Source of the DNA: Candidatus Kapaibacterium sp.
GTDB taxonomy: Bacteria; Bacteroidota; Ignavibacteria; Kapaibacteriales; UBA2268
Length of the DNA: 64,000 nt
Direction: 5' to 3'
Assembly (NCBI GenBank): GCA_963664875.1
Contig: OY761611.1
Coordinates: 3,680,001 to 3,744,000, forward strand
Part shown: in pieces, positions 1 to 64,000 of the stretch
Layout: the number at the start of each line of letters is the position of its first letter
Position numbering within the stretch: position 1 is the first letter of the stretch
Position numbers and translations under genes: made by a program
The notes under the pieces: model-generated
Seen by the model: only the letters and a program-made list of their open reading frames with translations
What the model was told of the DNA's origin: nothing
The model's database searches: none

Positions 1-1002
1 AGTATTGTTGTTGCTAAATCTTTTGATTTTAATGCTGGTAAGAAGTTTAACCTTAACTTGACTATTCTAACTCAACAATACTTTGTTATAAATGAGAGCA
101 TAAATCCCGAGTTTTTTAAAGAAATTGACAATTATTCTGATAATATCTACTTATTCGACAATTATGGCAATTTTATAGATAGCATTGCTTTTAAGGATGA
201 TGATAGTATTTATGCAAGATTTCCGAATTTAACAGGAGAATGGAATTATAGCGAAGTAGCAACTCCAAATTTGCCCAATATCATTAAATTTGAAACACCA
301 TTAGTTTATATCAACGAATTTATGCCAAATAATGATTCTACCATTGCTGATGAGTCCGGTAAGTTTGAAGACTGGATTGAATTATACAATCCGAATGACT
401 TTGAAGTAGATCTCTCCGGTTATTACCTTTCTGACGAATTAGAAGAAACCGATAAATGGAAAATTCCTAAAGGCATTGTCATTGAACCTAAGGGATATTT
501 ACTCTTTTGGGCTGACAAAGATGAGGAAGAGGGGGATATGCATATTGATTTCAAGTTGTCATCAGACAGTGGTTATGTGATACTTACCAACCCTCAGAAT
601 AATTATATAATTGACAGCACATATTATATAGATGCTGATTCTGATGAATCATTTGCCCGTAACGGAGACGGCAACAGCGAATGGATTAAGGCTCATGTCC
701 CGACTCCTAACAGAAGCAATATTTATTATGATGCAGAAACAAGGTATCTCCTTAAAAACGTCTATCCTAATCCGGCAGACGATATTCTGAATATCTACTT
801 TGTTCTTCATCGAAATAAAAATGTGAAAGTTAGAATTGCGGATTTGCTTGGCAAAACTGTGATGAACATTTATGATGAAAAATTACCAGCCGGCGAATAC
901 ACTATCGAAACTGATTTATCAGACATAGCACCCGGTATGTATTATCTCTACTTTGAAACTAAAGACTACTATGAAGTCAAGCCTTTTATAGTAGTGAGAT
1001 AA
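1..1002 (+). CDS. Lamin-tail-domain (LTD) protein with T9SS C-terminal sorting domain, 5'-truncated by window edge
   Basis: Frame open from base 1; LTD motif YINEFMPNN...DWIELYNP...VDLSGYYLSD; C-terminal NVYPNPA...PGMYYL...KPFIVVR typical of T9SS type A CTD. Confidence 0.85.
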   Translation, partial: SIVVAKSFDFNAGKKFNLNLTILTQQYFVINESINPEFFKEIDNYSDNIYLFDNYGNFIDSIAFKDDDSIYARFPNLTGEWNYSEVATPNLPNIIKFETPLVYINEFMPNNDSTIADESGKFEDWIELYNPNDFEVDLSGYYLSDELEETDKWKIPKGIVIEPKGYLLFWADKDEEEGDMHIDFKLSSDSGYVILTNPQNNYIIDSTYYIDADSDESFARNGDGNSEWIKAHVPTPNRSNIYYDAETRYLLKNVYPNPADDILNIYFVLHRNKNVKVRIADLLGKTVMNIYDEKLPAGEYTIETDLSDIAPGMYYLYFETKDYYEVKPFIVVR

Positions 1003-1079
1003 TTTGTAAAGAGACTATTCCTATTCTAAAGTGTCATTCTTTTTTTAGTATTCTTTCTAAATAAATATGGTTTAGTACT

Positions 1080-4000
1080 ATGCGCATTATATACTTTTTT
1101 GTTTTGTTTCTTGCATTTACTGCTACAGAAGCTTTTACTGATGGGGTAAAAAAATATTATATAAGTTGCGATCCGGCTCAACTTAAGCAAATATACGATA
1201 ATCCTCTTGATGATATTTATATTCCGATAAGTTTGGAATTTGAAGGTAAAACTTGGACAGACGTAGAAATGAGAATTAGGGGAGATGGCTCAAGGCTTGA
1301 CCCTAAAAAATCTCTCAAGCTAAATTTCAAAGGTGAAGTGTTTTCAAATGGAAGAGAAAAAATAAACTTCAATGCTGAGTATTTAGATTTGACTTATGCC
1401 AGCTCTTACTTATCCGCACATGTTTACAGGGAAGTTGGAATTCCTGTATTTGATATTGAGCATGCGGCTCTTTATATCAATAACGAGTTCTTCGGTTTGT
1501 ATCTTAGAATCGAAAATGTGGACGAGCAGTACCTCACCGCAAGAGATATGAATCCAAAAGGTAATTTATATAAAGCTACTTACGACGGAGCCTCACTTTC
1601 TCGTGATGACGATTGTAAGCTGAATTGGGAAAAGAAAACAAATGAAAACGGAATCTTTGATGATCTTTATGCATTAAGAGATTCTGTAAATGCTATACCG
1701 AGTAAAGATTTTAAACCTTTCCTTTTGAGGACATTTGATTATCAAAATCTTATAGATATTATTGCAATCAATATCCTTATCTCTAATGCTTCTACTTACT
1801 ATCACAATTACTATCTTTATCATGATATCAATGGCTCAGGCAAATGGATATATATGCCTTGGGATATGGACAAAACTTTTAGCCATCAAGGTTACGGGAA
1901 AGACTATTCTTACACATCTCATCCGATTAGACAAGATAATCCACTTATCGAAAAATGTTTTATAAATGATGAAGTTTTTGCTGACGTCAAAGAAAGAGTT
2001 CAGCAAATTAGCAATTCTACGATGAACGATATTAAGCTAAGTCCAATTTTAGACTCCTTGAAACTCGTGCTAACTGATTATGTACTGATGGATGATACTG
2101 ACCAAATTTCCGGAATGGAAGCGTGGGAACAATCAATGGGTAACTTTAAAACTTATTTTAAAGAAAGAATTGATTTCTTGAATAATATGTTCAACAAGGA
2201 ACCTCAGCCGTTCGAAGTTTACACTTGTCCTCAAAATATCTATGATGAATATACTGTAAAATGGGAGGCTTCATCATCTTCTGAAGGCGAAGTAGAGTAC
2301 AAGATTTTGCTCAATACGAACAAGAATATAATTGACGGAAATGCTCAAGTTATTGAAAATATCAAAGAAACAAGCTATACATTTAAAAATCTCTCACATG
2401 GTCAAAAATATTATTTTATGGTAGTGGCTGTAGCCGGCGGTACAGAGCGGGAAGGAGCTGACAACCACAATTACTTTACATTTTATAAAACGAAAGCCTT
2501 GCCTTGCGAAATTAATGAGAATACTGTGCTTACAAAAGAAGATGGACCTTATAGCGTTGAATGTAATACTGTTGTTATGCCTAACATCAATCTAACTATT
2601 GAGGCAGGAACTATTATTGCTTTTGATTCTGGAATGCGGCTAAAAATAAGGGGAGATATGCAAATCCATGGTACTGAAGATGAACCGGTAATTTTTGAAC
2701 CAAAAAGAGATTATGAACGATTTCAGGATATTTATTTCCATTATACAACTAAACCTTGTGTTTTAGAATATTTTAAAGTTTTAAATGGTGGAATGTATTC
2801 TCAAAATTCCATGATAGATATTAAAGGCATGTTCATGAGATATGACTTTATTGACAATTTTGAGGAGATACCACTTATTTGGTTTGATTTCACAGGTGGC
2901 AAACTAGAGAAATCTACAATAATTTCAAATGGTCAGAGAGAAGGCTTTATCTATAAAAGACATAATAACATAGATGTTCATTATAACACAATGCATAATA
3001 CGCCTGATGCTATTGAATTTATTTTATGTAATGATATTAGGGTGAGCCACAACGCCGTGTATAATTCGACTGATGATGCAGTTGATTTGAATGGTTGTTC
3101 CAACGCAGATATTAGTTATAATTATTTCTATAACTCAGCAGATAAGGGGATTTCGGTTGGTAATGATACAATTGTATCAGAAAAGATTAATATTCATCAT
3201 AATGTTTTCGAGAAATGTAAATATGGAGTTGAAGTAAAGGCATCTTCCTTAGAAGCATTCAATAATACTTTTATTGGTAATGAAACTGCAATTCACTCAT
3301 TTGAAAGAAGAGCAGGAGACGGTGGTGGAAATGCGACAACCTACAATAATCTTTTCTTTAATAACAATAAAGACTTGGTTGTGGATGATAAATCAACTGC
3401 TTCCCTCAACTACTCTCTTTCAAACAAAGAGTTACATCAGGGGATAGGTAATTTGCAGGCTGATCCGATGTTTGTAGATGCTGCCTTTGGTAATTACTAT
3501 TTGATGCCTAATTCTCCGGCTATTGATGCAGGTGACCCTAATTCGCCTAAGGATGAAGATGGTTCGAGAGCTGATATGGGGGCATTCCCGTTCGAACAGC
3601 ATACTACAAATATTGTTATCAATGAAATACATTACAATCAGGACGATATAGTAATTTCAGGTGATTGGGTAGAACTTTATAATAATTCCGGTTTGGACAT
3701 TGATTTAAGTAACTGGTATTTCTCTGATTCTGATGATGCTCATAAATTCGTAATTCCTAATGGTACCATACTCCAAAAAAATGCGTATTTAGTTCTTGCA
3801 GAAACTGCTAAAGATTTTAGTAGCTCCTATCCGGGAGTGAAAAACTACATAGGTAGTCTTGATTTCGGATTTAGTGGAAGTGGTGAACTGCTTAGGTTGT
3901 TTAATCCTTATGGCGTTTTGATAGATCATGTGGAGTACTCTGACAAAGCTCCTTGGCCTACAGAAGCTGATGGAGATGGATATACATTATCATTGATAGA

Positions 4001-4358
4001 TTCGGGATATGACAATGCTCTTCCTGAAAGTTGGCTACCTTCTAAAGAGAAATACGGCACTCCGGGTAAATCAAATTTTGGTACTGATTTGATTGATATT
4101 CATAAAACTGATGTTTCATTCAAGGTATATCCTATGCCGGCGAATTCCTACCTGAATGTAGTTTTCAATAAAAACTTTGATTTGGGATCTGTGCTGATTT
4201 ATGATACTTATGGCAATTCTGTTTTAGCGCAAAAAACATTAAGAAAATCAGGTGAAATGCAAATTGATGTTAGTGGCTTTGCTCCGGGTACTTACTATCT
4301 TATGGTCAATCTGAGCGATGGTAGTTCTGTAAACAGCAAGTTTGTGGTTATAAGATAA
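1080..4358 (+). CDS. Secreted CotH kinase family protein with FN3, beta-helix, LTD and T9SS CTD
   Basis: Signal peptide; CotH motifs RIRGDGS...KKSLKLNF, HNYYLY...MPWDMDKTF; beta-helix DDAVDLNG/DKGISVG repeats; LTD VINEIHYN...DWVELYNN; CTD VYPMPA...PGTYYL...SKFVVIR. Confidence 0.85.
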   Translation: MRIIYFFVLFLAFTATEAFTDGVKKYYISCDPAQLKQIYDNPLDDIYIPISLEFEGKTWTDVEMRIRGDGSRLDPKKSLKLNFKGEVFSNGREKINFNAEYLDLTYASSYLSAHVYREVGIPVFDIEHAALYINNEFFGLYLRIENVDEQYLTARDMNPKGNLYKATYDGASLSRDDDCKLNWEKKTNENGIFDDLYALRDSVNAIPSKDFKPFLLRTFDYQNLIDIIAINILISNASTYYHNYYLYHDINGSGKWIYMPWDMDKTFSHQGYGKDYSYTSHPIRQDNPLIEKCFINDEVFADVKERVQQISNSTMNDIKLSPILDSLKLVLTDYVLMDDTDQISGMEAWEQSMGNFKTYFKERIDFLNNMFNKEPQPFEVYTCPQNIYDEYTVKWEASSSSEGEVEYKILLNTNKNIIDGNAQVIENIKETSYTFKNLSHGQKYYFMVVAVAGGTEREGADNHNYFTFYKTKALPCEINENTVLTKEDGPYSVECNTVVMPNINLTIEAGTIIAFDSGMRLKIRGDMQIHGTEDEPVIFEPKRDYERFQDIYFHYTTKPCVLEYFKVLNGGMYSQNSMIDIKGMFMRYDFIDNFEEIPLIWFDFTGGKLEKSTIISNGQREGFIYKRHNNIDVHYNTMHNTPDAIEFILCNDIRVSHNAVYNSTDDAVDLNGCSNADISYNYFYNSADKGISVGNDTIVSEKINIHHNVFEKCKYGVEVKASSLEAFNNTFIGNETAIHSFERRAGDGGGNATTYNNLFFNNNKDLVVDDKSTASLNYSLSNKELHQGIGNLQADPMFVDAAFGNYYLMPNSPAIDAGDPNSPKDEDGSRADMGAFPFEQHTTNIVINEIHYNQDDIVISGDWVELYNNSGLDIDLSNWYFSDSDDAHKFVIPNGTILQKNAYLVLAETAKDFSSSYPGVKNYIGSLDFGFSGSGELLRLFNPYGVLIDHVEYSDKAPWPTEADGDGYTLSLIDSGYDNALPESWLPSKEKYGTPGKSNFGTDLIDIHKTDVSFKVYPMPANSYLNVVFNKNFDLGSVLIYDTYGNSVLAQKTLRKSGEMQIDVSGFAPGTYYLMVNLSDGSSVNSKFVVIR

Positions 4359-4388
4359 GTTGATTTACGAAAACAAGTTTCAAAATAT

Positions 4389-4422
4389 ATGGAGAAGCAG
4401 TTTTCGCCTCTCCATTTTTTTT
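4389..4422 (+). terminator. Probable intrinsic terminator
   Basis: ATGGAGA...TCTCCAT stem followed by T-run, 30 bp after the CotH gene stop. Confidence 0.65.
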
Positions 4423-4482
4423 TATTATATTCAAACTATACCTAAATCATCAATTTGCTGATTAAAAACACAAGAGGATATA

Positions 4483-4845
4483 ATGGAGTCGATAAAATCA
4501 ATAATTGAAAATTTGAATGCAGCTTGGGTCAATCAGGACTATAAACCATTAGAATCTCTGCTTCATAAAGATGTGGTATTCACAATGCCGGGATTTAAAG
4601 CTCAGGTAATAGGATTAGATAAATGCATCGAAGGTTATAAGCAGTTTATGCAGGTGGCTGAGTTGCACAATTTCGAAATTGACAATCTTAATATCACTAT
4701 TACCGGCAATACTGCTGTAGCTCACTATAATTATAAAATAAGCTACACAGTCAATTCTGAAAAATACGATGAAGAAGGTATAGATATCTTTACTTTAACA
4801 AATATTGAAGGTAATTGGTTAGTGGTGTGGCGAGGAATGGCATAA
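4483..4845 (+). CDS. NTF2-like (SnoaL/DUF4440) family protein
   Basis: 120 aa; LNAAW...LESLLHKDVVF...GNTAVAHY...GNWLVVW pattern; AGAGGA RBS. Confidence 0.75.
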   Translation: MESIKSIIENLNAAWVNQDYKPLESLLHKDVVFTMPGFKAQVIGLDKCIEGYKQFMQVAELHNFEIDNLNITITGNTAVAHYNYKISYTVNSEKYDEEGIDIFTLTNIEGNWLVVWRGMA

Positions 4846-4934
4846 ACTTTTTTTCTTATATTCAGTAAAAATACAATATCAGATAAATAAGTCCGTTTAT
4901 AAAATGTACGATTTTTTTTATAAAGGGATAAATT

Positions 4935-5273
4935 ATGAATATCAGAAATTATGCTACGGAAGAAACAAAACAGACCCCGCACGGTCTTGAAATAAAGCAG
5001 GTATATGCCAAAGAAAATGCTCATGCTATGCACATTAGCTTAAAAGCGGGAGAGTCTCTTCGTCCTCATATTACTCCGGTAGATGTATTCTTTTATATTT
5101 TGGAAGGCACTCCGACTGTTGTAGTAGGAGAGGAGGAGTATATTGCCTCTGTCGATGATGTGATAGAAAGCCCTAAGGACATAATGCACTATCTCAAAAA
5201 TGATTCTGCTAAGCTTGCGAGGATTTTGGTTGTGAAAGCTCCTGCACCAACTGCCAAGGCTCAACTCTTATAA
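4935..5273 (+). CDS. Cupin domain protein
   Basis: LKAGESLRPHITP...FYILEG...ESPKDIMHYLKN cupin motifs. Confidence 0.85.
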   Translation: MNIRNYATEETKQTPHGLEIKQVYAKENAHAMHISLKAGESLRPHITPVDVFFYILEGTPTVVVGEEEYIASVDDVIESPKDIMHYLKNDSAKLARILVVKAPAPTAKAQLL

Positions 5274-5320
5274 TAAAAAAAAATCCCGTTGCTCATACTG
5301 ATTAGAGAAACGGGATTTTT
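5274..5320. terminator. Bidirectional intrinsic terminator
   Basis: A-run, AATCCCGTT...AACGGGATT stem and T-run between convergent genes. Confidence 0.8.
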
Positions 5321-5332
5321 GAATTATCAAAA

Positions 5333-5887
5333 CTACTCGCCTGCCTTTGCTTTTTTCTTGCTTTTTTCCATTTTTTCCATCAATTCAGGCATTCCTCCTG
5401 TCATCATGCCGGCTGCCTGAATTAGCTTACCTAAATCTGATAGACCGGATATATTTATAAGTACTACTTCATCTTTTTGGATTACGTACATGATAAAGTC
5501 TTTTTTGACTTTGTCAGACAGCATTTTCACAGTCTCGTTTTTCTGGTTTACTTCCATCAGTACTTCGTAATCAGAGTAAGTGCTTTTGATTTCTGATTTG
5601 AGTTTGTCTATCTTGTCTTTGCCCCAACCTGATTCAATTAGATTGATAGTCAGAACTTTTACACCCTTGATTTCATTTGCGATATCCCTGAATTCCTTGC
5701 TTTTCTGGTCATTGGCACCCATGTTTACGAAGGATTTCAACATCGCAGGTGTAACATTTACAAGTGTTACTCCTTCTAAATCTTTTACTTCATCGTAAAC
5801 TTTGTCCACGAAGTTATCTGCGGCAAAAGCAGCAACCGAAGCAATTGCAAAGATTAGTGGAAGCATAAGTTTGCTGATTAGTTTCAT
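5333..5887 (-). CDS. DUF4252-like exported protein
   Basis: Signal peptide; GVTLVNVTPAMLK, YEVLMEVN, VVLINISG motifs; typical third gene of a Bacteroidota ECF operon. Confidence 0.7.
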   Translation of the reverse strand: MKLISKLMLPLIFAIASVAAFAADNFVDKVYDEVKDLEGVTLVNVTPAMLKSFVNMGANDQKSKEFRDIANEIKGVKVLTINLIESGWGKDKIDKLKSEIKSTYSDYEVLMEVNQKNETVKMLSDKVKKDFIMYVIQKDEVVLINISGLSDLGKLIQAAGMMTGGMPELMEKMEKSKKKAKAGE

Positions 5888-6339
5888 TTTGTTTCCTTTG
5901 GAATATTGGTAGAATTTAGTTTTTTGAGTTCATTTAGCACTTCTAATTGTGCAAAGTTCTCTTCTATTTTGCTGAGAGCTGTTAAATTTTGAGTACTTGT
6001 ATTTATATGATACATTACCGTCATTAGAGCTTCTTTAGTTATTTTCGCATCATTCTGACGTGAAATATTTGAGCTGATTACCATTGCAGCTGTGATAGTA
6101 ATAATCATTAAAGCTGCAGCTACAGTACCTGCATATCTGAATCGTTGCTTTTTTGGCTTATTGTTTATTAGTACCTTGCTACGCTGGTTAGCATCTATAA
6201 ATGTAAAGTAATCGCGATAAGCATCGAAATCAGATTCGGGCTTGTCTCTGAAATAGTCTCTGAGAAGTTGTTCTTCTTCCAAAGTTGTTTCGCCGTCGAA
6301 ATACTTATCGAGAAGTTTTTTTATAATATTAGCGTTCAT
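5884..6339 (-). CDS. Putative membrane anti-sigma factor
   Basis: LLDKYFDGETTLEEEQLLRDYF N-terminus plus one TM helix, directly after an ECF sigma; start placed at the ATG overlapping the sigma gene end. Confidence 0.7.
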   Translation of the reverse strand: MNANIIKKLLDKYFDGETTLEEEQLLRDYFRDKPESDFDAYRDYFTFIDANQRSKVLINNKPKKQRFRYAGTVAAALMIITITAAMVISSNISRQNDAKITKEALMTVMYHINTSTQNLTALSKIEENFAQLEVLNELKKLNSTNIPKETK

Positions 6340-6826
6340 ATTCAAATCCAATCTCTAATAATTCTCTTACGGTTTTTCTTGCTCTGGACAAATTTGTTTT
6401 AATGGCATTGATTTTCATGCCTGTTATGTTTTCTATCTCTTCATACTCATAGCCCTGAAGATCGCGTAAAGAAAATATTAACTGTTGCTTTTCGGGCAAT
6501 CGACTGAGAGCAGTTTCTATCATCACTCTTACATCAATTTTTTGTTCGGTGTTGTCAGTTGTCTGTCCAAAATACTCTAAACTGCTGTCCAATCTTATTT
6601 CCTTTTTCTTTCGCAACTTATCTATACACAGATTTTTGAGTGAGTTGACTGCAAAAGCACTTCCCGAAGGATACTTATCAAGCTCGCTGCCTTTTTCCAA
6701 AGCTTTCAGGTATAAATCCTGCAAAGCATCTTCAGCCTCGGTTTCTGTGCCGAGCATTCGTCTTGCAATCGCCTGCAGCTTGTGCCGGATTGCATAAATA
6801 TCTTCTATTTTGTCTTTTAGTTTCAT
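6329..6826 (-). CDS. ECF-type RNA polymerase sigma factor
   Basis: Region 2 EAEDALQDLYLK...KNLCIDKLRKK and region 4 LPEKQQLIFSLRDLQGYEYEEI...TNLSRARK; start may extend to 6850. Confidence 0.9.
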   Translation of the reverse strand: MKLKDKIEDIYAIRHKLQAIARRMLGTETEAEDALQDLYLKALEKGSELDKYPSGSAFAVNSLKNLCIDKLRKKKEIRLDSSLEYFGQTTDNTEQKIDVRVMIETALSRLPEKQQLIFSLRDLQGYEYEEIENITGMKINAIKTNLSRARKTVRELLEIGFEYER

Positions 6827-6894
6827 ATCTACTTGGTAAACGCACAGCACTTCAAATCGTTACAAATAAATTTTTCCTATATCAAATAAAAACT

Positions 6895-6938
6895 ATTTAG
6901 ATATTGTTGATATTATTCTTAACTTAACTGTAAGAACA
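6895..6938 (+). promoter_or_regulatory. Conserved upstream motif, copy 1 (probable promoter/operator)
   Basis: 44-bp block whose last 24 bp ATTCTTAACTTAACTGTAAGAACA are identical to 7910-7933; contains TTCTTA/TAAGAA inverted repeat. Confidence 0.6.
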
Positions 6939-6986
6939 TTGTTCGCTGATGTAAAACCAAAAATTGCGAAAAACCGGAGTCTTTCG

Positions 6987-7853
6987 ATGTTAAGAATATT
7001 ATGCATAATTTGTATTTTTATGTTGATTTCCATAGATGCTTTTTCAGAATCTTTACTATTGCTAAGATCCGGGAGAGTTTTGAGTGGTGAAATCATGCAG
7101 GAAGATGAGATAACATTGCGTCTGAAATTTGCTGACGGTGCAGAAGTTACTCTTGAAAAAGATAAGATAATAAAAATAACTAATGCGAAATATGTCATTT
7201 CGACGGAAAACGGCAGTAGATATATAGGAGAGATTATTGAGGAAACTGATTTAATTGTTAGAGTCAAAACTGAAGGTAATCTGAATATTGAAATTCCCAA
7301 ATCTCAAATAAAAGACAGGCAAATTCAAACAAGATTCGACAAGCTTCATCAACGCAATAAATCCGTTAAAAGTAAATTGGAAAACAGCTCATGGGATGAT
7401 AACCAAATACTCAAAAGAATGGATTACAGTCTCGATCATTTTGATTTAGGCATTTCTTGGCATTTCCCGATTGGAATGAATGTAATCTTAGGATATTCAT
7501 CTGAAGAATTTGGGGTTAGAGTTCAGGGAGGCAAATTAGGGTCAGTGAGTGGCTTTCAGGGCAATCTCTTGATTAACTTATCACAGGAGAAATCAGTTGA
7601 AATGAACTTGGGGCTTTGCCTTGGGCAAGTTGATTTTGGATTATTTAATCAGGGTAATGGTCGTAAATATCTTACCCGTCCAAATTATGACAATAAATAC
7701 TCATATATTGGCTTGACATTAGATATAAATATATATGGTATTTTTATAGAAACAGGTTTATTTGGAGATATAAATAATAATCTTATTGATGAGTTTTCTC
7801 GTCCAAATGTTCATATCGCCTTTGGCTATGTCTTTAGATTTAACGAAATATAG
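6987..7853 (+). CDS. Exported protein with duplicated N-terminal domain and probable C-terminal beta-barrel (paralog of 7982-8890)
   Basis: Signal peptide after GGAG RBS; two copies of an LxSG/NG...GEI..E module; amphipathic strands ending GYVFRF. Confidence 0.65.
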   Translation: MLRILCIICIFMLISIDAFSESLLLLRSGRVLSGEIMQEDEITLRLKFADGAEVTLEKDKIIKITNAKYVISTENGSRYIGEIIEETDLIVRVKTEGNLNIEIPKSQIKDRQIQTRFDKLHQRNKSVKSKLENSSWDDNQILKRMDYSLDHFDLGISWHFPIGMNVILGYSSEEFGVRVQGGKLGSVSGFQGNLLINLSQEKSVEMNLGLCLGQVDFGLFNQGNGRKYLTRPNYDNKYSYIGLTLDINIYGIFIETGLFGDINNNLIDEFSRPNVHIAFGYVFRFNEI

Positions 7854-7889
7854 GAAATGTTAGAGATTATTGGATGATAGATAAAAAAT

Positions 7890-7933
7890 ATTTAGAAATA
7901 ATTGAAATAATTCTTAACTTAACTGTAAGAACA
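7890..7933 (+). promoter_or_regulatory. Conserved upstream motif, copy 2
   Basis: Matches 6895-6938 at the same distance from the start codon. Confidence 0.6.
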
Positions 7934-7981
7934 GCGTATAAATAAATAATACCAATAAATCTCAAAAAACGGAGCCTATCA

Positions 7982-8890
7982 ATGTTAAAAAAATTATGTT
8001 TATTCTTGATTTTTATGTTCTTTGCCTTAGATGCTTCTTCAGAATCAGTAGTTGAATTAAGATCAGGTACAGTGCTCGTAGGTGAGATAATTCAGGAAGA
8101 TAATCTCACACTCAAGCTCAAAACGAATGATCAGGTAGTTGTAACAATCGAAAAGGATAAGATTATCAAAATATCGAATGCTAAGCTGCTAATAATTACC
8201 AAAAACGGCAGTCGATATGTTGGTGAAATTATAGAAGAAAATGATTCGCTGATAAAGCTACGAACTGAAGACGATCTGATTATGGAAATACCAAAATCTC
8301 AAATACAGGATAAACTTTCTGCAACGACGTCCGATTTGAACCGACCGATGCCAAGCTATTATACTAACTCCAATCAACGCAGCGAATGGCCTTATAGCTA
8401 TAAGCAAAACAGCAATGCAAACGGAGGTTTATATTATATGCCTACCGACTACAATTTAGGGCACTACAATGCAGGAATTTCTCTTATACTTCCCGGAGGA
8501 GTAAATTTTGTTTTTGGTTATACTTCCAATGATGTAGGTTTCAGATTTCAGGGAGGTTACATTGGGGATATATATGGTTTGCAGGGCAATTTTTTGCTTA
8601 ATCTTTCCCAAACAAGAAACGTAGAAGTTAACCTCGGAATCTGTGGCGGTTTTACTCATCTCAGAGAAGAAATTACAAGGACTTACAGCAATTCTTATTA
8701 TTATGAAAAATATACTACCTTTATATACCCGACATACTCCTATGTTGGCTTGACTTTAGATGTTAATATTTATGGATTTTTTGTAGAAGCAGGTATTTCA
8801 GTAGGTGATGTCGATAATTACTTATCAGAAATTGAGTCTCCTCAAATATTATTTGCTATCGGCTATGTACACAGATTTAATAAGAGATGA
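7982..8890 (+). CDS. Exported protein with duplicated N-terminal domain and probable C-terminal beta-barrel (paralog of 6987-7853)
   Basis: Shares LRSG.VL.GEI.QED, NGSRY.GEIIEE, QGN.L.NLSQ, YSY.GLTLD.NIYG.F.E, GYV.RFN with the upstream gene. Confidence 0.65.
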   Translation: MLKKLCLFLIFMFFALDASSESVVELRSGTVLVGEIIQEDNLTLKLKTNDQVVVTIEKDKIIKISNAKLLIITKNGSRYVGEIIEENDSLIKLRTEDDLIMEIPKSQIQDKLSATTSDLNRPMPSYYTNSNQRSEWPYSYKQNSNANGGLYYMPTDYNLGHYNAGISLILPGGVNFVFGYTSNDVGFRFQGGYIGDIYGLQGNFLLNLSQTRNVEVNLGICGGFTHLREEITRTYSNSYYYEKYTTFIYPTYSYVGLTLDVNIYGFFVEAGISVGDVDNYLSEIESPQILFAIGYVHRFNKR

Positions 8891-9083
8891 GGCTGTCTCA
8901 TAAGTCAAAATTTGCAACATATTCTTGATGTTTGTAAGTTTTACCGACAGCTAAAGCAGTCGGTTGCACTTGTGTAACTCATTGCAACCGCATGCTTTAG
9001 CTTGCGGTAGAAGAAAATATAACGTTTGTTTTTCCTCTACTTTTACTAAAGAGTATGACAAAACTCAGACTTATGAGACAGCC
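8891..9083. mobile_element. Non-autonomous miniature inverted-repeat element (MITE), 193 bp
   Basis: Perfect 16-bp terminal inverted repeats GGCTGTCTCATAAGTC (8891-8906) and GACTTATGAGACAGCC (9068-9083); no ORF inside. Confidence 0.75.
8942..9009. repeat. REP-like inverted doublet inside the MITE
   Basis: TACCGACAGCTAAAGCAGTCGGTTGCA (8942-8968) and TGCAACCGCATGCTTTAGCTTGCGGTA (8983-9009); each is a hairpin and they are inverted copies. Confidence 0.7.
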
Positions 9084-9182
9084 CCGTCTGCATCTGAATT
9101 GCATTCTTATTTATGATTCGTAAGCAAATGTAGGCTTGATTTTCAGAGGGAAATGTTATGAAGGAAATACAGGAAATGTAAA

Positions 9183-9977
9183 ATGAAATATATCTCGATG
9201 ATTTGTGTGTTGTGCTTTTGTATTATAATAAATTTTATGGAAGCTAACTCCTATAACTATGATGAATTCAATTCTGAATACTCCCAGATATTAGAAGGTG
9301 AAGATTTTTGGTATTTAGCATATATAGATATTCCAACCTTGCCTATAGGTGAAACTAAGAGATTGGATATTTTAAGAAAAGACGAATATAGTCTTACATA
9401 TCAAGCTGATACGTCTTTAAGTTTAGAAGTCATTATTAGTCGTTATAATAAAGCATTGGATATAGCCAATATGTTTTTCCAAGCAGAGCCACAAATTATT
9501 TCTTGGCTAAAGGAACAAATTGAAGATTCGTCAAAAATTTCGCAACTTTTTGGTTTACATTCTAGACATAGAGAAGTTATTCCGATGCCGGAATATAGTA
9601 GTACCATGAGTCCCACTATAATTGAATGCTATTATGTTATTAAAAGCAAATATTCTGCCTTAGCATTCAGTATTAATTACTGTATAAATCAAGTTTTTAG
9701 TCCAAATGATATCAGGCTGATATTTTTATCTAAATATGAGGGTTTAGGTATAACATTAAATAAACTTATTGATCAGGAGTGGCAAAAATTTGAATCATTA
9801 TATGATAGGTATTTTGAAACTGATTTAAAGCAGTTTTATTTAGAAGTGACCAAAACTTTTGGTTATTTAGTTGACCCATATTTGGAGTCTAATGCTACCT
9901 ACACAATCAAAGAACCTTACAAATCAATGAATGACCCTGATCTGATCAAAATACAGGAATATTTTAATGAGAGGTAG
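9183..9977 (+). CDS. Exported immunity-like hypothetical protein (family A; paralog of 20096-20881)
   Basis: Signal peptide; shares INYC.NQVF.P.DIRL.FL and near-identical C-terminus FGYLVDPYLESNA.YTIKEPYKSMNDP.LIKIQEY with 20096-20881. Confidence 0.65.
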   Translation: MKYISMICVLCFCIIINFMEANSYNYDEFNSEYSQILEGEDFWYLAYIDIPTLPIGETKRLDILRKDEYSLTYQADTSLSLEVIISRYNKALDIANMFFQAEPQIISWLKEQIEDSSKISQLFGLHSRHREVIPMPEYSSTMSPTIIECYYVIKSKYSALAFSINYCINQVFSPNDIRLIFLSKYEGLGITLNKLIDQEWQKFESLYDRYFETDLKQFYLEVTKTFGYLVDPYLESNATYTIKEPYKSMNDPDLIKIQEYFNER

Positions 9978-10114
9978 TGGAAAAGTTTAGCATTGTAATA
10001 TGGTGGGGCAAATATGGTGACAATAACGGGTCAATTTTCAGAGGGAAAGAACATAAACACTATTCCCAAGAATCATTTAGAATGTTTAAATAGAAGCACA
10101 GGAAATTTTTGATT

Positions 10115-10642
10115 ATGTTAAAACACACAAATTACATCATATTATTTTTCTGTTTTATTAGTATTGCCTATGCAGAAGGTCAACAGTCGAATATTTATAA
10201 TAATTTAACCAGTGTTTTTTTTGAAGTGAGAACTTCAAGAGGAGGTGTGTATTTTTCTGATTGCGAGGCACTAAGTATTACTTTCCTATCTGATACTACA
10301 TCGAACTTATATAGAGTGCTTATAAATTCAGATTCAGATAGTGGAATTATGCTGAATTTTGAGGAATTGATACAACTACAGAATGCTGTCGATAGTTGCA
10401 AAATTGAAATAGTTTCAAACAATTGCTATTACTTAGTATTTTCAGTAGTTTACAATTTATCAATATCGTGGAAAAGTGCTGTTTCATATATTTGTTTTCC
10501 TGAAGACTCTGACATATTTTATTCAATTCTGGAAGAAAACTGGTCAAAAGAGAAAATAGATAAACTTCGTTCTTTTATTAATAATGAACGAAAAAAAGCA
10601 GCAGGTCATCCTTCTATCTTACTAAAGGACAAAACCAAATGA
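10115..10642 (+). CDS. Exported immunity-like hypothetical protein (family B; probable paralog of 21081-21629)
   Basis: Signal peptide; similar size and spaced matches to 21081-21629; stop overlaps the leader-repeat ATG (ATGA). Confidence 0.6.
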   Translation: MLKHTNYIILFFCFISIAYAEGQQSNIYNNLTSVFFEVRTSRGGVYFSDCEALSITFLSDTTSNLYRVLINSDSDSGIMLNFEELIQLQNAVDSCKIEIVSNNCYYLVFSVVYNLSISWKSAVSYICFPEDSDIFYSILEENWSKEKIDKLRSFINNERKKAAGHPSILLKDKTK

Positions 10643-10710
10643 AAAATAAACACAAAAAACTAGTCATAATGCTACTATTAGCATTGCTGCAAACCACGAG
10701 TTTGCTTGCC
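10639..10710 (+). repeat. Signal-peptide leader repeat, copy on + strand
   Basis: ATGAAAAATAAACACAAAAAACTAGTCATAATGCTACTATTAGCATTGCTGCAAACCACGAGTTTGCTTGCC; near-identical to 17531-17602 and 18618-18689 on the minus strand. Confidence 0.9.
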
Positions 10711-10893
10711 CCTGCCCGGAAAACAATATATAAACCGAGAAATGCCGCTTTAAAACACTAATATGTTCTTATCTTACTCATAGATTGGACTAACTCAGAT
10801 ACATTTCCTTTGTTCAATGATAAATATGAAAGATTTACTTACAAGCACAAATTGTATTTTACTCAGCCCAAATCAAAGCTAAAAGTATTTTAG
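10639..10893 (+). pseudogene. Leader-tail fusion ORF interrupted by one in-frame TAA (10759-10761)
   Basis: MKNKHKKLVIMLLLALLQTTSLLAPARKTIYKPRNAALKH*YVLILLIDWTNSDTFPLFNDKYERFTYKHKLYFTQPKSKLKVF* in a single frame. Confidence 0.45.
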
Positions 10894-11143
10894 AGTTTAA
10901 TTTCAAATTCCCCTTAAGCTTTTGTATAGGCGTGCTTATCGAATACTAAGCTGAAATATAAGACAATTTCACAATACCTATGCATATAATCCCTATATAT
11001 TTATATATTTGTATCAACTATCTTAGCCTAATGGCAAATCCCGATGCACAGATATACATAGTATGTATTTACTGCCTTAGCAGATAGCAATAGATTGAAT
11101 GCAAATCCTTGATTAGAATTTAAAAGTAAGAAATATAATAATA

Positions 11144-13336
11144 TTGAGTAAAATTATGGCAAAGACTAGTATCTACGAAAGAATAACTAACGATGTATTA
11201 GAAATACTTAGGCAATCTCCTTTGCCAATCAGAAGACATGAAATTGCAAAACTTATAGAAATGCCTGCAGAAAGTGAAGAGTATGATTTGCTTAGAGATG
11301 TTTTAGACGATCTCGAAGAGCAGGGTGTTATTGAAAAGTTTGCCCGAAGAAAATATGCCCTGAAATCTTATCAGGATAATTCTTCTATAAAAGGCATTTT
11401 GGTTATCGAACATAAAAAAGCGTATGTGGAAACTTCGGTGCCCGAATTTCCTGTTATCTCAGTAAAACAAGCCCATCTTAATACCGCTCTTTCCAGCGAC
11501 GAAGTGCTTGTAAAACTATTAGCTTTGAAGAAAAAAAAGAAACCTCAGGGCGAAATTATAGAAATTATTAACCGCAATCAGACTCAATTTGCTGGAACAA
11601 TTGAGTATGACGGATATTTCCATTTTGTTGTACCGGATGATGATACGATATATGTTGACTTTTTGGTTCCAAAAGATTTGCTGAAAAGTGCAGAACCGGG
11701 TGATAAAGTCAATGCCAGATTTGTCAGCTGGGAGCATTCTACTAAGTCGCCTCATGCCGAAGTAGTTGAAATTATTGGTAAAGCCGGCGAGGCAAAAGCT
11801 GAGTTTGACGCTATACTTACTGATTTTAATCTTCCGGAAAAATTCCCGGAAAAAGTGGTGAAAGAGGCAAGGGGTATGTCTTTGCCTGATGTTAATGTTA
11901 ACTACCCGGGCAGATTAGATGTAAGAGACGAGCTGATTATAACTATAGACCCTCATGATGCGAAAGATTTTGACGACGCACTGTCTCTGAAAATACTTGA
12001 AAACGGCAATTACTATCTCGGTGTGCACATAGCTGACGTGAGCTACTATGTGGAAGAAAATACTGATTTGGATATTGAGGCAAGGTTACGCGGTAACTCG
12101 ACTTATCTCGTGGATAGAGTCATCCCAATGTTGCCGGAAGAGCTTTCAAATGAATTATGCTCTCTGAAACCTAATGAGCCAAGATTTGCTTATTCGTGTT
12201 ATATGGAAATCACTCCTAACGCTCAGGTTGTTGATTACCAAATCACAGAAACTATAATCGACAGTAAAAGAAGGTACAATTACGACGAAGTACTTGAAAT
12301 TATCCAAAATGAGGAAGGCGACAATCTCGAGTTGATTTTGTCACTGCATAAGCTTTCAAGATTGCTTCGTGCCAAAAGGTTTCGTGAAGGTGGCATAGAA
12401 TTCGACACTATGGAGCTTCGCTACGTTTTAGACGACCACAAAAATCCGGTCGAAGTCAAAATGAAACGCTCAAATCATGCTACTCAGTTAGTAGAAGAAT
12501 GTATGCTTATAGCTAACAAAGTTGTAGCAACTCACATAGAAAAAGTTGCGTCAATGCAGAAACTGAAAAACGTTCCTTTTATTTATCGTGTGCATGACAA
12601 TCCTGACCCTACAAAGTTCCAGGATGCACTAAACTTTATCAAACAATTTGGTGTAAAAACCAAAAAGCAAAATCTTACTTCGCATGAGATAAACAAAATG
12701 CTCGAAGAAGTAAATGAAATGCCGGAAAAGGATATTATCCATTCTGTCTTGATTCGCTCTATGGCGAAAGCTGAATATTCTACTAAAAACATTGGCCACT
12801 ATGGTTTAGGTTTCAAGTACTATACACACTTTACTTCGCCTATCAGACGCTATTCAGATTTGATTGTACACCGTATGCTGAAAGAGTACCACAAAGGTCA
12901 GGTCGTTCCCGAAAGATTGAAATGGCTCAATATACTTATGAAAGATATTGCCAGTATCACTACCGACCGTGAGCGAGCTGCTATGGAAGCAGAAAGAGCT
13001 TCTAATAAAATCGCCGGTGCGATGATGATGGAACGACACATTGGCGAGGAATTCAACGGTATCATCACCGGAGTTACAAGTTTCGGGCTGTTTGTGCAGG
13101 TAGATGGCATCTATGCAGAAGGTCTTATACACATGAAAGATATGCACGACGATTATTACCTTTTCGAAGAGAAAAAAATGCGACTTGTCGGCAAAAGACA
13201 CAAAAAAGTGCTACACATGGGTAAAAGAATTCGTGTGAAAGTAATAAAAGTCGTAATTGAAAAACGTGCAGTTGACTTCGCTCTTGTTGATGACAAGCCT
13301 TACGAAATTGATATGATCGATAATGTGGAGTTATAA
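11144..13336 (+). CDS. rnr: Ribonuclease R
   Basis: RNB motifs TIDPHDAKDFDDALS, HIADVSYYV, YTHFTSPIRRYSDLIVHR; N-terminal HTH/CSD and C-terminal S1 domain; start may be ATG 11156. Confidence 0.95.
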   Translation: MSKIMAKTSIYERITNDVLEILRQSPLPIRRHEIAKLIEMPAESEEYDLLRDVLDDLEEQGVIEKFARRKYALKSYQDNSSIKGILVIEHKKAYVETSVPEFPVISVKQAHLNTALSSDEVLVKLLALKKKKKPQGEIIEIINRNQTQFAGTIEYDGYFHFVVPDDDTIYVDFLVPKDLLKSAEPGDKVNARFVSWEHSTKSPHAEVVEIIGKAGEAKAEFDAILTDFNLPEKFPEKVVKEARGMSLPDVNVNYPGRLDVRDELIITIDPHDAKDFDDALSLKILENGNYYLGVHIADVSYYVEENTDLDIEARLRGNSTYLVDRVIPMLPEELSNELCSLKPNEPRFAYSCYMEITPNAQVVDYQITETIIDSKRRYNYDEVLEIIQNEEGDNLELILSLHKLSRLLRAKRFREGGIEFDTMELRYVLDDHKNPVEVKMKRSNHATQLVEECMLIANKVVATHIEKVASMQKLKNVPFIYRVHDNPDPTKFQDALNFIKQFGVKTKKQNLTSHEINKMLEEVNEMPEKDIIHSVLIRSMAKAEYSTKNIGHYGLGFKYYTHFTSPIRRYSDLIVHRMLKEYHKGQVVPERLKWLNILMKDIASITTDRERAAMEAERASNKIAGAMMMERHIGEEFNGIITGVTSFGLFVQVDGIYAEGLIHMKDMHDDYYLFEEKKMRLVGKRHKKVLHMGKRIRVKVIKVVIEKRAVDFALVDDKPYEIDMIDNVEL

Positions 13337-13340
13337 CAAA

Positions 13341-13973
13341 ATGTTTACCGGACTAATCGAAGAAATAGGCGAAATAAGTGCTGTCAGACCTATTGGTGCG
13401 GGTAAGCGAATTACTGTGAAAGCATCAAAAATTATGGATGACCTCAAAATAGATGATTCTGTGGCTCTTAATGGTGCCTGTCAGACAGTTGTAGCAGTAT
13501 CTGCCAATCATTTCGAAGTCGAAGCAGTAGAAGAAACTTTAAGAAAAAGCACGCTCGGGCAGTTTCGCCCGGGCATGCATATTAATCTCGAAAGAGCTGC
13601 GAAACTCGGTGACAGAATGGGAGGACATCTTGTGCAGGGGCATGTCGATACTATCGGCACGGTTGCAAATATTCAGAAAGAAAGTGCCGGCATTTTGGTT
13701 TGGGTGTCCTATCCGCCGGAATTTGATAAATATCTTATTCCGACCGGTTCTGTAACTATCGACGGTATTAGTCTTACTTCTGCAAGGGTGGAATCTTATA
13801 GATTTATGGTGTCGGTGATTCCGCATACTTGGAAAGTTACAAATCTGAATAATATCAGAATCGGCTCTTATGTCAATCTTGAATTTGACGTTGTTGGCAA
13901 ATATATTGAAAAAATGCTCAAATCGGGCAAATCATCCGGTTTGGAGCAATATATAGATCAACCTTTGTATTAG
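13341..13973 (+). CDS. ribE: Riboflavin synthase (alpha chain)
   Basis: MFTGLIEE N-terminus, DSVALNGACQTV, NLERA, GGHLVQGHVD, VNLEFD. Confidence 0.95.
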   Translation: MFTGLIEEIGEISAVRPIGAGKRITVKASKIMDDLKIDDSVALNGACQTVVAVSANHFEVEAVEETLRKSTLGQFRPGMHINLERAAKLGDRMGGHLVQGHVDTIGTVANIQKESAGILVWVSYPPEFDKYLIPTGSVTIDGISLTSARVESYRFMVSVIPHTWKVTNLNNIRIGSYVNLEFDVVGKYIEKMLKSGKSSGLEQYIDQPLY

Positions 13974-14036
13974 ATTGGATAATCACTTAAACACTTTTTT
14001 TATGGCATTTAATGAGAACAGCAATTTAGGAAATAG

Positions 14037-15668
14037 ATGATTCGACATTATTTTACTTTAAAACAAATAGCAGAGTCTCTGCAGTTTCTTATTGGCTTTC
14101 AGGTAACGGAATGCTTCACTCAGGAAAAGGAAACTCTCTCCTTAGTGCTGAGCAGCGGAAGCAGAGAGGAAATGCTGCATTTTTCCGCTGATCCGAAATT
14201 TTGCAGCTTTTACCTAAGACACAATTTTGCCCGTGCAGGTAAGAACACCACAGATTTGATGCCGGATTTGCTCGGAGAATATCTACAAAGTATTCAGGTT
14301 AAAGAAAAGGACAGAGTAATAATATTAGATTTTGTTGCTGTGCGTGCTTACGTTTTGCTTTATGGCGCTGCAGAAAGTAATTTTATTCTTAGCTCAAAGC
14401 CAAATGACATAGTAATCGATTCGCTCAGCAAACGAAAGGCACTTGAGGGACAAAAAATCAAATTGAAACCGACTTATAATAAAAGTTTACTAAGCTTTCC
14501 GGGCGATGCCAAGTTACGCGATGCTTTAGCCAAATCTGATTTGCTTTTAGGGAAAGACTATGCCGAAGAGTTTTTACTTGCTCAAAATATCGACACAAAA
14601 GCTCTATTGCAGGATTTTTCTGAGGTGGACATATCTTTGCTGCTCGAAAAGGTAAATCTATTTACAGAGCAAATATGTACCTCAAAAGAGTATCTGATTT
14701 ACAGGAAAGATGACGATAGTCTTATGATGAGTCTTATTCCGCTGCAAAAATATGGCGAGCCTGAGCAAATAACAGATAATCTGCATAAAGCTATCCAAAT
14801 TCGACTTAGCTACGAAAAGAAAGAAGATACTTTTGCCAAGGATTTTAAAGAAGTTGAAAATAAATTGGAATCCAAAATATCAAAAATTGTCAGAAATATT
14901 GGATTTGCTTCTGATTTTTCTAAAACTGAGGAAAAGATAAGTAATTACACACTTTGGGGCGAAATACTCCTTTCTCAGCCAAATCCTAAGTTGAAACCCG
15001 GAAAAGAAATCAGTCTTTCTGATTGGAGCGGCAATCAGATAATTATTCCTCTCGATGAGAAGCTCGATTTGATGCAAAATGCACATATCTTTTACGAAAA
15101 GTCCAAAAAGTCAAAACAGGAGCTTATATTCAGAAAGCTCCGAATTCCAAAAATGCAGGAAGAATTGGACTCACTCAATCAAATAAAAAAAGAGCTTGAC
15201 AGCATTCATGATATTAAAGAATTGAATAAATTTGTAAACAGAAACACTAAGGTTTTAGGAATAAAGAAACAGGGCAACAAGACATTGGATGCAAGCGAAA
15301 AATATAAAGTGTTTGACTTGGGAGATGGTTTTACTCTCTATGTTGGTAAAAATGCTGCCAACAATGACGAACTTACCATGAAGTTTGCTAAAGCAAATGA
15401 TTTGTGGTTTCACGTTCGGGGCATTAGCGGTTCGCACGCTGTGATTAGAATAGAAAAAGGTCAGAAACCCGGTAAACATATTATCGAAAAAGCTGCGGCT
15501 ATTACTGCTTATTACTCAAAAATGCGAAATGCAGGACTCACACCCGTAGCTTACACAGAAAAAAAATATGTAAGAAAGCCCAAAGGTGCCAATCCCGGCC
15601 AAGTGCTTATTACAAAAGAAAAAGTAGTGCAGGTAGTCCCCGCATTGCCAGACGGATATACAGAATAA
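14037..15668 (+). CDS. NFACT family / ribosome quality control protein (RqcH/FbpA-like)
   Basis: NFACT-R domain VGKNAANNDELT...DLWFHVRGISGSHAVI...AAAITAYYSK...YVRKPKGANPG. Confidence 0.85.
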   Translation: MIRHYFTLKQIAESLQFLIGFQVTECFTQEKETLSLVLSSGSREEMLHFSADPKFCSFYLRHNFARAGKNTTDLMPDLLGEYLQSIQVKEKDRVIILDFVAVRAYVLLYGAAESNFILSSKPNDIVIDSLSKRKALEGQKIKLKPTYNKSLLSFPGDAKLRDALAKSDLLLGKDYAEEFLLAQNIDTKALLQDFSEVDISLLLEKVNLFTEQICTSKEYLIYRKDDDSLMMSLIPLQKYGEPEQITDNLHKAIQIRLSYEKKEDTFAKDFKEVENKLESKISKIVRNIGFASDFSKTEEKISNYTLWGEILLSQPNPKLKPGKEISLSDWSGNQIIIPLDEKLDLMQNAHIFYEKSKKSKQELIFRKLRIPKMQEELDSLNQIKKELDSIHDIKELNKFVNRNTKVLGIKKQGNKTLDASEKYKVFDLGDGFTLYVGKNAANNDELTMKFAKANDLWFHVRGISGSHAVIRIEKGQKPGKHIIEKAAAITAYYSKMRNAGLTPVAYTEKKYVRKPKGANPGQVLITKEKVVQVVPALPDGYTE

Positions 15669-15682
15669 AGGAGTTCAGCCTG

Positions 15683-16513
15683 ATGAATAAGCTAATTGTT
15701 ATTTTGATTGTGTTTGCGATTACTGCAGTAACTGCGGCTAATCTCTCAAACAAACTAAAAATAGAAAAAAACTCGAACTATAAGTACTATATCGTAAATG
15801 ATTCTAAACATTTGCTTAGGACGAGCGACGGCACTTTGGACGAGTTTGACACTATTGCATCTGCAGAGAGCTTTTATGCAGACCTGCTTTTTAGCGAGGT
15901 TGGGGGAGATCGGCTTATAGCTCTTGTTGCTCTTTCCAACGTGAGTACATACGAGAAAGACCCCTCGAAAGGGATGGAAATTAAGTCCAAGAATGATTTA
16001 GTAGATTTGGACGAAGTTGGTGGGGAAATCTCTATTGCGGCTAATGGGGCAGATGCAAAAATCGAATCCTTGGATAACGTAAACTCTTTATCCTATCTGA
16101 TTTTGCCGGATATAATGCAGTACCTCACCGAGCTTGCTCTGCCACTGCCTACTTACGAATCAGAGGCAGGTGCTGAGTGGTTTGCCGATAAGACAGAGAT
16201 TCAAAAATATGATTTTGCAAGTTTGGAATCGCATCACAAAATAAGATATAAACTTACTGCTTTCAAAGAGTACAAAGGTTACCAATGTGCTGAAATAGAC
16301 TTTGAGACTGTTACAAATGACTATACCTCGAAGTTTGCAGTCTCTGCATTTAAAAGCAAAATCATGGGCAAAGCTTTGATCGAAGCTGCAACCGGTGTGG
16401 TAGTCAATCTTCAGATTTCGACAGACTTTACTCTGATTGCGGATAATAATGGTTTGAATTACAACACAGAAACTTCGTCATTTACAGAAATTTCTCTGCG
16501 TTCGAGAGAATAA
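15683..16513 (+). CDS. Exported hypothetical protein
   Basis: AAGGAG RBS, signal peptide, 276-aa ORF with beta-rich pattern. Confidence 0.65.
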   Translation: MNKLIVILIVFAITAVTAANLSNKLKIEKNSNYKYYIVNDSKHLLRTSDGTLDEFDTIASAESFYADLLFSEVGGDRLIALVALSNVSTYEKDPSKGMEIKSKNDLVDLDEVGGEISIAANGADAKIESLDNVNSLSYLILPDIMQYLTELALPLPTYESEAGAEWFADKTEIQKYDFASLESHHKIRYKLTAFKEYKGYQCAEIDFETVTNDYTSKFAVSAFKSKIMGKALIEAATGVVVNLQISTDFTLIADNNGLNYNTETSSFTEISLRSRE

Positions 16514-16521
16514 AAAGAGGG

Positions 16522-16563
16522 TCTATTCTGCTTCTCTTATTCAAGTTTGAGAGAGGCAGATAG
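16522..16563. terminator. Hairpin/terminator at the convergent junction ending the cassette array
   Basis: CTGCTTCTCT...AGAGAGGCAG stem between the 16513 stop and the last leader repeat. Confidence 0.55.
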
Positions 16564-16567
16564 TTTT

Positions 16568-16630
16568 AACTCGAAGTTTGCAGCAATGCTAATAGTCGCA
16601 TTATAACTATTTTTTGTTTTTATTTTGCAT
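16568..16630 (-). repeat. Signal-peptide leader repeat, degenerate terminal copy
   Basis: Reverse complement ATGCAAAATAAAAACAAAAAATAGTTATAATGCGACTATTAGCATTGCTGCAAACTTCGAGTT; one A fewer in the A-run gives TAG at codon 8. Confidence 0.85.
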
Positions 16631-17429
16631 TTGGTGATGTTGATTTAGGTTCTCTCAAAAATGTAATTCCTTCTACAGTGTACTCAGGAGAAAGATAAAT
16701 ATCTGGGCATACAAAATCTAAATGCTTTGATAAGAATCCCTTAAATGTTTTTTCTGTTCTATTGTCAATTAATTCTATAATGCCATTATCAATATTATAT
16801 TTTCCAAAATACATTAACCTACCTTTAAAATAAATGGTAAAAGTATTGAAGGTTTCAAATATTATTTCATAGTCTTTCAATAAGAACTGATATCTATCTA
16901 GAGATTTTAAAATAGAAATATCATCTATTTTAGATTGCTTATTTGCTTCATAAATTTGTACCATGTTACTATCAATATTTTTACAAATTTTGTAATATTC
17001 TTCTAGTTTATCGGCATCTCCTAAAAATGTTACAAATCGGCCTGTATCATCAATTACATCTATGCTATAGTTATTATCTGACACCAGCGAATCAAGATAC
17101 ACCCAGTTTGATTTAAGCAAAATATTGCCGTCATTTTTTTTGTAACATTCAAACTTTATCTTGTTAAAAGCATCTGAGAGAACACAATTCCCATTATGAT
17201 ATGCTACTTTTCCAGCTAGTAAGGGAAAATAAAATATATGTGACGATCCTTCATGAATATTTTGATAATACATAAGAAATGTTTCATCAGAGTATATTTT
17301 CAAAGTTATCTGTGCTGAGTAGATTTGTTTGTTGAATGTATATATACTATGAGTATTAGTATTAGTTTTAGTACTAACAATATTTGCTGAAGAAGTTATC
17401 ATAGCAAATAGAATCAATATGAATTTCAA
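16620..17429 (-). CDS. Exported immunity-like hypothetical protein (family C; probable paralog of 17599-18396)
   Basis: TTG start 12 bp after the mini-ORF stop, signal peptide; LLAGK..., GKYNIDNGIIEL matches to 17599-18396; ends over the leader-repeat ATG. Confidence 0.6.
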   Translation of the reverse strand: MKFILILFAMITSSANIVSTKTNTNTHSIYTFNKQIYSAQITLKIYSDETFLMYYQNIHEGSSHIFYFPLLAGKVAYHNGNCVLSDAFNKIKFECYKKNDGNILLKSNWVYLDSLVSDNNYSIDVIDDTGRFVTFLGDADKLEEYYKICKNIDSNMVQIYEANKQSKIDDISILKSLDRYQFLLKDYEIIFETFNTFTIYFKGRLMYFGKYNIDNGIIELIDNRTEKTFKGFLSKHLDFVCPDIYLSPEYTVEGITFLREPKSTSPNAK

Positions 17430-17440
17430 AATGATTTACC

Positions 17441-17602
17441 TTATTTTAATGGGTCAAAATTATATTCACACTCAATTTGTACGGGGATGTGTTTGAAATT
17501 AGCCTCATACCTGAAAGTTATCGTGTGCTGCGCAAGCAAACTCGAAGTTTGCAGCAATGCTAATAGTAGCATTATGACTAGTTTGTTGTGTTTATTTTTC
17601 AT
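17441..17602 (-). CDS. Leader-repeat mini-ORF (53 aa): conserved signal peptide plus variable tail
   Basis: MKNKHNKLVIMLLLALLQTSSLLAQHTITFRYEANFKHIPVQIECEYNFDPLK*; AAGGA RBS lies inside the upstream gene; absent from the ORF track. Confidence 0.6.
   Translation of the reverse strand: MKNKHNKLVIMLLLALLQTSSLLAQHTITFRYEANFKHIPVQIECEYNFDPLK
17531..17602 (-). repeat. Signal-peptide leader repeat
   Basis: 72-bp near-identical copy of 10639-10710 and 18618-18689. Confidence 0.9.
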
Positions 17603-18396
17603 TTGGTTGTGTCCTTAGGTTCAAATTCAAAAAGACTATTCTCTATTCCACATGGCAGAAAAAATGGTAATTTTGGTATATACAAAGTTCTATTATCCTT
17701 AACTTTCCCTTCGAAATGTACTCCATAAAATGACAATGTCAAAAGGCCATTTTCAAGTCTGTAGGTTCCTTCTAATAAAGGTGTATTGTTTACAGAATAA
17801 GTACAACTACCATCATCAACAAAATCTAAATAGAACATATTGTTCTTATTTAAATTGCTATATGGTGTGTAATGAGGTAATGAAGTCGCAACATATCTTC
17901 CAACTTCAATATCATTTTGCTCATTATCAAACGCTAAATGAGCGTAAGAAAGTTTTGTCGCCTTAAGACATTCAAAAAATAGTGGAAAATTACCAAGATC
18001 TTCCGGTAAAAACTCTGGGTCATTTTCCATGAACCATACTTTATCCATTGTTTTGTTTTTTAGAAAGATAGGAGCATCAATAAATACCATTTTGTCATCC
18101 ACCAAAGTAGCTGTATAATTGAACCCATAAATATCATCATGAAAGGATATTTCATTATCTTTCCTTTTATATTTCCCTTTGGCAAGTAGTATTTCTCCCA
18201 AATCAATATCAGACTGAATTGGATTAGTTAAAGTCATCATATAAGCATCCCCCACAATATTCAAATGTATATTTTTGTAATAATTAAATGTATTACTATT
18301 GTAACATAATATTGTATGAATCCTGTCATTTGGAATGTCAGATAACTGCAATTTAAAAACTCCAAGAATTACTAATAGCATTAACATCATTACCAT
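17599..18396 (-). CDS. Exported immunity-like hypothetical protein (family C)
   Basis: Hydrophobic N-terminus; internal duplication (KGKYKRKDNEISF / EGTYRLENGLLTL); start overlaps the stop of 18390-18689. Confidence 0.6.
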   Translation of the reverse strand: MVMMLMLLVILGVFKLQLSDIPNDRIHTILCYNSNTFNYYKNIHLNIVGDAYMMTLTNPIQSDIDLGEILLAKGKYKRKDNEISFHDDIYGFNYTATLVDDKMVFIDAPIFLKNKTMDKVWFMENDPEFLPEDLGNFPLFFECLKATKLSYAHLAFDNEQNDIEVGRYVATSLPHYTPYSNLNKNNMFYLDFVDDGSCTYSVNNTPLLEGTYRLENGLLTLSFYGVHFEGKVKDNRTLYIPKLPFFLPCGIENSLFEFEPKDTTK

Positions 18397-18689
18397 GCCC
18401 TCAAACTTGTTGGTAAAACATCATTGTATTCTGGTTTAACGTTAAGTCCATAACCTCTTTTTATCATTATTCTATCTAATTTATCAGCTTCAAACGGTTC
18501 ATAGTGATTTTGTAAATAATACTTTGAAAATAGGTAATCAGTAAGATAACTTTTACTATCTAAATATTGACCATACTCATGCATATATTTTGGATTATAA
18601 AGAACAAAAGCATTTTGTGCGAGCAAACTCGAAGTTTGCAGCAATGCTAATAGTAGCATTATGACTATTTTTTTGTGTTTATTTTGCAT
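18390..18689 (-). CDS. Leader-repeat ORF (99 aa): signal peptide fused to a tail with a degenerate HExxH-like motif
   Basis: MQNKHKKIVIMLLLALLQTSSLLAQ followed by YMHEYGQYLDS...YL. Confidence 0.6.
   Translation of the reverse strand: MQNKHKKIVIMLLLALLQTSSLLAQNAFVLYNPKYMHEYGQYLDSKSYLTDYLFSKYYLQNHYEPFEADKLDRIMIKRGYGLNVKPEYNDVLPTSLRAW
18618..18689 (-). repeat. Signal-peptide leader repeat
   Basis: 72-bp near-identical copy of 10639-10710 and 17531-17602. Confidence 0.9.
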
Positions 18690-19158
18690 TATTTAGTTCC
18701 TTACTCTCTTCTATCAACTGATTGACTAATGAGTCTAACTTGTCACTATGATAATAATCTAGACAATTTTGGCTTATTAATCTTCTTTTAATTCCTTCCT
18801 CTTCTAAAAGATACTCTAAAAAAGGAATAGAATCTGCTACAACTTTTGCACAACTGTCCAATATTGTATATTCCCTATCATATTCATCGGTTAATGAAAA
18901 TACAATTCGAAACCCATCTTCTAACTTATAATCATATCCTGTAATACCGTGGTCAATACAAGAGCACAGACTATATTCTTTAAACTGCTCTTTGAGTAAT
19001 ACTCGATATTCTTCTGTAGAGACGGTATCATCAATTTGCAGGTCTAAAAGACTTCTTTTTTCTTCTGAGGAACCCATATTAAACATCGCTAAGAAAATAG
19101 TTACTACACAAGTAGTCCATAAAATCTTATTCGTTGTTTTTTTGTGTTTATTATTCAT
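18679..19158 (-). CDS. Tai4-like (T6SS amidase immunity-like) exported protein
   Basis: Start MNNKHKK after AAGGGA RBS; KEYSLCSCI near the N-terminus and CLDYYHSDKLDSLV at the C-terminus resemble Tai4-family motifs. Confidence 0.55.
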   Translation of the reverse strand: MNNKHKKTTNKILWTTCVVTIFLAMFNMGSSEEKRSLLDLQIDDTVSTEEYRVLLKEQFKEYSLCSCIDHGITGYDYKLEDGFRIVFSLTDEYDREYTILDSCAKVVADSIPFLEYLLEEEGIKRRLISQNCLDYYHSDKLDSLVNQLIEESKELNNAK

Positions 19159-19678
19159 TATTGATTCCCTTATTTTGTTTTTCATATATAAACCAATGAT
19201 CACCTATAGTGGTAAATAACTTGCCCCTTACTAAATATAGTGTCAAAAATTTCTTCTCAAGTTGAAAAACGGTAATTTCCAAATCAGTATTTTCTGATAA
19301 CGAATCGATATCAATAAAATGGATACCTATAACAAAAGCTAAATCACCTTGTATATCGAGTTGATATACAGCTTTGAATGGATTTTTATATTTCCTACCA
19401 GGTAATTCAATTCTCCCACTATCAAGAGTTAATTGTATTGAATCAAGCAAATGAGTGACAGTAAATTTTTCTTGGAAATGATAACTCATGTTATTAATAA
19501 TGAGCTCACTTGATGTAATTTTTTCTATGTCAGCTTGCTTTAACATTCCTAAGTTTAATGTCCTTTCCTGGGTAACTACCCACGTACCCTGTAGCTCTTT
19601 TATACTATCAGTAGCATAAAGTTTATTATTTAACAATACTACAATTAGTATAATATATATATATATGTATTTTGTCAT
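19151..19678 (-). CDS. Exported immunity-like protein (candidate lysozyme inhibitor)
   Basis: Signal peptide, lipocalin-like LQGTWVV; ATGA-coupled to the upstream ORF ending in a lysozyme-like tail. Confidence 0.55.
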   Translation of the reverse strand: MTKYIYIYIILIVVLLNNKLYATDSIKELQGTWVVTQERTLNLGMLKQADIEKITSSELIINNMSYHFQEKFTVTHLLDSIQLTLDSGRIELPGRKYKNPFKAVYQLDIQGDLAFVIGIHFIDIDSLSENTDLEITVFQLEKKFLTLYLVRGKLFTTIGDHWFIYEKQNKGINNE

Positions 19679-20106
19679 TTTATCCCCCCATATTTACCAA
19701 ACTTAAATAGTTCTCGTTCTCTTACTCTTCTATCTTCTAAGCCTACCATGTACACACCATCACTTGTGTTGATATCCATATCTTTTGCACAGCTAGCTAA
19801 AATGGCTAATTCTATCATATATTTGTCAGGATGTTCAATACTATAAAATGTACCCAAATATGCATCAGCTACTTTTATATCATACCCCGTAATTCCATAG
19901 TCTTTACACCTAAAGAGGCTAAATTCTTTAAGATGCTCTTTCAATAACAATTTATACTCTTCAACAGAAACAGTATCATATGTCGCCAAATGTCGAAGTG
20001 TTCTTTTTTCTTCAGATGAGCCCATATTAAACATCGCTAAGAAAACAGTTGCAAGACCTATGGTCATCAAAATCTTATTAGACATTTTTTTATTTTTATT
20101 TTTCAT
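19675..20106 (-). pseudogene. Chimeric ORF: Tai4-like N-terminal part fused to a GH24-lysozyme-like C-terminal tail
   Basis: Aligns with 18679-19158 (FLAMFNMGSSEEKR...DTVS.EEY..LLKE..KE.SL..C...GITGYD.K...SCAK), then switches to SDGVYMVGLEDRRVRERELFKFGKY. Confidence 0.6.
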
Positions 20107-20881
20107 TGAGATATTCCTGTATTTTGATAAGTTCAGGGTCATTCATTGATTTGTAAGGTTCTTTGATTGTGTATATAGCATTAGACTCCAAATATGGATC
20201 AACTAAATACCCAAAAGCTTTAGCTATTTCAAGATAGAATGTTTCTAAATCTGTTTCATAGTATCTAAGATAGATATTTTTAAAATTGCTATAGTGCATC
20301 TTCAGAATCTCAATCACAGATTCACGATTATTAAGAAGATTATTTAAAAACATCAATCTGATGTCGGCAGGATAAAATACTTTATTCAAGCAGAAATTGA
20401 TAGCAAGAACCAATGATCCGTATTGATTAAAGTTTGTGTATATCAGCAGGCAAGCTTCGTCACTAATAAAACTAGAATATTCACCTAACAATGAATCAGA
20501 TTTTAATTCTGCCATATGTCTCTTCCACAGGCCAGTTAGAGAACAGTCCCAAGAATCACATTCTTCAAATGACATCAGAAATGGAATTATATTATGATCT
20601 GCATCAAAATACAAATTTAAAAATTCTGATGTGTTTCGTATTTCATTGACTAGGCTATCTTTGCCAATCATTTCCTGAATCTTTATGCCTTCATTTTTAA
20701 AAAGAACACTAAGTGGCAAAGTTTCGATTTTAATATCGAAAAATATACTAAACCGATTTACTTTTGCAAGTAGTTCATGGAACTCATTTGGATTAAATTG
20801 ATTTAAAGACTTATCATTACCAAGTAGTGCACAAGATACTGACATTAACGCAATCAAGAATACAACAAAGGTAGTTTTCAT
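20096..20881 (-). CDS. Immunity-like lipoprotein (family A; paralog of 9183-9977)
   Basis: Lipobox-like SVSC; C-terminal 38 aa nearly identical to 9183-9977; ends over the next leader ATG. Confidence 0.65.
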   Translation of the reverse strand: MKTTFVVFLIALMSVSCALLGNDKSLNQFNPNEFHELLAKVNRFSIFFDIKIETLPLSVLFKNEGIKIQEMIGKDSLVNEIRNTSEFLNLYFDADHNIIPFLMSFEECDSWDCSLTGLWKRHMAELKSDSLLGEYSSFISDEACLLIYTNFNQYGSLVLAINFCLNKVFYPADIRLMFLNNLLNNRESVIEILKMHYSNFKNIYLRYYETDLETFYLEIAKAFGYLVDPYLESNAIYTIKEPYKSMNDPELIKIQEYLNEK

Positions 20882-21060
20882 AATTACAAATCCTTATTCT
20901 GGTATTGGCAATCTAAAATATCTTCTCACAGTGCCGTAACCCCTCTTATTTATTTTAGGTATGGGACATATCCGGGATATGAATATAAATACCTTTGGCT
21001 CCCAATTTACTAATTATAGTGAGTGCTTTATGTTTTGAGTTAAGTTCATAAACTCTTTCT

Positions 21061-21105
21061 TTAATAGTATGGCATTGTGATTAGTATTTTGTGTTTATTT
21101 TGCAT
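21061..21105 (-). repeat. Signal-peptide leader repeat, degenerate copy
   Basis: Reverse complement ATGCAAAATAAACACAAAATACTAATCACAATGCCATACTATTAA, preceded by AAGGACAAAAGCAA as in the other copies. Confidence 0.7.
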
Positions 21106-21629
21106 TTGCTTTTGTCCTTTAGCTTATAAATCAAATATAACAGATGACTGTCATTGCCTAACTTCTGTTCAATAAATTTCCTGATTCTAACATTATCATC
21201 ATGCGACAAAACACCTCTGAAAATGTTGAAAAAATTTATTGTTATTCCCGGCAAAACAAAGAATTTTTGTTTTCTTTGCAACTCATCATCTTCATAATAA
21301 TAAATATTAATACTAAGTGAGTATTCATAGTCGAACTCTGATCTATCCAAGATAGAAGAACAATTAAGAATATTGTCTTTTAACTTCTCAAATTGTTGCT
21401 CGTTGATTTTAATTGTATCCCCGGCAAACATAAGTTTAAAACCTGTATTGTTTTCGTCAGTATATAAACACATATCGCCCCCCAAATCACCATACAAAGT
21501 TCTACCATTTATGTCAATTGATATTATCTTATCAAAAAGTCTATCTGTAACATTATGTCTATCTACGGAAACACAAGATGCTAACAAACAACAGAACATT
21601 AAGAGAATTATATAATATTTCATAGTCAT
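21081..21629 (-). CDS. Immunity-like lipoprotein (family B)
   Basis: Lipobox LASC; ATGA-coupled to the upstream mini-ORF; similarity to 10115-10642. Confidence 0.65.
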   Translation of the reverse strand: MTMKYYIILLMFCCLLASCVSVDRHNVTDRLFDKIISIDINGRTLYGDLGGDMCLYTDENNTGFKLMFAGDTIKINEQQFEKLKDNILNCSSILDRSEFDYEYSLSINIYYYEDDELQRKQKFFVLPGITINFFNIFRGVLSHDDNVRIRKFIEQKLGNDSHLLYLIYKLKDKSKCKINTKY

Positions 21630-21703
21630 TTCCACACATACTTATTTATTTCTGACTGCTTCAAAGTAGCAAAGAAAAGAACACAAAGTATAAAATATTT
21701 CAT
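21626..21703 (-). CDS. 25-aa head ORF of the cassette array
   Basis: AAAGGAG RBS then MKYFILCVLFFATLKQSEINKYVWK*; its TGA overlaps the ATG of the next gene. Confidence 0.5.
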   Translation of the reverse strand: MKYFILCVLFFATLKQSEINKYVWK

Positions 21704-21723
21704 AACTTAATCTCCTTTGTTAT

Positions 21724-21760
21724 AAAAAAGAAAGCAGGAGAGAAACAATATCTCTCCTGC
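21724..21760 (-). terminator. Intrinsic terminator immediately upstream of the array
   Basis: Perfect 10-bp stem GCAGGAGAGA/TCTCTCCTGC followed on the minus strand by TTTCTTTTTT. Confidence 0.7.
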
Positions 21761-21899
21761 GATAAAATAGTAAATATTATTTATTTAACAATAATAAATT
21801 TACCGGAATTGAGTTTATTTGTAAAAAATATAAAATGCAATTAAAGCAAACTAAGGCACTATATTTTTCAGCAAAGTCTCAATTCTATTTGACAAAATT

Positions 21900-22715
21900 T
21901 TAGTTTTTAGGCATATCTTTTGTAAAATCAATTTCAGAGCCCATAACACTGTGAGGAATCAAAAAGACAACTATTACCGTAGCAGCAGCTACAAGTGCCC
22001 ACCATTTCTTATCCGGGTGTTTTCTCATCTGCCAGATTGCAATAATCCACATAATAAGCCCGGCAAGAGTTTTATTGTCGGTTAGGTCATGTCCGAAAGG
22101 CCATCCAGTCCAATAAGCGTCAAATGCATATTTTTGGATAATCGGGCCCATCACCATGCCACCGATAGTAAGCATAATTACTGTAATAATACTCAAATTG
22201 ATTACATTATCTCTTTTGAATAATGCTTCCAATCCTGTGCGCATCGAAAACAAAAATGCCGAGAAAATAAAGAAAATATGCACCAATAGCCATCCCAATG
22301 GCACTACACCTTTGTATCGGGTGACGGCGGGTTCTTCATTTAGTTTATATTCTGTGCCGTTTTGGTCAAAAAGGCTGATTAGGTATTCAATTTTTCCTGC
22401 GGCAGGTTGATTAGGCAAGGAGGCAACAAGAGAATCTGCCCGTCTTGTCATTTCTGCAGTAGTCCATTCATCATGGCTTGGAAATCTTTTGTAGGTAATT
22501 TTACCGGTAATGCCGTCAGGGGCAAAAATAGGTATCTGTTGGTCAGTGCTTCCTTCCCAAGTTCGAAGTAATTTGTAATCTATTTCAATGCCATTGATAG
22601 TAACTTCATCAGAAATAGGGTAGGTAGGGCCTGTGGTTCTTTGCCAAATCACAAATATGATAGTAATCACCACAGCAAGTATCCACAGCATAGTAGTTTG
22701 TAGTTTTTTGTTCAT
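21900..22715 (-). CDS. Conserved-looking integral membrane protein
   Basis: N-terminal TM, periplasmic domain, four C-terminal TM helices; motif GPIIQKYAFDAYWTGWPFGHDLTDNKTL. Confidence 0.75.
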   Translation of the reverse strand: MNKKLQTTMLWILAVVITIIFVIWQRTTGPTYPISDEVTINGIEIDYKLLRTWEGSTDQQIPIFAPDGITGKITYKRFPSHDEWTTAEMTRRADSLVASLPNQPAAGKIEYLISLFDQNGTEYKLNEEPAVTRYKGVVPLGWLLVHIFFIFSAFLFSMRTGLEALFKRDNVINLSIITVIMLTIGGMVMGPIIQKYAFDAYWTGWPFGHDLTDNKTLAGLIMWIIAIWQMRKHPDKKWWALVAAATVIVVFLIPHSVMGSEIDFTKDMPKN

Positions 22716-22737
22716 CAGAGAAAACTCCTTTATTTTA

Positions 22738-24303
22738 TTAGTTTTGTTCCAAAAAAGCAACCGCCTTTTGAGCTACAGAGTCGAGTTTCAAATCTATAAA
22801 AACATAAGCCTCGTCTCCCCAAAGAGAGTGAGCTAAAATTGCTTTTAAATAATTGCGAATGTACTCTTTGTCTTGCTCAAACATAGCCTCGTTAGCGATA
22901 TTATGCCTTCGGCAAAAGACGGAAAAATCATTAAGAATATTGTCATTAATATACGCATCTTTTTCAAATAATCTGAAATCTTTTCCGTAAGTCTCTTTCT
23001 GTTGCTCCCCAAATCGATAAATAAAGGAATAGATGTATTCATGGAACAATCTTTTTTGAATAAGCACATTAGTAAGCAAAGTCAATGTATCCTTTTTTTC
23101 AATGATATCCGGCAGAATGCCCATACCTCCGACAATGCTTTTGCCTGATTTGGTATAATAAATAGGCATGCGGGTATTTGGGGTGCTGTTTATCATTTTT
23201 TGCAATTTTTCGAATTCTTCTTCACCGAGGCTTAGCTTCAGAGCAGGGTCTAACTCTGCCTCTTCTTTATTGTCAATATGCAGGCTTCTGCCACTTGGCG
23301 TGAGATATTCGGCTACAGTAATTTTGAAAGCTGTACTGTCGGTAAGCCGCCAAGTATTTTGAATAGTTGCCTTGCCAAAACTAATTTCACCTATCACTTT
23401 GCCACGTTCGTTGTCCTGAATAGCACCTGCAAGTATCTCAGAAGCAGAGGCAGATTGTTTATTTATCAGAACAATGAGTGGAATTTTTGAGGCAATACCA
23501 TCTTTTTCGCAAATATAAGTTTTAGCAATTTCAGGATTATTCGACTTTACAATAAGTATAGTGTCACCCTTGCTGAGAAATTCAGCTCCGATATTAGCAG
23601 CAGATTCGACTCTTCCACCGGGGTTATCTCTCAAATCAAGAACAAATCCTTTGGGAGATTGGGACATAAGTTCTTCAATTTTAGATTTGGCTACTTCGTC
23701 TGTATTGTCAGAAAACTTGTTGATTTTAATGTAAGCTATATTTGTCCCTGCAATAATAAAAGAAGCCGGCACACCCGGCACATCAGTGTCTTTTCTGGGT
23801 AAAAGAAGCTGTTTCAAATCAGATTTCCAGCCTTTTTGCACTATCAGAGAAACTTCGGAATGGTGATCGCCCTCGAGCAATTCGTTTAACTCTTTATAGC
23901 TCAAGCCACTTGTGTTTTTTCCGTCAATAAAAAGTACACGGTCCGAAATTTCGATTCCTGCAGAATCCGCAGGGCTGCCCGGAATTACATAAGCCACAGT
24001 GGCAGTGTCATTCACATTTGTTACGCTAGCACCAATGCCATACTGTTTCCCGGTCTGAGACTGACTTAAAGCCGTATAGGTAGGCTTATCGTAGTAGCCT
24101 GAATTTTTATCAATGGCTTTAAGCAGAGCATCAAATGCTTGGTCAGAAACCTTTGAAATATCAAAAGTATCTTTGTGGTTTTTGTATGCAGTTTCGAGAA
24201 TATATTTGAATTTGTTGGACTGGTATTGTATCTGATCCTCAGGTGATAAACTATCGGAAAATAAGGAACCCACGATAAGGAAGAAAAGTACTAAATATCT
24301 CAT
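22738..24303 (-). CDS. S41 family C-terminal processing peptidase with PDZ domain
   Basis: PGSPADSAGI (PDZ), LDLRDNPGG, SASASEILAGAIQDNERG, SFGKA, YLTPSGR. Confidence 0.9.
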   Translation of the reverse strand: MRYLVLFFLIVGSLFSDSLSPEDQIQYQSNKFKYILETAYKNHKDTFDISKVSDQAFDALLKAIDKNSGYYDKPTYTALSQSQTGKQYGIGASVTNVNDTATVAYVIPGSPADSAGIEISDRVLFIDGKNTSGLSYKELNELLEGDHHSEVSLIVQKGWKSDLKQLLLPRKDTDVPGVPASFIIAGTNIAYIKINKFSDNTDEVAKSKIEELMSQSPKGFVLDLRDNPGGRVESAANIGAEFLSKGDTILIVKSNNPEIAKTYICEKDGIASKIPLIVLINKQSASASEILAGAIQDNERGKVIGEISFGKATIQNTWRLTDSTAFKITVAEYLTPSGRSLHIDNKEEAELDPALKLSLGEEEFEKLQKMINSTPNTRMPIYYTKSGKSIVGGMGILPDIIEKKDTLTLLTNVLIQKRLFHEYIYSFIYRFGEQQKETYGKDFRLFEKDAYINDNILNDFSVFCRRHNIANEAMFEQDKEYIRNYLKAILAHSLWGDEAYVFIDLKLDSVAQKAVAFLEQN

Positions 24304-24557
24304 ATAGCTATATATCTATTATTCTTATAAATACTACAAACAACGACAAAGTACAAAATAAGTTAAGAAAAAGCATAAAAAAAAGCAGTATGGCTATGGG
24401 AAAAGAAGTAAAAAATCTAAATTATCAAAAGAAAATGTAAAAAAGACATAAATATGGAAATAATGACTTTTTCTGCCATTCCTCCAAATTCTTTCTATGT
24501 TGGATTTGTTCTAACATTATTATCAAAACCTACTATTTTAACTCAAAACCCTCACCA

Positions 24558-24600
24558 TTCCCCTCTTGAGGGGTGGCTCACCGAAGGTGAGACGGGGTGG
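24558..24600. repeat. GC-rich REP-like palindromic element
   Basis: CCCCTC-TT-GAGGGG and CTCACC-GAA-GGTGAG hairpins in an AT-rich intergenic region. Confidence 0.55.
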
Positions 24601-24794
24601 AAAAGAACCTTATTCAAATCACTGCCCCGAAAAATATTCTCGCTAAGGTTATTTATTTAAATTGCATTTTGTATGTTGTTTAAATCTGTGCTTCGTTTGT
24701 CTCCACACCGACATGATACTTTTGCGAGCGCAGCAGGTCAATAAAAGATCCGGATATTTTATTCTGTTTTTCTTCTAAAAAAGTAGTAAAAATC

Positions 24795-25310
24795 CTACTT
24801 CTCAGATTTGTCAGAGCTAAAATGATTTTCTAAAATAGATTTGAAATACTCATGCTTTGCATCCATATTCGTTTCAGCGCTGATGCCTGTAAGTAAAAGC
24901 TCTTCGCACAAAAGGAATTTTTTATAGTAATCTATCTTTTTTTTAGCAGTTTTCGAGATGTTTTTGTATTCATTACGAAAGTAATCTTCAATGTTTTTAC
25001 CTTTAGCGACAGGTATATAGTCCCTACCAAACCATCTTTTGTTCAAAACGAATTTGAGCCATTCTATACCCATATATATGGCTTTTGCCATCTCTGTATT
25101 AGTTCCGAAATCATATACTCTGCATTCATAACCCAAGGCAAGCATCATCAGCAGATTGTGATCCGTTTCCATGATGATTTTATCCCACAAATGCCGCTCG
25201 CAATGAGTTGATTGTATTCGGATAAACATAACAGAATCGCTATCTAATTGGAGCTTATCAAGAGCTTCTATACCATTGGTTAGGTTTAAAAAGTTGCGTA
25301 CTTGTTTCAT
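24795..25310 (-). CDS. Hypothetical cytoplasmic protein
   Basis: About 170-aa ORF with motif-like segments FLNLTNGIEAL, IRIQSTHCE, VYDFG; start uncertain (25310 or 25337). Confidence 0.65.
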   Translation of the reverse strand: MKQVRNFLNLTNGIEALDKLQLDSDSVMFIRIQSTHCERHLWDKIIMETDHNLLMMLALGYECRVYDFGTNTEMAKAIYMGIEWLKFVLNKRWFGRDYIPVAKGKNIEDYFRNEYKNISKTAKKKIDYYKKFLLCEELLLTGISAETNMDAKHEYFKSILENHFSSDKSEK

Positions 25311-25594
25311 AGGATTGCTATAATTTGACTTTAACAAATTTTGCCGAAAGTAAATATATAAAAATATTGGGATTCTTCCTGTTCATTAGCAAGAGAAAAA
25401 AAGTGCATCTTGCCCTGTTATTATTCCAACAGTTTTGCCATTGTAACCCAAAAAATTTTATCTCAAAGATGTTATAAGAAAAATAAAAATGGTAGATTTT
25501 AACGTTTAAGCCTATGGCATTTAAAGACTGCCGTACATAAATAAAAAGAGAAGCAGGTTTTACGAGCGTCTCTCTATTCGGTAAAAGTATTTTT

Positions 25595-27094
25595 CTAATC
25601 TTCTGCTGACTGCTTACCCGAATCTTGTTCGATTTCAATAGGGTAGTGTCCGGTGAAGCATGCAGTGCAGTAATCTATACCATCTTCTTTAGGGACAGAC
25701 TCAAGCAGCTTTTCAGCTGATAAATAGTGCATGGAGTCTGCTCCGATAGCTTTTCCAATGGCATCCTGATCAGGATAATCATTTGCAATCAGCTCCTCTC
25801 TGCTTGGGAAATCCATTCCATAGTGGCATGGATATTTGATAGGAGGGGAGGTGATTTTCATGTGCAAAGATTTTGGTTTTGCTTCTTTGATTAGGTTCAA
25901 TAATGCTTTCGAAGTTGTTCCTCTTACGATAGAGTCATCGATTACAACCAAATGTTTGTCCTCGATAAGACCTTTAACAGTATTGAATTTAGTTTTAACT
26001 TTAAACTCTCTGTTGTCCTGCCCCGGAGCAATAAAAGTTCTTCCAACATAGTGACTGCGGATTAGTCCGAGTTCGTATTTGGTTGGGCAACTAAGCTCAT
26101 TATTTACTCTTGCATAGCCCAAAGTAGCAGTGTTGCCGCTGTCAGGCACAGGAATTACAGTTACTTTTTCGCCGTCAGGAGATTTGATAGGGCTTTCGAT
26201 AGCTAAATTTTTACCAAGCTTACGACGCACTTTATCAACAGAATGACCAAAAACAAGCGAATCAGGTCTTGAGAAATATATATATTCAAAAATACAGTGA
26301 GCAGCTTTTGGAGTCTCATCTTCTATATTAAAGCTTCTAAATTCACCTGTAGCAACTGTGTTTCTGTCTATTACAATCATTTCGTTATGCTTTACAGAGC
26401 GTATATATTCTGCTCCGATAATGTCAAAGGCAGCAGTTTCGGAAGCCACAACATAAGAATATTCATCTCCTACTTTCACTCTACCAATAGAAAGAGGTCT
26501 GACACCGTGAGGGTCGCGTGCAGCAATTAGGTAATCATCTGTAATAATAGCAAGCGAATAAGCACCTCTTGCTTTTTTCAGAGCACCTCTTACTCTTTCA
26601 ATAGTGTCCGGCTCTTTAGAGCGGGCTACAAGGTGCATGAAAAGTTCCGAGTCAGTAGTAGTCTGGAAGATGGCACCATCATCATGAAGCTGCTTTCTTA
26701 AAGTTTTTGTATTAGTGAGATTACCATTATGAGCAAGACACATCAGCCCGGAATGATAAATCATATTAAAGGGCTGGATGTTAGCTCTGTTAGAAGAGCC
26801 TGTAGTCGAATATCTATTGTGTCCGACAGCCATATCGCCTTTTAGAACATCTGTCAAAATTTTGGGGTCAGAGAAAACATCAAGCACAAGCCCTTCGCCG
26901 CGAGTGTAAGCAAAGCGTTTTTTCTGTTTTTCCTCATCGAAATATATAGTCGAGATGCCGGCAGCTTCCTGGCCTCTATGCTGCAAAGCATGCAGAGCAT
27001 AGTAAGTCATGATAGAAGCTTTTGGGTGATTAAAAATACCGAATATAGCACAATTCGGGCGTGCTTTATCTGAATCGCCGCGTCTTTGACACAT
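25595..27094 (-). CDS. purF: Amidophosphoribosyltransferase (propeptide, Fe-S type)
   Basis: Propeptide then CAIFGIF; LQHRGQEAAGI, GHNRYSTTG, AHNGNLTN, VIDDSIVRGTTS, CIFEYIY/CHYGMD/CTAC. Confidence 0.96.
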   Translation of the reverse strand: MCQRRGDSDKARPNCAIFGIFNHPKASIMTYYALHALQHRGQEAAGISTIYFDEEKQKKRFAYTRGEGLVLDVFSDPKILTDVLKGDMAVGHNRYSTTGSSNRANIQPFNMIYHSGLMCLAHNGNLTNTKTLRKQLHDDGAIFQTTTDSELFMHLVARSKEPDTIERVRGALKKARGAYSLAIITDDYLIAARDPHGVRPLSIGRVKVGDEYSYVVASETAAFDIIGAEYIRSVKHNEMIVIDRNTVATGEFRSFNIEDETPKAAHCIFEYIYFSRPDSLVFGHSVDKVRRKLGKNLAIESPIKSPDGEKVTVIPVPDSGNTATLGYARVNNELSCPTKYELGLIRSHYVGRTFIAPGQDNREFKVKTKFNTVKGLIEDKHLVVIDDSIVRGTTSKALLNLIKEAKPKSLHMKITSPPIKYPCHYGMDFPSREELIANDYPDQDAIGKAIGADSMHYLSAEKLLESVPKEDGIDYCTACFTGHYPIEIEQDSGKQSAED

Positions 27095-27305
27095 GATAAA
27101 CCCTTTTCAAAAACCTGTTAAAACACCAAATCGCAATTTAATCATTTTTGTTTGAACAGCCATTAGTTTTGTAAACTAATGAGCAAATCATTCTGCCAAG
27201 AAAACTATTGATGATTTACTCTGTTATTGTTATTTTATACTTCTCGATTAGTATTTTACGATATTGACATTTTATGAATCTTCTAATAAATAAACAAAAC
27301 ACTTT

Positions 27306-28088
27306 ATGATCTCCGACCAAATCTTACTTATTAAATTAGATGAAAAGAAGGAAACAGAAAGAATATTATTGATTCTAATCAATGGCATACTTGATAATCT
27401 AGAGCAAGATATAATATCTGTTCGTACAGCTGAACTTGCGATATTTGGTCCAGCTATGCTTACTGAGAGGAAAAGGAAGCAAATAAACAATGGGATTTTA
27501 GACCTTATCTACGAAGGATTATTCCTTGAGAATGTATTGGATTGGATGCCTCATAAATTCAAAGATACCATCCACAATATGCAAACTGTTGCAAACACTT
27601 TGCTAAAGAAATATGATACAAACTATTTGGCAAAGCCTTGGATAGAAAATATAGATAATAAAAATATTTTATCAGATGAGGAAAGATTTGCTAAGCTAAA
27701 GCATATCAAAAAAAATTATAATAAAATCAGTGCTATTTATTCGGATATAAAAGAAAAAAGTGAAATTATCATATTAGTTCTAATATGTGGGATGATTGTG
27801 AGCTTAGAAAACAAGCTAATATCTCTAGATTATGCAAAAGAATCCTTGTTTTCAGACTCTACTACAGATATTTTAAGGAGCCTAGGTTTAAGACTTGAAA
27901 TAATCAATTTAATACAAAAAGGAATTGAGTTAGAAAGGCTAAATGTAAAAGACAAGCAACTGAACGAATCAAGCATTATCGAGATGAAAAATACAGCATA
28001 TAATCTATTGAAATGTTATAATTCTCCACAATATCTCTATAGAATCTGGATTAGAACAATTAGGTGCAAAAAAACATTATGTATTTGA
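27306..28088 (+). CDS. Protein with two tandem DUF3969-like domains
   Basis: Two copies of E..IL.L..G....LE..IIS...AE..IF/LF...I..LI..G..LE. Confidence 0.6.
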   Translation: MISDQILLIKLDEKKETERILLILINGILDNLEQDIISVRTAELAIFGPAMLTERKRKQINNGILDLIYEGLFLENVLDWMPHKFKDTIHNMQTVANTLLKKYDTNYLAKPWIENIDNKNILSDEERFAKLKHIKKNYNKISAIYSDIKEKSEIIILVLICGMIVSLENKLISLDYAKESLFSDSTTDILRSLGLRLEIINLIQKGIELERLNVKDKQLNESSIIEMKNTAYNLLKCYNSPQYLYRIWIRTIRCKKTLCI

Positions 28089-28142
28089 AAAGAGTCAAGA
28101 AAACCATCTAAGTGAATAATTAGAATTCAAGGATACAACATT

Positions 28143-28484
28143 ATGATAACTGAAGAAATTGAATCTATTATACGAAGAAATTGGCTGAAAGCAGCTCAAG
28201 AATTGAATTTTGAAATTATCACCCCATATACTATTAGTATTGATGGGAATGATAGAAAAGTCTTTGCATTTTTGCCTGACTATGGTTCAAAACAAGGTGC
28301 GATTGTATGTTTATCAGCACAACCAAACTGTGATTGGCATATCAAGAGTTCTGACCATGACGAAATATGGAGCTGGGGACTTGCTAACAAAAGATTTTGT
28401 AGCATTATTTACATTACTAATGACAATCTAGTTTATGATAAAGAATATTTTATTGATATACTTGAGGACTGGAAAATAAGTTGA
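28143..28484 (+). CDS. Small hypothetical protein (immunity-like context)
   Basis: 113 aa with AAGGA RBS, flanked by DUF3969-like genes. Confidence 0.6.
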   Translation: MITEEIESIIRRNWLKAAQELNFEIITPYTISIDGNDRKVFAFLPDYGSKQGAIVCLSAQPNCDWHIKSSDHDEIWSWGLANKRFCSIIYITNDNLVYDKEYFIDILEDWKIS

Positions 28485-28521
28485 GTGTTTAAGATAGAAA
28501 AAACGACTGAAGTGCCATAAC

Positions 28522-28761
28522 ATGATTTATTTAGAATTTGGATTAAAACAAGAAACTGAAATCAGAATACTCATTTTAATGTATGGCTTGCTTGACAGTT
28601 TAGAAAAAGATATAATTCCGTTGTATCTAACAACCAGAGCAATGTTTTCTCCTTATGGAGTTGATACATTAAAGGAAGTAGGAATAAGATCTGAAGTAAT
28701 AGATTTAGTTGATAGAGGAAGAGAACTAGATGATATTTTTGATTTAATTCCACATCTATAC
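28522..28761 (+). pseudogene. Truncated DUF3969-like gene
   Basis: ETEIRILILMYGLLDSLEKDII...MFSPYGVDTL...IDLVDRGRELDDI..LIP matches 27306-28088 but lacks the last helix; frame runs into an A-run/terminator and the convergent gene. Confidence 0.6.
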
Positions 28762-28797
28762 AAAAAAAAAGGAACTGATATGGTAGCAGTCCCTTTT
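28762..28797 (-). terminator. Intrinsic terminator of the T9SS cargo gene
   Basis: Minus strand AAAAGGGACTG...CAGTTCCTTTTTTTTT just after the 28809 stop. Confidence 0.7.
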
Positions 28798-28808
28798 AAA
28801 ATTTCTGT

Positions 28809-30239
28809 TTACTCAACTACAAAACCAATAGCTCTTTTTTCTACATCATTATCAACAACTAAGTAATAGACACCTCTTTTGATACCTGTAACATCAATTT
28901 GTTTTGCTGCGAAGGCTGTCTGTTTGTCGTAATTGAACTGATTATCTAATACTTTGATTTCTTTTCCCATATAATCATATATTTTAAAGCTCACATTACT
29001 CATAGCGTGTGGATTCAAATAAAATCTCACTTCAGTATATGTGATTGCAGGGTTTGGTCTAACTGTAAGAGGTATTATTGTAGGCATACCTTCAGTTTCC
29101 TCTAATGATGTTTGATCGTACGGATCTAATGGTATCGCTGCAAAAATACTTTTACCATCTTCCCAATATTCTTCTTTTATATGTGAATAAAACCACCAAA
29201 TATTGTTTTTATCAACTTGAAAATATTTTGTTATATATGTGCTATCTGGAAAAGGAATACGTTTCCAATTTCCATCGGCAGGTTTGAAGTATAATTTGGC
29301 AAGATATTTTTCAGGTTGAGCTGTCTGTGCTAAAGCAAGCAGTCCGCCTTTATTATCTGACCTAACCCTAAATAAGATATTATAAGCCGGATTGAGGCTA
29401 TCATAGTCATCAAAAAAACCTTCAAAATCTTCACGAATAATGGTGTTTTTCAAATCGTCATGGAAGAGTTCTTTTGTGTCAAAATTATATGTATAATACT
29501 GAAAGTCTCTTGTTGAGTTACAAATCAGCATATTGTTTTTGATATATGGTGATGAAGCATAATAAAAGAAATCTAAAGTTTTGTGATAATTTGAAAAGTC
29601 AACTGAATCTGCCTCACCTGAACTTATCTCATATTCAATTAGCTTGCTGTTCCATGAATAATAATAAAGTTTATTGTTATATATTTCATAAGATTTAACG
29701 CCTGAACCTATAGAAGGATAGCAGTTTAGCAGCTTTTCGGGTTCAATATGAGTAAGCTTTAAAGAATTATCATCCAATATATGCATCCCTTGAAAAAATC
29801 CATTGAGACCATGTACTATATAATATTTATCGTCATTATATGCCACGAAACCATTACCTGTTTTTAAAGCTGGGATTTCATTTTCTGAGTAGATTATTGT
29901 AGTGTCTTCGGAAACATAAATTAAGGTATCTATTTTAGTAACTATATAAGATTTTTTTGAAAAAGCCATTGAAGAGTTCGAATAGCCCAATGTACAGTAA
30001 TCCTCACCATTATATGGTATCGTTTTGATGACTTTACTTAATTCTTTTGTCTCAATATCTATATAACACTGATAACCATAACTATTGAAAATTACATGAT
30101 TGTTTAAATCAAACAAAATTTCAGTACTACCGCCTCCTGATGTTAAGTCACCCATAGGGATATAGTTTCCCCATTTTTGTGCACTCAACTGAGTCATAGA
30201 GAGTAATAGAATTGAAAGATGTAAAAATAGATATTTCAT
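28809..30239 (-). CDS. T9SS CTD-containing secreted protein, probable beta-propeller (unit 1)
   Basis: Signal peptide; aromatic beta-rich body; CTD TVRPNPA...FKIYDYMG...GVYYLVVDNDVEKRAIGFVVE. Confidence 0.8.
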   Translation of the reverse strand: MKYLFLHLSILLLSMTQLSAQKWGNYIPMGDLTSGGGSTEILFDLNNHVIFNSYGYQCYIDIETKELSKVIKTIPYNGEDYCTLGYSNSSMAFSKKSYIVTKIDTLIYVSEDTTIIYSENEIPALKTGNGFVAYNDDKYYIVHGLNGFFQGMHILDDNSLKLTHIEPEKLLNCYPSIGSGVKSYEIYNNKLYYYSWNSKLIEYEISSGEADSVDFSNYHKTLDFFYYASSPYIKNNMLICNSTRDFQYYTYNFDTKELFHDDLKNTIIREDFEGFFDDYDSLNPAYNILFRVRSDNKGGLLALAQTAQPEKYLAKLYFKPADGNWKRIPFPDSTYITKYFQVDKNNIWWFYSHIKEEYWEDGKSIFAAIPLDPYDQTSLEETEGMPTIIPLTVRPNPAITYTEVRFYLNPHAMSNVSFKIYDYMGKEIKVLDNQFNYDKQTAFAAKQIDVTGIKRGVYYLVVDNDVEKRAIGFVVE

Positions 30240-30263
30240 ACTTACCTCGTCATAATAAAATAG

Positions 30264-30294
30264 ATGGGCAGATGTTGACTATCAACAACTACCC
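30264..30294 (-). terminator. Intergenic hairpin between the Cys-rich and T9SS genes (unit 1)
   Basis: TGGG..TGTTGA-CTA-TCAACA..CCCA imperfect stem just after the stop of the Cys-rich gene. Confidence 0.45.
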
Positions 30295-30302
30295 AAAAAG
30301 TA

Positions 30303-31025
30303 TTAATCACATTTAACACCACATTCGTGGTAATATCCTTCAGGATTTAATTCTAAAGGGTTTTCCCATACTACAGGCATTTCTATCCATATTTGATCAG
30401 GGCATGCATTTGTTATATCTGTTCTTCTTTCTACAAGTTCCTGTCTTGCTTCAAATAGTCCTGTGTCCGGATCATTATAAAAACAAGTTTTATAAATAGA
30501 TAAACACTTAGCTTCATCGCTGCAAGGCACAAATTCAGAAATAGGGATTAGCCACTCGCCGGTGTCAATTTGATCAACTAATACCAAATCATTCGTCTGG
30601 CATGCTGCCATAGTAAGTTGATAGGAAATCTGTTGTTGTTCTTCATCACAGGGCGAAGGTTCTATTTCCCTTTTGTTTACTAAATCTTTAAGTACACCTT
30701 TGGCAATCATATCAATATAATATCCATAATTATTATTGAATTCTTCTTGGGCTGCTCTAAAATCACATGTGTCAGAATCAGGAATTAAGAAGACATGAGC
30801 AATCGAAAACTCTACATCAAAGGCGGAAATTGGTGGCCCTGCTTGGTGTTGATAAAAACAATAAATAACCTGAATTGTAAAACAAGGCTCGATTCTACCT
30901 ACCTCAACAGCAGGCATTTGTCGCCAGTCGGGATCGCCGCAGTCTGCCTGCAAATCAGTTATAGAAAAAGCGAATAGCATTGCAAGTGCAACACCCAGCA
31001 TAGCAAAAATAGATTTGCTTTTCAT
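30303..31025 (-). CDS. Acidic 12-cysteine secreted protein (unit 1)
   Basis: AAGGAG RBS, start MKSKS, signal peptide ending LQA; 12 Cys aligned with 32647-33357; ends ECGVKCD. Confidence 0.8.
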   Translation of the reverse strand: MKSKSIFAMLGVALAMLFAFSITDLQADCGDPDWRQMPAVEVGRIEPCFTIQVIYCFYQHQAGPPISAFDVEFSIAHVFLIPDSDTCDFRAAQEEFNNNYGYYIDMIAKGVLKDLVNKREIEPSPCDEEQQQISYQLTMAACQTNDLVLVDQIDTGEWLIPISEFVPCSDEAKCLSIYKTCFYNDPDTGLFEARQELVERRTDITNACPDQIWIEMPVVWENPLELNPEGYYHECGVKCD

Positions 31026-31128
31026 AAGGATACTCCTTAATTTGAATTGATAATGTTTATTATTAGGCAATTTGTACTTTAGCGGGTAAAATTGCCGAAA
31101 GGAATCTGCTTATGTGGGTTCCTTTTTT
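30975..31128. repeat. 154-bp direct repeat, copy 1 (structured leader plus first codons)
   Basis: Identical to 33307-33460 except two positions; offset 2332 bp. Confidence 0.95.
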
Positions 31129-31143
31129 TTTTGGTGAATCATT

Positions 31144-32568
31144 TTACTCAACTACAAAACCAATAGCTCGCTTTTCTACATCGTTATCAACAACCAAGTA
31201 ATAGACACCTGGAGATAGCGATTCTACATTGATTATTTTGCTTGCCATTCCGGTATTTTTATTCAAATGATAAGAATTATTGAGCTCATTTATAAGCATT
31301 CCTGAGTAATTGTATATTTTGAAATTAACTTTATCGGCAGTTCTCGGGTCAAGATAAAATTTTATTTCCGAGGTAGTTCTTGCAGGGTTGGGAACAGTTT
31401 TAACAGGATATATCGTGAAAAGTTCTGTGTCTGCAATTGAAGTTGTATCTGCATAAGGATTAAATCTTACACAAGCGTATTTGTAATCTGGATTTTCTAA
31501 ATATTCCGGTTTTATCCGAGCGTAGCCCCAAAGAGTATTATCTACATCTAAATGTAAATATCCTGAAATATCATGCTTCTTTGGAAGAGCTATGTTTTGC
31601 CAGTTTTCACCGGATTTTTTCATATAAAAATGCCAATTACTTCTTTCGATACCAACGCTTACATATGCAAATAAACTACCTTTATGGTCAGCATACAGCA
31701 TCAGATTTAGTGTATCTTTTTCACTTACAGTTGGGAAATCCATCTTAAAAATTTCAGATTCAGCTATGTCCTCTACTTCATATTCCAAAGTATTTAAGTT
31801 GTATTTTATATACATTAATGATGCATTTAATCCAAATTCTTGAATTAGGTAGCAAGAGCTATCTACAAATCGTGCGTTGTCTATTTGCTTCAATTTATCA
31901 TATTTGTTTATGATTGGTTTTAAATCAAGAGAATCAACCTTATCTGATTTAGTATCATAACTGATGAGTTTATTGAATATTGAAAAATAGTAAACTTCAT
32001 CATTCCACAAACCACGAAGATGACTGTAAGCTCCTCTGCTAGGGAAGTGAGTACGACCAAATCTATCTTTATGTATAAGTGTTAGTTCCAAAGTTTCTTC
32101 ATCAAAAATATACATACCATCCCATTTGGGGATTAAATCTTTCATTATGTAATATTTGTTATTATTGTATATTATCCATCTTATGCCAGAACTGTCAAAT
32201 CTTAATTGTTCACCTGTAAATTGAATGACCGTGTCGCTAGTAATATATGACAATGTATCTTCGTGAGTTCTCATATAAGAATGATTTGAGTATGTACAGA
32301 TTTGGGATATGCGATTGTTGTCAAAAAGATATTTTTTACCTTTGATATGTACACTTGTAGAGTCTGCCACTATATCTAATGCTTCTTTATCAATATAAAA
32401 AGCATGACCATAAGTATAATAAACTATGTGGTTATTCGAATCTGAGGCAATATGGACTATTCCATTTGTTACTTTGTTGAATGATATATGATCTTTCCAC
32501 ATCTGAGAGTATAAAGCTGAAGCAAAGAAAATTATTAGAATGAAAATATTGAGTGTGAGTTTTTGCAT
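31144..32568 (-). CDS. T9SS CTD-containing secreted protein, probable beta-propeller (unit 2)
   Basis: Paralog of 28809-30239; CTD TVPNPA...FKIYNYSG...GVYYLVVDNDVEKRAIGFVVE with identical last 21 aa. Confidence 0.8.
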   Translation of the reverse strand: MQKLTLNIFILIIFFASALYSQMWKDHISFNKVTNGIVHIASDSNNHIVYYTYGHAFYIDKEALDIVADSTSVHIKGKKYLFDNNRISQICTYSNHSYMRTHEDTLSYITSDTVIQFTGEQLRFDSSGIRWIIYNNNKYYIMKDLIPKWDGMYIFDEETLELTLIHKDRFGRTHFPSRGAYSHLRGLWNDEVYYFSIFNKLISYDTKSDKVDSLDLKPIINKYDKLKQIDNARFVDSSCYLIQEFGLNASLMYIKYNLNTLEYEVEDIAESEIFKMDFPTVSEKDTLNLMLYADHKGSLFAYVSVGIERSNWHFYMKKSGENWQNIALPKKHDISGYLHLDVDNTLWGYARIKPEYLENPDYKYACVRFNPYADTTSIADTELFTIYPVKTVPNPARTTSEIKFYLDPRTADKVNFKIYNYSGMLINELNNSYHLNKNTGMASKIINVESLSPGVYYLVVDNDVEKRAIGFVVE

Positions 32569-32596
32569 GGAAGATTTCCTGTATATTTTTAAATAG

Positions 32597-32623
32597 TAGT
32601 AAGGGGATCAAACTCCCTTACTA
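32597..32623 (-). terminator. Intergenic hairpin between the Cys-rich and T9SS genes (unit 2)
   Basis: TAGTAAGGG...CCCTTACTA stem. Confidence 0.55.
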
Positions 32624-32646
32624 TGAAATAAAAAACTGATGCTGGC

Positions 32647-33357
32647 CTAATCACATTTAGTTCCACATTCATATTCAATATCATCATAAAAGTTGCTCAT
32701 AGGATTATAGGTAGGTACAATAGTCGATTGAGGACACTCGCTACCAACTACTTCATTTCTTTGAATAAGTGTTTGTCTTATGACCAACTCACTTATACTA
32801 ATATCAAAGTATAGACAAAGATGGTATAGAGATTCGCATTTAGAATCTTCAGAACAAGGTACAAATTCTAAGATTGGGTACAATTCCGGAAATTCATCAC
32901 CAATAACCTTGTTTCCTACCCAAACGAGAGAATTTGTTTGACATAGTACTACAGATACATTATGAACTATATATCCACCATTTTCACAGAAAATAATTTG
33001 TAATTCTTGGTCAGTATTGAGTATATCAGCAAAAATTGCTTTAGATATTTTATCAATATACTCACCATAATTGTTGTTGAATTCTTCTTGAGCTGCCTCA
33101 AAGTCACATTCATCAGAATCTGCAATTAACTGAATGTTAGTAATCTCAGTATGAATTTTGCTTATACCGTTCACCTCTTCGAGAAACATGCAATAAGTAA
33201 CCTGTATAGTAAAGCAAGGTTCGATGCGTCCTGCATCCAAATAGTAAGGACCTGTCCAGCCCTGATCTCCACATCCGGCTTGTAAGTCATTAATTGAAAA
33301 AGAGATTAGCATTGCAAGTGCAACACCCAGCATAGCAAAAAAAGATTTGCTTTTCAT
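32647..33357 (-). CDS. Acidic 12-cysteine secreted protein (unit 2)
   Basis: Paralog of 30303-31025: GRIEPCFTIQV.YC, AAQEEFNNNYG.YID, CQTN, EFVPCS, ECG.KCD. Confidence 0.8.
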   Translation of the reverse strand: MKSKSFFAMLGVALAMLISFSINDLQAGCGDQGWTGPYYLDAGRIEPCFTIQVTYCMFLEEVNGISKIHTEITNIQLIADSDECDFEAAQEEFNNNYGEYIDKISKAIFADILNTDQELQIIFCENGGYIVHNVSVVLCQTNSLVWVGNKVIGDEFPELYPILEFVPCSEDSKCESLYHLCLYFDISISELVIRQTLIQRNEVVGSECPQSTIVPTYNPMSNFYDDIEYECGTKCD

Positions 33358-33460
33358 AAGGATACTCCTTAATTTGAATTGATAATGTTTATTATTAGGC
33401 AATTTGTACTTTAGCGGGTAAAATTGCCGAAAGGAATCTGCTTAAGTGGGTTCCTTTTTT
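33307..33460. repeat. 154-bp direct repeat, copy 2
   Basis: Matches 30975-31128 with two mismatches. Confidence 0.95.
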
Positions 33461-33686
33461 ATTATATGGAACCAAATATAAATTGAATACTGTGTTTTTT
33501 TTATTTAACTATTATGCTTTTGCTTAAAATACAAAAATGAAATATATAATGCAAGTATAAATTATATTTCTTTATAGGCAAATTATAATTAGTAGTAATA
33601 ATAAAATATATCTTCATATTCGATGCGAATTATGCGGAATATTGCTATATTGAACATAAACTAAGATAAAGATAAGGAACAGTTCA

Positions 33687-34220
33687 ATGCGATCATTTTT
33701 ACTCATAACGGGCATAGCACTAATGATTCTTCATGCTTGCACGTCTGACAAACCATTCAAATCAGAAAATAATCACTCAAATAAGGAAATAACTATGAAA
33801 GACACTACTCCTAAAGTAACAGGTATTGGCGGTATCTTTTTCCGCACCAAAGACCCTCAGGCTACTAAAGACTGGTATAAAAACAATCTTGGTTTGGCTA
33901 CTAACGAATGGGGTGCGCCATTTGAAACAAGAAACGCTAATAATCCTGAAGAGATTAACTATACGCAGTGGAGTCCTTTTGACGAGAATACCGAATACTT
34001 CAATCCTTCTGACAAAGAGTTTATGATTAATTACCGAGTGCAAAATATCGAAGGTTTAGTTGAAAATCTGAAAGCAAACGGCGTGACTATTGTTGACTCA
34101 ATAGAAACCTACGACTATGGCAAATTTGTGCATATCATGGATAACGACGGCAACAAAATTGAACTATGGGAACCTGTTGACAGCGTCTTTACAGAAATGG
34201 GCTTAGAAACTACAAAGTAG
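33687..34220 (+). CDS. VOC/glyoxalase family protein
   Basis: KVTGIGGIFFR...FMINYRV...YGKFVHIMDNDGNKIELWEP; two possible starts (33687 with lipoprotein signal, 33795). Confidence 0.88.
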   Translation: MRSFLLITGIALMILHACTSDKPFKSENNHSNKEITMKDTTPKVTGIGGIFFRTKDPQATKDWYKNNLGLATNEWGAPFETRNANNPEEINYTQWSPFDENTEYFNPSDKEFMINYRVQNIEGLVENLKANGVTIVDSIETYDYGKFVHIMDNDGNKIELWEPVDSVFTEMGLETTK

Positions 34221-34235
34221 AATGACATACAAACG

Positions 34236-34290
34236 AACAATGAGTTATCGACATTTTAACCAAACTGTCGGCAACTCATTGTTTTATTTT
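34236..34290 (+). terminator. Intrinsic terminator
   Basis: AACAATGAGTT...AACTCATTGTT long stem followed by T-rich tail. Confidence 0.65.
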
Positions 34291-34430
34291 AACTTAAAGC
34301 CAATCATACAATAGCGAACTATTGTTTATTTTTGTAAAGAATAAACGAATATAATTCTTTTGAAATATAAAACAAGACTAAATCGTTTATTCTATAGGGA
34401 AAACATCATACTTATCGGATATTAAAAAAA

Positions 34431-36608
34431 ATGAGACGGACATCTTTGTTTGTAGAGATAGCATTTTGTATAGTTATCTGTTCCTTTATAGCAGCTAATG
34501 CAAGCGATATTGATACTGAATTTAAAAATATGTCTATAGAAGAGCTGATGCGTGTCAAAGTAGTTACGGCTACAAAGCACGAAGAAGAGCTAAAAGATGT
34601 TCCTTCCAGTATGGTGATTCTTACTCGCAAAGAAATAGAGCAAAGAGGTTTTCTTACTTTATCAGAAGTACTCCAAAACATCCCGGGTCTTTTTATGATT
34701 GAGGATAAATATTGGCTTGGCAGTACAAACTATGGAGTCAGAGGCTTTTTCTCAACCGGTCCGTTTAATGATATGGTAGTTCTGGTCAATGGAGTTTCCC
34801 AACTTTCTGACAAATATTCCGATTACCCTGACGGGCTAATCAATGTTCCGGTCGAATCTATAGATAGAATCGAAGTGGTACGTGGTCCAATGTCAGTAAC
34901 TTATGGAAGTGGAGCTTTTTTTGGTGTGATAAATATAATAACTGACGATATTAAGCAATCTAAAAATCAGGCAACTGCTTCGATAGGTCAAATGGGAACC
35001 AACAAACAATTTTTTCAGCTGTCCCAAAAAATTGATGACTTATCCTTTAATCTCTCAAGTATGCGATACACTACAAAGGGCATTGATGTTCCCTTCAATG
35101 AACTGACAAGCGATCCGAGTAATATGGATTATGTAGGGATTTCACGTGATGCTACTACTTACGGTCAAATGGATGACATTAGAAAATATTTTGGACTGAA
35201 TGTAAAATACAAAGAGTTCTATACTGATATTTCTTATGCTGAGACTTACAAAGATATATTTGATGGTCAACCAAGCTATTATGAGGGATCTGAAATATCT
35301 TTATACTCATTTGATTTCGTATTTGGGTATAAAAAAGCTTTAGCAGATAATTTTGAAATAGATGCAAAGTATGGTTACTATTCAAATAGCCACATAATTG
35401 ATTACCAGATATTTTATCCTACATACTATGAAGTAGATGGGCAATGGACTCATGCGTATGATTTCGAATTAAATACAAGTTGGGGTATTTCTGACCAATT
35501 TACTTTGAATAGTGGCTACTACTTACGTTATGCTCCCGAAATCTTCCAAATATCCGATTTTGCTTACTATGGGCTAAAGAATGGGGATGGAGAAACAAGA
35601 CTACAAAAAGATATAGTTACTAATTCGCTATTTACACATTTGACCTTTAAGCCTTCAAACAATTTGAGTATCATAGGTGGGATTAGAGTCGAACAGCTTT
35701 CTCCTTATGAAATGTTGTATGTGCGAGGAGTAGTTTCGGGAGAACCCGAAGATGGAGTAGATCCGGCTGACAGCAATAACCGAGTAATTTATAATGCAAG
35801 ATATAATCCTGAAAACAACGGAATAAACCTTGTAACCAGGTTTGCTTTGCTTTACAATATCAACGATTTGCATACAATTAAGTTCATGTTTGGTGAAGCT
35901 ACAAAGCGCCCATCATTCTCAGAAAATTATAGGCAGCTTGCTGCCGGAAGAGATTTTCTTAATTCGGCTGAGATTCAAACTTATGAGTTTAATTATATGT
36001 CGGTTTACTCTGACATTGCTGCAACTAATTTTAGCATATATTATAATCATCTCGATAATCTTATATCTGCTACAAATATATATGATCAGACTACCGGGGA
36101 ATGGAATCTTTTTAGCTCAAACTCCGGTGAAATGGAAACAGTCGGTTTTGAAGTTTTAGTTAAACTATTTCCAACTGATTATTTGGTATTTGATGTGAAT
36201 TTTATCTATCAAAAATCAAATGATTTGAGAGAAGGTTGGGGTGATATTAAGTTAGCTTACTCACCTGAAATTCTTAGTTTGGCAAATATTTCATATCTTC
36301 CGACAGATGATATTTCAATTACCCTCATAAATAGATATATAGGCGAAATGGAAACAGAATGGGTTACTTCGACTATTCCAAGAGAGGGGCATAGGATAGG
36401 TAATAAGTCAGAAAGACGGATGATTAATGATATTAATATAAGATATAATAAGATTTTTGGCTCTGATTTTTTTATCAATTTTAAAATTGCGAACCTCTTT
36501 GATGTGGATTATAGATATCCTACTACCAAATCTAATCAATGGATGGATAAAGGTTTGCCTGCACCCGGAAGGAGTATGTATTTTACTATTGGTTACGACT
36601 TCGAATAA
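34431..36608 (+). CDS. TonB-dependent outer membrane receptor
   Basis: Plug motifs VVTATK...VPSSMVILT..EI, IDRIEVVRGPMSVTYGSGAFFGVINIIT; C-terminal NLFD...PGRSMYFTIGYDF. Confidence 0.92.
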   Translation: MRRTSLFVEIAFCIVICSFIAANASDIDTEFKNMSIEELMRVKVVTATKHEEELKDVPSSMVILTRKEIEQRGFLTLSEVLQNIPGLFMIEDKYWLGSTNYGVRGFFSTGPFNDMVVLVNGVSQLSDKYSDYPDGLINVPVESIDRIEVVRGPMSVTYGSGAFFGVINIITDDIKQSKNQATASIGQMGTNKQFFQLSQKIDDLSFNLSSMRYTTKGIDVPFNELTSDPSNMDYVGISRDATTYGQMDDIRKYFGLNVKYKEFYTDISYAETYKDIFDGQPSYYEGSEISLYSFDFVFGYKKALADNFEIDAKYGYYSNSHIIDYQIFYPTYYEVDGQWTHAYDFELNTSWGISDQFTLNSGYYLRYAPEIFQISDFAYYGLKNGDGETRLQKDIVTNSLFTHLTFKPSNNLSIIGGIRVEQLSPYEMLYVRGVVSGEPEDGVDPADSNNRVIYNARYNPENNGINLVTRFALLYNINDLHTIKFMFGEATKRPSFSENYRQLAAGRDFLNSAEIQTYEFNYMSVYSDIAATNFSIYYNHLDNLISATNIYDQTTGEWNLFSSNSGEMETVGFEVLVKLFPTDYLVFDVNFIYQKSNDLREGWGDIKLAYSPEILSLANISYLPTDDISITLINRYIGEMETEWVTSTIPREGHRIGNKSERRMINDINIRYNKIFGSDFFINFKIANLFDVDYRYPTTKSNQWMDKGLPAPGRSMYFTIGYDFE

Positions 36609-36709
36609 CTTCAGTAGTGCTACTTCTTTATACAGAAATATTTTCTTTTTTAAAGTCTTATTTCGTATATATGTTTTTTACATATTATCGAGAGCACAAA
36701 AACTTGGCC

Positions 36710-37789
36710 ATGAACATTTTTATTGATGAAAATATACCGTTTTTGAAAGATGCGTTTCATAACGTTGGTAATGTAACTCTATATAATGGAAGAACTTTAT
36801 CAAATGATGATTTGATAGCCGGTAGCTGTGAATATCTAATTTCACGTTCTACCTGCAAGGTCAATCAAACATTAATTAAAAATACAAAAGTTAAATTCGT
36901 GGCTACAGCTACCTCAGGCATTGACCATATTGATACAAATTATCTCCAAAATAATAATATTTCGTTTGCTTCTGCTCTTGGTTCTAATGCCAACTCCGTG
37001 GCTGAATATGTAATCTATTGCATTTTAAATTGGTCCAAACTTAAAGGTCATTTGGTCGAAGGCAAAGCCATTGGTGTGATTGGTTACGGAAATATAGGCA
37101 AGCTCGTTGCAAAACATGCTTCACTTCTTGGCTTGAAAGTATATGTAAATGACCCTCCACTCAAAGATGCTGATTTTGAGTTCCCGGATTATGTCGAATA
37201 CAAAGAGTTAGTAGAGTTGCCTTTCCTGTGCGATGTTATAACTAATCACGTACCACTTACAAAAGTTGGAAAGTATGCTACTGATAATTTATTAGATGAA
37301 AAATTTCTTTTGGCTATGAATTTGGAAAGCTTATTGATTCATGCTTCAAGGGGTGGGGTAGTGGATGAAAATATACTTTTAGACCGTCTCATAGCTGAAG
37401 AAATTTATGCCTGCGTAGATGTTTTTATTGGAGAACCTGATTTTAATACAGAGCTTGCTGAAAGAGCTATGCTTTGTTCTCCACATGTAGCGGGTTACTC
37501 TTTTGACGGAAAGGTCAAAGGTAGCTTGATGGTTGCAGAGGCTTTTGAAATGCATACAAGCATAAAAACAGATAAAACTGATATGCTTCGTCAATTGAGT
37601 TTCTACACACCCTTAGAAGAGCATCACTACAAGGATGGTGAATATGTTTTAGAGCTACTGTCCAAAAAAAGAAAATTTGACATAGATACTAAGAATATGC
37701 TATCTATAATCCCACTACCGGATGACGAGAGACGAAAAGCATTTGATATGCTTAGAAAGAAATATCCTGTCAGACGCGAATCTTTATAG
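36710..37789 (+). CDS. pdxB: Erythronate-4-phosphate dehydrogenase
   Basis: MNIFIDENIP, ATATSGIDHID, GSNANSVAEYV, GYGNIG, HVPLT, SPHVAGYS.DGK. Confidence 0.9.
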   Translation: MNIFIDENIPFLKDAFHNVGNVTLYNGRTLSNDDLIAGSCEYLISRSTCKVNQTLIKNTKVKFVATATSGIDHIDTNYLQNNNISFASALGSNANSVAEYVIYCILNWSKLKGHLVEGKAIGVIGYGNIGKLVAKHASLLGLKVYVNDPPLKDADFEFPDYVEYKELVELPFLCDVITNHVPLTKVGKYATDNLLDEKFLLAMNLESLLIHASRGGVVDENILLDRLIAEEIYACVDVFIGEPDFNTELAERAMLCSPHVAGYSFDGKVKGSLMVAEAFEMHTSIKTDKTDMLRQLSFYTPLEEHHYKDGEYVLELLSKKRKFDIDTKNMLSIIPLPDDERRKAFDMLRKKYPVRRESL

Positions 37790-37799
37790 AGAGAAAAAG

Positions 37800-38174
37800 C
37801 TATCTGCTGTGAATGAAATTTCCAATTTTCTTATCTTCCTTGAGTATATGGTTTATTAGCCATTTTTCGAGGAAGTTACGAATGTTTTTCAAATCAAGCT
37901 CATCACCTTTTTTGAGTGCAGTAAGATATTTAATTATTTGCTCTTCGAACTGCCTGTGGAGCTGCACATGATAGTCAAGCTGAGGATAGTATATCTTCTT
38001 CATATAAGTTTCTTCTGAAGAGAAATGCTTTTTGGAGTACTCTACCATAGACTTGAGTACTTCGATAACTGAAATTGCTTTGCTGTCTTCGATACTGCTG
38101 ATTATTTCAAATAGTTTCTTATGTTCTTCATCTATGTTCCTGATGCCCACAGAATACTCTAAAGACCATTTCAT
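37800..38174 (-). CDS. Bacteriohemerythrin
   Basis: W...YSVG...IDEEHKKL, HFSSEE.YM, H...H, WLINHILKEDK. Confidence 0.92.
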   Translation of the reverse strand: MKWSLEYSVGIRNIDEEHKKLFEIISSIEDSKAISVIEVLKSMVEYSKKHFSSEETYMKKIYYPQLDYHVQLHRQFEEQIIKYLTALKKGDELDLKNIRNFLEKWLINHILKEDKKIGNFIHSR

Positions 38175-38261
38175 AAACACACTCCGGTTGCTAACTGTAT
38201 CTTACATTAAGTCGATTTTTTTTGCTTAATAGTGTTCCATGGTTGTTTCTATATGTAAGTC

Positions 38262-38300
38262 AAAAAAAAAAGAGAGAGCGAATTCAATCCACTCTCTCTT
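38262..38300 (-). terminator. Intrinsic terminator
   Basis: AGAGAGAG/CTCTCTCT stem with a long T-run on the minus strand after the 38329 stop. Confidence 0.7.
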
Positions 38301-38328
38301 CAAATAACATATTATAAAATCTGCGAAA

Positions 38329-39360
38329 TTAGTTGAATTTCAGAGATTTAACTGATGCTTCCAATGGAGCTAAGTAATCTTTAGCTTCAGGAACAAACCA
38401 GTTGATGTGTACTCTGTAAAGTTTTTTGTTATGAAGAATAAACCAAACTTTTTGAGAAAGGTTAGCTGCCGGAGACCAAGTAAGCACATAAGCTTCTTTG
38501 CCTGCTAAAGTAGTTTTAGTTGCTGCTGCATTTTTGAAGCTTGCTTTGTTTTCGTCAACGATTTTTTTCAAATCTGTTGTTTTGGCAGCGTCAAATTTGT
38601 CAACTCTTACAAAGCAATCCATACGTTTGTCAGTGTCGAAGTAGAAAGAAGATTCAGCACTACCTTTTCCGCCGGGTGCATCGCGTTTAGTCATATTGCC
38701 CGGGATACCGATAGAGAAACCATTACCGTTTCTTTCAGTAAGTTCCATTGTTGGAGGATCCAATTCCTGAATAACAGTATCGATTTTTACTATTGCAGAA
38801 GGAGTAGTAGCTAATTTCAAACCTGCAACGATTTTGTCAAAAGTTGGTTTGTATTTATCCCAAGTGCCGGCAAAAGTTTCGAAGTTAACGATAGTAGCCA
38901 TGCCACTGTCTTTAGCTGCGAAATAGTAAGCACCTTTGAAAAGGCCGTCTTCCAAATCAAATTCGTAAGTAGTAGATTTAGCAGGAGTGCCGTCTATAGT
39001 CAATTCCTGCATAGGAGTGTAATATTCTTCTGCCAAGAAGTCTTTCATTTTAGTGATGATAGAATCCAAACCGCGAGTAGAATCCAAGACAGCTCTTGAA
39101 ACTAAGATTTTTGCCACAGGAGCTCCTTTTGGAGCGTAGCTTGGCCAACGTTTCATACCTTCTTTCATAGAATAAATAGCAACAAAATCGCCGGCTTCTG
39201 TGTATTCCCAATTTTCAGGATACTCGAAAGAAAGACCGAATTTTTCACTTTCATACTTTTTCATGCCATTTACTTCAGCAGGTTTTGGACCTGCTTCGCC
39301 ACAGCTGTAAAGCAAAATTGCCAAAGCAATTGCCGGAAGCAGAGAGAAGAATTTTTTCAT
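38329..39360 (-). CDS. Lipoprotein with two PsbP/Mog1-like domains
   Basis: Lipobox LYSC; GLSFEYPENW and GFSIGIPGN starts of two similar domains. Confidence 0.65.
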   Translation of the reverse strand: MKKFFSLLPAIALAILLYSCGEAGPKPAEVNGMKKYESEKFGLSFEYPENWEYTEAGDFVAIYSMKEGMKRWPSYAPKGAPVAKILVSRAVLDSTRGLDSIITKMKDFLAEEYYTPMQELTIDGTPAKSTTYEFDLEDGLFKGAYYFAAKDSGMATIVNFETFAGTWDKYKPTFDKIVAGLKLATTPSAIVKIDTVIQELDPPTMELTERNGNGFSIGIPGNMTKRDAPGGKGSAESSFYFDTDKRMDCFVRVDKFDAAKTTDLKKIVDENKASFKNAAATKTTLAGKEAYVLTWSPAANLSQKVWFILHNKKLYRVHINWFVPEAKDYLAPLEASVKSLKFN

Positions 39361-39479
39361 GGAGTAACTCCTATTAGTAATATATAAATTCAGAAAAACT
39401 TATTTGCGTTTTGCATCTTGCAAATTTAAGCAAGAATTTTATAACATTAAATAAAGATAATAAGGAAAAGCAAAAAAAA

Positions 39480-39872
39480 TCAATTAGGTTGAGCACCTTC
39501 TTCTATCCATTTGCTTATTCCTGTAACAACAGACTCCTTGACATAGCCCTGATAGCAATATGCTTTAAAAGGTGAGCGTCCGTCGAGCTTCTGTACTAAA
39601 ATGCTGTTTTCCGGATCTCCTGGCAAAACAAAGAGAGGTATGCTCATCAAATCAATATGCGTTTCTAAAACAAGACCACCCGCGATAGACGATGCAGAGT
39701 GGCAGCCGGCATAAGCGCAGGTTAGCTTCATGTAGGGGTGTACATGCTCGTAATAACTTACATTCTTTTCGGGAAAGACGATGTCATTACCCGAAGATAC
39801 GGCATCATCTCCGCAAGAATTGATAAGATTTGATAACAAAACTAACGAAATCAACTGTATGATTCTTTTCAT
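39480..39872 (-). CDS. Lipoprotein, possible c-type cytochrome (CX4CH)
   Basis: Lipobox INSC; CAYAGCH; PGDPENSIL and WIEEGA as in planctomycete-type cytochrome c domains. Confidence 0.65.
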   Translation of the reverse strand: MKRIIQLISLVLLSNLINSCGDDAVSSGNDIVFPEKNVSYYEHVHPYMKLTCAYAGCHSASSIAGGLVLETHIDLMSIPLFVLPGDPENSILVQKLDGRSPFKAYCYQGYVKESVVTGISKWIEEGAQPN

Positions 39873-40693
39873 TAGTAACTTTCCTGTTCTGTTGGGAAAT
39901 TTTTGTCTCTTACGTCCTGACCGTAATTTTCAAAAGCTTTTTTCATATCAGAGTACATATCAGCGTATCTTCTTACAAATCTTGGACTAAAGTCAACGGT
40001 TAAGCCAAGCATATCTGTATAAACAAGAATCTGTCCGTCGCAGTGAGGCCCTGCACCTATCCCGATAGTAGGAATAGATAGCGATTCGCTGATTTTCTGA
40101 CCAAGTTCCGCAGGAATTTTTTCTAAAACTACAGCAAATGCACCGGCTTCCTGAAGCATGTGTGCATTTTTAAAAATCTTTGCGGCTTCTTCAGGGTCTG
40201 TTCCTCTTGCTCTGTACGAACCAAATTGATTTATAGACTGCGGAGTAAGGCCAAGATGACCCATCACCGGAATACCCGATTCCGTCATTTTGTAAATAGC
40301 ATCAACTACATGAGCACCGCCTTCGAGTTTCACAGCATGGCAACCGGTTTCTTTCATTATCCTGCCGGCATTGCGAAAAGCTTCGTTTGGGCTGACCTGA
40401 TAGCTCATAAAGGGCATATCGGCTACTACCAAAGCACGAGTCGTGCCATTGACAACAGCTTTTGTGTGGTAAGTTGTTTGCTCAAGCGTAACAGGGATTG
40501 TTGTATCAAGCCCCTGAACCACATTGCCAAGCGAATCTCCGACAAGGATTAAATCTACTCCTGCTTCGTCCAAACATTTAGCTATCAATGCGTCGTAAGC
40601 AGTAAGGCAGACAATCTTTTTGCCTGCTTTTTTCATATTGTAAAGAGTAAGAGTCGTTACCTTTTTAGAAAAATCAGATTTTGCTAAGCTCAT
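39872..40693 (-). CDS. panB: 3-methyl-2-oxobutanoate hydroxymethyltransferase
   Basis: LTAYD, ILVGDSLG, VADMPF, AVKLEGG, HLGLTPQS, IGIGAG..CDGQILV. Confidence 0.97.
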   Translation of the reverse strand: MSLAKSDFSKKVTTLTLYNMKKAGKKIVCLTAYDALIAKCLDEAGVDLILVGDSLGNVVQGLDTTIPVTLEQTTYHTKAVVNGTTRALVVADMPFMSYQVSPNEAFRNAGRIMKETGCHAVKLEGGAHVVDAIYKMTESGIPVMGHLGLTPQSINQFGSYRARGTDPEEAAKIFKNAHMLQEAGAFAVVLEKIPAELGQKISESLSIPTIGIGAGPHCDGQILVYTDMLGLTVDFSPRFVRRYADMYSDMKKAFENYGQDVRDKNFPTEQESY

Positions 40694-41130
40694 ATATAAA
40701 TTATTCCATTGCAAGCACTAAAAAGAATAATTTAGTTACAAAAAAAACAAATTCCAACTTGTTTTGCAATATAATATTCTATTCTATATAATGCTTAGAT
40801 ATGTTCATAACTTTTGTCTCCATGCTTACATTTTAAAACCCGAAAAGTTCTTCTAAATGTTTATATCTCTTAAACAGATATAAATATAAAAAACAATAGA
40901 AGTTAGAACAAGATATAAAAAAAATAACAAAATTGAGTTTTATATTCGTTTCTTACAAAAAAATACTTTATATTAAGACTATAAGCTCCAATATTTAAGT
41001 ATTTCTTAAATTCTGTTAAAATCGAGCTTCTTGCCAACTATCGATAACTTCTGTACGTAACTTTGTAATCTAAGAATAAAAATATATATTGCTGATTGGC
41101 AATTTATCCATTTTTTGGAGAACTAATAAA

Positions 41131-43413
41131 ATGATTATCAGAAAAGAGGATGCTTTAGAGTATCACAGCAGAGGTCGTAAAGGTAAAATTGAAGTAACTA
41201 CTACTAAACCTTGTCTCACTCAGCGAGACCTTTCGCTGGCATACTCGCCCGGCGTCGCAGAACCGTGTAGAGAAATTGAAAAAGATGTCGAAAAGGTATT
41301 CGAATATACCGCTAAAGGCAATTTGGTTGCAGTAATTTCCAACGGCACAGCTGTGCTTGGACTCGGTGATATTGGTCCTGAAGCCGGCAAACCGGTTATG
41401 GAAGGTAAAGGCGTACTTTTTAAAACATTTGCAGACATTGATGTTTTTGACATTGAACTTGCGTCAAAAGACGTAGATGAAATCATTCGTACTGTAGAAA
41501 TTCTTGCTCCTACTTTTGGTGGCATCAATTTGGAAGATATCAAAGGCCCGGAATGTTTTTATATCGAAGAGGCTCTCAAAAAGAAACTTGATATACCTGT
41601 TTTTCATGATGATCAACATGGAACAGCTATAATCAGTGGAGCAGCGTTGCTTAACGCAGCAGAAATTATCGGCAAAAAGCTGGAAGACCTTAAAGTTGTA
41701 TATAATGGTGCAGGTGCTTCCGGTATAGCATGTGCCAAATTCCACATCAGCCTTGGAGTCAAACCTGAGAATGTCCTAATGTGCGATTCGACAGGTGTGA
41801 TTTATAAAGGCAGAACTAAAGGAATGAATGAGTTCAAAGAAGATTTTGCCGTAGAAACCGATAGAAGAACTCTTACAGACGCACTTGTAGGTGCTGATGT
41901 ATTTTGCGGATTGTCTCAGGGCAATGTAGTCAACAAAGAAATGGTTAAAGAGATGGCTCCTAATCCTATAATCTTTGCTATGGCAAACCCTGACCCGGAA
42001 ATTACTTATGAAGACGCAGTAGAAGCAAGACCTGATGTTATTATGGCTACAGGTCGCTCCGATTATCCTAATCAGGTTAATAACGTTCTTGGTTTCCCTT
42101 TTATCTTCCGCGGGGCATTAGATGTCCATGCTACTAAGATTAACGAAGAAATGAAACGTGCTGCTGCTTATGCTTTGGCAAAACTCGCAAAAGAAGAAGT
42201 ACCCGAATCCGTAAAAAAAGCCTACGGTGCAGAATCTATCGTTTTCGGCAAAGAGTACATCATTCCTAAACCGTTTGACCCGAGAGTGCTTACATGGGTA
42301 GCTCCGGCAGTTGCAAAAGCAGCAATGGAAACCGGAGTTGCAAGAAAAGAAATTACTGATTTCGAACAGTACGAATTTGACTTAAATGTCAGAATGGGAC
42401 GCTCTCATTCAATTATGACAAAAATATACAGGAAAGCAGGCCAACATCCTAAACGGGTTGTCTTCCCTGAAGGTAACGAACCTAAGATAATCAAAGCAGC
42501 ACAATTAAGCGTGGATTACAATATCGCAGAGCCTGTGTTGATTGGTAACGAAGAAGAAATTAGAGCAGTTGCAGAAGAGTTTGGCTATGATTTGAAAAAT
42601 ATTCATATCATTGATAATACAAGCTCCGAGCTTTTAGACGAATACACCGAAGAGTTTTACAAGCTTCGCCAGAGAAAAGGCATTACAAAAATCGAAGCAA
42701 AGAGAAGACTTACCAAAAACAGGAACTATTTTGGTGCTATGATGGTACATCAGGGGCACGCTTGCAGTATGATTTCAGGTTTGACTACACACTATCCGGA
42801 TACTGTGCGTCCGGCTCTTGAAATCATCGGAAAAGACCCGAAATACAACAAAGTATCAGGCTTGTATATAGTTTCTACTAAGAAAAACACGTATTTCTTA
42901 TCAGATACTACAATAAACTTAGAACCCGATGCCGAAACTTTAGCGGATATAGCATTGCAGGCTGCAGATTTTGTTACTAATTTTGATTTAGAACCTCAGG
43001 TAGCTATGCTTTCATATTCCAATTTTGGATCAGCAGAGGGCAAGTCTCCTGAAAAGATACGCAAAGCACTTCAAATCATAAGAGAAAAAGCTCCTAAGCT
43101 CATTATAGATGGAGAAATGCAGGCAGATACAGCAGTTGAGAAAAGTATCCTTACTAAAGATTTTCCTTTTAGTGTGCTGAAAGATGAAGCAAATACTTTG
43201 ATATTCCCTGATCTAAATTCCGGTAATATAGCCTACAAGTTGCTTGCACGAATAGGTGGTGCTAATGTAATAGGACCTGTATTGCAAGGCTTAGAAAAAT
43301 CAGTTCATATTTTACAACGTGGCTCTGATGTCAATCAGATTTTGGATATGGTAGCTATCGCAGTGGTAGATGCAAATCACAAAGGCGACAAATGTGTTGA
43401 TATTTTCAAATAG
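41131..43413 (+). CDS. maeB: NADP-dependent malic enzyme fused to a phosphotransacetylase-like domain
   Basis: [47 protein letters not shown]; C-terminal IDGEMQAD...SGNIAYKL. Confidence 0.96.
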
Positions 43414-43424
43414 TCCAATAATTA

Positions 43425-43455
43425 AAGAGGCTAAGCAAATGCTTAGCCTCTATTT
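43425..43455. terminator. Terminator between convergent maeB and RRM genes
   Basis: AGAGGCTAAGCA-AA-TGCTTAGCCTCT perfect stem. Confidence 0.75.
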
Positions 43456-43528
43456 AGTAAAATTTGATCAACCGGCAGAGAGAATTAAATGGATGATCCA
43501 ATCCTTTAAATCTCTAACTATATATAAA

Positions 43529-43816
43529 TTAGAATCTTCTATTGTTGTTTCCGCGGAAATTGTTAGGTCTTCTGCTTTCTCTTGGTCTAGCTTCGTTAAC
43601 AACTAATTTACGGCCGTTGTATTCAGCACCGTTAAGTTGGTCGATAGCGTTTTGTCCTGCTTCTTCTTCGATTTCAACAAAACCAAATCCTTTTAATCTT
43701 CCTGTTTCAAAATCTTTTACAAGTTTAACAGAAGTTACTTCGCCGAATTCAGCGAATAAATTGTTTACATCAGCCTCTTCAGTGCTGTAAGGTAAATTAC
43801 CTACGTAGATATTCAT
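43529..43816 (-). CDS. RRM RNA-binding protein
   Basis: RNP2 IYVGNLPY, RNP1 KGFGFVE, VNEARPR. Confidence 0.95.
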   Translation of the reverse strand: MNIYVGNLPYSTEEADVNNLFAEFGEVTSVKLVKDFETGRLKGFGFVEIEEEAGQNAIDQLNGAEYNGRKLVVNEARPRESRRPNNFRGNNNRRF

Positions 43817-44035
43817 ATTAGATCCTTAAATCGTGTAGCCATATAGGTCTCTGCCTACCTATTCCACTAACACTTATTGAAAAATAAAACAAATGCAACA
43901 CAATTTACAACAGTTTTGAATATAAACCTATTTTTATTTTGCATTTATAAAAAATATTTTTATCTGAGCCATCAAATGCGTGTGTTTATCCTGAAAAATT
44001 CGATTTGATAAGAATAAACCAATCCCCAAAAAAAC

Positions 44036-44071
44036 AAAAAGCATTCTCTTAAAAACTTTGAGAATGCTTTT
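44036..44071 (-). terminator. Intrinsic terminator after ftsY
   Basis: AAAAGCATTCTC...GAGAATGCTTTT stem with T-run on the minus strand. Confidence 0.7.
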
Positions 44072-44125
44072 GTATAAATCTTTATAGGGTAGGGTGGGTC
44101 GTATTAGTCTTCTTAAACACTAAAA

Positions 44126-45235
44126 CTATTCTCCCAAGTTACCCTTTATTTCATTCATTTCTTCTTCTATTTCTTTGTCAGTGCCAAAAAGTGCATCAAC
44201 AAAATCTTCCGGTTTGAAAACTTGCAAATCATCAATTTTTTCACCTACTCCGATGTATCTAACCGGGATTTGCATTTCTCTTGCAATCGGAATCACAACT
44301 CCGCCTTTGGCTGTGCCGTCTAATTTTGTAAGCACGATACCTGTAATCTCAGCGACATTCATAAATTCTTTTGCCTGCACTATCGCGTTTTGACCTGTGG
44401 TAGCGTCCAATACAAGATAAACTTCGTTTGGAGCGTCGCTTTTGACTTTTTTCATCACGTTGTATATCTTATTTAGCTCTTTCATCAGACCGCCTTTATT
44501 GTGCAATCTGCCTGCAGTATCTATGATAACAACATCTTTGTTCCTTGCCTGAGCGGCTTTCAACGTATCAAAAGCCACAGCTGCCGGATCAGCACCGTGT
44601 CCTTGCTGAACAATTTCCACTCCTGCTCTTTCGCTCCAAATTTCCAGCTGCTCATTTGCAGCAGCTCTGAAAGTATCTGCAGCACCGATAATTACTTCTT
44701 TGCCGGCATTTTTGTAGTTATATGCAAGCTTGCCAATGGTTGTAGTTTTGCCGACACCGTTGACTCCAATTACCAAAATGGTATAAGGTTTTTTTTCGGA
44801 GTCAATTTCATAAATAGAATCGTTGTGTGCAGAAGGAGATTCGACAAGAAGCTTTTTAATTTCTTCTTTTAAGATTTTATACAAATCTTCTGATTTGTCA
44901 AATCCTTCTTTTCTTACTCTTTGTCGCACAGACTCTATAATATCGTCAGTGGTAGAAGGGCCAATATCAGCAGAAAGCAATATTTCCTCGATTTCTTCAA
45001 GAAGATTTTCGTCAATTTTTCTGCCGATGCCAAGTACAGATTGTAATTTATCTTGGAATGAATTACGAGTTTTAGCAAGCCCGTCTTTAATTTTTGTAAA
45101 TCTAACAGCTTCGGTGGCTTGTTTGACAATACTCGCCGTTTTCTCGACAACCGATGAAACGCTTTCCGAGACGCTTTCTGTAACTGCCTCGACTTTTTTA
45201 GTAACTTTTTCTTTTAGTTTTTTGAAGAAACCCAT
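44126..45235 (-). CDS. ftsY: Signal recognition particle receptor FtsY
   Basis: GVNGVGKTTTIGKLA, DTFRAAA, DTAGRL, TKLDGTAKGG, GVGEKIDDL. Confidence 0.97.
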   Translation of the reverse strand: MGFFKKLKEKVTKKVEAVTESVSESVSSVVEKTASIVKQATEAVRFTKIKDGLAKTRNSFQDKLQSVLGIGRKIDENLLEEIEEILLSADIGPSTTDDIIESVRQRVRKEGFDKSEDLYKILKEEIKKLLVESPSAHNDSIYEIDSEKKPYTILVIGVNGVGKTTTIGKLAYNYKNAGKEVIIGAADTFRAAANEQLEIWSERAGVEIVQQGHGADPAAVAFDTLKAAQARNKDVVIIDTAGRLHNKGGLMKELNKIYNVMKKVKSDAPNEVYLVLDATTGQNAIVQAKEFMNVAEITGIVLTKLDGTAKGGVVIPIAREMQIPVRYIGVGEKIDDLQVFKPEDFVDALFGTDKEIEEEMNEIKGNLGE

Positions 45236-45429
45236 TAGTCCGCCAATTATTAAAATCAAGCAAAATATTAAAGGCTACTTTTTGCCCTTTGCAAATATAA
45301 GGTATATATAGAGAAAAGAGAATTTATTTTTTGTAAACCTCGAAATATTAGAAACATAGCAAACAAAAAGGGCGCTCATGCTATTGCAGAACGCCCTTAC
45401 CTTGTGTATTAAATAATTTTCTTAAAAAA

Positions 45430-46554
45430 TTATTTCCAATCTATTAGTAGTGAGAATCTCATTGTGTTTGCCAATGGGTGATTTTCTTCTACAGTGTTGA
45501 TAAAACTAAAGTCCAATCTGAAGATGTCATATCTCACACCGGCACCAAAGTTATAAAATTTACGATTACCCAAAGCTTGTGGTTCTGTGAAGTATCCTGC
45601 TCTAAGAGCTAAAACATCTGCGTACCAGTATTCAGCACCAAAAGCAATCTCCGCACCCGGATTGTCCCAACCTGTTACTAAAGATTTAGGAAGCGGGTCA
45701 GATGTACCGCCTGCAAGTCTTTTAACTAAAAGCTTGGCAAAGTCAAAAGCAAATTTCAAATCATTAAATTCATCGTGGAAGACGTTTACAGCAGTTCCAA
45801 GTCGTAAAGTAGTCGGCAATGGATCTGATTCATTGATATAAGTCATTTTAGGGCCGACATTTTGAAGATTCATACCCAAAGACAATTTATCTTCGAGATT
45901 CAAGCCAAAAATTTCTAAATCAGTCGGCTTCCACAAAATACCAAGGTCAAAAGCAGCACTTATACCTGTACCTGCATCTTGCTGCTGAGCACTGGTAGGA
46001 GTAAGGTTTGACTGGATATATCTCAACTGAGCACCAACGCCCAAATCTTTTGCAATCATTGTACCGTAAGAAAAGCCAAGCGAAAATTCGTTAGAAATAA
46101 ATTTACCTAATTCATTACCGTTTTGGTCAGTTCTTGTGAATTCGCCCAGATTCATAAATATAAAATTCACACCAAAAGTGCCATCGATAGCTTCTGAGTG
46201 AAAAACACCTGTGGCATAGCTATAAAATAAATCTGCATTGAACTGTGGCAACCATGGAGAATAAGAAAGAGCAACCTGTTGGAATGGAGCTTTTTCGTCT
46301 TCATAGTAATCAAAATCTTCGGAGGTGTCGAAATAATCTAAGAAACCTAAACCGCCCGGATTCCAATAAATTGCGTTTGCGTCATCTGCTATTGCCGTAC
46401 CAACTTCTCCCATACCGCTGGAGCGTGCATCCGGTGAGATTCTCAAGAACGGAACAGTAGATCCGCCACCTTGAGCAAATGTATCAACACTAAATGCAAT
46501 AATGCTAAAAAGAACAACAGCGAGTATTTTATTCACTTTAAAGGATTTCATCAT
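45430..46554 (-). CDS. porV: T9SS outer membrane shuttle protein PorV
   Basis: VPFLRISPDARSSGMGE, YWNPGGL, SYSPWLP, AEYWY...ALRAGYF, HPLANTMRFSL; directly downstream of porU. Confidence 0.9.
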   Translation of the reverse strand: MMKSFKVNKILAVVLFSIIAFSVDTFAQGGGSTVPFLRISPDARSSGMGEVGTAIADDANAIYWNPGGLGFLDYFDTSEDFDYYEDEKAPFQQVALSYSPWLPQFNADLFYSYATGVFHSEAIDGTFGVNFIFMNLGEFTRTDQNGNELGKFISNEFSLGFSYGTMIAKDLGVGAQLRYIQSNLTPTSAQQQDAGTGISAAFDLGILWKPTDLEIFGLNLEDKLSLGMNLQNVGPKMTYINESDPLPTTLRLGTAVNVFHDEFNDLKFAFDFAKLLVKRLAGGTSDPLPKSLVTGWDNPGAEIAFGAEYWYADVLALRAGYFTEPQALGNRKFYNFGAGVRYDIFRLDFSFINTVEENHPLANTMRFSLLIDWK

Positions 46555-46655
46555 TCCTCCGAAATATATCAGTTTTATTGTATTGTCTGCTTGTTATAAT
46601 ACAGTTTACACTCTGTTTTAAAAAAAGTTCTATACGGTTCAAAAAAAAGTTCAAA

Positions 46656-49600
46656 TTATTTCGCGATTATACATTTATAGCCTGATTCTATAGTCGGACT
46701 TAGTCCGATTCCATTCAGAGAAATGGTGTAAATGTATGTACCCGAAGGTAGTTCTGTTCCGTTTTGGTCTAAACCGTCCCAGAAAACACTTCCATAATAA
46801 GAATCTGTGATTTCTTCCTGCAATGTTCGTATTAGTTCGCCATGTATTGTAAAAATTCTGATTTCCACATCAAGCGGAGGCGTACCGTTATGTCTGAATC
46901 TGAAAGTAGTATTGTCAGAAACAGGATTAGGATAATTTATTACTTCTCCGATTTCATAGGAGTCGTTGTCTGAAATTTTAAAATATGTTTCGGCTATGCT
47001 GAAGTTATTATAAACATCCCAAGCTCTTACTTTGACAGAGTGTATGCCGGGGCGAAGCCCTGAAATTACATCTTGTGCACTACCTTTTTTCGAACTGCCA
47101 AGCGCACTTGTAAATTTGTCAGTAAGGTTTAGTGCATCGGGGTTATCGTCGAACCATGCCTCTATTCTGTGGCCAATTCCAAGTCCTGTTGTATTGATAC
47201 CGGTATCGTCTTCCATATCTACAATCAAAAGCGGATTGTTTTTGACTATTTCACCTTGTTCGAAATCTCTGGAGTCAAGGTATATACTTATTTTTGGTCC
47301 TTCGGTGTCAACAACTGAAGTAGGGCTTACTCCATCAACAATAAAGTTGTGATTTTCACCTTTGGCAAATTTCTTTTTGTCATTATCAAAAGCATAAGCG
47401 AATATCCTACCAACATTCTCTGAAAAACTAATGTCTTTTGGAATTATCATATCAATATGGAATTTTCCGTTTGCAATTTCAACAGAGCTTTTATTAAGTG
47501 CACCACCTAAAAGTGTGAAGTTGAAATTGGAACCCGAATCATCATCTTTGAAAGAAATCTTTTCATCACCGTCGCGTACTGTGATTACCGCGATACCTTC
47601 GAAATCTGTTGCAACAGTATTATCAGGATTAAGCACAGTAGCTGATATTCTTACATTGTCGAGTGCTTTTATTTTAATAGTGTCCGCTACGTCAGCAGGT
47701 TCACCATTGATAGAGTCTATTCTAACGTGGTAATCAGGCATTTTTAGTTTCAAAGCAGGGTCTGCCATTAGGAAAAACTTATTGGAGTTTTCGTCCTGTT
47801 TATAAGCTTTAGTGTTCCTGTAAGCCATGCCCAAGCTTGGGTAGCAGTTATTGTTAGGGTCTCTTATTTGTATTTGCTGATAGAAATATTGAGCTAATTC
47901 AGCATTAGAGCTGGCGTAAACTACTCTTGTAGCTGCAAATACTCCGATAGCACTTCCGCGAGGACTCAAAAACATATCCTCTGCTCCGCTGCTTACGTCG
48001 GGATTATCAAATCTTCCGTAATCGCAGGTTGCTGCTACAAGGAAAAATAGTTTATCTAAGTTTACCATTTGCGGGATAGTAGTTTCGCGAACCATTATAT
48101 TTTCGTGAGCCCACACTCTCGGATTGCCGTGACCAATCCAATTGACAAATAAGGCTCCTGAATTATTGATAGCAGTAAGCATATCCTGAGTAACCTGAGG
48201 TTTTCTTCTGCCACCCGGGATATTATCAACAGGGTATTGCACCATATATATCTTATCTACCTGAAAATCATCTTCTATGCAGTAATGATGCAAGGTTTCA
48301 GATTGTGAAACGTGAAAAGAGCCCTCTGCGATATTGTTTTCTTTAATCCCGTCATCGGCGATAATTAATACTTTAGAACGCCAATAATCTTCAGAAGAGT
48401 TGTTTTCGTAGTGTCTGATTTTTTTTACTATATTATAACCCTCTTCATTTGAATTGATAGGTGCTCTGCCTATTGCAATGTCAAGTGCTCTGTCTTCGCC
48501 GACAATGCAGCCATAGTAATCATCAAAAGCAAAAGAGTCTTCTTCGTCTATAGTGCCGATTGCATCATTTTGATCTTCGTATGGCGGAACAAAATTGGTT
48601 ATAGAAGTAGTTCGGTTCATATAATCATAGTGCCCGTCACCCCATAGGAATACATACTGAGGTTTATAATCTCTTTGATAGTAAACGTGAGCGACGTAGT
48701 CTCTGATAGCAGTTATATCTTTAGTGCCATAGGAAAACTCTTTGTAAATATCATCTAAAGTTACGATTTTAACTTTGAAATTATTACCGGTAAGATAGTT
48801 CTGAGTTGATTCTCTATAGCTTTTATATTCTTTTGCAGATGGCAGTAGTGCCGGATGAGTAATCAGAATCATATCTGCTTCGCTATTGTCATCTCTTATT
48901 CCTGCAATAGAAAAGCTTTCTAATTCGGTTGGTCTGAAATTTCCTGAAATATAAAATCTTCTTGGCGGATTGATAGACTGATCCGTTTTGAATCGATATA
49001 TTGAACCGGTTGAGGACAAATTTTTCAATAAAGCCGGATGAGATTTGTCTGTAACATCAAATCCGTAAACAGTGCCGCTAAAGCCATTAACAGAGTACTC
49101 TGCTACTTCCTTGACAGTTGGGTCGGTATGAAATCCTAAACTGTTTCCTGCTGCTTCGAAATATCTCGGATAATGTATTTCAAAATAGTCAAGATAAGGG
49201 GTAGCACTTGCAATATTCGGGTTAGAATACTCGAATCGAAGCGAGCTTCTGTTATCTGAGGCGATTTTAGAAGCGTCTATTGTAGCATATTCTCTGATTC
49301 TTCTACCTGCTACATAGTCGCCTGTACTTGGCGAAATTTGATACTCACCCAAACCGGTATTTGCTTCATAAACAGAATAAGTGCCGGTAGATTTTGATTC
49401 ATGTGCTAATAGGAATACATAGTTTACCTGTCCGTCTCGTTTCAAGCCAGGCAAATTTGTAATAAAAGGTGATTTGAAGTATGACCTGCCAAGCCATAAT
49501 CTACCTGAACCACGATAAAACGGATTTTTCAGTTCTTCTTCGAAAAATACTCTTTCAGTGAAAGAGGAAGGCATTACAGTCGCTTCTTCAGCAGGTGGTT

Positions 49601-50645
49601 CCAATTCTGTGGCTGGGCTGTTCGGCAATCCACCCCATGTGATATAATAATAAACATAATCCGAAAAATCGGATCTGTATCTGCTAAATCTGTTTTTAAT
49701 GTATTCAAATCCGGTAGTGCCGGCAGCATAAAACACAACTGAACTGAAATTGCCGTTACCATCTTTGTTTATGATAACTGGGATTTCGTTAAATTCGTTA
49801 TTGATGCCATCTTCTACAGATTCGCTCATCATTCTGCCGCCATTACCAAAAACTTTGATAGTATTGGCAAGTTCTGCATTGACAGGAATGCCTATATCCG
49901 AAAGCTGCTTTGCAGTAACGCTATATAAGCCTTCTTCTGTGATTTTGACTCTATACCATGAACCGGAACTCAAATCAGTAAGTGATTTTTTGCCTTCGAG
50001 CAATTTATCTCCGGAGCTGAGAGCCCAGTTTGCTGCTACATTATTATTCAAGACATAATTTACAGCATGAGAGTAATTGCTTTTGCCCTTTTGAGTAGTA
50101 GTTTCTGCAAATTTGATTTTTATTTTGACTTGGTCAGGGTAAACAATTTGACCGTTTTCAATATGGTAATTCGGTATAACAACATTAGCAATGTGATTGG
50201 TGGTTGCGATACCGGTGTATTTTATTACTACATCTTCAGAATAATTATCCAAGTAATTACTTCCGCGTTGATATACCTCAACCGACATCTCATCAATTTC
50301 TTTGAGAAAGGGTTGGGGTGAGGCAGTGCCTTCTATGATGTTTTTGCCGACTAAGCTTACATTTTCTAAAGTGAATCCTGTCTTGGATGGGATAGTTATT
50401 GGAAAGTATGCTTTGCCAATAGCCACAGCACCGGGATTTGAAAAGTCGAAATCCTGAGATTCGAAAACAGGGAGGACGTATTTTTCTCCGTCTTCTCCTT
50501 TGATTTCGGTAACTGATTTGAGCAAAGGTTTATATATAAATTCCAACTCAGTAGAATTTGATTTAAGTATCTCAATATTTCCGGCACTAAGTGCGCAACT
50601 GAAAGCAAAAAGTGCTACAATTGCTAACTGGAATATCTTTTTCAT
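46656..50645 (-). CDS. porU: T9SS sortase PorU (peptidase C25 family)
   Basis: WYRVKITEEGLY, LWGDGHYDY, IAIGRAP, NWIGHG, ATCDYGRFD, DTEGPKI, RAWDVYNN, CTD NYPNP. Confidence 0.92.
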   Translation of the reverse strand: MKKIFQLAIVALFAFSCALSAGNIEILKSNSTELEFIYKPLLKSVTEIKGEDGEKYVLPVFESQDFDFSNPGAVAIGKAYFPITIPSKTGFTLENVSLVGKNIIEGTASPQPFLKEIDEMSVEVYQRGSNYLDNYSEDVVIKYTGIATTNHIANVVIPNYHIENGQIVYPDQVKIKIKFAETTTQKGKSNYSHAVNYVLNNNVAANWALSSGDKLLEGKKSLTDLSSGSWYRVKITEEGLYSVTAKQLSDIGIPVNAELANTIKVFGNGGRMMSESVEDGINNEFNEIPVIINKDGNGNFSSVVFYAAGTTGFEYIKNRFSRYRSDFSDYVYYYITWGGLPNSPATELEPPAEEATVMPSSFTERVFFEEELKNPFYRGSGRLWLGRSYFKSPFITNLPGLKRDGQVNYVFLLAHESKSTGTYSVYEANTGLGEYQISPSTGDYVAGRRIREYATIDASKIASDNRSSLRFEYSNPNIASATPYLDYFEIHYPRYFEAAGNSLGFHTDPTVKEVAEYSVNGFSGTVYGFDVTDKSHPALLKNLSSTGSIYRFKTDQSINPPRRFYISGNFRPTELESFSIAGIRDDNSEADMILITHPALLPSAKEYKSYRESTQNYLTGNNFKVKIVTLDDIYKEFSYGTKDITAIRDYVAHVYYQRDYKPQYVFLWGDGHYDYMNRTTSITNFVPPYEDQNDAIGTIDEEDSFAFDDYYGCIVGEDRALDIAIGRAPINSNEEGYNIVKKIRHYENNSSEDYWRSKVLIIADDGIKENNIAEGSFHVSQSETLHHYCIEDDFQVDKIYMVQYPVDNIPGGRRKPQVTQDMLTAINNSGALFVNWIGHGNPRVWAHENIMVRETTIPQMVNLDKLFFLVAATCDYGRFDNPDVSSGAEDMFLSPRGSAIGVFAATRVVYASSNAELAQYFYQQIQIRDPNNNCYPSLGMAYRNTKAYKQDENSNKFFLMADPALKLKMPDYHVRIDSINGEPADVADTIKIKALDNVRISATVLNPDNTVATDFEGIAVITVRDGDEKISFKDDDSGSNFNFTLLGGALNKSSVEIANGKFHIDMIIPKDISFSENVGRIFAYAFDNDKKKFAKGENHNFIVDGVSPTSVVDTEGPKISIYLDSRDFEQGEIVKNNPLLIVDMEDDTGINTTGLGIGHRIEAWFDDNPDALNLTDKFTSALGSSKKGSAQDVISGLRPGIHSVKVRAWDVYNNFSIAETYFKISDNDSYEIGEVINYPNPVSDNTTFRFRHNGTPPLDVEIRIFTIHGELIRTLQEEITDSYYGSVFWDGLDQNGTELPSGTYIYTISLNGIGLSPTIESGYKCIIAK

Positions 50646-50878
50646 ATATTTGGTTCTCCTAAACTTTGTATATCTGTATAAACATACAAAATCGTAAAAG
50701 GTTACAGACTCTCTGAATATTCACGTAGTTTGCTACGAGATCTTATACAAAGACAAGATAAAAAAAGTTCACAATTTCTTTTATCTATTCTAGCATAATG
50801 GCTTGTAATTGCAGTTATTTCTGCAGCTAATATCTATAAATAGACTGCATATCAGCGAGTCTTAAAAGAGAAATACTT

Positions 50879-53521
50879 TTACTTACTTTTTTTGGCTTCT
50901 ATATGCAAATCCGAAAGAAGCTGCAAAGCCTGAATCGGAGTAATATTTTCAATTTTGATTTCTGAGAGTCGTTCACGAAGTTCATCGTCTCTAAACTCAA
51001 ATATTGCCAGTTGGTCTGTTTGATGTTTCTGTTTTTTCGATTTTACCTTACTCATGTCAGGTTTCGCTTTTGCTCCCGAACCGTCTTCGTTGCCATTTTC
51101 CAGTATTTCAAGTATCTCTTCGGCTCGGGTTATCACATCGTAAGGCATACCTGCCATTTTCGCAACAAATATACCAAAACTATGGTCTGTAGCTCCTTTG
51201 ACTACATTGTGCGAAAAGATTACAGTGTGCCCTGCTTCGATTACTTCTACACTATAATTTACAATTTTTGAATAGCGGGTAGCTAAATCATTTAGTTCGT
51301 GGTAGTGTGTAGCAAAAAGCGTTTTTGCACATATCTTATTATGAATATACTCCGCAATAGACCATGCTATAGAAATGCCGTCAAATGTAGCAGTGCCTCG
51401 TCCAACCTCGTCCAGCAAAATTAAGGAGCGTTCGGTCGCATTGTTCATGATATTAGCAGCTTCCTGCATCTCCACAAGGAAAGTACTTTCTCCGGCTGTG
51501 ATATTATCTTGAGCACCGACTCTTGTAAATATTCTGTCAACAAGACCAAATTCTGCACTTTCAGCAGGTACAAAGCAGCCTATCTGACCCATCAGCACAA
51601 TAAGTGCTGTTTGCCTTAGGTAACTTGATTTACCTGACATATTAGGCCCGGTGATAATATGAATAAGCTCCTCAGTGTTATTCATTGTGGTGTTGTTTGC
51701 TGTGTAAGTTTCGCCAATAGGAAGAAGTTTTTCAACGACCGGGTGGCGACCTTTGACAATATTCAAATCTGTGCTTTCATTTATAAGCGGCTTAACATAG
51801 TTGTTTTCGACAGAAACCTGTGCGTAACTTTGCAGGCAATCTATTGAAGCTAAAAGCTGAGCATTTTTTTGTATGGTTTCAGTATAAATAGCAACTTTAG
51901 CTCGAAGCTCTGCAAAGAGTGTTGTTTCAATCAGACCTATTTTTTCTTCGGCATTAAGTATTTTTTCTTCTATATCTTTAAGCTCGGCAGTCATGTATCT
52001 TTCTGAATTGGTCAAAGTCTGCTTGCGTTGGTAGTGTTCCGGTACTTTATTGCTGTGAATTCTTGTGATATCAATATAATAACCAAAGACATTGTTAAAA
52101 CCGACTTTCAGAGAATTGATACCTGTGGCACTGCGTTCTCTTTCCTGATATTCATTTATCCAGTTTTTACCCTGAAATTTTGCTTCTGTGTAGGAATCCA
52201 GTTCCTGATTGTAATTTCTGCGAAAAACATTTCCTGAGCCAAGATTTATTGACGGCTCATCTAAAAGGGCGTTTTCTATATCCTCGCATATTGTCCGCAG
52301 TTCGTCTAATTGAGACGAAACCGAAGCCAGTGCAATTGAATTTACACCTGTCAGTATTTCCTTAATAATAGGAATCTTATCTAAACTGTTTTTGATGTTG
52401 ACGATGTCGCGAGGGTTAGCTCTGCCTGTTGCAACTTTTGTGACTAATCGTTCTAAATCGCTAATAGCATTGAGGTGTAAACGCAGGAATTCTCTTTTGT
52501 CGTTGTGTAGATATAAAGATTCTACAGCATCTAAGCGTTTCTGTATTGCCTGAAGAGAGTTTAACGGAGAACTTATCCATTTTTTGAGTAATCTGCCGCC
52601 CATAGGTGTGCAGGTTTTATCCAAAATCGAGATAAGAGTTCCACCGTTTTTGATGTCACTATTTGAAAATAATATTTCCAGATTTTTTCTTGTCGAATAG
52701 TCGAGCATCATAAAATCGGATGTGTTATAAAGCGACAGATTTTTAATCTGCGAAATGCCTGACTGCTGCGTATCTTTTATGTAATAAATAGTAGCGCCTG
52801 CAGCTGTAACTGCTAACTCGAGCTCTTCAACACCAAATCCCTTTAGATTTTGAGTCTCAAAATGTTTTAGAAGAGTGTCTTTTGCAAACTCATGTTCAAA
52901 AATCCAATCTTCGAGTGATGTGATTGCGGGCTCCGATGATAGAGACTGTATTAGCTCGGCAAGTTCTTTCTTCTGAGGTTTTGCCAAGATTATTTCTGCA
53001 GGAGCTATTCCTTCGAGAAATTCTTTTATGTTGGATTGGCTGAGTTCCGTGCAGTAAAATTCACCGGTGGAAGCATCCGCCAAAGCAATACCAAACCGTT
53101 TGCTTCCTCCTTTTTCAAATTTAAAATAGAGGGTAGCGACAAAGGTGTTTGACTTAGCTTCGAGGAGTTTGTCATAGAGTGCAATTCCGGGAGTTACTAC
53201 TTCTGTAACGCCTCTTTTGACAATGCCTTTAGCAAGTTTAGGGTCTTCTAACTGCTCACAAACTGCAACCCGATATCCGGCTTTCACTAATTTGGGTAAG
53301 TAAGTGTCTAACTGGTGGTGAGGGAATCCTGCGAGAGGCATATCTCCTGCAGCACCGTTATTTCTTTTTGTCAAAGTAATCCCGCAAGCCTGCGAAGTTT
53401 TGACAGCGTCGTCCTGAAAAGTTTCGTAAAAATCTCCTAAGCGAAAGAGTAGTATAGTGTCTTCGTACTTCTGTTTGATTTGGTTGTACTGTCTCATCAA
53501 AGGAGTTTCTTTGCTTTTCAT
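50879..53521 (-). CDS. mutS: DNA mismatch repair protein MutS
   Basis: TPLMRQY, FRLGDFYE, ITGPNMSGKSSYLRQ, STFLVEM, LDEVGRGT, FATHYHEL. Confidence 0.98.
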   Translation of the reverse strand: MKSKETPLMRQYNQIKQKYEDTILLFRLGDFYETFQDDAVKTSQACGITLTKRNNGAAGDMPLAGFPHHQLDTYLPKLVKAGYRVAVCEQLEDPKLAKGIVKRGVTEVVTPGIALYDKLLEAKSNTFVATLYFKFEKGGSKRFGIALADASTGEFYCTELSQSNIKEFLEGIAPAEIILAKPQKKELAELIQSLSSEPAITSLEDWIFEHEFAKDTLLKHFETQNLKGFGVEELELAVTAAGATIYYIKDTQQSGISQIKNLSLYNTSDFMMLDYSTRKNLEILFSNSDIKNGGTLISILDKTCTPMGGRLLKKWISSPLNSLQAIQKRLDAVESLYLHNDKREFLRLHLNAISDLERLVTKVATGRANPRDIVNIKNSLDKIPIIKEILTGVNSIALASVSSQLDELRTICEDIENALLDEPSINLGSGNVFRRNYNQELDSYTEAKFQGKNWINEYQERERSATGINSLKVGFNNVFGYYIDITRIHSNKVPEHYQRKQTLTNSERYMTAELKDIEEKILNAEEKIGLIETTLFAELRAKVAIYTETIQKNAQLLASIDCLQSYAQVSVENNYVKPLINESTDLNIVKGRHPVVEKLLPIGETYTANNTTMNNTEELIHIITGPNMSGKSSYLRQTALIVLMGQIGCFVPAESAEFGLVDRIFTRVGAQDNITAGESTFLVEMQEAANIMNNATERSLILLDEVGRGTATFDGISIAWSIAEYIHNKICAKTLFATHYHELNDLATRYSKIVNYSVEVIEAGHTVIFSHNVVKGATDHSFGIFVAKMAGMPYDVITRAEEILEILENGNEDGSGAKAKPDMSKVKSKKQKHQTDQLAIFEFRDDELRERLSEIKIENITPIQALQLLSDLHIEAKKSK

Positions 53522-54232
53522 CTATTTTTTTCCTTTTTTCTTTTTATCAACTTTTGGTATTGGAGTGCCGTACATATAACTCATGATTTTATTAGCACGT
53601 CTGTTTATGTAATTTGTTGGTCTCGCCGGATTCCAACGATTAGGATTGGGGAGTACAACAGCCAATAGAGCAGCTTCACGCTTAGTAAGTTTTTTTGCAC
53701 TTTTTTTGAAGTACTTGCGGGCAGCAGCCTCAGCACCATAAACTTCGTTGCCCCATTCGACAACATTGACATAAACTTCTAAAATTCTTTTTTTACCCCA
53801 TATAAATTCTATCAGATAAGTGAAGTAGGCTTCCAGCCCTTTTCTGACATAATTTCTTCCATGCCATAAGAACGTATTTTTGGCAGTTTGCATTGTAACG
53901 GTAGATGCTCCGTGGAGTCTTTTGCCTTTGTGACTGGCATTGTATCTTTTTGCTGCTTCGACAGCTTTCCAGTCTATACCGCCATGACGGACAAACCTCT
54001 GGTCTTCGGCTGCAAGAATGGCATGATAAAGATTAGTCGATATTTCTTCGTAATCTTTCCATTCTTTTTGGATACCATCTTTACTTTTTTCACGTTCGAA
54101 ATCCAATTTCCTAAGAATCATCAAAGGAGTAAAAGGAGGATCGATAAATTTATAAGCGACAACCCACAGGATTGTAAACAAAAAGAATCCGCCTATAGAA
54201 TAAAGCAGATACTTAAAGAACTTTTTTAGCAT
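53522..54232 (-). CDS. mtgA: Monofunctional peptidoglycan transglycosylase
   Basis: AAEDQRF..HGGID, GASTVTMQTAKN, RKGLE, KKRILEVYVNVVEWG. Confidence 0.95.
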   Translation of the reverse strand: MLKKFFKYLLYSIGGFFLFTILWVVAYKFIDPPFTPLMILRKLDFEREKSKDGIQKEWKDYEEISTNLYHAILAAEDQRFVRHGGIDWKAVEAAKRYNASHKGKRLHGASTVTMQTAKNTFLWHGRNYVRKGLEAYFTYLIEFIWGKKRILEVYVNVVEWGNEVYGAEAAARKYFKKSAKKLTKREAALLAVVLPNPNRWNPARPTNYINRRANKIMSYMYGTPIPKVDKKKKGKK

Positions 54233-54308
54233 ATTTGTGTATCTAAATTATTAGATTGATTTTTGCAATTTCTGCAAAATACAAAGAAGAAATGAAATAG
54301 GTAAAGAA

Positions 54309-54671
54309 ATGAATACAAAAATTATAGCTCTTTTTTTATTTTTATTTGCTCTTACTTTGAGCTCCTGTAAGGACTGTAAATTCGAATCTATAAAGACCGA
54401 TACATTGCCTAATGCTCTCTATGGAAAACAATATGAAACAACCATAGAGTACGATTGCAACTGTACGGTTACCCATCGGGAAGCCAATTTAGAATCCGGC
54501 AGTTTACCACCCGGATTGGAACTTGATGTTACCGGCAAAATAAAAGGAAAACCCACCCGAACAGGTTCATTTAACTTCACAATTTCTATGAAAATATGCT
54601 TTCAGCTCGATGGAGCGATGCCTTATGATTGCTATTTTAAAGAGAAAACTTTTAGCATATTGGTGTTGTAG
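54309..54671 (+). CDS. Lipoprotein with putative Ig (He_PIG-like) domain
   Basis: Lipobox LSSC; SGSLPPGLELD.TGKIKGKPT..GSFNFTI. Confidence 0.75.
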   Translation: MNTKIIALFLFLFALTLSSCKDCKFESIKTDTLPNALYGKQYETTIEYDCNCTVTHREANLESGSLPPGLELDVTGKIKGKPTRTGSFNFTISMKICFQLDGAMPYDCYFKEKTFSILVL

Positions 54672-54861
54672 TGTTTAATAGTGTAGTTTAGCCTAAGTCA
54701 ATTAGCTGTTTAATAGTAGTGGTTTATAGTAATTCTGCAAATTACAAAACTATTATATTTAACATTTGCTTATTATTGTTTACATAAAATACACCTTATC
54801 TGCGTCAAAAAAAGTGTTTCAAAAAATTAAATATTCCCATTAACACACACACGGAGCAACA

Positions 54862-56238
54862 ATGGATGCAGAAATACTCGCCAGGATACAGTTTGCATTT
54901 ACAGCAGGCTTCCATTTCCTGTTTCCCCCTTTAAGCATCGGTCTTGGTATTATTCTTATTATTATGGAAACTATATACATAAAAACAGATAATATCAAAT
55001 ACAAAAATATGACTAAGTTTTGGGTAAAAGTTTTTGCCTTGACTTTCGCCCTTGGTGTAGCTACTGGTATTGTACTCGAATTTGAATTTGGCACTAACTG
55101 GGCAAAATATTCCAGATATGTAGGCGATGTCTTTGGCAGTGCTTTGGCTGCAGAAGGCATATTCGCGTTCTTTTTAGAGTCGGGTTTTCTTGCTATTCTG
55201 GTTTTTGGCTGGGATAAAGTAAGCAAACGAGTTCACTATCTTGCAACGATTTTGGTAGCTCTCGGTGCACATCTAAGTGCGGTGTGGATTCTTGTTGCTA
55301 ACTCATGGCAGCAGACTCCGGTGGGGCATCATATAGTCAACGGCAGAGCCGAAATTGTAGATTTTTGGCAGCTTGTATTCAATCCTTCGACAATAGACAG
55401 GCTTACTCACACAATATTTGCATCTTGGATAACAGGAGCATTTCTTGTTTTGAGTATTGCAGCTTATTATCTAATCAAAAAAAGACATATTGATTTTTCT
55501 ATTTTATCTATTAAGATAGGCCTTTCTGTTGCTATTGTAGCTTCTTTGCTTCAGTTGGTAACGGGGCATTCAAGTGCTCAGACTGTGGCAGAATATCAGC
55601 CGGCTAAGCTTGCAGCTATGGAAGCCCAATACGAAACAGGTGTAGGTGATTTATATTTAGTCGGATGGGTAGATCAGGAATCGCAAGAGGTATATGGTAT
55701 CAAGATACCGGGTATGCTTAGCTATTTGATTTATGGAGATACAAAGACTCACGTTATGGGCTTGAACGACATACCGGAAGACGAAAGACCTACAAAAGTA
55801 AATATAGTATTTCAGGCTTATCACCTGATGGTAGGGATTGGAATGACTCTTATCGCTATTAGCTTATTGGGTGGATTCTTTTGGTGGCGAGGCGAACTTG
55901 CCGAAAAGAGATGGTATCTCTATATTTTACTGGGAGCCGTGTTACTTCCTCAATTTGCCAATCAGCTCGGTTGGATGACTGCCGAAATAGGCAGACAACC
56001 TTGGATAGTTTACGGGTTGCTTAAAACAAGCGATGGACTTTCGACATCAGTAGATCCGGGGCAGATACTTTTCTCGCTCATTATGTTTATAGTTATTTAT
56101 GCCTTGTTGTTTGTTTTGTTTATCTTTCTGTTAGACAGAAAAATCAAACACGGACCGGAAGGTGTAGATTATAGTGATCACCTTTATGCCAAATCAGGCT
56201 CACTGTTTGCAGACCACAAAATAGAGGAGGCTAAGTAA
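54862..56238 (+). CDS. cydA: Cytochrome bd ubiquinol oxidase subunit I
   Basis: LARIQFAFT..FHFLF, EFEFGTNW, FFLESGF, QPAKLAAME, EIGRQPW. Confidence 0.96.
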   Translation: MDAEILARIQFAFTAGFHFLFPPLSIGLGIILIIMETIYIKTDNIKYKNMTKFWVKVFALTFALGVATGIVLEFEFGTNWAKYSRYVGDVFGSALAAEGIFAFFLESGFLAILVFGWDKVSKRVHYLATILVALGAHLSAVWILVANSWQQTPVGHHIVNGRAEIVDFWQLVFNPSTIDRLTHTIFASWITGAFLVLSIAAYYLIKKRHIDFSILSIKIGLSVAIVASLLQLVTGHSSAQTVAEYQPAKLAAMEAQYETGVGDLYLVGWVDQESQEVYGIKIPGMLSYLIYGDTKTHVMGLNDIPEDERPTKVNIVFQAYHLMVGIGMTLIAISLLGGFFWWRGELAEKRWYLYILLGAVLLPQFANQLGWMTAEIGRQPWIVYGLLKTSDGLSTSVDPGQILFSLIMFIVIYALLFVLFIFLLDRKIKHGPEGVDYSDHLYAKSGSLFADHKIEEAK

Positions 56239-57263
56239 TGGAATTTTTAGATTTGAATACTATATGGTTTATCCTTATTGGTGTGCTTTTCGCAGGATAT
56301 GCTATTTTGGACGGTTTTGATCTAGGGGTCGGAGCTTTGCACCTTTTTGTTAAAGACGATATGGACAGAAGAATAATGATAAATTCTATCGGTCCTGTTT
56401 GGGATGGCAACGAAGTATGGCTTGTTACAGGTGGTGGTGCATTATTTGCAGCGTTTCCGAATGTATATGCAGGTGTATTTTCAGGTTTATATAATGCTCT
56501 TATGCTTTTATTAGCCGTGCTGATTTTTAGAGCTGTGGCAATTGAATTTAGAAGCAAAAAAGAATCGACTCGCTGGAGAAGAAGCTGGGATACTGCATTC
56601 TCTGTATCTTCGATATTCATCGCATTGCTAATGGGCGTAGCTCTTGGCAATGTTATACAAGGTTTGCCTGTAGATCCTGCAGGGGATATAAAAATATCGC
56701 TTATCAGCCTTCTCAATCCTTACGCATTGTTGGTCGGCATTACAACTGTAGCTTTGTTTGCGATGCACGGTTCAATTTACGCATATATGAAAACAGAAGG
56801 TGCATTGCAACAGCAGCTGAAAGGGATGATAAATCCTTTGATTATCGCTTTTGTTATTCTTTATGTGCTGACTACTATGACAACAATAATGTATTTGCCA
56901 CACATGACAGATAATTTGAAAGAATATCCGGCATTTTTTATTATTGCATTGCTTAATGCTTTAGCAATAGCTAACATACCTCGCGAGATACATCGTAATA
57001 AACCATTTATGGCGTTTTTCTCTTCGAGTGCAAGCATTTTTGCTTTGATTGCATTGTTTGCAGTAGGTATTTTCCCGAATATCATTATTTCCACGCTCGA
57101 CCCTGCAAGCAGCATGACAATCTATACGGCTGCCTCATCTCAAAAAACATTATCTATAATGTTTACTATGGCTCTTATCGGTGTGCCTTTTGTGATAGCT
57201 TACACTGTAGGTATTTACTGGGTATTCCGTGGAAAAGTTAAAATTGATTCTATGAGCTATTAG
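56238..57263 (+). CDS. cydB: Cytochrome bd ubiquinol oxidase subunit II
   Basis: LDGFDLGVG, GPVWDGNEVWLV..GGALFAAFP, RAVAIEFR; TAATG-coupled to cydA. Confidence 0.96.
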   Translation: MEFLDLNTIWFILIGVLFAGYAILDGFDLGVGALHLFVKDDMDRRIMINSIGPVWDGNEVWLVTGGGALFAAFPNVYAGVFSGLYNALMLLLAVLIFRAVAIEFRSKKESTRWRRSWDTAFSVSSIFIALLMGVALGNVIQGLPVDPAGDIKISLISLLNPYALLVGITTVALFAMHGSIYAYMKTEGALQQQLKGMINPLIIAFVILYVLTTMTTIMYLPHMTDNLKEYPAFFIIALLNALAIANIPREIHRNKPFMAFFSSSASIFALIALFAVGIFPNIIISTLDPASSMTIYTAASSQKTLSIMFTMALIGVPFVIAYTVGIYWVFRGKVKIDSMSY

Positions 57264-57320
57264 TTCGGAGAAGTTTTAAGCAAGAAGCACATACAAGCCT
57301 GTGCTTAATGATAAATATCG

Positions 57321-57370
57321 ACGGGAGCGAATAAACTCAGTAATGAAGCGATTCACTCCCGTATTTTTTT
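57321..57370 (+). terminator. Intrinsic terminator after cydAB
   Basis: ACGGGAG.GAAT...ATTC.CTCCCGT stem followed by T-run. Confidence 0.7.
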
Positions 57371-57507
57371 AGTAGAAACTTATCCGTTTTCAGTGCAATC
57401 GGCTAATTATTTTGGTAAAAAATGCGTGTAAGAGTTTTTTTCCCTTGCTTGCATTATCTTTTTTTTTAACTTAGCAACATATTTGTTACAAAAATCAGAT
57501 TTTCGAT

Positions 57508-58662
57508 ATGATAGATAATGATAAACCATTGTGTCCTTTTTGCGAATCCGATACTGTCATCAAACACGGAAAAACCCTAACCGGCAATCCTCGTTTTAGA
57601 TGCAGAACCTGCAAGAAAACATGGGTTATCGAAAAAGCGGAAAATTTCAGACCTGAAATGAATGATATTGCCGAGGCATATCTTAATGGAATGACTTTTC
57701 GCGAGCTTGTCGATGTCTATCATAGCTCGCCACTTAGAATAAATCAAAAAATACGCACATTTTTGCAGGAATGTCCAAAATGGAGCAATTATCTTGACTC
57801 CATAGTCAAACCCGGTGTGGTGAAGGTTGTAGCTGTTTTCGGTAAATCTTTTGCTTGTGCCAGCAAAGATTCTGATAGCAATTCGATGTTTGTTGCTTTT
57901 GCCATAGATGTATTGTCAGGAGTAGTTATCTCTCATGCAGTTGGGAGCAATGATAACGCTGAAGTATGGGAAGAGCTTTTGAAAGATATAAAAAGCAGAA
58001 AATTTACAGTAGAATCTTTTCTTTCAAACGGTACAATGAAAATTACGAAAGCAATTTCAGAGATATTCCCAAAATCAGCAATAAAAATCAATTACGAAAA
58101 GGTTTACCGAGAAAATGAAATAGGCTGCTGCCTAAGTAAAATTCCACAGAGCAATAAACTTTTAGATGATGCCAAGGGAGTATTGGAAAGTATCGAAAAT
58201 CAAAACCTTAATCAATTGGTCGAAGCAAAATTCGGCAAGAATATAATTGAAGTTTTAGAGCTATTGAATGATGATTTTATCAATAGGCTCAAAGATAAAT
58301 TTGATGAAAAGGTCAATCCGAAACACGATAGTTTTACGGTAGCTTTCCGCAAAAGGTTCGAGAAATTTCATATGATAAAAGAAGATCCTCGCCCGCTGGT
58401 CAATGGATGGATTGCACTTTCGATGATGAAACGCCTGACAAACGGATTCAGTCGTCTTGCTTTATATGCACAAAGACCTTATGCAACAAGTTTTTCTCAT
58501 TTTGCAGATAATACCCAGCCCGTGTTATTAAATTTGGACAAAGAAAGTCCTTTGCTCAAAAGCCTCATTGTCGAAATATCGGCTCGTGCATTGCAGCTGC
58601 CAATAGTATATTCGAGATGCGAGATGAAAATAGACAAATGCTCATATCTATCTTCAATTTAA
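57508..58662 (+). CDS. IS1-family transposase-derived protein, apparently catalytically degenerate
   Basis: InsA-type Zn ribbon CPFCES...KHGK...GNPRFRCRTC, HTH segment, RNase H-like segment FAID..SG.VISHAVG; canonical acidic residues not evident. Confidence 0.6.
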   Translation: MIDNDKPLCPFCESDTVIKHGKTLTGNPRFRCRTCKKTWVIEKAENFRPEMNDIAEAYLNGMTFRELVDVYHSSPLRINQKIRTFLQECPKWSNYLDSIVKPGVVKVVAVFGKSFACASKDSDSNSMFVAFAIDVLSGVVISHAVGSNDNAEVWEELLKDIKSRKFTVESFLSNGTMKITKAISEIFPKSAIKINYEKVYRENEIGCCLSKIPQSNKLLDDAKGVLESIENQNLNQLVEAKFGKNIIEVLELLNDDFINRLKDKFDEKVNPKHDSFTVAFRKRFEKFHMIKEDPRPLVNGWIALSMMKRLTNGFSRLALYAQRPYATSFSHFADNTQPVLLNLDKESPLLKSLIVEISARALQLPIVYSRCEMKIDKCSYLSSI

Positions 58663-58670
58663 GCAAATTG

Positions 58671-60614
58671 CTATCTTATCACTGCAATCTTGATGTTTTT
58701 CTTTTTGCCTGCAGAGCTTTCAATGTTTAGGAAATATGCTCCCGGCACTAAGATTGTATTGAAATTCAAAAAGTGATTATAGCTCCGGTTAATAGTGTTT
58801 CCCGATAAAACTACCTGCCCTGCCGAATTAGAAAGGCTGTAAGCAATAGATGCCTTCTCTTTCATAGCGATGCTGATTTCTCCAATTACTCCTGCCTGAG
58901 CGGGATTAGCAAGATAAACCACTATATCTTCATTCGGATATAACTCTATACTGTCTCTTATTCCGGCGCTTTCTTCATAGTAAGAGCCGTTCGGAGTAGT
59001 TACTTTTTCCACAGCTGTAACTGTGTAATAAAATTTGCCGCTTAGCATTTTTTTTTCGAGATAATTGAGCTTGGTTAGTGGTTCTTTGTTTATTTTTATA
59101 CCTGTACTGTTTTCTGAATTGCTCTTATAAATATTATAGTACTCTGCATTTGGGCTGGGATTCCAGTTTATTTCCAATCCGTTTTCTCCTTTCAGCAAAG
59201 AAAGATCTGCAGGCATATCAATATGTCTGAGCTTCAGCGTGGGGTCACCGATAAGGTTGAGGTGCACTCCTTGTAAATAATTGTTATACCAATACTCGTA
59301 TAATGTTTTATTGTTTTGAGCAGCATATATTGCGTCTCCAATAGTATTGCCCAATCCGAGATTGTGTAAAGGTATTTGTGGCCTGTTGGCAAACCAGCTG
59401 CAAAGAATAGACGGTTTGGAAGCTATTGCAGCTCGAAGTAAATTATTTTGAGAGTCCCAATCGCATAGCCATGAACCAAAACAAGAAAGGAAGACAGCAT
59501 CGTAGTCTTGCTTTGCCATGTCAGCGGAGTAAAGAGTAAGAAGAATAGATTCGTAGCCGCCGGAACCACATGCATAAGCCATAGTATAATTGCCACTGCT
59601 CATGCTGTCGCGCATATTTTTTTGTGTGATATTATCTTCTCCAAACAGCGATGCAAATTGATTGTAAATTGTAGTAGCAGGAAATCCACCATAGCTAACA
59701 AATCCATCACTTATAAAAGCACTTGCCTGTGGCTTGTAAAGAGATGTTCTATATCTGATGTTTTTTTCGAAATATCTTTCAAATAATTCGGTTTCTGTTT
59801 CTGCAAAATCCGGAAGATTTCTAAAATCAATTCTCGCTATTATCAATTCACTTTTAGAGGGCAAATAGTAATTGTCAAATTTACCGTCACCCGGAAAATT
59901 ATGTTGTCGCGAAGCAGAGGCACTGTCTGCATCAATTATTTCATCACTCCAATCGCCATCCATCTCAGCAAACCAAATATCAGCAGGGTAGGCTCCAATA
60001 TGGTCATTGTGTCCGTCGGGAGAAAAATTCCCGGAATAGGGAATAGGGACATTACCTATTAAGAGTACGTAGCGGATAGTTGAATCTTTAGCTACAAATG
60101 ATTGGATAGTTTGTTTTATTTCTATATTCTTTTCTTTATCGAATTCGAGACTTGCAGGCATTGTTTGCTCATAAATATTTAAATGCCCGCTTAGCAACAA
60201 ATCTCTGTAAGTCTTATAATTATCGGGCAAATCGGTATTGTCGGCAATTAAAAGCAAAACAGATGTTCTTTCTTTTATTGGTAAATCGAAGCCTACTGAG
60301 ACATAGTTGTAAGTTGATATTTCAGTTTGGTAATTTTCAAACTTGTACTCGTAATGAACACCTTTTGCAATGGAGCTATCCGCAAATCCAACTGCATCAC
60401 CGCTTAGTATAGCAATTGGTTTCCCAAACGAAGAGTCAGTATATACTTTTTTGGAAACAATATATTTCAGGGAGTTTGTATCCTGAGCCCATTCAAAAAC
60501 AAAAGCGGGTGAAGAAGATGAATCTATAGAGAGCTTAATTGGAAAAATATGGTCTTCGTAAGATTCCGCACTTAGAAAGGCTACGGAAACAATAAGTAGT
60601 AAAATATATCTCAT
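58671..60614 (-). CDS. Secreted protein with FN3 domains, peptidase C25-like core and probable T9SS CTD
   Basis: Signal peptide; YVLLIGNVPIPYSG, PADIWFAEMDG, IARIDF, LIGDPTL; C-terminal PGAYFLNI...KIAVIR. Confidence 0.7.
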   Translation of the reverse strand: MRYILLLIVSVAFLSAESYEDHIFPIKLSIDSSSSPAFVFEWAQDTNSLKYIVSKKVYTDSSFGKPIAILSGDAVGFADSSIAKGVHYEYKFENYQTEISTYNYVSVGFDLPIKERTSVLLLIADNTDLPDNYKTYRDLLLSGHLNIYEQTMPASLEFDKEKNIEIKQTIQSFVAKDSTIRYVLLIGNVPIPYSGNFSPDGHNDHIGAYPADIWFAEMDGDWSDEIIDADSASASRQHNFPGDGKFDNYYLPSKSELIIARIDFRNLPDFAETETELFERYFEKNIRYRTSLYKPQASAFISDGFVSYGGFPATTIYNQFASLFGEDNITQKNMRDSMSSGNYTMAYACGSGGYESILLTLYSADMAKQDYDAVFLSCFGSWLCDWDSQNNLLRAAIASKPSILCSWFANRPQIPLHNLGLGNTIGDAIYAAQNNKTLYEYWYNNYLQGVHLNLIGDPTLKLRHIDMPADLSLLKGENGLEINWNPSPNAEYYNIYKSNSENSTGIKINKEPLTKLNYLEKKMLSGKFYYTVTAVEKVTTPNGSYYEESAGIRDSIELYPNEDIVVYLANPAQAGVIGEISIAMKEKASIAYSLSNSAGQVVLSGNTINRSYNHFLNFNTILVPGAYFLNIESSAGKKKNIKIAVIR

Positions 60615-60709
60615 GTTATTGATTGTCCTGAAAATTGCAATATGTCCTTTTAGACAATAACACGAATAAAATACAATTATCCCTTCAAATTACAGAGATT
60701 TTTTTTGAA

Positions 60710-61282
60710 TCAGATAATTTCTATGTCCAGATGAGCTAAAAGCCCATGGAGATTGTAAGATGAAAATTTTGATTTTTTGATATTGTTATCAGCAGGATTG
60801 ATATTGAAATTAAAAGAAGAGGACAAATCGGCTTTGGATAGATTTGTCTGCGAAAAGACAGCACCCTGCAGATTGCAGTTGTCAAAATTAGATTTGCTAA
60901 GATTGGCAGATACAAAATCTACATCATTCATCTCGCAAGAAACAAAAGATGTGCCTTCTATTTCTAATTTATAAAATGAGGACAAGTTGAGTATGCAGTG
61001 GTTGAAACTAAAAGCTAATAAAAAATTATTTACAATCTGAAAGTTGATTCCAAGCATCTTGCAATACTCAAATGTAGTATCCTTCAAAGAAGTGTCATGT
61101 AGCTTTATCATGCTCAGGTTGCAATTCTGAAAAGAGCACTCCCTGAACTCGGTACCGGAGAAGTCCGAATTGGAAAAATTGCAGTCTTTAAAGACACAGC
61201 AGTCAAACTCATGATTTTTGAGATTGACTGCCTGCATATCTATACCTGAAAATTCTTTTTCTATATTGATTTTTTCAATCAT
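60710..61282 (-). CDS. Pentapeptide repeat protein
   Basis: Tandem [C/A][N/D][F/L]xx repeats throughout. Confidence 0.9.
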   Translation of the reverse strand: MIEKINIEKEFSGIDMQAVNLKNHEFDCCVFKDCNFSNSDFSGTEFRECSFQNCNLSMIKLHDTSLKDTTFEYCKMLGINFQIVNNFLLAFSFNHCILNLSSFYKLEIEGTSFVSCEMNDVDFVSANLSKSNFDNCNLQGAVFSQTNLSKADLSSSFNFNINPADNNIKKSKFSSYNLHGLLAHLDIEII

Positions 61283-61744
61283 TTATTCGTTAATCTTTCT
61301 GATGATATTTGTTGTGGATTTGCCTTCGACGAGTGGAATCACTACAACTTCGCCACCATTTTGAGTAACTATATCAGCACCGACTATAGTTTCCGGAGTA
61401 TAATCGCCACCTTTGACTATGATGTCAGGCATTATAGCTGAAACCAATTCAAAGGGTGTATCTTCATCAAAAACGGAAACATAATCCACGAATTTAAGAG
61501 CTGAAAGTATCCCGGCTCTGTCGTTTTCATTATTCACTGGTCGGCTTGGACCTTTGAGTGCAGAGACAGAAGCATCACTATTTAGTCCTATCACAAGAAT
61601 ATCGCCAAGCCTTGCAGCTTTTTCGAGATATGTAACGTGCCCGATATGTAAAATATCGAAGCATCCGTTAGTGAATACAACTTTCTTGCCGTTTGCTTTT
61701 AGCTCTCTGCAAACAGTGCTTAGGGTTTCTCTACTTATCAGCAT
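61283..61744 (-). CDS. rfaE2: D-glycero-beta-D-manno-heptose 1-phosphate adenylyltransferase
   Basis: [38 protein letters not shown]. Confidence 0.93.
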
Positions 61745-62735
61745 TTACACCATTTCTTGCAACTGTTTCCAATAATTCGTTTACTTTGATGGACACGATG
61801 CCGGGTTGTTCGCAAACCACACCGGAAGCATAATTAGCAAGAGCAGCAGCTTCTTTTATATTTGCATTTCCTGCGATAGCTGCAGCAAGCGTAGCAATTG
61901 CTGTGTCGCCGGCACCCGAAACATCTGAGACATTCCTTGCACGGGTAGGCACAGAAGAGATATCGCCGTTTTTCTCAAATAGCATCATGCCGTCTTTGCC
62001 GAGTGTTAGTAATATATTTTCACTATCGAGTTTTTCTAAAAGCATTTTACCGGCTTTTTCGACTTCTGCCGGAGTGCTTATGTCGATACTTAGTGCTTCT
62101 TTAGCTTCTTTTCTATTCGGTTTGAAGACAGTAACACCTTTGTATGTAAAGAAGTTTGCAAATTTTGGATCTACAAATACCGGCACTTTAAACTGTTTAG
62201 CTCTTGAGATTACTTCTCTAATCAGCCCGTCTGAAATTGTACCTTTGTTGTAATCTTCAAAGATAATACCGGCAAGTCCTTTGGTTCTGTCGAGCAAGTC
62301 TAAAATAAAGTGCTCGCCTTCGTCAGAAAGCTCATCTCTGACTTCTCTATCGAGGCGGAGAAGTTGTTGGTTATTGCCGAAAACTCTTGTTTTTACGGTA
62401 GTTGGTCTTTCATCGTCGATATAGAGACCCGAAGAATCTAAACCAATTTTTTCGCATATATCGATGAATGATTTACCCGAGTTATCATTGCCAATGACCC
62501 CGCAAAGTAGTGGTTCTAATCCGAGTGATTTCAGATTTTTGGCTACGTTTGCCGCACCGCCAAGGTGGTAAGTTTCACTTTCTACATCTACTACGGGCAC
62601 AGGTGCTTCGGGAGAGATTCTGCTGACACCGCCCCAGAAGTATCTGTCCAGCATTACGTCGCCCACAACAGCAATCTTTTTGTTAGCTGCTCCGGTAATG
62701 ATTTCGTTGGCTCTTTCGCGTGATAGATTTTGCAT
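61731..62735 (-). CDS. rfaE1: D-glycero-beta-D-manno-heptose-7-phosphate kinase
   Basis: [40 protein letters not shown]. Confidence 0.93.
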
Positions 62736-63266
62736 AATAAAATATTTCAATAATTAGGAATACTAATACAAAGATACATTATTTTGCTCATAAGAATAAG
62801 TTTTTTCACTCCTCTTAGTTCTTTTTTTTGAAATAAACAGGAATAATCAGGAAAAATCTATATTGAGTGATGAAGTATAGAATGGATGCAATAATGGTGC
62901 GATTTGCTTAAACCCAAATCCCTAATACAAACTTGCGTTTGTGGCAAAAAGGAGCTAACTGTTTGTCTATTTTTTCTTTATAAATATCATTTAGTCGATA
63001 ATATATATATAATACCATAAAAAATAGTCTGTGTATTGCCTATATATTGCATCAGCACTCCCTAATATAGAAATATTTTTCAGTAATGCCTTAATTGGAT
63101 GTGCATCTTACGCTTAAACACTAGATGAGGAGAGGAGATAAAGCGTTCTTTTTTCTTTTTCTTTGGTTTCCGTTTCTTTTTCTTTTTTATCGCAAAAAAA
63201 AGAAAAAGAAATGGAAAAAGTAACACCATTCTCTTATTTATATCACCTGTAAAGGAAAGTCTTGCC

Positions 63267-63350
63267 GCCCTTACAGGGCTCTGTTTACTCAATACTTGCA
63301 ACCGTCCCATGGCGCTGCCATGGGCTATTATCTATCAGCCTTTCAGGCTG
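63267..63350. repeat. REP-like three-hairpin element
   Basis: GCCCT-TAC-AGGGC, CCCATGGC-GCT-GCCATGGG and CAGCCT-TTC-AGGCTG palindromes in an AT-rich intergenic region. Confidence 0.65.
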
Positions 63351-63532
63351 AAAATATATTCTTATTAACCTACATTATTCGACTGCAACGTTTAACCAAT
63401 AAACTCAATATGGATAAAAGATATAATTATCTTCATATCGTTGTCTTTCATTCTAACAACTACTTCCTTACAATTAGTTAGATGGAAAATGTTATTTAAA
63501 AACCTATTTAAGTCGTTATCTTGTTTCTTGGC

Positions 63533-63551
63533 GAGGGGTTAAAACCCCTTG
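63533..63551. repeat. Short REP-like palindrome
   Basis: AGGGGTT-AA-AACCCCT. Confidence 0.4.
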
Positions 63552-63657
63552 TTCAATGATTCAATAAGTAAGTTTTTCTTACATTTACTCATTGAATATT
63601 TCTTCGCAAATAAAGGAAGTTATAAGTATTTTTGAGTTCTAATGACAAATCAAGGTT

Positions 63658-63692
63658 AAAAAAAAGCCCGAGTGACAGCTTGTCAATCGGGC
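63658..63692 (-). terminator. Intrinsic terminator after satP
   Basis: GCCCGA.TGACA...TGTCA.TCGGGC stem with T-run on the minus strand. Confidence 0.7.
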
Positions 63693-63717
63693 AAATGTAA
63701 AGTATTATATTGTCAGA

Positions 63718-64000
63718 TTACTTTTTGATCCAAGCTTTGCCTGATTTGAGCAATTCTTTTCCTGAAAGTTCGTTCAAAATCACAGCTGCCATCATATACC
63801 ATGCATTAAAAGCACAAGCAATAAGTACATAAGCTGCAACCTGATTCATAGCAGGCATACCAAAGTGACCTAAATCGAGCAAAATGAAGCCGGCTAAAAG
63901 CAAAGTGAATGTAGAAGCCATTGCACCATGGATAAACATTGAACCTATCCAAAAAATTACTGTCAATAAAGTCCAGCCAACTAAGTACCAACCAACATCA
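63718..64000 (-). CDS. satP: Acetate uptake transporter (GPR1/FUN34/YaaH family), 5'-truncated by window edge
   Basis: VGWYLVGWTLLTVIFWIGS...FTLLLAGFILLDLGHF...AWYMMAAVILN. Confidence 0.75.
   Translation of the reverse strand, partial: DVGWYLVGWTLLTVIFWIGSMFIHGAMASTFTLLLAGFILLDLGHFGMPAMNQVAAYVLIACAFNAWYMMAAVILNELSGKELLKSGKAWIKK

Follow-up and report, generated by a model that had tools for sequence, protein, structure and literature searches.

The array of nine genes (G1 to G9) found on the minus strand of the stretch analysed here (64,000 nucleotides from Candidatus Kapaibacterium sp., hereafter the window; genome G000) is probably a detached orphan or poly-immunity array of the lineage's RHS (TcB/TcC-like) toxin system, shuffled via the repeated 5' end of the gene B698. 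The block occupies approximately positions 16558-21823 of the window, with a GC content of 29-31% against 36.2% for the genome, and is compared below with genomes of sister species (G002 and G003) and of other genera (G007 and G095).

The array is punctuated by the start motif ATG[A/C]A[A/T]AATAAA[C/A]A[C/T]AA, whose six minus-strand copies reported in an earlier note on this DNA (ATGs at 21105, 20106, 19158, 18689, 17602 and 16630) were all found, together with a seventh, plus-strand copy at 10639 that was absent from that list. Seven matches in the window compare with a mean of 0.00 in 100 dinucleotide shuffles (0/100 with any match), and the leader repeat is not due to chance. The 72-bp signal-peptide repeat described at 18689 and 17602 is real: 17529-17603 and 18616-18690 share 93% identity over 75 nt, with the translation MxNKHxK(L/I)VIMLLLALLQTSSLLAQ. 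A third, decayed copy on the minus strand (16558-16632, 71% identity) closes the array, with 7 codons, then a stop, and a hairpin after it (16527-16560). The full leader is not present at every site: the copies at 21105 and 16630 are shortened remnants of 14 and 7 codons, and at 20106 and 19158 only about 7 first leader codons are left, joined directly to G3 and G5. Leaders are far better conserved than the cargo between them, being 93% identical while G7 and G9 give no significant pairwise match. Over their first 78 nt they are 89% identical within a genome and 80% identical between G000 and G003 (6 copies per genome, 15 pairs each; four G000 copies that are truncated and one divergent G003 copy, that of L010, were left out).

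The full-length gene starting with the leader, which the earlier note had proposed to look for in the genome, was found at genome position 3539920. This gene, B698, encodes a 698-aa protein with a Cys-rich body; the protein also bears a signal peptide and a YD-like motif, and its T9SS sorting domain was recognised as Por_Secre_tail (28.4 bits vs cut-off 27). The gene directly follows the RHS protein gene and a 139-aa lipoprotein gene. The RHS protein scores 47.4 bits for RHS_repeat (cut-off 22), and its upstream partner carries SpvB, FG-GAP and TcdB_midN. In the bacterial family the native module runs RHS toxin (TcB/TcC-like), small exported immunity protein, B698 and B441, the last also a T9SS substrate; this module is found in G003 (two loci), G007 and G095 as well, and B698 homologs occur in 18/201 genomes of the order. 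The single RHS locus of G000, about 154 kb from the window array, was counted by tblastn, as a whole-genome scan with PF05593 gave 0 matches even though the RHS protein reaches 47.4 bits in hmmscan. The 17 nt 5' of the leader ATG, CTAAAGGACACAACCAA, precede B698 itself in G003 and are found again at the ends of G7, G1 and W10109. Judged by sequence comparison, the leader corresponds to the start of B698, comprising its 5' UTR, its signal peptide and its initial codons, and is no dedicated device. The earlier idea of a special portable device must accordingly give way to the native start of a conserved T9SS substrate gene, and its supposed role in translation coupling to a chaining that is mostly the native immunity gene-B698 junction, copied with the repeat.

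The chaining itself had been described correctly. G1, G2, G4, G5, G7 and G9 each terminate within or on the next motif, and G3 terminates on the ATGA start of G4. G6 and G8 consist of the leader joined in frame to unrelated tails, and at both junctions the stop abuts or overlaps the next gene, that of G6 overlapping the G7 start and that of G8 lying 11 nt 5' of the TTG start of G9. The cassette proteins are 143-269 aa long, with N-termini of lipoprotein, signal-peptide or membrane-anchor type. None of ten proteins (nine array ORFs and one neighbouring gene) reached any Pfam cut-off, immunity families included. Three of the five cassette families, G1, G2 and G3/G5, have relatives in sister species that directly follow toxin C-termini. 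No toxin link was found for G4 and G7/G9. Sigma-70-like promoter sites were not enriched (42 found vs 34.3 +/- 6.7 expected).

At its head (21626-21823, minus strand) the array carries the start of a B441-family gene, with its upstream region and ~21 initial codons (25-aa ORF, 21626-21703), as well as a terminator-like hairpin (21734-21760). Positions 21663-21823 share 94-96% identity with the upstream regions of five tandem B441 paralogs; for the B441 beside the RHS locus the value is 85%, and the head matches B441 aa 1-21 at 62%. The following gene, G1 (21081-21629, minus), encodes a 182-aa lipoprotein with no Pfam match. It has an ortholog in G002 (92% DNA and 88% protein identity), and in the same genome (L027) a homolog with 29-31% identity sits between a broken orphan RHS C-terminus, which it directly follows, and a leader ORF; G1 is probably an orphan immunity gene. 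Its stop is overlapped by the truncated leader remnant at 21061-21105 (minus; MQNKHKILITMPYY, then a stop). Just upstream of G2, positions 20909-21053 (minus) are a weak candidate for what is left of an RHS C-terminus of DUF7689 type, at its 3' end: aa 302-344 of a G003 orphan RHS C-terminus give two collinear tblastn matches there (E 0.04). G2 itself (20096-20881, minus), a 261-aa lipoprotein, shows 36% identity (E 3e-49) to a G003 gene (L010 11177-11950) that directly follows an orphan RHS C-terminus carrying DUF7689 and is followed by full-length B698, a context that suggests that G2, too, is probably an orphan immunity gene.

G3 (19675-20106, minus) is a 143-aa chimera of ~7 leader codons, 108 aa of the G3/G5 family and a 35-aa foreign tail without a match in 5 genomes of the genus. 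G4 (19151-19678, minus) encodes a 175-aa signal-peptide protein that appears to have been inserted within a G3-family gene; its 3' end is similar to the G5-type junction, and it recovered only itself from a search of 5.8 billion proteins and from 5 genomes of the genus. G5 (18679-19158, minus) encodes a 159-aa membrane-anchored protein whose first ~7 codons are leader-derived. Its G003 ortholog (92% DNA identity) is immediately preceded by a Tae4 tail of 108 aa (Pfam 41.5 bits vs cut-off 27). The link from the G3/G5 family to proteins downstream of two intact Tae4 toxins depends on one profile comparison (hhalign probability 84.8%, E 6.6e-6), single-sequence comparisons giving probabilities of 31.5% and 57.1%. 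G5 probably confers immunity against a Tae4-like peptidoglycan amidase.

The 99-aa ORF G6 (18390-18689, minus) is composed of the leader (18612-18689), an RHS C-terminus fragment (18525-18611) and a 44-aa tail. Its aa 27-55, 29 aa of a toxin domain of ~190 aa, are 79% identical to aa 1067-1095 of the RHS protein encoded in this genome, within its HExxH domain, but G6 has HEYGQ where the toxin has HEYGH, the second His of HExxH being lost, and we read G6 as a dead toxin remnant. The product of G7 (17599-18396, minus), 265 aa long and exported, contains two lipocalin-like beta domains and belongs to no Pfam family. Its family occurs in 3/121 genomes of the bacterial family, all three in one genus. 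A search of 1.84 billion representatives gave 32 relatives at E<=0.001, and its AF2 model (pLDDT 75.9) had no PDB match at E<=0.001. G8 (17441-17602, minus; 53 aa) joins the leader and the start of the B698 YD-like motif to a 21-aa unrelated tail. G9 (16620-17429, minus; 269 aa, TTG start) is a distant member of the G7 family, to which it is tied through A262 (22.6% identity, E 1.3e-4), the direct G7-G9 match not being significant (E 0.13). No relative of G7/G9 was found adjoining a toxin in the genomes searched, and the position of G7 is what suggests that it may act in immunity.

The arrangement proposed earlier for each unit, leader, toxin tip and immunity gene, is present and is cleanest in G003, while in the window G6 holds a piece of an RHS C-terminus. 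In the G003 array (L009 11324-16429) five leader ORFs alternate with four G3/G5-family genes and one B139-family lipoprotein gene, and leader ORFs with toxin tails precede orthologs or paralogs of the window genes. This array contains the truncated 108-aa Tae4 tail mentioned above and an ORF of 292 aa in which the leader and ~100 aa of B698 are combined with a complete HExxH C-terminus that shares 67% identity with the G000 RHS C-terminus; several of its toxin tails are out of frame or broken.

G1 and G5 share 92% DNA identity with their copies in other species, compared with 70-78% for flanking core genes, which indicates that array cassettes move, and the two array flanks are adjacent in 0/4 other genomes of the genus. 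Elsewhere in the window an inverted mini-array (9183-10761, plus strand) comprises a G2 paralog (9183-9977), a 177-aa protein (10109-10642) weakly similar to the G1 family (hhalign probability 32%) and a 40-aa leader ORF (10639-10761). The listed contig pieces of four public runs (at most 3 samples, 2 studies) show no differences from the window, one 3.1-kb contig preserves the order from G5 to G1, and contig joints fall only at repeats, their shorter side measuring 30-61 nt, as expected from assembly ambiguity. These pieces give no sign of ongoing shuffling.

The agreement of these pieces with the window, like the failure of every cassette protein to reach a Pfam cut-off and the missing toxin link of G4 and G7/G9, would also suit an ordinary operon of lineage-specific exported paralogs without an immunity role, in which the leaders are relics of a few tandem duplications. 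We consider this unlikely, given that what lies between the 93%-identical leaders is either unrelated or strongly diverged, that an RHS toxin piece lies within G6, that three families have toxin-adjacent relatives, and that the same leader stands beside toxin tails in G003.

It is more reasonable to suppose that an RHS-derived immunity array arose by repeated duplication or insertion of segments that begin within a toxin C-terminus, pass through its immunity gene and reach 25-100 codons into B698. At one end, each event would be an illegitimate join of a B698 5' fragment to a toxin tail, at variable points and sometimes in frame, and the other end would lie in homology within the B698 5' region; stacking of such events would give units of B698 5' UTR and leader, toxin tail and immunity gene. 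The repeated leaders could then serve as RecA-type homology arms through which units are excised, inserted, exchanged or deleted. Most toxin tails of the window would have been deleted, leaving G3 and G5 directly on the leader ribosome-binding site and first 7 codons, and the outcome would be a near-pure chain of exported immunity-like genes. These genes are probably co-transcribed from the captured B441-type upstream region and translationally coupled via inherited overlapping stop/start junctions. The array would protect against toxins delivered by the RHS proteins of relatives, with Tae4-like amidase, HExxH- and DUF7689-type C-termini.

The same leaders could instead be attachment sites of recombinase-driven cassettes (integron- or rAID-1-like) served by a tyrosine recombinase in trans, a possibility favoured by the tyrosine-recombinase genes flanking the RHS locus (3520.6 kb and 3543.6 kb), by a leader fragment adjoining an integrase in G007, and by the repetitive intergenic sequences and skewed GC reported for rAID-1 clusters (10.1101/471110). 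It is nevertheless quite improbable: the window holds none of the 8 Phage_integrase matches of G000, as the earlier note had stated of recombinases, none was seen beside the G003 array, the repeat is ordinary B698 coding sequence, and the leader-toxin tail junctions vary (after 26 to ~100 codons), which argues for illegitimate joins rather than site-specific cuts. A reading of G6, G8 and similar ORFs as functional toxins or small secreted peptides, each forming an active toxin-immunity pair with the gene that comes next, is very improbable despite intact signal peptides, in-frame fusions and stops that overlap or abut the next gene, because leader ORF lengths scatter (7, 14, 19, 31, 40, 53 and 99 aa at the eight leader-motif sites of G000 without a full-size gene), their tails are unconserved, G6 has lost most of its toxin domain together with the second HExxH His, and several G003 tails are out of frame or broken.

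Read as a detached immunity array of the RHS system, the locus joins a group of known systems, and calling it undescribed was too strong, since orphan toxin/immunity arrays and poly-immunity loci have already been described. It resembles heterogeneous polyimmunity loci (Zhang et al. 2012, PMC3482391) in its tandem immunity-type genes of the same orientation, with minimal spacing and presumed polycistronic, and in a content that varies between related genomes. According to that source, polyimmunity loci are never interrupted by toxin cassettes, whereas the window array retains toxin relics and B698-derived repeats, and no gene in it could be assigned to a named Imm family. With the rAID-1 clusters of Bacteroidales (Ross et al. 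2019, bioRxiv 10.1101/471110) it shares a low-GC orphan immunity array, repeats between genes and toxin relics, but no XerD-like recombinase is adjacent to the window array, its repeats consist of coding sequence from the 5' end of a resident gene, and its immunity genes relate to RHS C-termini instead of Bacteroidales T6SS effectors. Like the T6SS orphan immunity arrays of Vibrio cholerae (Kirchberger 2017, PMC5361080), it is heterogeneous and horizontally acquired and keeps immunity genes whose effectors have been displaced, by a proposed combination of homology and illegitimate recombination that needs no integrase; here, however, the context is RHS/Tc-like with T9SS substrates, not T6SS clusters, and a defined repeat of 75-200 nt lies between units.

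Rhs orphan C-terminus/immunity arrays are reported to form by C-terminal displacement (Koskiniemi 2014, PMC3967940; Poole 2011, PMC3150448; Jackson 2009, as cited in PMC5361080). The present system resembles them in its truncated toxin C-termini with an immunity gene behind each, in a homologous repeat on which recombination could act and in a full-length RHS toxin encoded by the same genome. The earlier statement that no intact toxin is present holds for the window, where none was seen, but not for the genome, in which the intact RHS toxin lies ~154 kb away, a distance that separates the array from the classical ones. Unlike in the latter, the repeat corresponds to the 5' end of B698, which lies downstream of the immunity gene, and not to the rhs core, and most toxin tails are deleted. 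Classical core-led RHS orphans are present in the sister species (L010 and L027).

The minus-strand block at 16550-21830 contains nine closely spaced ORFs (G1 to G9), arranged in tandem on one strand with the stop/start overlaps described in the earlier note, and its GC content is 29-31% against 36.2% for the genome (3.83 Mb). The start-motif ATGs listed there, at 21105, 20106, 19158, 18689, 17602 and 16630, were all recovered together with a seventh, plus-strand site at 10639, these 7 matches in the window comparing with a shuffle mean of 0.00 (0 of 100 shuffles with any match). The long leader repeat that had been claimed is also real, the copies at 17529-17603 and 18616-18690 being 93% identical over 75 nt, and a decayed copy, 71% identical, lies at 16558-16632. 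G6 and G8 are leader-tail relics within the array and the other ORFs are cassette genes, for which an immunity identity can be inferred in only three of five families. The array is located about 154 kb from the RHS locus, flanked by housekeeping genes, and at its head it carries a B441-type upstream region with 94-96% identity to five further copies. An Rfam scan of the whole window gave no matches, and promoter-like sites were not enriched in it.

Leader DNA was found elsewhere in the genome at 88-96% identity, and a looser motif regex retrieved 11 genomic sites: seven in the window, two in an array at 2829-2830 kb, one unrelated and one at 3539920. Searching the leader against the whole genome, as the earlier note had suggested, thus revealed a full-length gene starting with it, B698 at 3539920, whose 698-aa product has a signal peptide, followed by NTYTYGYDDAGNRI (a YD-like motif), by a Cys-rich body and by a T9SS sorting domain that matches Por_Secre_tail at 28.4 bits (cut-off 27). 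B698 is preceded, in order, by genes for a 1189-aa partner protein (SpvB, FG-GAP, TcdB_midN), a 1158-aa RHS protein (RHS_repeat by hmmscan, 47.4 bits, cut-off 22) and a 139-aa lipoprotein (B139), and is followed by B441 (BNR-type, with domain matches from the ortholog in the sister species G003) and then a tyrosine integrase gene. Despite the hmmscan match, a PF05593 scan of the whole genome gave no matches, which we attribute to the shortness of the repeat model. The same gene order, from RHS through a small exported protein and B698 to B441, was also present at two G003 loci and in G007 and G095, which represent two other genera, and B698 homologs occur in 18 of the 201 genomes of the order. 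In addition, the 17 nt 5' of the leader ATG are B698's own upstream sequence and are included in the repeat. Given the full-length B698, the conserved module order and these 17 nt, we identify the leader as the native 5' end of a conserved RHS-locus gene, and the earlier view of it as a special device does not hold.

The immunity reading had been said to fail if the cassette proteins matched no immunity family and their homologs were not downstream of toxin genes; the former stands in that none of the 10 proteins scanned reached any Pfam cut-off, but the latter does not, as three families do have relatives downstream of toxin C-termini. A G2 homolog (36% identity, E 3e-49) directly follows an orphan RHS C-terminus in G003, which aligns to the end of the RHS core at 58% (E 6e-23) and to DUF7689 at 25.1 bits (cut-off 22.6), and a weak relic of a DUF7689-type C-terminus lies just 5' of G2 itself (E 0.04). 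In the sister species G002, a broken orphan RHS C-terminus is followed by a G1 homolog (29% identity, E 1e-17) and then by a leader ORF. Residues 27-55 of G6 are 79% identical to residues 1067-1095 of the RHS protein, a stretch spanning HEYGH in the latter and reading HEYGQ in G6; the toxin fragments in the array are this piece and the weak relic before G2, their putative cognate pairing being drawn from relatives. G1 and G2 are tied to RHS C-termini, and G7/G9 and G4 are without a toxin link. No relative of G4 was found, and the G3 tail had no match in the five genus genomes. From gene neighbourhood alone, we infer an immunity function for the cassette genes, which would supply up to five immunity-like protein families without a Pfam match.

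The third family, G3/G5, is associated with a different toxin type. At L009 of G003 (11324-16429), five leader ORFs alternate with five genes, four of the G3/G5 family and one, for a lipoprotein, of the B139 family, and one of these leader ORFs precedes a 108-aa Tae4 tail (41.5 bits, cut-off 27) followed by the G5 ortholog, which has a DNA identity of 92%. The same array carries a 292-aa ORF in which the leader and about 100 aa of B698 are fused to an HExxH C-terminus that is 67% identical to the RHS C-terminus of the window's genome; the next gene is a homolog of B139. Intact Tae4-domain toxins are present in G003 (44.8 bits) and in the sister species G004 (40.2 bits), each followed by a 173-174-aa protein (the G004 copy being 168 aa from an internal ATG). 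A profile of these post-Tae4 proteins matched the G3/G5 family with a probability of 84.8% (E 6.6e-6), and single-sequence comparisons gave only 31.5% and 57.1%; the predicted complex of the G003 Tae4 tail with the downstream G5 ortholog (score 0.01, mark 0.32) counts neither way. G3/G5 proteins and their relatives matched no Pfam family and are at most a functional analogue of Tai4, not members of it: of the Tae4/Tai4 pair, the Tae4 domain is present in G003 and G004, whereas a Tai4-family neighbour is absent. As a family, G3/G5 is a candidate for immunity to Tae4-like amidases.

Several observations concern the mobility of these units. The DNA of G1 and of G5 matches copies in other species at 92% identity, compared with 70-78% for flanking core genes; none of the four other genus genomes has the two array flanks next to each other, and the neighbour of the 286-aa flank gene differs among G001, G002 and G003. 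The five genus genomes contain 9, 7, 2, 1 and 0 leader copies. Leader identity is 89% within a genome against 80% between the window's genome and G003, a comparison from which four truncated copies of the former and the divergent copy at L010 of G003 were dropped. A third array in the window's genome (L035, 2825696-2830200) consists of a 695-aa lipoprotein gene with a C39-like peptidase domain (29.5 bits, cut-off 24), a B698 fragment and the immunity-like genes A167, A191 and A262, each followed by a leader remnant. Ongoing shuffling was not seen in the contig pieces listed for four runs, which match the window with no differences and have joints only at repeats; contigs break there, and since the four joints at leaders have only 30-61 nt on the shorter side, they were taken as repeat ambiguity.

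The junctions indicate how such an array may have been built. The join between immunity gene and leader is constant within each immunity type, whereas that between leader and toxin tail is variable, with 26 to about 100 codons before it and with or without preservation of the reading frame, a pattern consistent with a single illegitimate join combined with homology within the B698 5' region. The founding event may have been either a tandem duplication or a Campbell-type insertion of a circularised fragment, after which the repeated leaders would serve as homology arms. G3 and G5 retain only the first ~7 leader codons and their G003 orthologs have other native starts, which points to later deletion of toxin tails. 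G3 breaks off after 108 aa, where a 35-aa foreign tail and G4 follow; the 3' end of G4 resembles a G5-type junction, so the G4 unit was probably inserted inside a G3-family gene.

Taken together with known systems, the array is best filed as an RHS-linked poly-immunity array that has the downstream gene's 5' end as its repeat. In its working it resembles Rhs orphan arrays, the immunity arrays of V. cholerae (PMC5361080) and polyimmunity loci (PMC3482391). Heterogeneous polyimmunity loci are described as tandem, closely spaced same-strand genes of unrelated immunity families, uninterrupted by toxin cassettes (Zhang 2012, PMC3482391); the present genes are arranged in that way, with a putative immunity identity for three of five families, but the array is interrupted by the G6 and G8 relics. 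As with Rhs C-terminal displacement arrays, this genome has a full-length RHS toxin gene (at 3532-3539 kb, outside the window), but in such arrays the orphan units immediately follow the main rhs gene and start with a piece of the rhs core, whereas here the distance is about 154 kb and units start with the B698 5' end, core-led orphan units being found only in sister species; the array is therefore placed outside the classical displacement type. Integrons combine an IntI integrase with attC-bounded cassettes, and here the junctions fall at variable points. As the earlier note had stated, the window lacks a recombinase: none of the 8 PF00589 matches of the genome lies in it, the nearest being about 136 kb before its first base. 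rAID-1 clusters have a conserved XerD-family tyrosine recombinase at their head, repetitive intergenic sequences and skewed GC (Ross 2019, 10.1101/471110). Here GC is 29-31% against 36% for the genome, and repeats are present but are B698 coding sequence. Because no recombinase is adjacent, the array falls outside both the rAID-1 and the integron types. No description of a downstream gene's 5' end as a repeat handle was found in literature searches covering open-access papers and bioRxiv. The array indicates that an immunity library can be built with neither a recombinase nor the toxin's conserved core, repeated homology being provided by the beginning of the following gene.

The G7/G9 family was detected in 3 of the 121 family genomes searched, all from this genus, and 32 distant relatives (E<=0.001) were found among 1.84 billion representatives; the family was never seen beside a toxin. 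Among 30 G7 relatives scanned with Pfam, one matched NlpE and one MTP_lip_bd. A first model of G7 was poor (pLDDT 62.1) and gave no usable structural match. A second model (pLDDT 75.9, pTM 0.72) had no PDB match at E<=0.001; its best partial matches were the small lipocalin-like barrels TP0435, Tp0751 and Bla g 4, with a target-normalised TM-score of 0.67 over 97 columns for TP0435. The protein is predicted to fold as two lipocalin-like beta domains; a Protein Atlas best score of 0.86 is a lead only.

The module formed by an RHS toxin, an immunity protein and two T9SS substrates is conserved in a little-studied lineage whose genome here encodes T9SS-sorted proteins. It was located at 3532440-3544758 of this genome (L034), at L022 and L010 of G003, at L047 of G007 and at L048 of G095, and consists of a TcB/TcC-like RHS toxin (split or fused), the small exported protein, B698, with its YD-like motif immediately behind the signal peptide, and the BNR-propeller protein B441, which likewise carries a T9SS sorting domain. 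The module stretches read in these four genomes showed no TcA-like gene. B698 and B441 may be delivery partners of the RHS toxin, and the module could make TcA-less delivery of TcB/TcC-like RHS toxins testable. A joint reading, which we consider rather unlikely, is that the B698 5' end is a selected, integrase-free cassette handle and that B698 and B441 are the missing delivery partners. RecA-dependent circles of toxin tail, immunity gene and leader would then excise and re-insert wherever a leader copy exists, making an integron-like immunity library over at least four loci in the lineage; as T9SS substrates, B698 and B441 would partner a TcA-less TcB/TcC-type RHS toxin, linking type IX secretion to contact-dependent interbacterial killing.

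Other features were noted in and around these loci. In G007 (L046, 7824-9861), a tyrosine integrase has a 63-aa leader fragment as its immediate neighbour and, on its far side, large ORFs that resemble, by eye, a type I restriction-modification island, a hint that the 5' region of B698 may double as an integration hotspot. A plus-strand mini-array at 9183-10761 of the window contains a G2 paralog, W10109 (177 aa, 10109-10642) and a 40-aa leader ORF; W10109 was set aside as a G1-family member, its matches being weak (hhalign probability 32%, blastp against G1 E 0.15). Upstream of the G2 paralog, a gap contains a 17-bp inverted repeat (8889-8906 and 9069-9086, arms about 160 nt apart) that matches no Rfam family. 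One ORF of the genome, read by eye, appeared CheV-like. The inverted leader copies at 10639-10761 (plus) and 16558-21105 (minus) flank RNase R, riboflavin synthase and NFACT-like genes, and an inversion of 10.7-16.5 kb would result if they recombined; in G004 (L013) a lone G3-family gene directly follows riboflavin synthase. Five tandem B441 paralogs (protein identity 73-78%) occur at 923.9-931.2 kb of the genome, and their upstream 160 nt are 94-96% identical to 21663-21823 of the window. Finally, L033 of G003 and L029 of G004 are separate toxin loci in which a Tae4-domain protein with a catalytic-Cys motif region is followed by a putative immunity gene and by further ORFs starting with Gly/Ser-rich linkers, which may represent additional toxin cassettes.
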